38,864 nucleotides of DNA from Candidatus Shapirobacteria bacterium. Lineage in GTDB: Bacteria > Patescibacteriota > Microgenomatia > UBA12405. Numbering within the stretch: the first letter of the stretch is position 1; every line of letters starts with the position of its first letter. The DNA lies in contig JBAZTV010000004.1 in NCBI GenBank assembly GCA_041661765.1, forward strand, positions 1 to 38,864, given 5' to 3'. Under the pieces are notes generated by a model. It was not told the DNA's origin. It saw only the letters and a list, made by a program, of their open reading frames with translations, and searched no databases. A program made the position numbers and the translations under genes. This document shows, one piece after another, positions 1-38,864 of this stretch.

Positions 1-359
1 AAGTCTGGGATCAAGTCGTGGCTCAAGTCGGGGAGCAAGTCGGGGCTCAAGTCGGGGAGCAAGTCAGGAATCAAGTCTGGGATCAAGTCTGGGATCAAGT
101 CAGGGATCAAGTCAGGGATCAAGTCGGGGATCAAGTCGGGGAGCAAGTCGGGGAGCAAGTCGGGGCTCAAGTCAGGGCTCAAGTCAGGGCTCAAGTCAGG
201 GATCAAGTCAGGGCTCAAGTCTGGGATCAAGTCGGGGATCAAGTCTGGAATCAAGTCGGGGCTCAAGTCTTGGCTCAAGTCAGGGATCAAGTCAGGAATC
301 AAGTCGGGGATCAAGTCGGGGAGCAAGTCGGGGCTCAAGTCTGGGATCAAGTCGGGGAT
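1..359 (+). repeat. In-frame 12-bp tandem array, 30 units of CAAGTCnGGnnn (left part of the array that also ends the window)
   Basis: Direct reading: every unit starts with CAAGTC. Variation is confined to unit positions 7, 8, 10, 11 and 12. Confidence 0.97.
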
Positions 360-1211
360 CTGAAATATTATGAATTTTCAGATTATGGCAATTGTTCTGA
401 TTTTGGATGGTTATCTTTTTATGATTATTTTATGAACGAGTGTAATTTGATTCAAGATTATAGGGAAAAGTTAGATCTGATATCCTTGGCAGTTGATAGT
501 TCATTTATGTCTATACAGTTAGATGGGTTGTGTATTATAAGTAAGTATCCGTCATTCATGTCAAGAAATGCAAATAATTTACTTCACAATATTTCAGATT
601 TCGCCATTTCTTTTACCGATGGATATGGTCAACATTATTTTAATGGAATTTTTATAAAACCTGAATTATTCTGGAAATTAATAAACAAATCATACACGTT
701 TGAAGATTGGACAAAAGAAAAAAATGAAGAAATTAAATCCTTAGTCCTAGCATTTTATGAAGAAAAATTTGGCGGTGAATTTATTTTTAGGTTTTTATCA
801 GAATATTTGAAAGAAGTTGATTCATACATCGATAAAAAATCAGATGAATATTTAAAAAATACGACTAAAGGCATGAATATAGGAGTTTACACCCTTTTTA
901 AAGGAAATGTTAATTACATTCAAATAGCCTATGTGAGATGTTATTGTCCGTCTACTGACAGGATGTTCTTTTTAGGAGTTAATCCTAAAATCAATAACGC
1001 CAAAGATGCGATTGCTTCATTATGCCAAATACCAATTAAATTAAAAGATAATCTAATTTCAATATCAAGACAAGGCGAAATGTTTTCTTTTAATTTTGAC
1101 GAAGCTGGGACAAATTTATTAAAAGAAAATTCCTTAACTAAGGAAGATTTAAATAATGTCATTTCATTAACTGGAAATGAGTATTTTAGCAAAATTAAAT
1201 TTGAATATTAA
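1..1211 (+). CDS. 3' portion of the wrap-around repeat protein: 30 Q-V-x-x tetrapeptide units (nt 1-359, codon phase from nt 3) followed by a ~283-aa non-repetitive C-terminal domain; function unknown
   Basis: The frame is open from the first base. The track ORF 18..1211 only begins at an internal GTG. The CAA-GTC phase matches the ORF that leaves the window at 38864. Stop TAA at 1209-1211. Confidence 0.8.
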
Positions 1212-1221
1212 TAAAAAAATT

Positions 1222-1455
1222 ATGGAAACAATTGAAAAAATTAATGTAGCTGTTAAGTCAACTGAAGGCCATTTTGTTGAAAAGGCTAAAAGAGTAGTTT
1301 GTTTGGATGAAGTTAAGGAAGCCTTTTTTGTTGATGGCAATGCTGAATTAACCACAAAGAATCATCAAACATTAAAACTAGAGAAAGATTGTTTAATCAT
1401 GCCTCAACAAGTTTATAATCCTTATTTGAAATCATTAGAAAGAAGCAAAGATTGA
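1222..1455 (+). CDS. hypothetical protein (77 aa from ATG 1222)
   Basis: ATG lies 11 nt after the upstream stop. The track start at 1177 overlaps the previous gene. A hairpin terminator follows. Confidence 0.6.
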   Translation: METIEKINVAVKSTEGHFVEKAKRVVCLDEVKEAFFVDGNAELTTKNHQTLKLEKDCLIMPQQVYNPYLKSLERSKD

Positions 1456-1478
1456 TTTATTATTATTTATTTTTCAGT

Positions 1479-1536
1479 GCCTATTGCAAAATTTACGGGG
1501 GTTTATGATGCAATAGGCTACTTTCATTTATTTTTT
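1479..1536 (+). terminator. Rho-independent-type terminator
   Basis: Perfect 10-bp inverted repeat GCCTATTGCA (1479-1488) / TGCAATAGGC (1509-1518) followed by a T-rich tract ending in TTTTTT (1531-1536). The 20-nt loop is long for an intrinsic terminator. Confidence 0.5.
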
Positions 1537-1537
1537 G

Positions 1538-1545
1538 TAAATTTG
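1538..1545 (+). promoter_or_regulatory. Bacteroidota-type -7 promoter box TAAATTTG (packaging operon)
   Basis: Matches TAnnTTTG. It sits just after a terminator and 23 nt upstream of ATG 1568. Confidence 0.5.
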
Positions 1546-1567
1546 TGTAAATTAATTGATTATTTCG

Positions 1568-1741
1568 ATGGAAAATGAAGATTATTTCAACAAAATATTA
1601 ACAGAAAATAAACCAAAAAGCAATATCGAAATGCTCAGACTTGTTTTAGATTTTAGTCATTCACCAGGCATTAATCAATTTGATATAAACAAATTCATTA
1701 CTAAACTTATTGAAAATGAACAAGAAAGACAAGAAAGTTAA
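1568..1741 (+). CDS. hypothetical protein (57 aa)
   Basis: ATG 1568 is in frame with track ORF 1556..1741. It is the first gene after the promoter box and overlaps the terS start. Confidence 0.5.
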   Translation: MENEDYFNKILTENKPKSNIEMLRLVLDFSHSPGINQFDINKFITKLIENEQERQES

Positions 1742-2267
1742 ATTGTCAGATAAGCAAAAGGCCTTTTGTCATTATTATATCATTGATTGGAACGCTACAA
1801 AGGCGGCAATTTTGGCCGGATATAGTCATAATTGTGCTCAACAAATAGGTTCAGAAAACTTGTTAAAACCTGTTATTCAGGCGTATATAGAAGAAATTCA
1901 AAAAGATATAGCCAAAGAAGCGGGTATATCCTTTCTTTCTCAAGTGATGGAATTAAAGAAAGTTGCTTACACAAATATTTCGGACATGTTTAAAGATTGG
2001 GTTTCATTAGAAGATTTCAATAGTCTTTCAAAAGAACAAAAGTCTGCGATATTGGAAATTAGCTATAAAAAAGATAAAATTAAAGATACTGAAATTGAAA
2101 CTGAATTTGTAAAATTAAAATTACATGATAAAATTAGAGCCATTCAAGAAATTAATAAGATGTTGGGATACTCGGTTGAAAATATTGATTTGACAAGTAA
2201 AGGGGAAAAGATTTCGACTGAAACGACTGTGAAATTTATCAATGCCCGAAAGAAAGGTTCTGAATAA
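1716..2267 (+). CDS. terS: terminase small subunit (Terminase_2 / PF03592-like)
   Basis: KLSDKQKAFCHYYIIDWNATKAAILAGYSHNCAQQIGSENLLKPVIQAYIEE matches the family's 'LT.kQ..F...Y....Na..Aa..AGYS...A...gs.lL..p.v...I' signature. It lies directly upstream of terL with a TAATG overlap. Confidence 0.85.
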   Translation: MNKKDKKVKLSDKQKAFCHYYIIDWNATKAAILAGYSHNCAQQIGSENLLKPVIQAYIEEIQKDIAKEAGISFLSQVMELKKVAYTNISDMFKDWVSLEDFNSLSKEQKSAILEISYKKDKIKDTEIETEFVKLKLHDKIRAIQEINKMLGYSVENIDLTSKGEKISTETTVKFINARKKGSE

Positions 2268-3637
2268 TGGAATTTACCCCGCTTGATGTATACGAACCAT
2301 TATATTTTACTCCTGATTCAGTCAGGTATATTTCAGCTTGTGGAGGCAGGGGTGGAGGGAGATCTCATAATTGTAGTGAATATTTTATTTTTAAAATTAC
2401 TAGACCACAATACTTCAGGGGATTAATTGCCAGGGCCGTATTTTCTGACTTAAAATTAACAACTTGGTTAGAATTTTGTGATAGGATATTTGATAATGAA
2501 AGCCTTAATCAAGCTGATTTCCATATCAATAATACTGAAAAGATAATCACTTACAAGCCAACTGGCAATACAATTACAGGAATAGGCTTTCGGAAATCTT
2601 CAAGTCAAAGAAAAGCCAGCTTAAAAGGATTTGCAAATGTTACAGATGTGCTAATCGAAGAAGCTCAGGAATTAAATGAAGCTGAATTAAACCAGCTTGA
2701 TGACTCTTTGCGGACAATAAAAGCTCCAATCAAGATAATATTTGCCTACAATATGCCTGAAAAGACTCATATTCTAATGAAAAGATTCTTTGATTTAGAG
2801 CCTGTGGAACTTGAAGATGGAAACGGTATAATTCATGAAGGTTTTATGAAAGCTATTCCCAAACCTTCCAGACCAGACCATATTATGATATTTTCATCAT
2901 ACCTTGAAAACTATAAACATCTTGATATACACACTATTGCCAATTATGAACGCTATTTTTATGATAATCCAGAGCATTATTTTAGTGAAATTTTGGGCTA
3001 TGTTTCGGGAGGTGCAAAAGGTGTAATTTTCAAATATAATATCAATTGGTTTGAATATTCAGAACTTCCAGACATCGATCTATATGAAACTTACGGTCTG
3101 GATTTCGGAGGCGGCGGCGTTAATGAAAAGCGCAAATGCTATCCAGAATTAATGGTGTTCGATGAACCTGATGGAAGTTCCACAACTGTATTGGTTAGGC
3201 TGTTAATAAACAAAGCTTCAATGAGTTGCTATGTTAAATTATTGCTTTACAAGGCTTATATCTCACCTGATGATCTTTCAAAAGTTTGTAAAGAATATTG
3301 TACAGAAAGCGACGGAAAGTATATAAAAAAGAAAAACATTTTAGCGGACAATGCCAGGGCGGACAAGATTAGGGATTTGCTTAATGATGGACTTTCTGTT
3401 ATTGGTGCTAAAACCAAGGAAGGCTCATCAAACAAAGTAACATCAGGCATTGATATAATTAAAAAATACAAAATATTCATTCACAAAGATGATATTCCTG
3501 CAATAGTTGAGGCCAATAATTTTCGTTGGGATGTTACCGCAAGTGGTGAATTAACTGGCAATGTTGCAGATAAATTTAAAGATTTTTGGGACGCTGTTCG
3601 TTATGCTTTGGTAAATTATGAATTGTATTCATGGTAA
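2267..3637 (+). CDS. terL: terminase large subunit
   Basis: 456 aa, translationally coupled to terS. It has the N-terminal Walker-A-like ACGGRGGGRSH and Walker-B-like VLIEEAQE. Size and position are typical of PBSX/Terminase_3-like TerL. Confidence 0.8.
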   Translation: MEFTPLDVYEPLYFTPDSVRYISACGGRGGGRSHNCSEYFIFKITRPQYFRGLIARAVFSDLKLTTWLEFCDRIFDNESLNQADFHINNTEKIITYKPTGNTITGIGFRKSSSQRKASLKGFANVTDVLIEEAQELNEAELNQLDDSLRTIKAPIKIIFAYNMPEKTHILMKRFFDLEPVELEDGNGIIHEGFMKAIPKPSRPDHIMIFSSYLENYKHLDIHTIANYERYFYDNPEHYFSEILGYVSGGAKGVIFKYNINWFEYSELPDIDLYETYGLDFGGGGVNEKRKCYPELMVFDEPDGSSTTVLVRLLINKASMSCYVKLLLYKAYISPDDLSKVCKEYCTESDGKYIKKKNILADNARADKIRDLLNDGLSVIGAKTKEGSSNKVTSGIDIIKKYKIFIHKDDIPAIVEANNFRWDVTASGELTGNVADKFKDFWDAVRYALVNYELYSW

Positions 3638-3645
3638 ATTATTTA

Positions 3646-3653
3646 TATATTTG
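3646..3653 (+). promoter_or_regulatory. TATATTTG -7 promoter box
   Basis: Matches TAnnTTTG and lies 9 nt after the terL stop, upstream of the T5orf172 gene. Confidence 0.5.
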
Positions 3654-3662
3654 CAAAGCTTT

Positions 3663-3745
3663 GGATCAGGAGCTTAAAGAAATTGGTGTAAAAACCAAAA
3701 GAAGCCTGTTTAATTGAAGTCTGATCCCTTCGGTTATTCAGGCTT
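3663..3745 (+). promoter_or_regulatory. Structured 5' leader with mutually exclusive stems
   Basis: Three nested stems: GGATCAG 3663-3669 / CTGATCC 3721-3727, enclosing GCTT 3672-3675 / AAGC 3702-3705 and TTGGT 3683-3687 / ACCAA 3694-3698. The alternative stem AAGCCTG 3702-3708 / CAGGCTT 3739-3745 competes with these. Confidence 0.4.
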
Positions 3746-3765
3746 TGTTATTAAATACTGAAATT

Positions 3766-4329
3766 ATGGATATAAAGAAGTTTGAAAGTAAGCCTTTAGA
3801 TTGGTATTTAAATCATGATATTAAGGATTTAAATAGTAATAGAAGATTGATTGTGAAAGAAATGAGAGTAATTATTTTAAAGAAAAATATTGATTCCAAA
3901 AATGGTTTATCATATACAGATTCAATTAAAAAATGTTATAATCATCTATATGACAAAGGGTATAAAAAAGAATTTTGTGATATGATTATCTATAAAATAT
4001 ATCCTATTTTTGATTTTAAAGATATTTTAGAATATATTTCTAAAAGTAAAAATACTAAAAAACAAAATGAATTTAAAACATATCTTTTTAAAGATTCTAA
4101 AGGAAGATTTAAGATTGGAAGGTCTAAAAATCCATACAATAGACATACCTATTTGGAGCGAATAAATTTAGGGTTAAAAATAATTTTCATATTCGATATT
4201 GATATTGAAAATAAATTACATACTGAATATAGTAAAAAACTTATTTCTAATGAATGGTTTAATTTAACATCAAAAGATTTGGCAAAAATATATTCAGATT
4301 ATAATGAATATGAGATATATTTGAAATAA
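3766..4329 (+). CDS. T5orf172 (PF10544, GIY-YIG superfamily) domain protein, possible free-standing mobile endonuclease
   Basis: The C-terminal segment TYLFKDSKGRFKIGRSKNPYNRHTYLE...ENKLHTEYSKKLISNEWFNLT follows the T5orf172 pattern (KIG.t...R...L ... E..lH..f......EWF). It has its own promoter and leader. Confidence 0.6.
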   Translation: MDIKKFESKPLDWYLNHDIKDLNSNRRLIVKEMRVIILKKNIDSKNGLSYTDSIKKCYNHLYDKGYKKEFCDMIIYKIYPIFDFKDILEYISKSKNTKKQNEFKTYLFKDSKGRFKIGRSKNPYNRHTYLERINLGLKIIFIFDIDIENKLHTEYSKKLISNEWFNLTSKDLAKIYSDYNEYEIYLK

Positions 4330-4356
4330 CCAAAACGATTTATATAAAAGATAATT

Positions 4357-4944
4357 ATGAACGTAGAAATAAATAATAAAAACTACAGGATAAAACCAGC
4401 TAGTGAGCTAACTGTAAATGAATATATAAAATTCTTTTCAATCATATCAGTTGAGCCAAAAGAGAAAGAAGTAATTATTTGTTATCTGGCTGCAATTACT
4501 GGCTTGGATTTCAAGGAAATCAATTCAGTTTCAATGGATAGTCATTCCTTGAGACGGTTATCAGTTTATATTGGCCCTATTCATTGGATTGACAAAATAG
4601 AGAACTGCCATTACTTCTACTATCGAAAAACAGCAAAAAGAATCTATAAAGAAAATCTTAATTGGAGGACTTTAGGAGTAAGGCGAATGATTGAAGATAG
4701 ACAGGCTTCAAATCAATTAGAATTAGCTGTATATCTGTTAGCTATTTACATCGATGGAAAGTATGATCAGGAATCAATAGAAGAAATATATACAGACTTA
4801 CTGAGTTACAATGCCATTTCTGTTTATTCATTCGTTATTTTTTTTTTCAAAAACTTAATGAATGGCAAGGTATCCGTTCTAAGCTCTATAAGGCTGCAAG
4901 TGATAAGAGCACTAATAAATATACGGACAAAATTAAAGAGATAA
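4357..4944 (+). CDS. hypothetical virion-module protein, zero-frame product (195 aa); possible tail-assembly-chaperone-like G form
   Basis: Long ORF. The N-terminus MNVEINNKNYRIKPASELTVNEYIKFF loosely resembles the chaperone-type 'I.inGkeY.l......l...e...f' start. It contains the slippery heptamer at 4842-4848. Confidence 0.7.
   Translation: MNVEINNKNYRIKPASELTVNEYIKFFSIISVEPKEKEVIICYLAAITGLDFKEINSVSMDSHSLRRLSVYIGPIHWIDKIENCHYFYYRKTAKRIYKENLNWRTLGVRRMIEDRQASNQLELAVYLLAIYIDGKYDQESIEEIYTDLLSYNAISVYSFVIFFFKNLMNGKVSVLSSIRLQVIRALINIRTKLKR
4842..4848 (+). promoter_or_regulatory. Candidate -1 programmed ribosomal frameshift site U_UUU_UUC (within a T10 run, 4838-4847)
   Basis: The zero-frame codons TTT (4843-4845) and TTC (4846-4848) are preceded by T4842, which fits X_XXY_YYZ. 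The -1 frame is open from 4767 to 5129. Confidence 0.4.
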
Positions 4945-5132
4945 CTGGGACTAGGTTAGACATGTATGGAGCCATTGGAGACATAGAACACGTACTGGAT
5001 AAGGGATACGCAAATAATATCAATGATGCTTTGAATATTGATGATGTTTACTTAACTTTGTCCCAATGCTCTGAAATTGAAAAACAGGATATTGATAGAA
5101 AAATCAATGATGCAATTAGTAAAATGCCATAA
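4848..5132 (+). CDS. -1 frame extension of the 4357 gene (fusion product 258 aa), or alternatively an independent 56-aa ORF from ATG 4962
   Basis: The -1 frame reads QKLNEWQGIRSKLYKAASDKSTNKYTDKIKEITGTRLDMYGAIGDIEHVLDKGY...AISKMP. Its stop TAA at 5130-5132 abuts the next ATG (5133). This closes a ~190-nt gap that is otherwise unannotated. Confidence 0.45.
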   Translation, partial: QKLNEWQGIRSKLYKAASDKSTNKYTDKIKEITGTRLDMYGAIGDIEHVLDKGYANNINDALNIDDVYLTLSQCSEIEKQDIDRKINDAISKMP

Positions 5133-5615
5133 ATGAACCTAATAACGATAATCCAATCAGCATTAACAGCACTGAATAACACATCAGAGCTTTTTTTATT
5201 GGAGCGTGCCAGAGCCGAAAATGAAGAACTGAACCACGAAAAAGATGTAATTGTTATTTTTCCTGATTGGCGTACTTCAACAATATTAACCCAGGGCATG
5301 GAACTTTCAAAGGCCAGGGTTTACAATATCGATTTCAAAACACCTGACGAATGGGATAATTCAGATGGGAGCTTACCGACATCATACGAAAGCAAAACCA
5401 GTGCCGATAGGATAGAATTAATGGAAACTTTGGCAGATTCAATATTTTCATACATTAGCAGCCGAAATGATTTATTTCCTGAGATAAAATCAAAGCTGCA
5501 ATGGAAAACATTAAACCCTATTCTTAGGGCTAATAATGGCACAATGTCAGGCGTTTCTATTCAATTGACAGTAGTATTTGCAGGTGAAAAGATTTGTGAT
5601 TATGAGCAAAATTGA
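5133..5615 (+). CDS. hypothetical virion-module protein (160 aa)
   Basis: The ATG abuts the upstream TAA. Long ORF in a co-directional block. Confidence 0.75.
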   Translation: MNLITIIQSALTALNNTSELFLLERARAENEELNHEKDVIVIFPDWRTSTILTQGMELSKARVYNIDFKTPDEWDNSDGSLPTSYESKTSADRIELMETLADSIFSYISSRNDLFPEIKSKLQWKTLNPILRANNGTMSGVSIQLTVVFAGEKICDYEQN

Positions 5616-5865
5616 TATACTTATAGGTAGGCTTGCAACTCGAAGCAACTGCACCGGGAAAGCAGTTATTTCGCTTAATCTTGGAGGTGAAGAAAGGTTA
5701 AAGAATGAAATTTATAATCTGATTGATATTAATGATATATTTAAAATATTTTTTGATTATGCAGAAACTAATACATTGTTTAACAAGGATGTTATATGTA
5801 TAAATATTAACATGTTAGATTTACCTGAAATTGCAACAAAAATAACAGAACTATTGAAAAAATAA
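5602..5865 (+). CDS. hypothetical protein (87 aa from ATG 5602)
   Basis: In frame with track ORF 5578..5865, whose start is TTG. The ATG overlaps the upstream gene end by 14 nt. Confidence 0.65.
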   Translation: MSKIDILIGRLATRSNCTGKAVISLNLGGEERLKNEIYNLIDINDIFKIFFDYAETNTLFNKDVICININMLDLPEIATKITELLKK

Positions 5866-5880
5866 ATAAAAATCAATAAT

Positions 5881-6063
5881 ATGGAAAATCAAGATGAAAA
5901 AAGAGTAAAAGAAAAAACATTCATGATAACTCCTTATAGAAAGGATAGAATGACATGTAGTGCACCATCAATGGCTATTTGGTCTAAATCCTATGCAAGT
6001 GCATTAGTTGAGGCTAGAAAAATAAGCCGACTTTCTGATTTTGATAATTGGATATTTATTTGA
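5881..6063 (+). CDS. hypothetical protein (60 aa)
   Basis: ORF with an ATG start, packed between neighbouring genes. Confidence 0.5.
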   Translation: MENQDEKRVKEKTFMITPYRKDRMTCSAPSMAIWSKSYASALVEARKISRLSDFDNWIFI

Positions 6064-6064
6064 T

Positions 6065-7075
6065 ATGACTTGCACATCTGAAATCATTGGAATCAAAAGC
6101 CTTACATTGGTTAAAAATATCGGTGTAAGGCTTGTTTGTCCCAATATTTCAATGGAAAATGAAGTCGATTTGATTGCTAATGGCTCAAATTCCTATACAT
6201 TTAGTGATGGAATTTCACTTTTAAAATGGGAGCGTACATTAGATTATTCGAAAAATTACAAACAAAATTTCTTTGATGAATTTACATTCCAGATTTCAGG
6301 AATCGAAAATGAAATACCTGAAGTAATCAAAGAAATTCGCAATAATAGATTAGGTTATATTGCCATTATAACCACAACGGGTGGATTAAAACACGTATTT
6401 CAAAGTCCTGTATTCCTGAATAAAGAAAACACAAAACAAATCAACTCCCATACCTGGACAATTTCACTTTCTTATAACACACCTTCACAACTTGATAAAT
6501 TAACATTACTAAATGAACAGTATGTTTATAATCCTGTTAATATCTCAAATAATATAGAGATAATAGGCATTAAGTCAATAGCACTTTACATAAACGACAA
6601 TGTAAGCATTTCCAGACCGGACCCATCGAAAGAAAATGAAGTGGATATAATCGTACATGGGCAAGGTTCTTATGTAATTTCAGATATAAACGAATATCCT
6701 AAATGGGAAAGGGTTTTAATTAACTCAGAAAACTTTACTCAAAAATTTATAGATGTTTTTTCATTCAATTTACATGGAATCGAAAACCAGATTCCACAAG
6801 CTTTGCAGGATATTAGGAATAATCGACTTGGTTATATAGTTGAAATCATTACAACAGGCGGCAAGTCTTTTGTTTTCCCAACTCCAGTTTTTCTTGATTC
6901 TGAAAATACAAAACCTGTAAATTCGCACAGTTGGAATGTATCTTTGTCTTATAGAGTGGCAACATTTAATGATAAATTATTGAAATTAAACACTTTGCTC
7001 ATGAATAATAGTTATATAATTGTTGGCGATAATGAAATATTAGGCTATGGTGATGGTGCAATAGTCTCAAATTAA
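6065..7075 (+). CDS. virion protein built from two tandem homologous ~155-aa modules
   Basis: ATG 6065 lies 1 nt after the upstream TGA. Module 1 (~6080-6540) and module 2 (~6557-7020) align colinearly with an offset of 159 aa. Shared blocks include EIIGIKS, ENEVD, KWER, GIEN.IP, IRNNRLGYI, TTGG, VF..PVFL..ENTK..NSH.W..SLSY. Confidence 0.8.
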   Translation: MTCTSEIIGIKSLTLVKNIGVRLVCPNISMENEVDLIANGSNSYTFSDGISLLKWERTLDYSKNYKQNFFDEFTFQISGIENEIPEVIKEIRNNRLGYIAIITTTGGLKHVFQSPVFLNKENTKQINSHTWTISLSYNTPSQLDKLTLLNEQYVYNPVNISNNIEIIGIKSIALYINDNVSISRPDPSKENEVDIIVHGQGSYVISDINEYPKWERVLINSENFTQKFIDVFSFNLHGIENQIPQALQDIRNNRLGYIVEIITTGGKSFVFPTPVFLDSENTKPVNSHSWNVSLSYRVATFNDKLLKLNTLLMNNSYIIVGDNEILGYGDGAIVSN

Positions 7076-7081
7076 AGAATT

Positions 7082-9130
7082 ATGAATATTTTAACAGGAA
7101 ATGTTACTATAAAAAGGATATGGGAGTTACTTAAAAAAACAGTAACATCCTCAGATCTAGCCAATTATAGCGTTGCAATTGACAGCCAAAACGATAAAGA
7201 TACAAAAAGAATACCTCTTGATGAGTTAAGAATTGCATTAATGAACTCTGGTTTATATGATTACAGGGGCGAATATGACGCATCTGTTAATCTATATCCA
7301 AGTTCTGGAGGTTCAGGAACTGGCGGATTAATTTTAAAGGCTAATATTTGGATTGTTTCAGTTGGTGGGACTATTGATGGGAATGTTATTATTCCTGGTC
7401 AAACTTTACTTGCTAAAATAGACAATCCTGGACAAATATCTGCCAATTGGGCTATTTCTTTGGCTGGTGGAGGCACATCAGAAAAAGAAATAATAAACTG
7501 CTATATTATTGGCAGTACACCATTAGCATCTGATTGGCTAAGCTTAACAGTTGGCGGAGCAACATTAACGCCTGCAACTGAAAAGATATACATAATTCTA
7601 ACAGCTGGGGATTATGCTAATACTCAGTATCGGTGGGATGGAAGTAGTGCTTATGTAAGTGTTGGAGGTGGTACAACTTTTAATTTAGCTACTGCAATCC
7701 ATGCAGCCACAGCAGAAACAGAAATATTAGATGCAGATGAACTTCCATTCTGGAAAGCAGTTGGAACGGCATTAAGGAAAATTACATGGACAAATATCAA
7801 GACCACATTAGGCGCTGGTTTAGCCTTCTTATCTTCTGCAATTACAATCAAGGGTAGTTCTACGGGGAAAACTGCTTTGGCTAGTGCTAATACTAGTGCA
7901 AATGATTATACTGCTACATTTCCTGCTAAGAATATCACCGTTGCTGGATTGGATGATATTACAGGTGGTGGATACGATGCAACAATAGGCACAGGTGGTC
8001 AATATGCAACAATATTGTCAGCACAAACAACATTAGGTCGTGATTGTATTTTAAAGGCAGTCGGTAATATTGCAGACCCAGGAGCATTAACTACAATAGG
8101 GTATAGGATCATTGTTAATCTGAACGGTTATACGATGACGTTCACAAACAATAGGGTTATTGTGACATCAGGCAAGTATCTTGAATGTTATAATGGAACT
8201 ATAACCTTAGATGGAAATCCCGCAAATATTGTTTTTAGTTGTACAAGTATACAAGATTTGTACATGCATGATTTGACGGTTAATTGTGCTCAAACTGCAT
8301 CAAATTGCCCATTCATGTATAACGGTCGTGCTGAAAGATTACTTGGTATCTGTAGCACTAATCAGACGCAAACATTCTTAGCCTCTAACAATACATATGG
8401 TTTTATCGGCTGGGCAAAGAATATAATATTGAAAGTTACAAACGCCTCAGCTGCTATGTGTATAGGTTGCAACGGCTATATAGAAGATATCACTGTAATA
8501 TACGGAAATGTGGCATTATCCACTTCGGGAGTTATTTGGATGTATTCAGCCGCAAGCGGAAAGCCAGTAATAAGAAAGTTGAATAACGCGTCAGGGGTAG
8601 CTATGACCATAATGTGCTACTATGGATTGCTAGAATTAGCAACAGGAACAGACATTACAGTTAAGTTAGCAAATGGTATTATTGGATTTACGGTGAAAGA
8701 TTCCATTTTAAAAGCAATCACAAAACAGGCGAATACCTCAGGTACTTTTAAAGTTATGGGTACATCCGTAGTCGATGCTATTGACTTAACTCAACCAGAC
8801 AGGAACATAGCATTAGATTTGGATAGCAGAAGTTCTTTAGCTTCAAATCTTTCTATTAATAGTTTGTGTAATATAGAAGGTAGTATTGTAGGTTCTTTGG
8901 CTATTACAGGCAATTCCAATCAGGTAAAACCTGGGACAAGAATTGTTGGAATAACAAACATATTAGGAAATTATAATAATGTTCAGGCAGCATTCTTGGA
9001 ATCAGTAATTACATTACTTGCAAATGGTGCTGGTTCGGCGTATAACGATATTAGTCATTGCTACTTAAATGCCAGCTATGTTGACAACAATAGTCCGTCT
9101 ACAAATACATTTACAAACAACAGACCCTGA
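7082..9130 (+). CDS. putative tail fibre / receptor-binding protein (682 aa)
   Basis: Large Gly/Thr/Asn/Ile-rich protein in the tail block. The N-terminal YRGEYDASVNLYPSSGGSGTGGLILKANIWIVSVGGTIDG...NWAI segment resembles fibre N-termini I recall from other phages (unverified). The C-terminal two thirds are compatible with a beta-helix. Confidence 0.45.
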   Translation: MNILTGNVTIKRIWELLKKTVTSSDLANYSVAIDSQNDKDTKRIPLDELRIALMNSGLYDYRGEYDASVNLYPSSGGSGTGGLILKANIWIVSVGGTIDGNVIIPGQTLLAKIDNPGQISANWAISLAGGGTSEKEIINCYIIGSTPLASDWLSLTVGGATLTPATEKIYIILTAGDYANTQYRWDGSSAYVSVGGGTTFNLATAIHAATAETEILDADELPFWKAVGTALRKITWTNIKTTLGAGLAFLSSAITIKGSSTGKTALASANTSANDYTATFPAKNITVAGLDDITGGGYDATIGTGGQYATILSAQTTLGRDCILKAVGNIADPGALTTIGYRIIVNLNGYTMTFTNNRVIVTSGKYLECYNGTITLDGNPANIVFSCTSIQDLYMHDLTVNCAQTASNCPFMYNGRAERLLGICSTNQTQTFLASNNTYGFIGWAKNIILKVTNASAAMCIGCNGYIEDITVIYGNVALSTSGVIWMYSAASGKPVIRKLNNASGVAMTIMCYYGLLELATGTDITVKLANGIIGFTVKDSILKAITKQANTSGTFKVMGTSVVDAIDLTQPDRNIALDLDSRSSLASNLSINSLCNIEGSIVGSLAITGNSNQVKPGTRIVGITNILGNYNNVQAAFLESVITLLANGAGSAYNDISHCYLNASYVDNNSPSTNTFTNNRP

Positions 9131-10473
9131 TGGAATTATATAAATATAGTTGGTATAGAGGTAGTGTTGATATTGCAGACAAAAGGTTTATGGGCGTGGT
9201 GTGGAATCACCAACTTAATTCATGGACAATACTGGCCAACACTTATAATTTTCCAGGTCAAGGAGCAATATCGCCTTGGTTGTATCTTACATCGGATTTT
9301 GAAAACTTCACAGATTATCAGGCTACACCATTCTTTTGGGACGGCAATAGTTACTGCTCTCCTGTTCATTTAATTTTTGATGCAGATATTTCAAAATGGA
9401 TATTAGTTTATTTTGGGCCACATGGAAGTGGTGGAGAAAGCATTGCAATTGCAACCGGAAATGATATTAACAGCTTAACTAATATTCATACGGATTATGT
9501 TTTAAAGCCAAACGTTTCGCCAGCCCCAACAGGTTCTGTATCTTTATTTCCGGGTGGTTTCATAAAGGTCGGTTCAACTTATTGGATGGTTGTAGACATT
9601 ACTTACACTTCTACAACTAGAGTATATGAAAAGAGATTATATAGTTCTACTGACCTAATCAATTGGACATTTGACAGTATATTCATCCCACCTATTACTT
9701 TGGATTGGGATGATTCCAGCAGGTATAATGGTAATTGGATATACGCAGATGGGTTTTATTATTATTTTTATGGTGGAAATCGTGGTGGCTACTCCCTAGA
9801 TAGAAAGATAGGCTACGCAATGTGTGCAACAATTAACGGCACCTATAAGAAAATGGGAATGATTTTAGATCCTCCTTTGGAGGCAAAAAACCCTGTAATA
9901 TTTTATAATCCTTTTACTGAAAAACACGAATTATTTTTTAATGAGATAACTGAGTTTCAGGGGCAATGGAACTCCAGAAAAGCACTAACTTATACAAATA
10001 TGGGACAAGACAAAGAAATCAATAATAAACAGCAAACACTAGGTTTGTACAACTATCAAAGTTCAACGCCTGGGGATGCTGTAGGTGATACAAGAAAAGG
10101 TACTATTAACGGATGGTTTCAGGAAGAAACTTGTACAAACGCACATGCCACAAAGGGGGATGGAACGTGGGTTGTGACTGAAGCAAAGAAGACAATATCA
10201 TTGATTGATTCAAACGTGTTAGAGGGCGCGGGAAGTTATGTTGACTTGCCCGCCGGAAAATCAGGAATCGGGCAGATTCAATTAGGAACTGAAAGAACTT
10301 GGTTTGATTTCACCGTTGACGGCGTTGTAACATTGATTAACAATTCTGCAAATGTTTCAACCAGTTCTGAAGATGCAAAGCTTATAGTTAGGGATGCTGG
10401 CACAAACGTAAGGATAGTAAACGAACTTGGTTCTACGTTAATTGCAACAATTATAATTAATTATACATTGTGA
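9130..10473 (+). CDS. putative tail-associated beta-propeller-like protein, possible glycosidase/depolymerase (447 aa)
   Basis: Coupled to the fibre gene by a TGATG overlap. Blade-like motifs recur (LTSDFENFT, SSTDLINWT, WMVVD, FYYYFYGG), reminiscent of GH43/GH32/GH130-type five-bladed propellers. By-eye impression only. Confidence 0.3.
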   Translation: MELYKYSWYRGSVDIADKRFMGVVWNHQLNSWTILANTYNFPGQGAISPWLYLTSDFENFTDYQATPFFWDGNSYCSPVHLIFDADISKWILVYFGPHGSGGESIAIATGNDINSLTNIHTDYVLKPNVSPAPTGSVSLFPGGFIKVGSTYWMVVDITYTSTTRVYEKRLYSSTDLINWTFDSIFIPPITLDWDDSSRYNGNWIYADGFYYYFYGGNRGGYSLDRKIGYAMCATINGTYKKMGMILDPPLEAKNPVIFYNPFTEKHELFFNEITEFQGQWNSRKALTYTNMGQDKEINNKQQTLGLYNYQSSTPGDAVGDTRKGTINGWFQEETCTNAHATKGDGTWVVTEAKKTISLIDSNVLEGAGSYVDLPAGKSGIGQIQLGTERTWFDFTVDGVVTLINNSANVSTSSEDAKLIVRDAGTNVRIVNELGSTLIATIIINYTL

Positions 10474-10483
10474 TACAAAAGAC

Positions 10484-10954
10484 ATGGAAATTGTTAAAGC
10501 TATAATTAATGAGGTTGAAAAATTCAACGAATCAATCAAAGATGCTTTGGATTCAAAGAATATTTCAAATACCGGAGAGGCCGCAAGATCATTGTATATT
10601 GATTGGGGCGAAAACTGGGTGAAATCTATTGGTATTTTTTACTTGGAGTTTTTGGATACCGGCAGAGGGACTGGGAAAATGCCTCCAATAGCTCCACTAA
10701 TTAGATGGGCGCAAAGCAAATTTGGAGTTGATGAGGTTGAGGCAAAATCAATTGCCTTTGCAGTTGCCAAGAAAATAGCTTATTTAGGGACAGAAATTTT
10801 CATGAATAAAGGGCAAGGCATTGAACTTGCAAAAAAAATAATAACTTTGAGGGAAAATTTAAATGATGTTGTAAAGGAATCTGCTAAATTTCAAATCAAA
10901 GAAAAATTGAATGAATTTAAATTAAAGTTTACAAAATTAAAATTTGGATTATAA
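10484..10954 (+). CDS. hypothetical virion-module protein (156 aa)
   Basis: Long ORF in a co-directional block. Confidence 0.75.
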   Translation: MEIVKAIINEVEKFNESIKDALDSKNISNTGEAARSLYIDWGENWVKSIGIFYLEFLDTGRGTGKMPPIAPLIRWAQSKFGVDEVEAKSIAFAVAKKIAYLGTEIFMNKGQGIELAKKIITLRENLNDVVKESAKFQIKEKLNEFKLKFTKLKFGL

Positions 10955-10994
10955 TTTTTATGTATACATATTTATTAATTTAACACTTAAAAAA

Positions 10995-11372
10995 ATGGCA
11001 TTTTCACCACAATTAACAAAAATTAGCGTAAACGCTTCTAAAGTACCTTCTGGAATAACAGACCCAGGAGGCGCAAACCTGGCAAGTTCACAGCCAACAT
11101 ATCAGAATTTAAGGCTTTCAATCCTGAGAGCAACTGTTCAAAATGCAAGTAAGGCTACAACCTTCAATCAAATTAGAACAGATGCAGCAATAGGAATTGA
11201 AAAGCAAATTGCTGATAAATTGGCGGCTGAAATGGATGATACGACCTTAACGATCACTTATAATATTGATTGGAAGGACATCCAGAACAATAGGACTTTC
11301 AATGCAGATTTCTATGGTACTGGAGTTGAAGTATACTATGCTATTGTAGACGTATACGTAAACATTTCTTAA
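10995..11372 (+). CDS. hypothetical virion-module protein (125 aa from ATG 10995)
   Basis: In frame with track ORF 10944..11372. The hydrophobic, low-complexity track N-terminus is unlikely to be coding. Confidence 0.7.
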   Translation: MAFSPQLTKISVNASKVPSGITDPGGANLASSQPTYQNLRLSILRATVQNASKATTFNQIRTDAAIGIEKQIADKLAAEMDDTTLTITYNIDWKDIQNNRTFNADFYGTGVEVYYAIVDVYVNIS

Positions 11373-12343
11373 TGCCAGTAACATTAACTAAATATCCCGT
11401 TACAATTTCATCCGGCAAAGTGCGCAATATCTTTGCCGGGTTTAATCCTGTTGAACTTGAATTTAAGCGGGAGGATATTGCTATTATAGATGTAAGTCAG
11501 GGACTAGATGATAAGATTCTTATTTCTATTTCCGGAGATATCACAGCCAATCTAACAATTGGAGAATATATATACCTTTATTCTGTTGGCACATCATATG
11601 TTTATGATGGGAGTTTTCAAATAATAGATTTAGATTATTCCAACCCAAATACTGAAATCACAGTGGATGGTGATTTTATAGAGGTATCAACCGGAGGATA
11701 TTGTAATTATAAGCAAAACTGGTATCTTGAAGCTAAATTGGTAGATCCGGATAACAACAATATTAAGGTGTATCCACAGATTTTACAAAATGATGGGAAC
11801 CCAAACGGCATGGTTGAAATAAATACTTCAATGCTCGTGGACTTACTTAAAAACGAAATCAAAGAAACAAGCCAGCAAATTTACAACGCTCGAAAATCTT
11901 GTCAAGTAATGTATAGAGAGGTTTATAGGGAGGATGACAACGACATTTTTACACTTGTGAATCAAACACCTATAATCATTATATTTGCAGCCGAAAATAA
12001 AGAAATAGAAGACTTTATTTGCGGTTTTGACACTCCAAGGATTTATGCAGGGTATCCATTTTGGATTAATTTGCTTCATTCATTATTCAATTATAGTGGA
12101 ATGAGGGCAAAGATGCTATTTGATGAATTGGACATAAACGAAAATTCAATAACAACAAATAACCTACTCATTAACTTTAATGCCTCTGATTTTGGAATAT
12201 TACAGGCAAATTTCAATGACAACACAAAAGAAATAGAACAAAATACAAAGTTCATTCGATTTGGCGCCAATAGTTCAGGAAGTGCAGATTATGCAACTGG
12301 AGATTATAACGACACAGATTACTTAACAATAAATACACCATGA
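11372..12343 (+). CDS. hypothetical virion-module protein (323 aa)
   Basis: TAATG coupling to the upstream gene; long ORF. Confidence 0.8.
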   Translation: MPVTLTKYPVTISSGKVRNIFAGFNPVELEFKREDIAIIDVSQGLDDKILISISGDITANLTIGEYIYLYSVGTSYVYDGSFQIIDLDYSNPNTEITVDGDFIEVSTGGYCNYKQNWYLEAKLVDPDNNNIKVYPQILQNDGNPNGMVEINTSMLVDLLKNEIKETSQQIYNARKSCQVMYREVYREDDNDIFTLVNQTPIIIIFAAENKEIEDFICGFDTPRIYAGYPFWINLLHSLFNYSGMRAKMLFDELDINENSITTNNLLINFNASDFGILQANFNDNTKEIEQNTKFIRFGANSSGSADYATGDYNDTDYLTINTP

Positions 12344-12507
12344 TGGAAATTAGCAAAATAGAATGTACTTTTAGATATAAAATAATTAAGAAATTTCCTT
12401 TTTTATCAAGTCTTTTTAGAAGTAATTCAATTGTCGCAAAGGCTTATGATAAGGAAAATAAACTACTTTTTGATATTAAAATTAAAGACTTAATAAAATG
12501 GCTATAA
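12343..12507 (+). CDS. small hypothetical protein (54 aa), below the ORF-track cutoff
   Basis: ATG overlaps the upstream TGA (TGATG). The ORF MEISKIECTFRYKIIKKFPFLSSLFRSNSIVAKAYDKENKLLFDIKIKDLIKWL fills the gap exactly and overlaps the next ATG (12498). Confidence 0.4.
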   Translation: MEISKIECTFRYKIIKKFPFLSSLFRSNSIVAKAYDKENKLLFDIKIKDLIKWL

Positions 12508-13250
12508 ACAATAGAGCAGAGGCAATAATTGTGGCTGAAGCTGCATTAGTACCTACCTTGACGCTTGTACAGCATAAGGCGATGTTGAATGACAATATTC
12601 TTAACAGCGTCAAGTTTGATAAGGATGTGATTGCGTCTCAAACGCCAACAGCGGGAGCCGTTACAATTGACTACGCTACAAAAGACATGGCAACGGTTAC
12701 AACAGCAGTTGACTTGGCTGTTTCATTTACCAATTTGGAAAATGGAGCTGTAAAATATTTAGAAATTACAAAGGCGGCTGCAAATGTAATTAGTTTTATT
12801 GGTGTTGTGGATGCGATTCAAGATAAGAACTATATAAACACAATATTAACATCGGTATGCTTTAGGGTATCAAATAAAAACGGGATTATTTATGTTGAAG
12901 GAATAATTTCAATTGGTGAAGATTCATGGCAAGCTCTGACAATATCGGGATGGGAGATTAACCAACCTATTAAATATAGATTGAATTCAATGGGAAACGT
13001 TGAATTTAAGGGTGAGCTTGGCGATATCCCTTCAAATTTTGGGTATGTAGTGGCTACGTTACCGCTGAATTATAGACCTTCATACAGGGTTGTAATTCCA
13101 CTTAAAGGTTATGGTCAAGTATCAGGAGTTAATGCATACCCAGGGTATACTATTATTATATCAACAAATGGGGATATTATGTTTTTTGCTGACTCTGGTG
13201 CAACAATTACAGGCGGGTACATTAACCTCAATTTTACAATGATTTTATAA
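12498..13250 (+). CDS. hypothetical tail protein, possibly a receptor-binding head domain (250 aa)
   Basis: Long ORF. The C-terminal G.V.F.G...LP..YRP...G.I pattern resembles fibre-tip domains. Weak. Confidence 0.35.
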   Translation: MAINNRAEAIIVAEAALVPTLTLVQHKAMLNDNILNSVKFDKDVIASQTPTAGAVTIDYATKDMATVTTAVDLAVSFTNLENGAVKYLEITKAAANVISFIGVVDAIQDKNYINTILTSVCFRVSNKNGIIYVEGIISIGEDSWQALTISGWEINQPIKYRLNSMGNVEFKGELGDIPSNFGYVVATLPLNYRPSYRVVIPLKGYGQVSGVNAYPGYTIIISTNGDIMFFADSGATITGGYINLNFTMIL

Positions 13251-13582
13251 TGAACAAATTCCACGCAAAAAAAACTATAATTGGAGATCTCAAATTTGAT
13301 TCCAAAAAAGAAGCAGATTATTATTGCCTTTTAGAACTACAAAGAAGGGCAAAAAATGAAGCTGATAGGGTAGTTGAAATTGAATTACAACCAAGGTTTG
13401 ACATGATTGTAAACGGTATTGATTGCGGGTTTTACAAAGCTGATTTCGGTGTAACTTATGCCAATGGAATTAAGAAAATTATTGATGTTAAGGGATTAAA
13501 ACAGGGTTCAGCCTATCAAATATTTAGGCTTAAAAAGAAAATTGTTGAAGCCATATTTAAAATTGAAATAATCGAAGTATGA
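13250..13582 (+). CDS. DUF1064 (PF06356) family protein, PD-(D/E)XK-like nuclease
   Basis: KFHAKKTIIGDLKFDSKKEADYYCLLE, IELQPRFD, YKADF and IIDVKG reproduce the conserved DUF1064 blocks (KYNAKK...FDSK.E..YY..L, IE.QP.F.L, Y.PDF, ViDVKG). Confidence 0.75.
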   Translation: MNKFHAKKTIIGDLKFDSKKEADYYCLLELQRRAKNEADRVVEIELQPRFDMIVNGIDCGFYKADFGVTYANGIKKIIDVKGLKQGSAYQIFRLKKKIVEAIFKIEIIEV

Positions 13583-14007
13583 CATTAATAGCCTCAAAAT
13601 TATGTAAATACATAGTGCCCGACAGCTTCACTAATCCTAATGCAGAGGCTTATGAGTATTATTTGGTTTGGATTGGTGTCGATGGAGGTGTTTATAGTTG
13701 GCTATTTGAAGACTATACTCTAAATAAAGATATTTCGGGCGAAATAGTAAATAAAAAATCTGAAAATATTACAAATCTATTCAAAGAATCTAATCGAACG
13801 ATTAAACTAGTAGCAGAGGACTTAACCGAAAACGAGTTTGATGTTATTTCAGACATTACGCGCGCTATAGTTATAAGGAGATATTTCAAGGATGGAAGCT
13901 ATAAAAGCCTTGCAATTTCTACAAATACAGTTGAAAAGCCTAAATCTCAATTTAGATATAATTTTGAAATTGAGGTTCAGGAGGTTGAAGATAAATTGAT
14001 GAGATAA
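13579..14007 (+). CDS. hypothetical protein (142 aa)
   Basis: ATGA overlap with the upstream gene; long ORF. Confidence 0.75.
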   Translation: MTLIASKLCKYIVPDSFTNPNAEAYEYYLVWIGVDGGVYSWLFEDYTLNKDISGEIVNKKSENITNLFKESNRTIKLVAEDLTENEFDVISDITRAIVIRRYFKDGSYKSLAISTNTVEKPKSQFRYNFEIEVQEVEDKLMR

Positions 14008-14237
14008 TGGAAAGCTTAAAAGATAATATCATTTTTAATATTTTTGAGTACCTGGAAACTGGTGATTTGATGTTTGCTAATAAGGCAAAAGAATATCTTA
14101 ATGAATTGGCGGGAAAGTATCACATCTCACTAAGGAAATCAAACCAAAAAGCAGACTTAAAAGTAATGTTTAAGAAATTCATTCTCAACAAAGAAGGTTA
14201 TTCACAGATATTGCCAATGCTTTATAATTCAATCTAA
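14007..14237 (+). CDS. hypothetical protein (76 aa)
   Basis: TAATG coupling on both sides. Confidence 0.65.
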   Translation: MESLKDNIIFNIFEYLETGDLMFANKAKEYLNELAGKYHISLRKSNQKADLKVMFKKFILNKEGYSQILPMLYNSI

Positions 14238-15961
14238 TGGCTGTTTTAACTATAGATAATTATGAAATTGAACTTGGAAACAGTAGACTTGTGTTCTCAA
14301 AGTCTGGATATTCCTTTGAAGACTGGCTAACAAAAGATATAACTTATAGTGAAAGAATAACTTTGCCAGAATCAGGATTGTTAAATCAAATATTTTTCAG
14401 GCCATTTTCTTCAGAAATTACAGGCAAAAAGTTTTCAAAGTTTCACAATTTTAAATATAAGGATAACGGAAAGATAGTCTTTTCTGGAATTTGCAAACTT
14501 CTAAAATTTAATGAAAACAGGCAATACGAAATACAACTACTAGATTCATCGTTTGAATTATTCGAAAACCTAAATGGAAAATTAAATAAATTAGATTTAG
14601 AAAGCTTTGATTTTGTGTTTAATTCAACTGCTTATAATACTCTAAAGGTAATTAATTCAGGTGTTTGGATATGGCCTGCAAGTTCAACACATCAGGAAAA
14701 AATACTTGCAAACAATATTTTATCAGGCAATTTGGCATATTCCAGACCGTTCTTTTCGGCTAAAAGGCTAATTGAAAAGATGTTTAGTGTCAATGGCTGG
14801 TCTTATGAATTAGAATCTAATACAAGTTTGTTCGACAAAATAATCATATCTACAAAAGATAAGTTTTGTTTTACTTCTTTTGAAAAATCATTTACAGGAA
14901 CTTTGACCGCTTCCAGTTTCAATTTGGCCAGCCCTGTATTTCTTAAAACAGATACCTTAACCGGGAATTATGCACTTAATTTGACATACAAAAGCAAGAT
15001 AAGGATAAGAGGTTACGCCAATGCTGAAAATGACATGTTATTGACCATTACAGGCACGGGCGCAAAGCCCCAAACTCAAACATTTTTTCTCAACAAGGGA
15101 TTAATTGACTATGATATTACATCCAACGATTTTCAAGCGGGAACAGCAATAACAATATCATTTTCAGGGACTGGAAATCTTGTTTTAGAAAACTTCCTAA
15201 TCTATACCCTGATAGATGAAAATAATTTTGGGGCCATGTCAAGCGCCATTTTTATAGACTTTAAAGTAAAAACCTATGATAATATACCAGGAATTGACCA
15301 AAAAGATCTGTTTAAACATTGTCTGGTTAAAATCGGGGGGTATTTTTCAACAAATAATTTCAACAAGAAATTAACAATTAACTCCGTAAAATCATTGTCA
15401 AAATTAAACGCAATTGATTGGAGCGAAAAGTTTATAGAGGAGTCTGAAAACATTATTCCACTTGATGGTTATGGTAAAGTTAATTATTTTTCTTATGATA
15501 ATTCAAAAGATAGTCCTGATAATTTAGGCCGTGGAACTTTTGAAATAGACAATGAAACTTTACAGGAATCAAAAGACGTATATAAATCAATATTCGCAGC
15601 CAGTGCAGAGGTTACGATCACCGATAAAATGATTGATAATTCCATGTATGATGATACTGAAAGAGTTAATGAAATCAATACTTTGATAGGTTATTATGAA
15701 GAAATTGGAGCTTATACCGTTGCTAGGTTTGAGAATTTAAACGGTAATAATCTACTATCAAATTATTATTCTAATTTCGTAAAAGCTATTCAAAGGGGTG
15801 AAATCATAGAATGTAAAGTAAACTTAAATAAATCAGATTTCTTTTTATTCGATTTCACCAAATTAGTATATATAAAGCAAAAGAAATCAATATATTATGT
15901 TTTAAATATTGGAAATTATATTGAAAATGAATTAACTGATATCAGACTTTTAAAATCCTGA
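14237..15961 (+). CDS. hypothetical large tail/baseplate-region protein (574 aa)
   Basis: Long ORF in the tail block; no motif recognised. Confidence 0.8.
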   Translation: MAVLTIDNYEIELGNSRLVFSKSGYSFEDWLTKDITYSERITLPESGLLNQIFFRPFSSEITGKKFSKFHNFKYKDNGKIVFSGICKLLKFNENRQYEIQLLDSSFELFENLNGKLNKLDLESFDFVFNSTAYNTLKVINSGVWIWPASSTHQEKILANNILSGNLAYSRPFFSAKRLIEKMFSVNGWSYELESNTSLFDKIIISTKDKFCFTSFEKSFTGTLTASSFNLASPVFLKTDTLTGNYALNLTYKSKIRIRGYANAENDMLLTITGTGAKPQTQTFFLNKGLIDYDITSNDFQAGTAITISFSGTGNLVLENFLIYTLIDENNFGAMSSAIFIDFKVKTYDNIPGIDQKDLFKHCLVKIGGYFSTNNFNKKLTINSVKSLSKLNAIDWSEKFIEESENIIPLDGYGKVNYFSYDNSKDSPDNLGRGTFEIDNETLQESKDVYKSIFAASAEVTITDKMIDNSMYDDTERVNEINTLIGYYEEIGAYTVARFENLNGNNLLSNYYSNFVKAIQRGEIIECKVNLNKSDFFLFDFTKLVYIKQKKSIYYVLNIGNYIENELTDIRLLKS

Positions 15962-15963
15962 GC

Positions 15964-16272
15964 ATGGAAGAAATTAACGAAATTGAACACGAAAAGATAA
16001 GACTAAAAATTGAAGGTTTAAAGGCATCTCAGGAAGCAAGTACCTATCTTATTGACATAGCACTTAAAGACTTAAAGCAGGATGTATCAGCTATACTAGA
16101 ACAAACTACGAAAACTAATGGTCGCGTAACACAATTGGAATCTGATTATCTTGTAATTAGAACATTAAGAAAAAATAAATGGTTGCTCCTTTTGCTTTCG
16201 ATTGGAGTGTTCAAAGTTTATGAATTGATTGATTTACAATGGATTTATAACAAATTAATAACTTTATTTTAA
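15964..16272 (+). CDS. hypothetical coiled-coil protein with C-terminal transmembrane segment (102 aa)
   Basis: The N-terminal heptad-like region is followed by KWLLLLLSIGVFKVY. Confidence 0.65.
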   Translation: MEEINEIEHEKIRLKIEGLKASQEASTYLIDIALKDLKQDVSAILEQTTKTNGRVTQLESDYLVIRTLRKNKWLLLLLSIGVFKVYELIDLQWIYNKLITLF

Positions 16273-16273
16273 A

Positions 16274-16381
16274 ATGGACAAATTAATCGAACTTATGCAG
16301 GCTGCGATTTTTGTTGCTGGAACCGTCGCACTTATTGTAGTGATTGTTTGGATTAAGGAATCTTTCAAAAAAAGAAAATAA
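16274..16381 (+). CDS. small single-pass membrane protein (35 aa), below the ORF-track cutoff
   Basis: MDKLIELMQAAIFVAGTVALIVVIVWIKESFKKRK. It starts 1 nt after the upstream stop, and its stop abuts ATG 16382. Confidence 0.5.
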   Translation: MDKLIELMQAAIFVAGTVALIVVIVWIKESFKKRK

Positions 16382-18925
16382 ATGGCAGATGAACAGGTAA
16401 TCATAAATATCAAGGTAACATCTGAAGAGATTTCAGAGGCTAACAAAAAGATTAATCAATTGACAGAATCTATTGAGGAGCTTAGCAATCAGACTGCATC
16501 GGCCCGTAAACAAAATGAATCCTATAAAGCTCAACAAAGGGAATTAATCGAACTTTATAGTCAAAATAAAATTTCTGCCGAAAAATATGATTCCGAAATC
16601 GACAAATTAAATGTCAAAATACAGGCAAATAACAAATTAATTGCTGAAAATACTGTTCATTTAAATGCCCAAAAAAATGAACGTACTGCTAATATTAAAT
16701 TAGTTGACTCTGAAACTGGAGCTTACACAAAGCTTTCCACAAATCTAAATAAGATTAGAAACGCTTATAAAGACCTGGTTGTAGAGAAAAAACACGATAC
16801 TGTAGAAGGTAAGGCAATGTTATTGCAAATCCAACAACTTGATGAACAGTTAAAAGAAGTTGACGCAACGGTTGGACAGCATCAAAGAAAAATAGGGCAA
16901 TATGAAAATGCAACAAAATCATTAAGGACTGAATTAAGAGAACTAAAACAAACCCTTTTCACCCTAGAAGAGGGCACTGAGGAATATAATAAAACATTAC
17001 AGCGTGCAGCTTTTTTGATGGACGAAATGGGAGATACCAACGCCCGAATTAAAGGAACAGCAATGGACTTTGAAGGCGTGATGGGTAATGTATCAAAAGT
17101 AACCCAAGGCGCAGCAAGTATGTTTGAAATCGCTCAGGGTGCGGAGGCTATTTTTGGAATAGAATCAGAAGATCTTGCAAAAACATTAGTGAAACTTCAG
17201 GCCGCAATGGCTATTGCAAACGGTTTACAAGGTCTTGATGGTATGGGTAAAGCAGTCAAAAACCTAGGTACTCAATTAATGCAATTCACAGCGGTTCAGA
17301 AAGTGGTTACAGCGGTTCAATGGTTGTGGAATGCTGCAATGAGTGCCAATCCTTTGGGTGTTGTGATTGTAGCGGTAACGGCTTTGATTGCCGGTATACG
17401 TGCGCTGGGAAATATTTTGGAAGACGATACAGAAAAATTAGATAAGGAGAGAACAGCATTAGACGGCGTTAAGTTTGCATCAAAAGAACTTGCTGATGCA
17501 CACAATGAACACATCGCTACAATGACTGAGTTAGGACAACAACTTGACGTGGTTACAGGAAAGATAACTGATTTCGATAAGGCGATGTTAGACCTAACCG
17601 AATCTTATAATGAAAGCCTTGTTAAAATAAGAGAGGATACCAAGAAAGAACTTGATGAGGTAGGGGGTTTCTGGGATTCGTTAAGAGACAAAAGAGGTTT
17701 GGACGGATTGAAAGAATTGATATGGCGTGAAGATAGGACAAAGAAAGTTTTACAAACATACAAAGATCAGCATCAAAAAGAACGCGATGCAACTGAAAAA
17801 TATAACATCGGAGCTAAATTACTTAGAAAAAAAGAAGCTCAAAAATTAGAAAAAGATTCAGAAGCTCAAAATAAAAAAGATTCAGAAGCTGCAAAAAAAG
17901 CACGTGAACAGAGACTTAAAGAAGAAAGCGATATCCTTAACGAAAATGTCTCATCAATATCTCCGTCAACACCATTCTCCGAACAACAAGAAGCGGAGAT
18001 AGAAGCAGAAAGAAAAAAAGCAGAAGATCTTGAAGCAATAAAAGCTGAATTTGCACAAAAGGACTTGGAGAATGCAGAAGCTGAAAGAGAAAGGAAAGAG
18101 ATTGACAGTCAATGGGAAATTGATAACGAAAAATGGAAAGATGACCAACTAATAGCAGAAAAGGCAAGGTTAGAACAGGCAAAAAAAGACTTGGAGGAAA
18201 GCGCTTGGGTAGCTGGTGAAGAAATAATCACAAACCTTGCTGATGCTTCTATGGATGAAAAATTATCGAAAATTAAGGCAGATTCAGAGGCTCAACAGGA
18301 AATATTAAAGAATCAGTTGGACAAAGGCTTAATTACAGAGGCGGATTACAATACTAAATTAGCGGCATTAAAAAAACAAACAAGTATCGATGAAGCAAAG
18401 GCTACCAAGAAGAAAGCGCTCTATGAAATTGCTATAGCCACATTAGTTGCAGCGGTGAAGGCGCTTCCTAATCTTATATTGTCAGCTTATGCACTTGCTC
18501 AGGGTGCGATACAAGCCGCTGTTGTTGCAGCAAAGCCAATACCAACTTTTGGGGGTGGTGTAAACAATATTGTTTCAATTGGTAATTCACATGCATCAGG
18601 TAATGATGTGGATGTATGGGGTTTTTCCGGGAACAAAAAACAATTCTTTGGAAAGGTTGAAAGAGGTGAAGCTATGCCTGTCATCAGAAAGTCGGCTGTA
18701 AACGACTATCAAATTGCGAAATTAAACGGTAAATTTTCATCAAATAACAGGACTTTTGCAAATGGAACTAATGACATAGTGCAGAATAGCCAGCAAATTG
18801 ACAGTAAAGAACTGTTAAATAATATGATGGTTGCCTTCTCTAATGTCAATATTGTGGCAAAAATTGAAGATATTACCAAACAAGCTGGAAGGAAGATGGA
18901 AATAATTGATAACTCTAAGGTTTAA
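16382..18925 (+). CDS. tape measure-like protein (847 aa)
   Basis: It is the longest ORF, with extensive coiled-coil (K/E/Q/L-rich) regions. It has central hydrophobic segments (VQWLWNAAMSANPLGVVIVAVTALIAGI) and a second hydrophobic patch near aa 690-720, both typical of TMPs. Confidence 0.65.
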   Translation: MADEQVIINIKVTSEEISEANKKINQLTESIEELSNQTASARKQNESYKAQQRELIELYSQNKISAEKYDSEIDKLNVKIQANNKLIAENTVHLNAQKNERTANIKLVDSETGAYTKLSTNLNKIRNAYKDLVVEKKHDTVEGKAMLLQIQQLDEQLKEVDATVGQHQRKIGQYENATKSLRTELRELKQTLFTLEEGTEEYNKTLQRAAFLMDEMGDTNARIKGTAMDFEGVMGNVSKVTQGAASMFEIAQGAEAIFGIESEDLAKTLVKLQAAMAIANGLQGLDGMGKAVKNLGTQLMQFTAVQKVVTAVQWLWNAAMSANPLGVVIVAVTALIAGIRALGNILEDDTEKLDKERTALDGVKFASKELADAHNEHIATMTELGQQLDVVTGKITDFDKAMLDLTESYNESLVKIREDTKKELDEVGGFWDSLRDKRGLDGLKELIWREDRTKKVLQTYKDQHQKERDATEKYNIGAKLLRKKEAQKLEKDSEAQNKKDSEAAKKAREQRLKEESDILNENVSSISPSTPFSEQQEAEIEAERKKAEDLEAIKAEFAQKDLENAEAERERKEIDSQWEIDNEKWKDDQLIAEKARLEQAKKDLEESAWVAGEEIITNLADASMDEKLSKIKADSEAQQEILKNQLDKGLITEADYNTKLAALKKQTSIDEAKATKKKALYEIAIATLVAAVKALPNLILSAYALAQGAIQAAVVAAKPIPTFGGGVNNIVSIGNSHASGNDVDVWGFSGNKKQFFGKVERGEAMPVIRKSAVNDYQIAKLNGKFSSNNRTFANGTNDIVQNSQQIDSKELLNNMMVAFSNVNIVAKIEDITKQAGRKMEIIDNSKV

Positions 18926-19118
18926 TTTTAGGACTCAAATGTTTTATTCTATAAAGCTCCAAATCCTCTGCCTTTATCCTATATTCAGCCCTTGCACCTC
19001 TCATTATTACAATTGCATTAAGCTTTTCCTTGTCTTTTCCGATGCCATCCCGGATATATTTCCTTACGGCTGCATCGCAAACGAATAGTTTTTTCGCTGC
19101 TTCTTTTGTTGTCATCAT
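18915..19118 (-). CDS. excisionase/MerR-like helix-turn-helix DNA-binding protein (67 aa)
   Basis: MTTKEAAKKLFVCDAAVRKYIRDG ... fits the HTH_17-type pattern. Its 3' end overlaps the convergent TMP gene by 11 nt. Confidence 0.55.
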   Translation of the reverse strand: MMTTKEAAKKLFVCDAAVRKYIRDGIGKDKEKLNAIVIMRGARAEYRIKAEDLELYRIKHLSPKIKP

Positions 19119-19119
19119 T

Positions 19120-19350
19120 TCAATATTCCTCCGTTTCGATTAATTTATAATCATTATCTTTTAATAATTTTATCAACTTTTCAGAACAATCTTTGCATAA
19201 ATGCATTTCCGTTGTTTTTTCATAGCCAACATCTTCCCGAATTGTATCATATACAGTTTCTCTTATCATTAATTCACAATCAAATGTAGTATAATCATTT
19301 CTATCAGGAATTGCATTTGTACACTTGTGGCAATGTTTAACATCATCCAT
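19120..19350 (-). CDS. zinc-ribbon protein (76 aa)
   Basis: Two CxxC pairs (CHKC ... CKDC). It lies 1 nt upstream of the HTH gene. Confidence 0.55.
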   Translation of the reverse strand: MDDVKHCHKCTNAIPDRNDYTTFDCELMIRETVYDTIREDVGYEKTTEMHLCKDCSEKLIKLLKDNDYKLIETEEY

Positions 19351-19435
19351 TTCTTTACTTTTTAAGTGGAGTTGAGTAATAAGCTGATTTTAAATTTTAT
19401 TACTCTGTAAATTTCTGTCATATATCTGTTTTAAA

Positions 19436-19792
19436 TTATTTATAAAAGTTTTTTCTGAAATCACCAAAACCATACACATGATAAAGATAGCCTTCAATTT
19501 CAAAAAATACAACCTCTTTAAGAACCAAGAAATCTCTTACAGTATTGCCGATAGGATATTTATTAATAATTCTATAGTCAGCGTGGTATCCGTATTTGAA
19601 GTTTTTATCCCAGGCTATTAATATTTCCCTTTCAATATAATCGCCTAATCTTACTCCATTTTCTTTTGCATAATTTATAATTGATACTGATTCTTCGGCT
19701 GTGTAAGAATATAAATTTCTTCCAATGAAACCTAATTCTTTATCAATAAGTTTTCTTATTAATCTATCTTTTATTTTTTTAAATATTTTCAT
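19436..19792 (-). CDS. hypothetical protein (118 aa from ATG at 19792)
   Basis: Internal Met of track ORF 19436..19915. A minus-strand TATATTTG box lies 16 nt upstream. The longer track version would overlap the plus-strand promoter and the protease gene start. Confidence 0.6.
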   Translation of the reverse strand: MKIFKKIKDRLIRKLIDKELGFIGRNLYSYTAEESVSIINYAKENGVRLGDYIEREILIAWDKNFKYGYHADYRIINKYPIGNTVRDFLVLKEVVFFEIEGYLYHVYGFGDFRKNFYK

Positions 19793-19808
19793 AAGTATAA
19801 ATTTTTTA

Positions 19809-19816
19809 CAAATATA
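19809..19816 (-). promoter_or_regulatory. minus-strand TATATTTG -7 box
   Basis: The plus strand reads CAAATATA, so the minus strand matches TAnnTTTG. Confidence 0.45.
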
Positions 19817-19881
19817 AGCATAATTTATATAAATCACGTAATGAAATAGGATTATTTTATCAAAATCCCAAAAATGTAAAC

Positions 19882-19889
19882 TAAATTTG
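19882..19889 (+). promoter_or_regulatory. TAAATTTG -7 box for the head operon
   Basis: Matches TAnnTTTG, 19 nt upstream of ATG 19909. It is divergent from the minus-strand box. Confidence 0.5.
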
Positions 19890-19908
19890 ATTAAAATTTT
19901 GACGCTAC

Positions 19909-21024
19909 ATGGCAAAACCTATTCTATTGTATACTTCAATTTGGGAGGAACAAGCTGAAAGTATTACAAATCAAATATTAGAAGCTCCCGAAAATGAGCC
20001 TATTGATATTTGGATGAACACCCCAGGCGGATCAGTTACAGCGGGATGGACAATAATGGCCGCCTTAAATGAGAAAAAACAAGATGTTAATTTTACCGTT
20101 TTAGGTGATGCCTCAAGTATGGGCGCAATCATGCTTTTATTTGGCAAATATAATAAAGCTTATGATGTATCTAATTTTCTATTTCATAGAGCTGCAAGCT
20201 TTTGGGAAGATGTAATGTCCGAAGATGAGCTTAAAGACATCGAAAATAGGAATAAGATTATCAGAAAAAAAATGTCTGCAAGGGTTGATGAAGCTTTATT
20301 TTCAGAAGTCACTGGAAAAACCTTTGATGACATGTTCAGTATGGATGACAGATTGGACATAAGATTGACAGCCCAACAAGCTAAAAAAATAGGCTTAATT
20401 GATGAAATAGTTAAACTCGACGTAAGGAAAAAAGCTGAAATAGAAAGCAGATTTATGCAGGATTTAGCGGCAATTTCCTATCCTGAAAATGTAATCACTA
20501 ACAAAGTTAATATAATGGGAAAATTATCAGATCTGATTTTTGGTGAAAAAGATTCCCTTTTGGTCGCTCAAATTGGAGAAACCCAATTTGTATATACCAA
20601 ATTGGACAAAGGATCCAAAATAAAAGCAATTGGCAAGGATGCAAAGCCAATTAGCGGCACATTTGAGGCCGAAAACAAAAGCATCACAGTAGTTGAGAAC
20701 GAGATCACAGCTATTGCAGAAGTGAATAAGGATAAAGCTGAATTGGAAGCTGTAAAAGCTGAATTGAAAGCTTTAAAAGAATCTCAAATTACAGCCGAAG
20801 ATGTGGCCGAAGTTCTTGTAAAAATGCAGGAAAAACAGGACGCTGAAATTGCAGCCTTAAAAGCTGAATTTTCAAAAGCCAAAATAACCGCTTCAAATCC
20901 TAAATTGCCATTGGGCGAATTTAAACAGGAAATGAAAAAGGAAGATGGCATGACCAGGCGTGAAAAAATTGAAGCCGTACAAAAAGAAATGTACGAAGCT
21001 AAACTAAAGAATAAGGAGGCTTAA
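19909..21024 (+). CDS. ClpP/S14-type prohead protease fused to a coiled-coil scaffold-like C-terminal half
   Basis: NTPGGSVTAGWTIMAAL, GDASSMGAIMLLFG and FHRAAS reproduce the ClpP Ser/His blocks. The C-terminal ~170 aa are A/E/K-rich coiled coil. It lies directly upstream of the capsid candidate. Confidence 0.8.
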   Translation: MAKPILLYTSIWEEQAESITNQILEAPENEPIDIWMNTPGGSVTAGWTIMAALNEKKQDVNFTVLGDASSMGAIMLLFGKYNKAYDVSNFLFHRAASFWEDVMSEDELKDIENRNKIIRKKMSARVDEALFSEVTGKTFDDMFSMDDRLDIRLTAQQAKKIGLIDEIVKLDVRKKAEIESRFMQDLAAISYPENVITNKVNIMGKLSDLIFGEKDSLLVAQIGETQFVYTKLDKGSKIKAIGKDAKPISGTFEAENKSITVVENEITAIAEVNKDKAELEAVKAELKALKESQITAEDVAEVLVKMQEKQDAEIAALKAEFSKAKITASNPKLPLGEFKQEMKKEDGMTRREKIEAVQKEMYEAKLKNKEA

Positions 21025-21027
21025 GAA

Positions 21028-21978
21028 ATGGCAGATACTTTTGTAAGCACCAATTACAATGGTGAATTGAATGATTACCTTTATAAGGTAATGGGATTAG
21101 GAAATGAAACAGCTCAAAAAGGTGGTTATCACTTAATACCTGATGTAGCAATGAAGGAAGAATTGGATTATTTGGAAACAACCGAAGATCCATTTACAGA
21201 TTATGTTGATGATACCCCATCAACTGGCGCAACCGCAACTACTATGAAAAAAAGGGAATTAAGCCCTTTGAAATTTACAGTTTGGGGACAAATCACACCG
21301 TCTGCATGGCTTCCTATTTGGAGGAAATACCGTTCAATTGGAACATTAACCCAACTTAGCGCAAACCCTCAATTCTTGGCAGATGTTTTTGAATTAATTA
21401 AAAATGCAAGCGCAAGGCAACTTGATAAGTTATTCTGGCAAGGTAATACCGCCGCCGGAGCAAGTTCTCCACTTCGTTTCTTCGACGGAATTATCAAAAA
21501 GATTGAAGCTAATTCTGATACAAATGTAAATTTTGTGACCGCTGCTGGTACCATTACACAATCAAACGTTGTGGCAATACTTGAAGCTTTTTACGCTGCA
21601 ATTCCAAACAAGTTTTTTGATGATCCTGATTTTACAATCATGATGAATACCGGAGACTTTAAGTTATTACAATATTTCAATAACTCCGTGAAGTCTACAA
21701 CTGTAGGTGTTTTAGATGAAAGCATTAAAAGGTTATTCTTAGAAAAAAGAATACAGCATTTTAATAATTTACCAGCCTCCAGAATTGTAGGTGCAAAAAC
21801 TTCAAACGCTCCAAGTTCAAACCTTGTGCTGGGAATGTACGCAGACCTAGAAAGCGAAATCATGGGATTGAAAGTTGAGAAAAAAGAACTTTCAAACATA
21901 ACAAGATATCGTTTTGACGGTATGGCAGATACTCAGTATCGCTTTGGTGGGGATATTGTTTATTACAAACCAGCTTAA
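21028..21978 (+). CDS. candidate major capsid protein (316 aa)
   Basis: It immediately follows the protease/scaffold gene, has a strong AAGGAGG 8 nt upstream of the ATG, and its size fits the HK97 fold. No motif-level proof. Confidence 0.55.
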   Translation: MADTFVSTNYNGELNDYLYKVMGLGNETAQKGGYHLIPDVAMKEELDYLETTEDPFTDYVDDTPSTGATATTMKKRELSPLKFTVWGQITPSAWLPIWRKYRSIGTLTQLSANPQFLADVFELIKNASARQLDKLFWQGNTAAGASSPLRFFDGIIKKIEANSDTNVNFVTAAGTITQSNVVAILEAFYAAIPNKFFDDPDFTIMMNTGDFKLLQYFNNSVKSTTVGVLDESIKRLFLEKRIQHFNNLPASRIVGAKTSNAPSSNLVLGMYADLESEIMGLKVEKKELSNITRYRFDGMADTQYRFGGDIVYYKPA

Positions 21979-21996
21979 TTATAGGGAGGATATACT

Positions 21997-22353
21997 ATGT
22001 ATAGAAATAGAAATTTCGTAGCTCAAACGCTTACAGACGCAGGTGTTATTTATTTAAACCCACAACATGCACTGGAAGATGTGTTTGAAGGCTCGATTCA
22101 ATTTACTGCAACCGGAACAAAAGCTACAGGAACATTTGCGGCATCTTGTCAATTGCAGGGTTCAAACTCTGTTGATTTCTCAACTGGGGTTGTTAATTTA
22201 GGTTCAGCAGTTGTTTTGTCTGATACTGTTTTAGGTTCAATCCCTTTAAGTGGAAACTCTTTGAATTTCGCTTATTATAGGGTTGCAATTACAGGTTCAG
22301 GTACGCAATCAACATCTGTTGTAGGTACTTACACAGCTAAAGGAAGGAACTAA
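21997..22353 (+). CDS. hypothetical structural protein (118 aa)
   Basis: GGGAGG lies 7 nt upstream. The protein is Gly/Ser/Thr-rich and beta-like. Confidence 0.7.
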   Translation: MYRNRNFVAQTLTDAGVIYLNPQHALEDVFEGSIQFTATGTKATGTFAASCQLQGSNSVDFSTGVVNLGSAVVLSDTVLGSIPLSGNSLNFAYYRVAITGSGTQSTSVVGTYTAKGRN

Positions 22354-22354
22354 T

Positions 22355-22936
22355 ATGAATTGCTTAATAGATACAGGATCTCTGCTAACTTGCGGAGATC
22401 CACCAATTGGGGGAGTTCAGAACTTTGTAATGTTATATAATTATACCGAGTGGCGCGCAATGGTTGACGCTGGTTTAGTCATTAGAGATAATGATGGAAC
22501 AGTAAGCGACATTGTTAACGCAGCAGGTATACAGGCATTCAGGTTTGATGTTCCCGATGAAACCGCCCTTGTCTTAGGATCGCCAGATAGACTTGTGGAC
22601 GGTGGTATGGATGGATACGATCATCAATTGAACATGTCAATTATAAACACTAAGCAAGTGCAAAAGAATGTTTTAAAGGCTATGGCCTTCGAGAAATGCG
22701 TTGCAGTTGTTTATAAGAAAAATGGAACTGGTGAGGTTTACGGAGATGAACAAGGTTTGAAATCAACCACAAACACTTATAATCCAAATTCCCCAGCAAC
22801 CGGATCTGTTATTCCTGTTCAATTAGCTACATCAACACGTACGGCTTGCGAAAACAGGATGCCTGTCGATGTATTCAAGACCGATGCAGCAACTACCAAG
22901 GCCTTAATTTTAGGACTTGAAATACCTGGAGTTTAA
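22355..22936 (+). CDS. hypothetical structural protein (193 aa), candidate tail tube by position only
   Basis: AGGAAGGA lies upstream. Long ORF in the head-proximal operon. Confidence 0.7.
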   Translation: MNCLIDTGSLLTCGDPPIGGVQNFVMLYNYTEWRAMVDAGLVIRDNDGTVSDIVNAAGIQAFRFDVPDETALVLGSPDRLVDGGMDGYDHQLNMSIINTKQVQKNVLKAMAFEKCVAVVYKKNGTGEVYGDEQGLKSTTNTYNPNSPATGSVIPVQLATSTRTACENRMPVDVFKTDAATTKALILGLEIPGV

Positions 22937-22958
22937 TTTCATCTTAATATAATTTGAT

Positions 22959-23189
22959 ATGGCAAAGAAATACGAAGAAAAACAGGAAAGTACTGAACCA
23001 ATCGAAGAAAAAAAGATTGAAGAAACTGCAAAGGTTTACAAGGTGAAAACTGGACTTGGATTTGAAAATGGTAAAAGGTCTTTTTTTGAAGATGGCAGGA
23101 ATATCCTTTTAGTTGAGGGTGAAACTGTATCTGAAGAAGATTACAACATTTTCAATGAACGGGCAAAAGAACTCTTTTTTGAATCATAG
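22959..23189 (+). CDS. hypothetical acidic protein (76 aa)
   Basis: ORF followed by a strong terminator. Confidence 0.6.
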   Translation: MAKKYEEKQESTEPIEEKKIEETAKVYKVKTGLGFENGKRSFFEDGRNILLVEGETVSEEDYNIFNERAKELFFES

Positions 23190-23217
23190 GTACTACTTTA
23201 AATTTTGATTTTCATTG

Positions 23218-23254
23218 AAAAAATCCCGTTCCGGTTACACGGGCGGGATTTTTT
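23218..23254 (+). terminator. Rho-independent terminator (A-tract / GC stem / T-tract)
   Basis: AAAAAATCCCG (23218-23228) pairs with CGGGATTTTTT (23244-23254). Confidence 0.75.
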
Positions 23255-23269
23255 ATTATAACTAAAATC

Positions 23270-24595
23270 ATGGCAGACATACAAGGAAAATTCAATTTTG
23301 ACAATGAACAAAATAATGATGAACGAAAACCACAAATCCAGGTAAATAGCTTAGATTATTTGGTTTCGGTTGATCGCCTTCCAATATTCAGGAGCCAGGC
23401 ACAAGGCATTTATTTATATGGCATTGACAATAATTATCCCAGAAAAATAATGCAATCAGCTGATCGATGCTCTTCATTAGTAACAGTTAGGAATAAGCAA
23501 GCCCAATTTATACAGGGATTAGGATTTCCGGGCGCAACCGCTCTGGATGTGAAAAAAGGGACCGCAATAGTAATAAATACTAAAGGACAAACAGCATACG
23601 ACTTATTAAGATTCTGTTCTATTCAAAAAAGCAATATCAACATTGCAATACATGTTAATTACAATGCACTTGGTGAGGCTGTTGAGTTTACACCAGTTCA
23701 GTATGATTTTGTAAGGCGAAAAGTAAATCTATTAAACGAAGATTTTGACAGGCATATCATTACTAACATTTGGCATCTTGAAAATGATTATACTGGATAC
23801 GGTTTTGCAGCAAAAATACAAGAGTTTAACAAATGGATGAACAAAAAAAAGCATAAATTAAGCTTTATTGCCTTGGAATGCTTCGATTATAATCCAGATC
23901 CTTTGGTTGTACGCGAACAAATAGAATTAAGCGGAGGAATTGAAAATTATTCAGGTCAATTATTTTACATGAAAAGAACTGAAGATGTCTATCAAAAGGC
24001 ATTGTATGATTCCGTTGCAGATAAGTATCAATTCCTTTCTGAATGCGATTTGGCAAGCCTTTCAAATATTCAAAATGGATATTCTGCATCAGGTATATTA
24101 AAGTATTTTGGCACGCTTTCAGGAACACGGGAGGTTGCGGACGCAATTAAGAAAATAAATCAAACCAAGGGCGCAAATAATACCGGGCGAATCATTACAA
24201 TGCCATTCACTCCTGGAGCTGATAATAATATACCAACGAATATATTTGAACCTACGGAAATGCAGAATATTGACAAGTTGTATACTGACCAAGTAAATAG
24301 GGCAGAAATAGGCATACAAAGCTTATTTTCATGTCCAAATGCTTTAATTGGTAAGGATACCGAAGGCAATTTTGCCACTCAAAAAATGCAAGAAACTTTC
24401 GAATATTATAATTCCATCACAGAGCCATTGAGGCAGGAACTTGAAATTGAATTAACCAGGCTTTTTTCAAACTCAGTTTTTGCAAGTCAATTAAAATTAC
24501 CCATAGAAATTGAGCCTTTGCAATTTATTTCAAAAATAAAAACTATTGAATCAACTAATACACAAAGCAATGAAGATACTAGCATCGATAAATGA
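23270..24595 (+). CDS. candidate portal protein (441 aa)
   Basis: This is the only ORF of portal size in the head region that has no other assignment. No motif proof. Confidence 0.4.
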   Translation: MADIQGKFNFDNEQNNDERKPQIQVNSLDYLVSVDRLPIFRSQAQGIYLYGIDNNYPRKIMQSADRCSSLVTVRNKQAQFIQGLGFPGATALDVKKGTAIVINTKGQTAYDLLRFCSIQKSNINIAIHVNYNALGEAVEFTPVQYDFVRRKVNLLNEDFDRHIITNIWHLENDYTGYGFAAKIQEFNKWMNKKKHKLSFIALECFDYNPDPLVVREQIELSGGIENYSGQLFYMKRTEDVYQKALYDSVADKYQFLSECDLASLSNIQNGYSASGILKYFGTLSGTREVADAIKKINQTKGANNTGRIITMPFTPGADNNIPTNIFEPTEMQNIDKLYTDQVNRAEIGIQSLFSCPNALIGKDTEGNFATQKMQETFEYYNSITEPLRQELEIELTRLFSNSVFASQLKLPIEIEPLQFISKIKTIESTNTQSNEDTSIDK

Positions 24596-25301
24596 TATTC
24601 GCAAATACAGGCAACTTGGAAAACAATTAAATCAGGATAATTTCGAGGGACGTATAAGAGAAATTCAGGAAAATGAACTAACTGAATTGTTAGGACGGGC
24701 TTTGTCGTATGAGTTTTTCAATTCACTCGAAACCGGATGGACCAACATTGCACATACATTTGAGCGTGTTTCGGATACTCAATTTAAGGTTTTGGCAGTT
24801 GATTTGACCGCAACTATATTAGCAGGGTATGCAATTCGTGTGAATGAAAACACCTTTGCAATTGTCAAAACATGCACTTTTGATACCACAGACACGATAA
24901 TAGAAGTTGAGGGATACGAATTGCCATCCACTTTAACTTCGATTGACTACAAGGCCGAAAACAAGTATATTTATCTTTTGAATGGAAGCGTTTATACAAA
25001 AGATTCTGAAACTTTTCAGTTTAATGGTTTGCGCCCGTTCATTTCTTGGAAATTCTTAGCGGTGTTTGTGGCAGACGGAGACGTAAAACATTCCGATACG
25101 GGTAACTTTTCAATTACTTCACCTAATTTTGAAAGACCGTCAAACGCTTCAATAAATGCCGCAAAATCGACTTATCTTGAAAACTCAGTTCGTGAAGAAA
25201 ATAATATCATTGATTATCTTGATGGGAAAAACGCAGATTTTCCGCTTTGGAAATCTAAGCAAAAAGAAAACACCCAAAATTATAATTTCATTGTGATCTA
25301 A
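24570..25301 (+). CDS. hypothetical protein (243 aa from ATG 24570)
   Basis: In frame with track ORF 24546..25301, whose start is TTG. Confidence 0.7.
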   Translation: MKILASINDIRKYRQLGKQLNQDNFEGRIREIQENELTELLGRALSYEFFNSLETGWTNIAHTFERVSDTQFKVLAVDLTATILAGYAIRVNENTFAIVKTCTFDTTDTIIEVEGYELPSTLTSIDYKAENKYIYLLNGSVYTKDSETFQFNGLRPFISWKFLAVFVADGDVKHSDTGNFSITSPNFERPSNASINAAKSTYLENSVREENNIIDYLDGKNADFPLWKSKQKENTQNYNFIVI

Positions 25302-25340
25302 ATAGTGTTTTGTTTGTATTTGATTTGATTTTTGGTTTGG

Positions 25341-25366
25341 CCCTGGCTTTTTAGTCAGGGTTTTTT
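25341..25366 (+). terminator. Rho-independent-type terminator
   Basis: CCCTGGC / GTCAGGG stem (one mismatch) with a TTTTTA loop, followed by TTTTTT (25361-25366). Confidence 0.6.
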
Positions 25367-25382
25367 CATGCCTTTTTTAAAA

Positions 25383-25400
25383 ACATGATAAAAGTCATGT
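25383..25400. promoter_or_regulatory. 18-bp palindrome ACATGA-N6-TCATGT (operator candidate O1)
   Basis: Perfect dyad; a second near-copy lies at 25510-25527. Confidence 0.45.
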
Positions 25401-25402
25401 AA

Positions 25403-25540
25403 AACAAAGTTCTTGATGAAAATAAGGACTTTTTTCGGTATACAAAAGAAAGCACGGGAGGCCGCCCCAGTATTGGACAAAAGCCATATATCCCTAAGTT
25501 TTATTATAAACATGACAAAAATCATATTTTATTAAAATGA
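25403..25540 (+). pseudogene. Relic fragment of an AntA-like gene (no start codon, 45 codons)
   Basis: It translates to NKVLDENKDFFRYTKESTGGRPSIGQ.... Of 20 aligned residues, 12 are identical to LKEPKDFCTILYESTGGRPR of the intact gene downstream (nt 25691-25750). GGAGGCCGCCC is shared at the DNA level. Confidence 0.5.
25510..25527. promoter_or_regulatory. Near-palindrome ACATGA-N6-TCATAT (operator candidate O2)
   Basis: Same half-site and spacing as O1, 127 bp downstream of it and 50 nt upstream of ATG 25577. Confidence 0.4.
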
Positions 25541-25576
25541 TAAGTATTACTTTTACATAAATCTAAAAATAAAAGT

Positions 25577-26362
25577 ATGATACAAATAAATGAAAATGGG
25601 AAAATTGAAGGCCGCGAACTTCATAGATTAATTGAAAGCAAAACAAAACAGTATAATGTTTGGATTACTCGCGCGATAATAGACGCGGACTTAAAAGAGC
25701 CAAAAGACTTTTGTACAATTTTGTATGAAAGTACTGGAGGCCGCCCTCGCAAAGAATATGAGTTTACAATTGAAGCAGCAAAAGAAATATGTTTAATGGA
25801 GCGAAATAATCGCGGCAAAGAAATTAGGAAATGGCTTATTGAGCTTTCGCGACAAAAAGAAAATTTAGAATTAATCACAGTAAAGGAGGCTGCCTTCGCA
25901 GTTAAAGTAATTAACTGTTTAAAGTACATTGAAAATCAAAAACAGGCTTATTCTATGCACCAAGCAAAGTTTTTAAGTGATAATATTGATATTCTTAACC
26001 CAAAGTATATTTATTCTGAATTTGCAAAATATCGCACGAATATAGTCGGATGGGATAAACAAAGTATTGATTCTGCTATTGATAAGTTTTTGGCTATACA
26101 CCCTGGTTATAATAAACAGAAAATAGATAAATCAAACATGCAAACAAAGCTTTCAATTATGGATATTGGAGAGGCTATTCGAGTCGCTTGTCTTGATATA
26201 TTATTTTCAAAAGAAGAAAATGAACACCTTGCAAATAGATTTTCTATTTTATGTAAAAATTTAGCAAATGAAATGAAAATTCAAGTAGAAAAAAGAAATG
26301 AAACTAATTTATTTCATGAGAAAAAAGCCATTGAAAATATAAATAATCTAAAACTCGAATAA
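25577..26362 (+). CDS. AntA/AntB-type (PF08346-like) antirepressor domain protein
   Basis: The N-terminal GRELHRLIESKTKQYNVWITRAII...KDF....ESTGGRPRKEYEFTIEAAKEICLMERNNRGKEIRKWLIE follows the AntA pattern (eLh..L.....f..Wi......f.e..DF.....GGr...dy.lt.d.AKe..m......G...R.y.i). Confidence 0.6.
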   Translation: MIQINENGKIEGRELHRLIESKTKQYNVWITRAIIDADLKEPKDFCTILYESTGGRPRKEYEFTIEAAKEICLMERNNRGKEIRKWLIELSRQKENLELITVKEAAFAVKVINCLKYIENQKQAYSMHQAKFLSDNIDILNPKYIYSEFAKYRTNIVGWDKQSIDSAIDKFLAIHPGYNKQKIDKSNMQTKLSIMDIGEAIRVACLDILFSKEENEHLANRFSILCKNLANEMKIQVEKRNETNLFHEKKAIENINNLKLE

Positions 26363-26402
26363 TCAAAATAAATCTTTATTTAGAATCAATATAAATTAGC
26401 TA

Positions 26403-26422
26403 TTGTTATACAAATATAACAA
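26403..26422. promoter_or_regulatory. Perfect palindrome TTGTTATA-CAAA-TATAACAA
   Basis: 8-bp arms. It lies 32 bp upstream of the 26454 promoter box and shares the GTTATA word with the early promoters. Confidence 0.4.
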
Positions 26423-26453
26423 TAAAATATTTTTTTATGTCGTTTTAATGTTA

Positions 26454-26461
26454 TATCTTTG
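26454..26461 (+). promoter_or_regulatory. TATCTTTG -7 box within the direct repeat GTTATATC-N3-GTTATATC
   Basis: Matches TAnnTTTG, 51 nt upstream of ATG 26513. Confidence 0.45.
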
Positions 26462-26512
26462 TTATATCAAAATGAGATAATAAATTAATTTACTAACTTA
26501 AAAATTTGCAAA

Positions 26513-26743
26513 ATGAAAACTTACAAAATTACAAAAAAACGTGACGGTCAAGAATCTAAAGTAGTTCATGAAATCTATACGTCAAACTGGCAAGCTGCTA
26601 GAAAAGAGTTCCGATCAATGATGCTTTCTAATTGTGATTACGAAGATGAAAGCTGTTTTGAAGGCTTTCAGAATAATCAAAAAACCATTTTTAGAGATGA
26701 TGTCTATACATATCAACTTCATTCATCAACTTGGTCAAAATAA
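26513..26743 (+). CDS. hypothetical early protein (76 aa)
   Basis: ORF with an ATG start downstream of the promoter box. Confidence 0.65.
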   Translation: MKTYKITKKRDGQESKVVHEIYTSNWQAARKEFRSMMLSNCDYEDESCFEGFQNNQKTIFRDDVYTYQLHSSTWSK

Positions 26744-26776
26744 CCCTGCAAGTTTCTGCAAATTCTTGCAGACTTT

Positions 26777-26821
26777 AGCCCCGCTATCTTAACACGAAGC
26801 GGGGTTTCTGGGTGAAATCAA
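26777..26821 (+). promoter_or_regulatory. Conserved hairpin element, copy 1 (stem / 14-nt loop TATCTTAACACGAA / U-tract / GGGTGAAATCAA)
   Basis: AGCCCCGC ... GCGGGGTT stem. It is near-identical to 29266-29310 with one compensatory base-pair swap. Confidence 0.6.
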
Positions 26822-26835
26822 TTAAACTTTATAAA

Positions 26836-26934
26836 ATGAACGCAAAAGAGAAAATAAAAACCTTTATACACTTGTGTATAATGGTTATGGCAATTATTGC
26901 AATATCAATAGGTTTATCAACATTTTTAAACTAA
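26836..26934 (+). CDS. small membrane protein (32 aa; 40 aa if the conserved in-frame GTG 26812 is used)
   Basis: MNAKEKIKTFIHLCIMVMAIIAISIGLSTFLN; one TM segment; below the track cutoff. Confidence 0.45.
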   Translation: MNAKEKIKTFIHLCIMVMAIIAISIGLSTFLN

Positions 26935-26940
26935 AAAATT

Positions 26941-27072
26941 ATGCATATAGAAAATCAAGAATTCAAAGAAACCCGTTCAGAAACGGGGCAGTTTGTTATC
27001 AAATGCTTAGGCATACTTGTTATAGGTGTGATAGTGATCACCTTGGTATTATTAAGTTTTAATATACTTTAA
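26941..27072 (+). CDS. small membrane protein (43 aa)
   Basis: MHIENQEFKETRSETGQFVIKCLGILVIGVIVITLVLLSFNIL; one TM segment. It starts 6 nt after the previous stop. Confidence 0.45.
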   Translation: MHIENQEFKETRSETGQFVIKCLGILVIGVIVITLVLLSFNIL

Positions 27073-27083
27073 AAACAGAAATT

Positions 27084-27251
27084 ATGAAAGCACTTAGAAT
27101 TTTAATGTGGCTGTTGTTAACAGTTGTTTTTGCGGTATGCACCTATGAGGTTGAAGATAGGTTTTATTCCGATCTTTTCGGTCTATTGGCTGTTGTTTTT
27201 GGAGCTTTGACCGTTTTTGACATGTTTAATTTACTTTTAGAAAAAGATTAA
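27084..27251 (+). CDS. small membrane protein (55 aa, two hydrophobic segments)
   Basis: MKALRILMWLLLTVVFAVCTYEVEDRFYSDLFGLLAVVFGALTVFDMFNLLLEKD. Its stop lies 2 nt before ATG 27254. Confidence 0.5.
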   Translation: MKALRILMWLLLTVVFAVCTYEVEDRFYSDLFGLLAVVFGALTVFDMFNLLLEKD

Positions 27252-27253
27252 AA

Positions 27254-27562
27254 ATGGGACGGAATAAGCGTACTAAAATGGTGGCGAAATCCACCATAGA
27301 AGAAAAAATAAAAGAAGTACAAAACTATTTCGTAAATAAGATTATGGCGGGTGAATTTGAGATCATATTTAAAGATTCAAGATTTTTTGTGACCATTATC
27401 GTAGATTCAAAATATCGGTTTATGATTTGGACAGCAAACAGCTATGATCCAAGCTCTTATCTTCATCCTTACGATGGTATAGGAAAGTACTTTATGCAGC
27501 TTGAATTTTCAGACGATCAAGCAGCAAGTTTAAAAGAAATAATTAAAACAAAACTCAGTTAA
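27254..27562 (+). CDS. hypothetical early protein (102 aa)
   Basis: ORF tightly packed against the ATPase gene. Confidence 0.7.
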   Translation: MGRNKRTKMVAKSTIEEKIKEVQNYFVNKIMAGEFEIIFKDSRFFVTIIVDSKYRFMIWTANSYDPSSYLHPYDGIGKYFMQLEFSDDQAASLKEIIKTKLS

Positions 27563-27563
27563 A

Positions 27564-29126
27564 ATGGAAAATGTAAAAATTAAAAAAGTAGACATCACAA
27601 ACCTAAAGGCAGTGAGCAGTTTCACCGCATTTTTTGATGGTAAAAGCGCACATGTGACGGGCGCAAATGGTATCGGAAAATCAACTGTTATCAGAACTTT
27701 GACAGACCGATTAAGGGGTTTGAAGCCTTCAGTTGTTACCAAAATTGGCGAAAAAGAAGGTAAAACAGTAATGGAATTAACAGATGGGTGCAGGTTTGAA
27801 TGGTCTTACAATGACCAAGGTAAAGATGAACTGAATTATTTTACACCTGCCAGTCTAAAACCCGTAAGAAGAGAAGTATTTAAGCATATTTGCGGTCAAT
27901 ATTTCCCAAATCAATTTGATATCAATAAATTTTTAACCACAACGGAGCCGGCTAAACGGCTAAAAATGATTTCAGAATTAATCAATATTGATTTGACTGA
28001 AATTCAAGCCAGGTATAAAGAAGCTTTCGAGGCTCGCAGAGATGCCAAAAGGGATTTGAAAATACTGGAAGCTCAAATTAAGCCAAAACCTGAATTGCCA
28101 ATTGTCGAAAATTCTGATAATCTTGAAGCTGAACAAAATCAAATTGAAGATTTAAAGACTAAAATTTCCGAAAAGAAAACCGAAATCGAACAGGAAAGAA
28201 GCTATTTAAATGAACTTTATCTTAAAAATAAAGCTACAAATGACAGACTTCAAAAAGAACACAATGACTCTTATCAAAAAGAGCTTGATTCCTGGTTAAA
28301 ATCTGAACAGGAAATTGAAAAAGAAATACTTAATTTTAATTCGATTCAAGCATATAAAGAAGCGCATATAACTGAAATTGATAAATGTTATAAAGAATTA
28401 TTTAATGATTATAATAATTCAGATTTAAGTAGATTTATTGATTTTGATGGAATATTAAAATATGGATCATCGCTTGAAAAACCCGAGCCATTTAAAGAGT
28501 ATATCCAAACTCCAAAACCAGAGCCAAAACCATTAGATTTAGTTGATCCAATGCCGGCAAGCGACAATCTGGAAACATTAAAAGCTGAATTAAATGAAAT
28601 GGAATTGGCTTTGGATTTGCTTTCTGAAAACCTCGAAGAAAAAAGGGCAAAAATAAACGATTTAAACGCCTCAAAAACCGTTTACGATATTCAGCTTAAA
28701 CAATGGAATAATTTTCAAATACAGGTAGAAAATCAGGCTAATTTAGTACAAGATTTAGAGGATGATGTTGCACTAATTTTGTCAGAAATAAAAACTATCA
28801 TTGCCGGGACAAAATTACCTTCTGAATTTTCTATTGATTTGACGGATAAAAATGATATTTTGTTTAAGCCTTCAGTTGACTCAGAATATTTGCCTATCAC
28901 AGTTGAAACGCTTGCCAGTTCTGCAATTTTCATTGCAGCGTTCAAATTACAGGCTAATTATTTAGAAGCTTTTAGGGTTGCACATTTTGACGTATCATAT
29001 TTAGATTACGAAAACAGACAAGCTGTTTTAAAAGAGGCTATTAATATGAATATTCAGCTTATTACCGAAAGCCCGGCAATGGATGAAAATTCTATGGAAC
29101 TTCAATACAAATTAACAGAGTCATGA
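27564..29126 (+). CDS. SMC/RecF/SbcC-like coiled-coil ATPase (520 aa)
   Basis: The N-terminal beta-strand region plus Walker A (VTGANGIGKST) is typical of the SMC_N/AAA_23 head. A long central coiled coil follows. The C-terminal LASSAIF...VAHFDVSYLD sits where the signature and Walker B motifs are expected. Confidence 0.55.
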   Translation: MENVKIKKVDITNLKAVSSFTAFFDGKSAHVTGANGIGKSTVIRTLTDRLRGLKPSVVTKIGEKEGKTVMELTDGCRFEWSYNDQGKDELNYFTPASLKPVRREVFKHICGQYFPNQFDINKFLTTTEPAKRLKMISELINIDLTEIQARYKEAFEARRDAKRDLKILEAQIKPKPELPIVENSDNLEAEQNQIEDLKTKISEKKTEIEQERSYLNELYLKNKATNDRLQKEHNDSYQKELDSWLKSEQEIEKEILNFNSIQAYKEAHITEIDKCYKELFNDYNNSDLSRFIDFDGILKYGSSLEKPEPFKEYIQTPKPEPKPLDLVDPMPASDNLETLKAELNEMELALDLLSENLEEKRAKINDLNASKTVYDIQLKQWNNFQIQVENQANLVQDLEDDVALILSEIKTIIAGTKLPSEFSIDLTDKNDILFKPSVDSEYLPITVETLASSAIFIAAFKLQANYLEAFRVAHFDVSYLDYENRQAVLKEAINMNIQLITESPAMDENSMELQYKLTES

Positions 29127-29224
29127 AAATGACTATTCGTATTGAAAAGTTAGTACAAATAGCAATTAAAATGAATATGCCAAAATATCCTAAAAATTAA
29201 ATTTTTTTATTAAAAATAATGTTA

Positions 29225-29232
29225 TATATTTG
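29225..29232 (+). promoter_or_regulatory. TATATTTG -7 box inside the extended early-promoter motif GTTATATATTTGCAACAAT
   Basis: Matches TAnnTTTG. The extended motif is shared with 31654-31672 and 38340-38358. Confidence 0.55.
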
Positions 29233-29265
29233 CAACAATGAGTTAAGTTAATGACTCCCTAATTT

Positions 29266-29310
29266 TCGCCCGCTATCTTAACACGAAGCGGGCTTTTTGG
29301 GTGAAATCAA
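29266..29310 (+). promoter_or_regulatory. Conserved hairpin element, copy 2
   Basis: TCGCCCGC ... GCGGGCTT stem with the identical 14-nt loop and identical GGGTGAAATCAA tail. It lies between the promoter box and the start codon. Confidence 0.6.
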
Positions 29311-29321
29311 AAAGTAAAAGT

Positions 29322-29948
29322 ATGAAAAATGTAAAACCTATATTATTTTCAACTCCAATGGTTCAGGCTATTTTGGCAGGTAACAAAACTCAGACAAGAA
29401 GAATAATTCCTGAAAATATTGTCGATGAATATTATTCATATGATGATTGGTGTACTTCTGTAATGCCTAAAGACATTAATTGTTCCAGAATGTTTGAAAA
29501 AGAATTTTTTATGAATAAATGTAAATATTCAGTTGGGGACATTCTTTGGGTTCGTGAAACATTTATACCCACACTTGCATATGGCACTGTATATAGTTAT
29601 ATTTATAAAGCAACAAATGATTTAGACTGTTTTAGAGGGCGATGGAAACCTTCAATCTTTATGCCCAAAGAAGCGTGCCGTATATTTTTAAAACTTACCA
29701 ATATCAGAGTTGAAAGGCTTAATGATATTAGCGAAAATGATTCTTTAATGGAAGGGATACAAGCTTTCACTAAACATAATGGCCTATTTAAACACGGGTT
29801 AGATGGTTGGGAATGGCAATCAATGCCAAAGTATGCCAAAGAGGCTTATAAAATGCTTTGGGAAAAAATAAACGGCAAAGGAAGCTGGGATTTAAACCCT
29901 TACGTTTGGGTATATGATTTTGAAAGAGATTATGAATTTCATTTTTAA
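29322..29948 (+). CDS. ASCH/PUA-like domain protein (208 aa from ATG 29322; 215 aa if GTG 29301 is used)
   Basis: PILFSTPMVQAILAGNKTQTRRI ... GDILWVRETF is the hallmark N-terminus of phage ASCH-like proteins as I recall them. Confidence 0.45.
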   Translation: MKNVKPILFSTPMVQAILAGNKTQTRRIIPENIVDEYYSYDDWCTSVMPKDINCSRMFEKEFFMNKCKYSVGDILWVRETFIPTLAYGTVYSYIYKATNDLDCFRGRWKPSIFMPKEACRIFLKLTNIRVERLNDISENDSLMEGIQAFTKHNGLFKHGLDGWEWQSMPKYAKEAYKMLWEKINGKGSWDLNPYVWVYDFERDYEFHF

Positions 29949-29961
29949 AAATTAAAAGTAC

Positions 29962-30873
29962 ATGGAAATAAAATTAATCGAAAATCTATCCAATGAAGAA
30001 TACCACAATGGTAAAGAGTATAAGGATTATTGGAGTAGTTCAAACATTAAAGAGTACCTTAATAGTCCACGTGAAGCATACTATCAAAAGTTTGTTGCAG
30101 AACATGAAAGTAAGGACGCTTTTATGTTTGGCTCGCAACTTCATGATTATATGGCAAGTAAACACATAAAAGGTCAACCATTTACATGGAATGTTTTTGA
30201 ACCTCCTAAAAACAATAAGGGCGAATATTTTGGCAAAACATCACAAGCATATAAAGATGCCTTAAAATCAGTGAATAATGGAATACATCCCAAAGATCTT
30301 GAAATAATAAAAGACATTTGGTCAATGATATTAGAATCACAATATGCATGGTATTTCCAAAAAGAAATATTAAAAAAAGGGACTGTTGAAGAATCAATAT
30401 TTATTAATGGAATACATAAGTATAAGATTAGAAAAGATGTTGATACTGGTAATGAGATTCTTGATTATAAAACAATTAAGAAGGAGGACTTTTATCATTA
30501 TCGTAATAACGTGATAACATCACAAAAATACGATATAAGTGCAGCAATGTACCAATATTTTGAGCATCAAAGGACAGGAATTTGGAAGCCTTTTAAAATA
30601 ATCTGGATAATGAAAGATCCGCCATACGACATCTTAATCCAGGATATTTCTTGTTATTGTTTTGAAAACATAGGAAATAATAATGTAATTCCAAACTCTG
30701 GCGCAAATGTATTTTTAAAGTTAAAAGATCAACATGAAGCTTGTCAAATGGCAAATTGTTGGCCCGGTTTAGCCAACCAATTCGATGCCTATAATGGTGT
30801 TAGGATTGATACTACTATGCCACGATTTGAACGTGGTTTTGAACAGTTTGAAATTAATATTGATAATTTTTAG
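29962..30873 (+). CDS. PD-(D/E)XK recombination exonuclease (RecE/exonuclease VIII-like, DUF3799-type)
   Basis: LSNEEYHNG...YWSSSNIKEYLNSPREAY...FGSQLHDY and D-x7-LDYKT match the PD-(D/E)XK core arrangement. It lies in the same module as recT. Confidence 0.65.
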   Translation: MEIKLIENLSNEEYHNGKEYKDYWSSSNIKEYLNSPREAYYQKFVAEHESKDAFMFGSQLHDYMASKHIKGQPFTWNVFEPPKNNKGEYFGKTSQAYKDALKSVNNGIHPKDLEIIKDIWSMILESQYAWYFQKEILKKGTVEESIFINGIHKYKIRKDVDTGNEILDYKTIKKEDFYHYRNNVITSQKYDISAAMYQYFEHQRTGIWKPFKIIWIMKDPPYDILIQDISCYCFENIGNNNVIPNSGANVFLKLKDQHEACQMANCWPGLANQFDAYNGVRIDTTMPRFERGFEQFEINIDNF

Positions 30874-30874
30874 T

Positions 30875-31627
30875 ATGCCAGAATCACACGTTTTTTGCAC
30901 TGATAACATGGAATATATGAAAACTATTCCTGATAAGTTTTTTGATTTGGCTTGTGTCGATCCTCCATTTGGAATAAATGCACCTAATATGCAGATGGGA
31001 TCTGCTCCAAAAAGAAAAGGAAATGGACAATACCCAGGTGTAAGCACTTCAGTTAAATTAAAAGGACGGTTAAATAGTGGTGGCGGACATATGAAAAATA
31101 GTTTGCTCGTTAATGATTTATGTGAATGGGATAAAGTTAAACCTACAAGTGAATATTTTAAAGAACTATTTAGGATATCCAAAAATCAAATCATCAAAGG
31201 CGGAAATTATTTTACTAATAATTTACCAGAATCAAGATGTTGGATATGTTGGGATAAATTGCAACCCTGGGAAAATTTTTCACAAATTGAAATGTTATGG
31301 ACGTCATATGATATGCCTGCTAAATTGTTTAGAATGTCAAATACTGGAGGCGCAAATCATAAACAAAAAATACATCCAACTGAAGCTCCACAAGAATTAT
31401 ATTTTTACTGCTTTAATCTGGCAAAACTAAAACCAGGTTCCAAGATTTTTGATTCTCATTTAGGCTCTGGAAATAGCCGAATAGTAGCTTATAAGATGGG
31501 ATTTGATTTTTATGGGACTGAAATAGATAAAGACTATTTTAATGACTCCTGCAAAGCATTTGACCGTGAAATAAACGGAATAATCCAAACTAAGAGTGAA
31601 ATAATTACTCAATTAAAAATGTTTTAA
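30875..31627 (+). CDS. DNA amino-methyltransferase (N6-A or N4-C), beta-class motif order
   Basis: From ATG 30875: the catalytic motif DPPFG is N-terminal, followed by HPTEAPQEL, and the AdoMet motif FDSHLGSGNS is C-terminal. No cognate restriction enzyme is nearby. Confidence 0.8.
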   Translation: MPESHVFCTDNMEYMKTIPDKFFDLACVDPPFGINAPNMQMGSAPKRKGNGQYPGVSTSVKLKGRLNSGGGHMKNSLLVNDLCEWDKVKPTSEYFKELFRISKNQIIKGGNYFTNNLPESRCWICWDKLQPWENFSQIEMLWTSYDMPAKLFRMSNTGGANHKQKIHPTEAPQELYFYCFNLAKLKPGSKIFDSHLGSGNSRIVAYKMGFDFYGTEIDKDYFNDSCKAFDREINGIIQTKSEIITQLKMF

Positions 31628-31629
31628 AA

Positions 31630-31637
31630 TAAATTTG
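31630..31637 (+). promoter_or_regulatory. TAAATTTG -7 box (upstream of two tandem boxes)
   Basis: Matches TAnnTTTG. Confidence 0.4.
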
Positions 31638-31657
31638 CATATAACAATTTAAAGTTA

Positions 31658-31665
31658 TAAATTTG
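31658..31665 (+). promoter_or_regulatory. TAAATTTG -7 box inside the extended motif GTTATAAATTTGTAACAAT
   Basis: Matches TAnnTTTG, 22 nt upstream of ATG 31688. Confidence 0.55.
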
Positions 31666-31687
31666 TAACAATAAAATCGAAAAAGAT

Positions 31688-32758
31688 ATGAGCAACTTAA
31701 AAAAGGCTTTTACCCAGGACTTAGCCAAAAAAGAAATTCCTGAAATAGTGGCACTGGTCAAACAGGTGTATGAAAAGAATAATTTATCTGCCGAATTGGA
31801 ACTTCAATTCATTCAATTGAAAATTAATTCAAGTCCTGAATTAATAAGGGCTGCAAAGGCAAATCCTGAAAGCTTGTATAATTCAATTTTGCAAGCTGCT
31901 GAAAGTGGCTTAAGCCTTAATCCCCAATGGCAGGAGGGATATTTCGTGCCTTACAACATGAAAATTGATGGCAAAGATATTCCAACAGTTACTTTTAGCC
32001 CGATGTATAGAGGCAAAAAGAAACTTCTTATCGTAAAAGGAATTGTAAAAAATATTGAGACTCAGCTCGTATATGAAGGTGAATGGTTCGAGGAAAATAT
32101 AGTCAATGGTGTTCATCAAATTAGTCATAAACCAAATTCATTCAGGCGTCAAGATAATTCCAAAATTATTGGAGGTTATGCCATTGTAACGCTAAATAAT
32201 GATGAAAAGCAGTACATCGTAAAAGGCCGGGATTATTTCGATCGTTGCATGAAAGCATCCCAGCAAAAAATGGGAGGCAAAACAAGCCCTGCATGGTCTC
32301 AATGGTTTGACCAAATGTGTGAAAAATGCCTTGTCAATGCAGCCGATTCAAAGATTCCTAAAATTGGAGTTAACGAAGAAACCACCAAGCTTCTGAATGA
32401 CATTAATACAAACGATATCGATTATACTGATGTTACAGATGAGAATATTCAGAAAATTGAGCCCGTTAAAAATTCGATTTCAGACGTGGAATTTTCCCAA
32501 TTGATTAGCGACCTATACGATTATAATATTTCACTGGCAGAGGCAAGAAAAAACCCCAAGAAATTTATTTTAACGGATGAACAGAAAAAGGAAATAATTA
32601 AAGCCGGGACAATTGATGAAAAAAGAATCGATGAAATAATCAAATTGGTCATTGATGACAAATTTAAACTTGGTTATTTTGAATTTTTCCTCAATCCTGA
32701 GCAATTTGAACAGGTTAAGAATGCTGTGATTGATAGCGAATTAAACAAACAAAAGTAA
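31688..32758 (+). CDS. recT: RecT-family single-strand annealing protein with a long C-terminal extension
   Basis: SILQAAESGLSLNPQWQEGYFVPY... matches the RecT core block (GL.p...eaylvPy). It is adjacent to the exonuclease. Confidence 0.7.
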   Translation: MSNLKKAFTQDLAKKEIPEIVALVKQVYEKNNLSAELELQFIQLKINSSPELIRAAKANPESLYNSILQAAESGLSLNPQWQEGYFVPYNMKIDGKDIPTVTFSPMYRGKKKLLIVKGIVKNIETQLVYEGEWFEENIVNGVHQISHKPNSFRRQDNSKIIGGYAIVTLNNDEKQYIVKGRDYFDRCMKASQQKMGGKTSPAWSQWFDQMCEKCLVNAADSKIPKIGVNEETTKLLNDINTNDIDYTDVTDENIQKIEPVKNSISDVEFSQLISDLYDYNISLAEARKNPKKFILTDEQKKEIIKAGTIDEKRIDEIIKLVIDDKFKLGYFEFFLNPEQFEQVKNAVIDSELNKQK

Positions 32759-32759
32759 T

Positions 32760-33311
32760 ATGGAAATATTAATTATAGATATTGAAACAACAGGCTTTCT
32801 AAACGGTGGTGGGTTAATAGTTGAAATTGGAGCCGCTTCATTAAATCTTGAAACTGGTGAAATAAAAGAGGTTTATAATTCATTATGCCTTGAGGATAAT
32901 TTAAAAATTAATTCAGAAAAATATAAAAATTCTTGGATTTTTAGTAATTCTGACTTAAAATTTGAAGATGTGCTAAATGCCAGGTCCTTTGAAACTATAA
33001 AATCAGAAATTCAGCAAATAATAAACAAGTTTGAAGGTGGATGCACAGCGTTTAATAATGCTTTTGATTTTGGATTCCTTGAAAATCGTGGAATTAAATT
33101 TCCTAAAAAACTTGCATGTCCTATGAAATTAGCAACAAATTTATGCAAATTACCTAGTAAATATGGTTATAAATGGCCTAACGTTGAGGAAGCTTTTAAT
33201 TATTTTTATCCAGAAATTAAATATATTGAAAAGCATAGAGGCGCTGATGATTCTAAGCATGAAGCAATGATTGTTTACGAATTATATAAACGTAAAATAT
33301 TTAATATATGA
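32760..33311 (+). CDS. DEDD-family (DnaQ-like) 3'-5' exonuclease
   Basis: ExoI IIDIETTG, ExoII FNNAFDFGFL, ExoIII HRGADDSKHEA. Confidence 0.8.
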   Translation: MEILIIDIETTGFLNGGGLIVEIGAASLNLETGEIKEVYNSLCLEDNLKINSEKYKNSWIFSNSDLKFEDVLNARSFETIKSEIQQIINKFEGGCTAFNNAFDFGFLENRGIKFPKKLACPMKLATNLCKLPSKYGYKWPNVEEAFNYFYPEIKYIEKHRGADDSKHEAMIVYELYKRKIFNI

Positions 33312-33487
33312 AAGGATTATTAACAGTAAAACAGTATGCAGAGCTTGAAAAAACAAGCGGAGCTACTATACGCATGCGAATGAAACGTGGAACGCTTAGA
33401 TTTAAGCGTGTTGATGGATTGACGTATGTTTATGTCAAGTCAGATAAAACTATCAGAAAACCACGTAAAAAATTAGTAACCAATTAA
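33308..33487 (+). CDS. small helix-turn-helix protein (59 aa), below the track cutoff
   Basis: ATGA overlap with the upstream gene. LLTVKQYAELEKTSGATIRMRMKRGTLRFKRVDG resembles HTH_17/excisionase-type motifs. Confidence 0.5.
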   Translation: MKGLLTVKQYAELEKTSGATIRMRMKRGTLRFKRVDGLTYVYVKSDKTIRKPRKKLVTN

Positions 33488-33498
33488 TTCTAAATATT

Positions 33499-33609
33499 AT
33501 GGAGTATGCTATTATCTTAGCGATGTTTGCACTCACATTGAAGATTAGAAAAGAATTGCATCGCAGAAAAAATCATTTACATCGAGTTTCTAAACAATCT
33601 AAAAATTGA
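33499..33609 (+). CDS. small membrane/basic protein (36 aa)
   Basis: MEYAIILAMFALTLKIRKELHRRKNHLHRVSKQSKN. Weak; short. Confidence 0.3.
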   Translation: MEYAIILAMFALTLKIRKELHRRKNHLHRVSKQSKN

Positions 33610-33722
33610 AGCTATGAAAAAAATTAAACATCAAAGAATGATTGATTTACGTTTTCGTAAAATTTCAAGAACAATTTAAAACCTCCATATAACAAGAGTA
33701 AAACTTGAGTGTTACAAAAAGT

Positions 33723-33745
33723 CCCGAAGTTTTGAGGTCTTCGGG
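33723..33745 (+). promoter_or_regulatory. Leader hairpin CCCGAAG / CTTCGGG
   Basis: 7-bp stem with a 9-nt loop, 28 nt upstream of ATG 33774. Confidence 0.4.
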
Positions 33746-33773
33746 CAAATTTTATAAACTAAAAATTAAAAGT

Positions 33774-34010
33774 ATGTCAATGTTTACTTTGGAAACTGGA
33801 AATCATGAACTTCCAGAACATTATAGAAACATTTCAATTGATTTGGCTGGATTAATGCACTCAATTAAGGATTCAAGCCCAAAATTATACATCAGAGAAT
33901 TGTTGCTTTCGATGGATGAAATTGAATCAGTTGAATGCGAATTTGAAGATTGGGAGCGTGTTGAGTTTACTAAGAAATTAGAGTTTATTATTAACCTTTT
34001 AAGAAAATGA
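33774..34010 (+). CDS. hypothetical protein (78 aa from ATG 33774)
   Basis: In frame with track ORF 33705..34010. The track's non-ATG start would read through the hairpin. Confidence 0.6.
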   Translation: MSMFTLETGNHELPEHYRNISIDLAGLMHSIKDSSPKLYIRELLLSMDEIESVECEFEDWERVEFTKKLEFIINLLRK

Positions 34011-34035
34011 ATATTCACTTTAAATAAAATTAACA

Positions 34036-34467
34036 ATGAAAAAATTAGGACAAGAATTTTCTCCAGGAATGGCTAGAAAATCGTTTTTAAATGACAATGC
34101 CGACTCAGTTGAGAAAAAAGGTTACATGAAAAAGTTTACAGATGAAGATATTGTGGACTTTAAGGATAATCTTTCTAAAACTGATATTCAGATTAACGAC
34201 ATTGAAGAGGAAAAAAAAGAAGTCGTAAATGTGTTTAAATTAAAGCTTAAACCATTACAAACACAAAGGCAAAAGCTCTTAAAAGACTTGAAACACAAAG
34301 CGGAGTTTGTAACTGAAGAATGTTACAAATTCATTGACAATGAAACTAGAATGGTGGAATATTACAACGTAGAAGGTGAACTAATTGAAACCCGCCCTGC
34401 AAATGCTGATGAATTGCAAAGGAATATTTTCCAGGATATACGCAAAAATGGTACTGAAAATAAATAA
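34036..34467 (+). CDS. hypothetical protein (143 aa)
   Basis: Long ORF with charged, coiled-coil-like composition. Confidence 0.7.
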   Translation: MKKLGQEFSPGMARKSFLNDNADSVEKKGYMKKFTDEDIVDFKDNLSKTDIQINDIEEEKKEVVNVFKLKLKPLQTQRQKLLKDLKHKAEFVTEECYKFIDNETRMVEYYNVEGELIETRPANADELQRNIFQDIRKNGTENK

Positions 34468-34478
34468 AAACAAATAAA

Positions 34479-35222
34479 ATGCAAAACGAAAAATTTGAAA
34501 TCAAAATGAATGAAAATTCTGATAAAGCAGAAATAATCATTCGTGAAGTTAATTCTGTTAATGAATTGGCTGTGCAAGAACCTTTGAAATTAGGCATTAT
34601 TGGAACAATTAAGGCGGTATCTGAATTTCTTAGCAAAAGGATTTCTGAAAGTGATCAGATAAACCAGAAGAAATGTCATATTTTGGTTAATCGTGAGGTT
34701 ATGGCAATCGAATTAGTCACAAATGAAAGTGATTATTATTTGACCAATAAAGTCATTGGTACACTTTCTATTCATCCAAAATTTAAGGAATTTGGTATTA
34801 ATACCGGCAAGATTTGGACACCTTCGGCATTGGGCCAATTCTTCAAAATGAACAGGGCCTTTTTTCCGGTCAAAGAAGATAATATGAAGTTGGTTAATAC
34901 TTTGATGAATTTTACCGCAACAGTAAATAATACTGTGGAAAAAACCGCAAGTGAAAAGGGCGATCGTTCTGACAAATTCGAACAAGTAGTTAATTCAAAC
35001 CTTCCAAGTTCTTTCAAATTGTCAATGCCAATTTTCAAGGGATTTCAAATTGAGAATTTTGAAGTAGAGACTTTTGCCAATATTGATGGAAGGGCAATTT
35101 CTTTTGTTTTAATTTCTCCAGGTGCTCAGGAAACGATTGAAAGCATTCGGGATAATATTATTGACGATCAGCTTAAATTGATCCGTGAAATTGCGCCTGA
35201 TATTGCAATTATTGAGCAATAA
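34479..35222 (+). CDS. hypothetical protein (247 aa)
   Basis: Long ORF; no motif recognised. Confidence 0.75.
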   Translation: MQNEKFEIKMNENSDKAEIIIREVNSVNELAVQEPLKLGIIGTIKAVSEFLSKRISESDQINQKKCHILVNREVMAIELVTNESDYYLTNKVIGTLSIHPKFKEFGINTGKIWTPSALGQFFKMNRAFFPVKEDNMKLVNTLMNFTATVNNTVEKTASEKGDRSDKFEQVVNSNLPSSFKLSMPIFKGFQIENFEVETFANIDGRAISFVLISPGAQETIESIRDNIIDDQLKLIREIAPDIAIIEQ

Positions 35223-35247
35223 GATTATTTATTTTAAAAATTAATAG

Positions 35248-35255
35248 TATATTTG
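35248..35255 (+). promoter_or_regulatory. TATATTTG -7 box (replication operon)
   Basis: Matches TAnnTTTG, 26 nt after the upstream stop. Confidence 0.5.
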
Positions 35256-35268
35256 TTTTTTAATTAAT

Positions 35269-35384
35269 GCACGACCAATGAAAAAATTAGAAAACATACT
35301 TATTTATAATAACCCTTTACAAAAAGGAATAACCTCAGGAATATTGGTCGTGCTTTATCCTGAGGTTCTTTTTTGTTAAAGGGT
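35269..35384 (+). promoter_or_regulatory. Nested inverted-repeat leader: long imperfect hairpin (35312-35384) whose apical loop pairs with an upstream 11-mer
   Basis: A: GCACGACCAAT 35269-35279 pairs with A': ATTGGTCGTGC 35343-35353. B: AACCTCAGGA 35331-35340 pairs with B': TCCTGAGGTT 35358-35367, followed by CTTTTTTG. The lower stem is 35312-35320 / 35375-35384. Confidence 0.6.
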
Positions 35385-35395
35385 ATTTTTATTTT

Positions 35396-35776
35396 ATGGA
35401 TATGAAAAAAAATCTTAGTTACTCCGAAAAATTAAAACATCCACTTTGGCAGAAAAAACGCTTAGAAATAATGGAAAGAGATAAATTTACATGCCAAAGT
35501 TGTTATGACAATGAATCTACGTTAAATGTACATCACTCTCTATATTTAAAAAATCATGAAATATGGGATTACCCTAGTGAGTTACTTGTAACTTTATGTG
35601 AAAATTGTCATCAACAAAAACATGAATTAACACAATCTATATTGATTACATTAGCTAAAACATATGATAATAATTCATTAAATGACATATTTGAAATAGT
35701 AGATATTTTAGCAATAATGAGACCTGATAAAACAGCATCAATTCTTAATATAATAAAAGAAATTAAAGCATTTTGA
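35396..35776 (+). CDS. HNH-type zinc-binding nuclease-like protein (126 aa)
   Basis: W.KKR..I..RD.FTCQSC ... LNVHH ... LVTLCENCHQQKH shows CxxC...HH...CxxCH spacing. Confidence 0.6.
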   Translation: MDMKKNLSYSEKLKHPLWQKKRLEIMERDKFTCQSCYDNESTLNVHHSLYLKNHEIWDYPSELLVTLCENCHQQKHELTQSILITLAKTYDNNSLNDIFEIVDILAIMRPDKTASILNIIKEIKAF

Positions 35777-35793
35777 TAATTTTCATTTATGTT

Positions 35794-36537
35794 ATGGAAA
35801 AATTACGATCAGTTAATACTAAATTCTGGAATGATCCTTTTATCGAGAAACTAGATAGTAAGGAAAAACTATTATTCATTTATTTTTTAACAAATCCACA
35901 GGCTAATATTCTTGGAATTTATGAAATATCTTTAAATAGAATTTCATTTGATACTGGATTAAAAGTTGAAAGCATTGAAAAGGCTTTGAAAGGCTTTGAA
36001 AGGGTTAGTAAGGTATTTTATTTAGATGGATTTATAATATTGGCCAATTTCCAGAAAAATCAGAACATGAATTCAAACATGGAAAAGGGGGCTATTGAAT
36101 TATTCAAAAAACTTCCTAATAAAGTGAAATCCTTAGTTTTAGACAAGGCTTTGAAAGGCTTTGAAAGGCTTTCAAATGGTTTTAAAGACTTTGAGAAATA
36201 TGAAAGTGAAAGTGAAAGTGAAAGTGAATTAAAAAATGAAAACGATGTAATTTTTGATTTTAAAAAATCTATTTTGAATTTAGGCGTTGAAGAAAAAGTA
36301 ATTAATGAATGGTTAAAAATAAGAAAATCTAAAAAAGCATCAAATTCTGAAATTGCTTTTAATTCAATAAAAAATGAAATTGAAAAAAGCAACATGTCAG
36401 CAAATAAGTGTATAGAAATGGCTGTAATTAAAAGTTGGAGAGGTTTTGAGGCAGAATGGATTAAAAATATTCAGCAAAAAGAAAATATACCAGCATCAAA
36501 ACCTGGATTAGTAAAAATCGAATTTAAACGGCATTAA
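35794..36537 (+). CDS. phage replisome organiser / DnaD-like replication initiation protein
   Basis: FWNDPFIEKLDSKEKLLFIYFLTNPQANILGIYEISLNRISFDTGL resembles replisome-organiser N-terminal domains (DUF4373 / Phage_rep_org_N type). It lies directly upstream of dnaB and contains internal iteron-like DNA repeats. Confidence 0.55.
   Translation: MEKLRSVNTKFWNDPFIEKLDSKEKLLFIYFLTNPQANILGIYEISLNRISFDTGLKVESIEKALKGFERVSKVFYLDGFIILANFQKNQNMNSNMEKGAIELFKKLPNKVKSLVLDKALKGFERLSNGFKDFEKYESESESESELKNENDVIFDFKKSILNLGVEEKVINEWLKIRKSKKASNSEIAFNSIKNEIEKSNMSANKCIEMAVIKSWRGFEAEWIKNIQQKENIPASKPGLVKIEFKRH
35971..36003 (+). repeat. Period-10 iteron-like repeats, set 1 (AGCATTGAAA AGGCTTTGAA AGGCTTTGAA AGG)
   Basis: Direct reading. 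Confidence 0.8.
36146..36195 (+). repeat. Period-10 iteron-like repeats, set 2 (AGGCTTTGAA x2, AGGCTTTCAA, ATGGTTTTAA, AGACTTTGAG)
   Basis: Direct reading. The core is the same as in set 1, 165 bp downstream of it. Confidence 0.8.
36202..36228 (+). repeat. Hexamer tandem repeat (GAAAGT)x4 + GAA, encoding ESESESESE
   Basis: Direct reading. An AT-rich stretch follows it. Confidence 0.9.
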
Positions 36538-37926
36538 ATGAACGCACCTCCACAAGATTTAAATATTGAAAAGGCTGTTTTGGGTGCTATTTTGCTCGAA
36601 AAAGACGCCATTTACACGGCTATTCAGATAATTAAACCAAATGCTTTTTATTCTGATAATCATAATATTATATATAATGCTATTTATAAGCTTTATACAG
36701 AAAGAAAGCCAATAGATTTATTAACAGTTTCAAACGAATTAAGGGAATCAAATAAACTTGATTCTATTGGTGGAGCTTATTATATTTCATCATTGACAAA
36801 CAATGTCGGGTCCTGTGCAAATCTTGAAAATCATTGTAAAATATTATATGAATTATTCTTAAGGCGTGAAATGATAAGGACTTTAATGAGTTTCACGAAT
36901 GTAATTGATAATGATTATGAAAAAGACATTTTCGAGTCTTACAACAATATAAGTGCTGAATTATCAAGCCTTTTTGAGCTTTCATTGAGTTCTGATTATC
37001 ATAATATGAAAGATGTTATTTCCGAAAGGCTCAATAAAATAGCAGAAATTAAACCAAATGAAAATAATCTTATTGGAATTAACACGGGATTTTCACGATT
37101 AAATAGTTTCACAAACGGACTACAGTCTGGAGATTATGTCATAATTGGGGCCAGACCGTCAATGGGAAAAACAATTATTTCATTGCTTATTGCCAGGGCT
37201 GCAATTTTTCAATCAAAAAAGAAAGTTTTATATTTTTCACTTGAAATGAACAAAGAAAGAATAGCAGATAGACTTCTTTCGATTGAAAGTAAAATTGATT
37301 CAAAGAAAATTGCATCAAACAGACTTGATAATTGTGAATGGAAAAACCTTGATGAATCACAAGGGCTTTATAATAACAAAGATTTTTTCATTATTGATAA
37401 TTCAGGAATGACAATTGAAGATATTAAAGCCAGGTGTATTACTTTACATAGGAAGTTTGGAATAGATGAGGTTATAATTGATTATATTCAGCTAATTAAG
37501 CACTCTTTTAAAAATAGAAACACAAACGACAATGTTACTCATATCTCAAAAAACATTAAGGCTATTGCAAAAGAAATTAATTGCCCAATAATAGCGTTAT
37601 CACAGCTAAACCGGGGCGGAGTTGGTAGGCCTGAAATGAAAGATTTAAGGGATTCAGGAAGCTTAGAGCAAGATGCCGATATTATTTGGCTATTGCATAG
37701 AGAAGATTATGAAGGCTGTGAATGTCTTCCTGAAGCAATAAATAGAATTGATAACATTATTGCTAAAAATAGAAATGGTGACGTTGGGGCATTCTACACT
37801 TACAGAAATGATATTTGGTCTTATATTGGAGAAATAAGATTCGAGGAATTAGCAAGTATCGAAAATCAGATGCCATTCAATGCTTATGATGGAATTGATA
37901 TTAACGAAAATCCATTTAATTTATGA
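36538..37926 (+). CDS. dnaB: replicative DNA helicase DnaB
   Basis: The N-terminus PPQDLNIEKAVLGAILLEKDAI is present. Walker A is GARPSMGKT, followed by FSLEM, and IIDYIQLI sits at the Walker B position. LSQLNRG and the DSGSLEQDADI blocks are also present. Confidence 0.9.
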   Translation: MNAPPQDLNIEKAVLGAILLEKDAIYTAIQIIKPNAFYSDNHNIIYNAIYKLYTERKPIDLLTVSNELRESNKLDSIGGAYYISSLTNNVGSCANLENHCKILYELFLRREMIRTLMSFTNVIDNDYEKDIFESYNNISAELSSLFELSLSSDYHNMKDVISERLNKIAEIKPNENNLIGINTGFSRLNSFTNGLQSGDYVIIGARPSMGKTIISLLIARAAIFQSKKKVLYFSLEMNKERIADRLLSIESKIDSKKIASNRLDNCEWKNLDESQGLYNNKDFFIIDNSGMTIEDIKARCITLHRKFGIDEVIIDYIQLIKHSFKNRNTNDNVTHISKNIKAIAKEINCPIIALSQLNRGGVGRPEMKDLRDSGSLEQDADIIWLLHREDYEGCECLPEAINRIDNIIAKNRNGDVGAFYTYRNDIWSYIGEIRFEELASIENQMPFNAYDGIDINENPFNL

Positions 37927-38087
37927 GCGGAAAATATAATGAAATAATTAATTTTTGTAAAAGACATGCTGGGACAAAGGATTATAAAATCTATGAAAGT
38001 GCAAAAAATATGCTTTCAAAATATAATCTTAAATCTTATGATTATGATGTAATTATTAACGAAATATTAAAAATTTTAGGCTTATGA
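37923..38087 (+). CDS. small hypothetical protein (54 aa), below the track cutoff
   Basis: ATGA overlaps at both ends (with the dnaB stop and with ATG 38084). Confidence 0.45.
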   Translation: MSGKYNEIINFCKRHAGTKDYKIYESAKNMLSKYNLKSYDYDVIINEILKILGL

Positions 38088-38320
38088 AAAACCTATCCGA
38101 CTATGCTCAAAGAGTTTCAAATTGTCTGAATGATATTAATTCAGACCTTCAAAAACACAACTTTAAGGACGCTGGCAAAGAAATAATTCAAAAGATGGCA
38201 AATATTACCATAAAAAATTATTGTTCAAAATACGGGCTAAAAATGGCCAATATTAAGGTGGTGTTTGAAGGCCGTTTTGAACCTGAAAAAAAGAAAATCA
38301 TTAATTTTAACACTTTTTAA
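38084..38320 (+). CDS. hypothetical protein (78 aa)
   Basis: ORF with an ATG start, coupled to the upstream ORF. Confidence 0.65.
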   Translation: MKNLSDYAQRVSNCLNDINSDLQKHNFKDAGKEIIQKMANITIKNYCSKYGLKMANIKVVFEGRFEPEKKKIINFNTF

Positions 38321-38343
38321 TTTTTTATTTCATTTTATTGTTA

Positions 38344-38351
38344 TACATTTG
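38344..38351 (+). promoter_or_regulatory. TACATTTG -7 box inside the extended motif GTTATACATTTGTAACGAT
   Basis: Matches TAnnTTTG, 25 nt upstream of ATG 38377. Confidence 0.55.
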
Positions 38352-38376
38352 TAACGATAAATCAAAATTAAATTAT

Positions 38377-38864
38377 ATGGAAAAGATTAATCTATTAACA
38401 ATAGATCAGGAAAGTAAATTAACCACTTATAAAGATAAGTGGCTTAATAAAATCTTTAAATATGAGTTATATAATTCTGTAACGAAAGAATCTGTTATTC
38501 TTAAAATTAAAGAATTATATAAGTTTTGCAATCTAAAAGATCCGTTAGTTTTATTGGTTGACAGTCCTATGGCTTGCCAAATTGCAGCTAATATAATTCA
38601 AGTCTGGGCTCAAGTCTGGGCTCAAGTCAGGGCTCAAGTCAGGGATCAAGTCAGGAATCAAGTCGGGGATCAAGTCGGGGAGCAAGTCGGGGCTCAAGTC
38701 TGGGCTCAAGTCGGGGCTCAAGTCGGGGAGCAAGTCGGGGCTCAAGTCGGGGAGCAAGTCGGGGCTCAAGTCGGGGAGCAAGTCAGGAATCAAGTCTGGG
38801 ATCAAGTCTGGGATCAAGTCAGGGATCAAGTCAGGGATCAAGTCGGGGATCAAGTCGGGGAGCA
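38377..38864 (+). CDS. 5' portion of the wrap-around repeat protein: 74-aa N-terminal domain, then QVxx units; open at the window end
   Basis: ATG 38377 gives [74 protein letters not shown], then [12 protein letters not shown].... There is no stop before 38864. It is absent from the ORF track because it is unterminated. Confidence 0.8.
38599..38864 (+). repeat. In-frame 12-bp tandem array, 22 units + 2 nt (right part)
   Basis: Direct reading. The last 122 nt (38743-38864) are identical to nt 24-145. Confidence 0.97.

Follow-up and report, generated by a model that had tools for sequence, protein, structure and literature searches.

The array gene and its phage setting

The window, by which is meant the whole 38,864-nt stretch of DNA analysed here, is a tailed phage of about 38.7 kb with all of its genes on the plus strand. 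Both of its ends lie in tandem repeats with a period of 12 (1-360 and 38598-38861 by TRF), and the reading frame of these repeats is shared with an ATG at 38377 and a stop codon at 1209-1211. The gene product consists of a 74-aa N-terminal domain, a (QVxx)n array and a 283-aa C-terminal domain. The features needed for what follows are, in window coordinates:

1-359, plus strand: 3' segment of the array, an 11-nt partial unit and 29 full units
20-145, no strand assigned: 126-nt block, copy one, identical to 38739-38864; assembly overlap or true internal duplication
360-1211, plus strand: 3' part of the array gene, 283-aa DUF6745-type C-terminal domain and stop (sub-cutoff PF20530 match, homologs, AF2 pLDDT mostly 77-97)
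1222-1455, plus strand: partner ORF of about 77 aa (METIEKINVAVKSTEGHF...), with a homologous ORF after the DUF6745 gene in most of 32 loci
1710-2267, plus strand: TerS, small terminase (PHROG scan)
2267-3637, plus strand: TerL (PHROG scan)
16382-18925, plus strand: tape-measure protein (PHROG scan)
35773-36537, plus strand: replication initiator (PHROG scan)
36538-37926, plus strand: DnaB helicase (PHROG scan)
38377-38598, plus strand: 5' part of the array gene, 74-aa N-terminal domain (MEKINLL...AANII), with its ATG in the array frame, AF2 pLDDT 83-96, conserved in homologs
38599-38864, plus strand: 5' segment of the array, 22 CAAGTC-NKG-RMK units and 2 nt, reaching the window end
38739-38864, no strand assigned: 126-nt block, copy two, identical to 20-145

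A ClpP-type protease, a candidate capsid protein, RecT and a PDDEXK nuclease are also encoded (Pfam scan). With the DnaB helicase on one side and the small terminase on the other, the array gene sits at the boundary between the replication and packaging modules. The partner ORF immediately downstream has homologs at 43-92% amino acid identity, which come after the DUF6745 gene at most of 32 loci compared; it has no match in Pfam or PADLOC. A separate and more conventional iteron cluster lies inside the initiator gene.

Composition of the array

Phased on CAAGTC, the 3' segment has its 29 full units at 12-359, with the partial unit at 1-11, and the 5' segment has 22 full units at 38599-38862: 51 full units across both window ends, with the formula CAAGTC-NKG-RMK, or Gln-Val-x-x. 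Unit positions 1-6 (CAA GTC) and position 9 are invariant in all 51, as had been claimed at the outset. The remaining positions vary: G25/A15/T11 at position 7, G49/T2 at position 8, G46/A5 at position 10, A34/C17 at position 11 and T41/G10 at position 12. The resulting 11 nucleotide unit types encode 11 different peptides (GE, GA, GD, RD, RA, RN, WD, WA, WN, VA and LA), so that the original prediction was right that every unit type changes a residue; among the 51 full units there are no synonymous variants at all. A 58-nt block shared between the two ends is likewise exact, and is part of a longer exact match of 74 nt (38631-38704 and 272-345).

The codons used are atypical for this phage, again as first described. 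In the rest of the window GTC accounts for 7% of Val codons, GGG for 11% of Gly codons and GAG for 17% of Glu codons, and the commonest Arg codon is AGA (39%); GC content is 57% in the array versus 32% in the remainder. Taken alone, the window is scored as having five variable columns, all of them away from third codon positions, which is only weakly non-random (C(9,5)/C(12,5) = 0.16): the statistical weight for variation being non-synonymous only comes from the family comparison described below, not from this single window.

Assembly at the array

The final 126 nt of the window (38739-38864) match 20-145 exactly, and positions 1-19 differ from 38720-38738 by 3 mismatches. If the end is joined straight to the start, the junction reads ...GAGCA+AAGTC...; this unit has 13 nt and puts the array out of frame. 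The window is thus a phage genome opened within the array, which the assembler was unable to close; the 126-nt overlap would correspond to k-1 for k=127. About 10.5 units are either double-counted or truly duplicated, giving an array of 40 units with the overlap collapsed, or of at least 51 if both copies are real. A Logan contig (L055; k=31, 38,332 nt) assembles the same phage independently, shows 100% identity over 6.1 kb, and stops 4 units into the array.

The overlap, the frame-breaking join and the early stop of the independent assembly together mean that the 52 units originally counted (30 + 22), and their order, are not established: the 22 units at 38599-38862 stand, the other end has 29 full units and an 11-nt partial one, and the total would fall if the end overlap is collapsed. 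The concern, voiced with that count, that the assembly might be at fault was justified for the window, where the contig broke inside the array. Such breaks are not peculiar to this phage. In about 17 of 50 related loci the contig ends inside or at the edge of the array, and short-read assembly failure at such arrays is the rule.

Attempts to find the same phage elsewhere gave little. Exact-junction searches of IMG/VR and JGI metagenomes were empty, as were exact-protein look-ups with the partial array protein, TerS and TerL; only DnaB retrieved the Logan contig. No near-identical relative with a resolved array was found in IMG/VR, the JGI metagenomes or the protein look-ups, and blastn and tblastn searches against 50,697 isolate phage records found no cultured relative.

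The DUF6745 family

Against Pfam, the window protein matches PF20530 (DUF6745) over residues 291-368 only, at 22.5 bits (E=7.5e-5), below the cutoff of 27 bits. The C-terminal domain has 411 homologs (best 74% identity, E=3e-133), and precomputed PF20530 matches are carried by most of the 120 of these that were listed. A HMMER scan returned 1092 representatives at 50% identity (E<=1e-3), and the AF2 model matches, in BFVD, the DUF6745 protein of Microcystis phage LMM01 (E=3e-13). Despite the sub-threshold Pfam score, the whole C-terminal domain is clearly homologous to DUF6745-bearing proteins. Beyond this, searching the full protein against Pfam, NCBIfam and PHROGs gave only low-complexity noise (GvpQ, tape-measure) and unnamed PHROGs.

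The family shares a layout: an N-terminal domain, then a [Q/N/S/E][V/I/L]xx array, then the DUF6745 domain, with S-Q-L-x, S-E-L-x and S-S-L-x among the other forms of array. At least four units are present in 66 of 93 full-length close homologs and at least five in 50 of 138 distant representatives, arrays persisting down to about 30% identity; a minority of members have a short non-repetitive linker instead, and array length among homologs runs from 0 to about 58 units. The homologs come from viral contigs and from early regions of Bacteroidota prophages; in Niabella the neighbours are RusA, sliding clamp, primase and an HNH endonuclease, and the order of DnaB, array gene and partner seen in the window recurs in another case among the related contigs. 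Long arrays also lie internal to contigs (L008 from Chryseobacterium sp. HR92, L019 and L032) and inside a complete chromosome. The literature searched contains no mention of DUF6745, and no paper in it joins tetrapeptide repeats, bacteriophage and hypervariability.

Codon pattern across arrays

Codon variation was compared in 31 arrays of the family, comprising 781 units. Beyond the first allele per column there are 154 extra codon alleles, of which 6 (3.9%) are synonymous, against 22% expected from random single-nucleotide changes (binomial p=1.8e-10). The other 148 alleles are non-synonymous and lie in one or two codons of each unit. Sorted by codon position (1:2:3), the variable columns stand at 37:35:7.

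What is fixed differs from one array to the next. Among Q-V arrays, the array-wide Val codon is GTC in the window, L053 and L054, GTT in L008, L017-L019 and L024, GTG in L022, and GTA in L007 and L058, while the Gln codon is CAA or CAG depending on the array. The invariant nucleotides of different arrays include CAGGTT, AATGTC, TCTCAGGTA, AGCCAGTTA and TCACAGCTT, among others, and only a peptide pattern is conserved across them: a polar residue, Val, Leu or Ile, then a variable residue. A conserved DNA or RNA motif of the form CAAGTCnGG, one of the two explanations first offered for the array, can accordingly be rejected, the fixed nucleotides not being the same in homologous arrays.

The variable codon has an array-specific third base and varies in its first two. 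In V-type arrays it is NGG, GAG or NTG (W, R, G, E, V, L); in L-type arrays it is NRT in some and NRC in others (D, Y, R, G, S, N, C, H), with Arg encoded by CGY, not AGA. The same residue sets thus recur on different synonymous backgrounds, W/R/G/E as NGG/GAG and D/Y/R/G/S as NRT or NRC.

Arrays that are uniform within and divergent between bear the mark of concerted evolution: the divergence of their fixed codons and the scarcity of synonymous alleles indicate that units are homogenised while diversity is kept at one or two codons. The recurrent residue sets could arise in either of two ways. Diversity could be regenerated after each homogenisation, or it could be preserved while synonymous changes sweep through the array; either route requires selection at the protein level or, less likely, a site-specific mutator.

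Turnover in relatives

Full-length members of eight clusters at 90% identity have N- and C-terminal domains that match exactly or differ by no more than about five residues, and their arrays range from 3 to 48 units in differing orders. In most of the eight, length differences between full-length members are multiples of 4 aa. An array-less control cluster (P0060) has 357 aa in 9 of 9 full-length members read.

At the DNA level, turnover can be followed in four MEGAHIT k=141 contigs from different samples, whose flanks differ by 1/2267, 1/1689 and 11/5968 nt and whose arrays have 22, 12, 12 and 10 units. Between L058 (22 units) and L060 (12 units) the flanks have a single mismatch in 2267 nt; between L060 and L061, with the arrays ERGWWEWGWEWG and ERRGRWREWG, respectively, there is one in 1689 nt. 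All four arrays share four unit types, TCTCAGGTA followed by AGG, GAG, GGG or TGG. A 10-unit array (120 nt) fits within a single 141-mer, and therefore at least the short arrays are real molecules; only arrays of about 10 units or fewer are guaranteed by k-mers in this way, the population data being short-read metagenome assemblies, which can collapse or chimerise long arrays. Unit order looks near random in most arrays.

Several further pairs were set aside. Two Chryseobacterium prophages (L007 and L008) are too weak a comparison, their flanks being only about 72% identical; in L035/L036 and L042/L043 the arrays differ, but in each pair one of the two either lies at a contig end or is frameshifted.

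Rapid turnover is thus shown in relatives of the window phage rather than at its own locus. What would have counted against the original prediction, a fixed array in related genomes with ordinary synonymous drift, is the opposite of what these relatives show. Of its two explanations, the one combining unit turnover with selection gains support from three sides: arrays are synonymously uniform within, they use different codons between one another, and identical flanks carry different arrays.

Predicted structure

AF2 models the N- and C-terminal flanking domains confidently and the array as long helices at low confidence, with pLDDT of 44-78 in a 40-unit model and 40-53 in a 7-unit homolog. Gly, Val, Asp and Asn are poor helix formers. 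The hydrophobic residues have a period of 4.0, and a heptad coiled coil needs 3.5. An antiparallel helical hairpin held by complementary residues (W-G knob-in-hole, R-D/E salt bridges) was also considered and gave no signal, with shuffle-test p values from 0.04 to 1.0 over 16 complete arrays.

Foldseek searches of the PDB with two AF2 models gave a best E of 0.28, a sequence-profile search of the PDB gave no match, and PADLOC had none for the array protein, the partner or two small upstream ORFs.

Comparison with known systems

The closest described parallel is among repeats that evolve in concert. In fungal NLR proteins with highly internally conserved (HIC) WD40, ANK or TPR repeats, such as het-d and het-e, concerted evolution, shuffling and repeat-number polymorphism are accompanied by variation at a few codons that is attributed to diversifying selection (Paoletti et al. 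2007, PMC1805685; Dyrka et al. 2014, PMC4986451). The phage arrays resemble these in being near-identical tandem coding repeats that are concerted, polymorphic in number, reshuffled and variable at few codons, and in breaking short-read assemblies. In the features by which HIC repeats are recognised the likeness is close: repeats are more alike within a gene than between orthologs in the 31 arrays, the few variable codons have a non-synonymous excess (148/154 alleles), and near-identical alleles in relatives differ in unit number and order. The differences are equally plain. The phage unit is 4 aa (12 nt) and the fungal one about 42 aa; the phage protein has no WD40, ANK or TPR fold (no Pfam match), no NOD/STAND domain and no NLR architecture; and the carrier is a bacteriophage rather than a fungus, with no RIP-like mutator involved.

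Bacterial contingency loci and coding VNTRs (the Ser-Asp stalks of staphylococcal Sdr/Clf proteins, mycoplasma Vlp) are similar in that change in repeat number outpaces point substitution and length varies in frame. The array had originally been called contingency-type, and this holds for rapid change in copy number, but not for on/off phase variation, whether by frameshift or by promoter spacing: frameshift switching is not possible because the 12-nt unit, a multiple of 3, never shifts the frame, and length changes in steps of 4 aa in most clusters. Unit composition in the phage is also a maintained mosaic rather than a homopolymeric repeat, and the protein, unlike Sdr/Clf, is an early-region one and not a known surface adhesin.

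Phage DGRs share with the array a phage-encoded segment and variation confined to particular codons. A DGR can nevertheless be rejected here. No reverse transcriptase was found among ten large ORFs searched against Pfam and ten against PHROGs; the array has no template/variable repeat pair, and the window holds no other copy of the repeat; and the variable positions are G/A/T, G/T, G/A, A/C and T/G, unlike adenine-specific mutagenesis. The earlier statement that DGR machinery is absent holds for the ten large ORFs (Pfam), the scan of the window for a template and the pattern of base changes; the diversity present consists of unit reshuffling and point variants.

Two further resemblances concern the unit itself. 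TAL effector units are 33-35 aa helical hairpins that read DNA by a one-unit-one-base code. Their arrays offer a looser analogy: the units are near-identical, two adjacent residues in each account for nearly all the variation, the unit alphabet is small, and recombination between units gives new alleles; the phage units are only 4 aa, and nothing points to nucleic-acid binding. Some units in the family ([A/D]-N-L-[R/W] or [A/D]-N-V-x) recall the opening residues of the A[D/N]LXX consensus of pentapeptide repeats (Qnr/MfpA type; PF00805), but the period is strictly 4 aa (12 nt), there is no Pfam match, and AF2 gives no beta-helix.

The locus belongs to none of these classes: fungal NLR HIC repeats, TAL effectors, DGRs, frameshift contingency loci or pentapeptide-repeat proteins. 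As a coding repeat that is hypervariable and internally conserved, it is distinguished by its very short unit, its phage carrier and its family-wide occurrence; the domain family that bears it is uncharacterised.

Interpretation

The array is probably a coding minisatellite that turns over by slippage or recombination, with selection on the protein keeping codons 3 and 4 polymorphic. It consists of tandem 12-nt Gln-Val-x-x units between the N- and C-terminal domains of a DUF6745-family phage protein, and these units would be continually duplicated, deleted and reshuffled by slippage or by unequal or homologous recombination; the outcome of this process is seen in relatives, and the process itself is read from it. 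Turnover would homogenise every site of the unit, which would account both for the lack of synonymous differences and for the persistence of rare codons (GTC, GGG, GAG). Selection on the protein, as suggested by the relatives, would keep alleles at codon 3 (W/R/G, rarely V/L) and codon 4 (D/A/E/N), and by holding them against homogenisation would leave the array a mosaic of few unit types. The case for selection at these codons comes from their contrast with synonymous sites, a contrast that a site-specific mutational process might also produce. The outcome would be a protein segment that shifts in length and residue pattern much faster than the remaining phage genome, and that does so without a DGR.

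A simpler view is that the array is a neutral VNTR, an unconstrained flexible linker in which codons 3 and 4 tolerate any residue and diversity is not selected. Homologs have anything from 0 to about 58 units, some having no more than a short, non-repetitive linker, AF2 models the array with low confidence, and unit order looks near random in most arrays, all of which would suit a linker. On this view, however, synonymous sites should be as polymorphic as tolerated non-synonymous ones, and they account for 6 of 154 alleles, while the variable codon has 3-6 alleles in nearly every array; the allele set is moreover restricted and recurrent (W/R/G/E or D/Y/R/G/S), with most other single-step neighbours rare or absent. 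Neutrality is therefore unlikely, though it has more in its favour than targeted hypermutation, in which a DGR-like or other site-specific mutator writes the variable positions. That idea does explain why each unit of each array varies only at the same one or two codons, but besides the missing reverse-transcriptase domain (in the ten large ORFs searched against Pfam and ten against PHROGs) and the lack of a template-like second array copy in the window, the changes are not adenine-specific (G/A/T at position 7, G/T at 8, A/C at 11), and because the nucleotides around the variable codon are not the same from array to array (GTC|NGG, CTT|NRT, TTG|NAT...), there is no common target motif for a mutator; it is thus very improbable.

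Slightly less credible still is a DNA- or RNA-level element (origin iterons, a packaging site, a recombination hotspot or a structured RNA) to which the coding pattern is secondary. The position between replication and packaging genes, the many contigs that end in an array and a GC content of 57% in a 32% GC genome could all be read this way. What the family conserves, however, is the unit's peptide pattern and not its nucleotides, the variable sites are at codon positions 1-2 rather than 3, and the frame is kept through arrays of up to 58 units inside long ORFs; contig ends in arrays are an expected failure of short-read assembly (the k=31 Logan assembly breaks after 4 units), and the initiator gene already holds a more conventional iteron cluster. 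The least probable account, hardly to be entertained, is that reads from simpler repeats were mis-joined into a fictitious mosaic. The shared 126 nt, the out-of-frame join and the differing first 19 nt at the window ends invite such a suspicion, as do the related contigs that stop in or beside the array, roughly one in three (about 17 of 50 loci). Yet reads are long enough to take in all 11 unit types and their short-range order, the architecture recurs within long contigs, in an isolate draft genome and in a complete chromosome, and in k=141 contigs a single k-mer covers any array of up to 10 units: errors could alter unit number or order here, but could not make the codon pattern.

If the array is a selected coding minisatellite, what does it do? 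We infer that it most likely serves in phage-host conflict, as an exposed spacer of variable length or as a surface for interactions; this comes from how the segment behaves, AF2 giving it no structural support. Host interaction or counter-defence is the role that the protein's profile suggests: it is an early-region, phage-specific product, one segment of it evolves fast and is probably exposed, and its small partner is fixed. A more far-reaching possibility, offered tentatively and with considerable doubt, is that the arrays generate diversity by recombination, with no reverse transcriptase, and do so widely among phages of Bacteroidota and other bacteria. Each 4-aa unit would present one or two hypervariable residues from paratope-like alphabets (W/R/G/E with D/A/N, or D/Y/R/G/S), and as units are shuffled, novel specificities for binding or evasion could appear in the arms race between phage and host, for instance against a defence system, possibly together with the partner of about 77 aa.

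Some consequences are practical. Arrays of the DUF6745 family break short-read assemblies, so that unit counts taken from metagenomic contigs are not trustworthy, and they may falsely set the "ends" of viral contigs. The biological ones concern a large family, of about 1,100 clusters at 50% identity, in which unit turnover would wipe synonymous sites clean and yet one or two codons per unit stay polymorphic. The known phage route to targeted protein hypervariation is the DGR; the DUF6745 family shows what is probably another, made from a 12-nt coding minisatellite only. With its fast-evolving segment and its fixed partner gene, the DUF6745 protein is a good candidate for a host-interaction or counter-defence factor.

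Gene neighborhood

In most of the loci examined, the DUF6745 gene is directly followed by a conserved ORF of ~77 aa, a position suggesting that the two may form a two-gene module. Its conserved residues include …VNVAPSSTEGHF…TKNHT…CLITCQ.VYNPF…, and comparison with Pfam and PADLOC gave no matches.

1222-1455 (+): ~77-aa ORF, directly 3' of the DUF6745 gene
L008 (Chryseobacterium sp. HR92) 6846-7079; L056 (Niabella sp. CC-SYL272) 11296-11532: ~77-aa ORF in relatives
L039 (a phage locus) 6815-6988: small x-S-V-x ORF, just 3' of the DUF6745 gene

In the L039 phage, the DUF6745 protein lacks an array; a tetrapeptide array (NSVWDSVYNSVSDSVYDSVWGSVSDSVRD…) instead makes up the small ORF that comes next.

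Replication and recombination genes

29962-30873 and 31688-32758: PDDEXK-like nuclease (DUF3799) and RecT
35966-36003, 36145-36194, 36201-36228: repeats inside the replication-initiator gene (35773-36537)

The nuclease and RecT are a phage single-strand-annealing recombination pair, and could promote reshuffling of array units. The initiator gene contains a 10-nt repeat, TTGAAAGGCT, in two clusters, plus (TGAAAG)x4.7; these look like candidate origin iterons, carried within the initiator's own coding sequence as in lambda gene O.

Unit order and reading frame

Among the homologous loci, some arrays (L020, L026, L037, L054) have fewer identical neighboring units than shuffles of them do (e.g., LGLGLG, RGRGRG). 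The array of another, L032, has a four-unit DDYY super-period, suggesting that multi-unit duplication steps may lie behind it.

L043 about 5300-5850 (IMGVR_UViG_3300020036_006249): part of an S-E-L-x array read in the +1 frame
38551-38853 (-): 100-aa ORF, antisense to the array

In L043, ~45 units are read in the +1 frame (ANLI/ANLV/ANFV) before a return to SELx, with no stops met; this reflects a sequencing error or else a genuine double frameshift. This repeat is stop-free in other frames too. The opposite-strand ORF in the window, placed here wholly inside the array, is a by-product of the stop-free 12-nt repeat, and not evidence of a gene.

Arrays as contig ends

Among contigs from IMG/VR and from MAGs, many stop within the tetrapeptide array (L005, L009, L014, L018, L021, L022, L024, L025, L027-L030, L036, L044, L046). 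Arrays of this kind are a systematic source of artificial contig ends in short-read viral assemblies.
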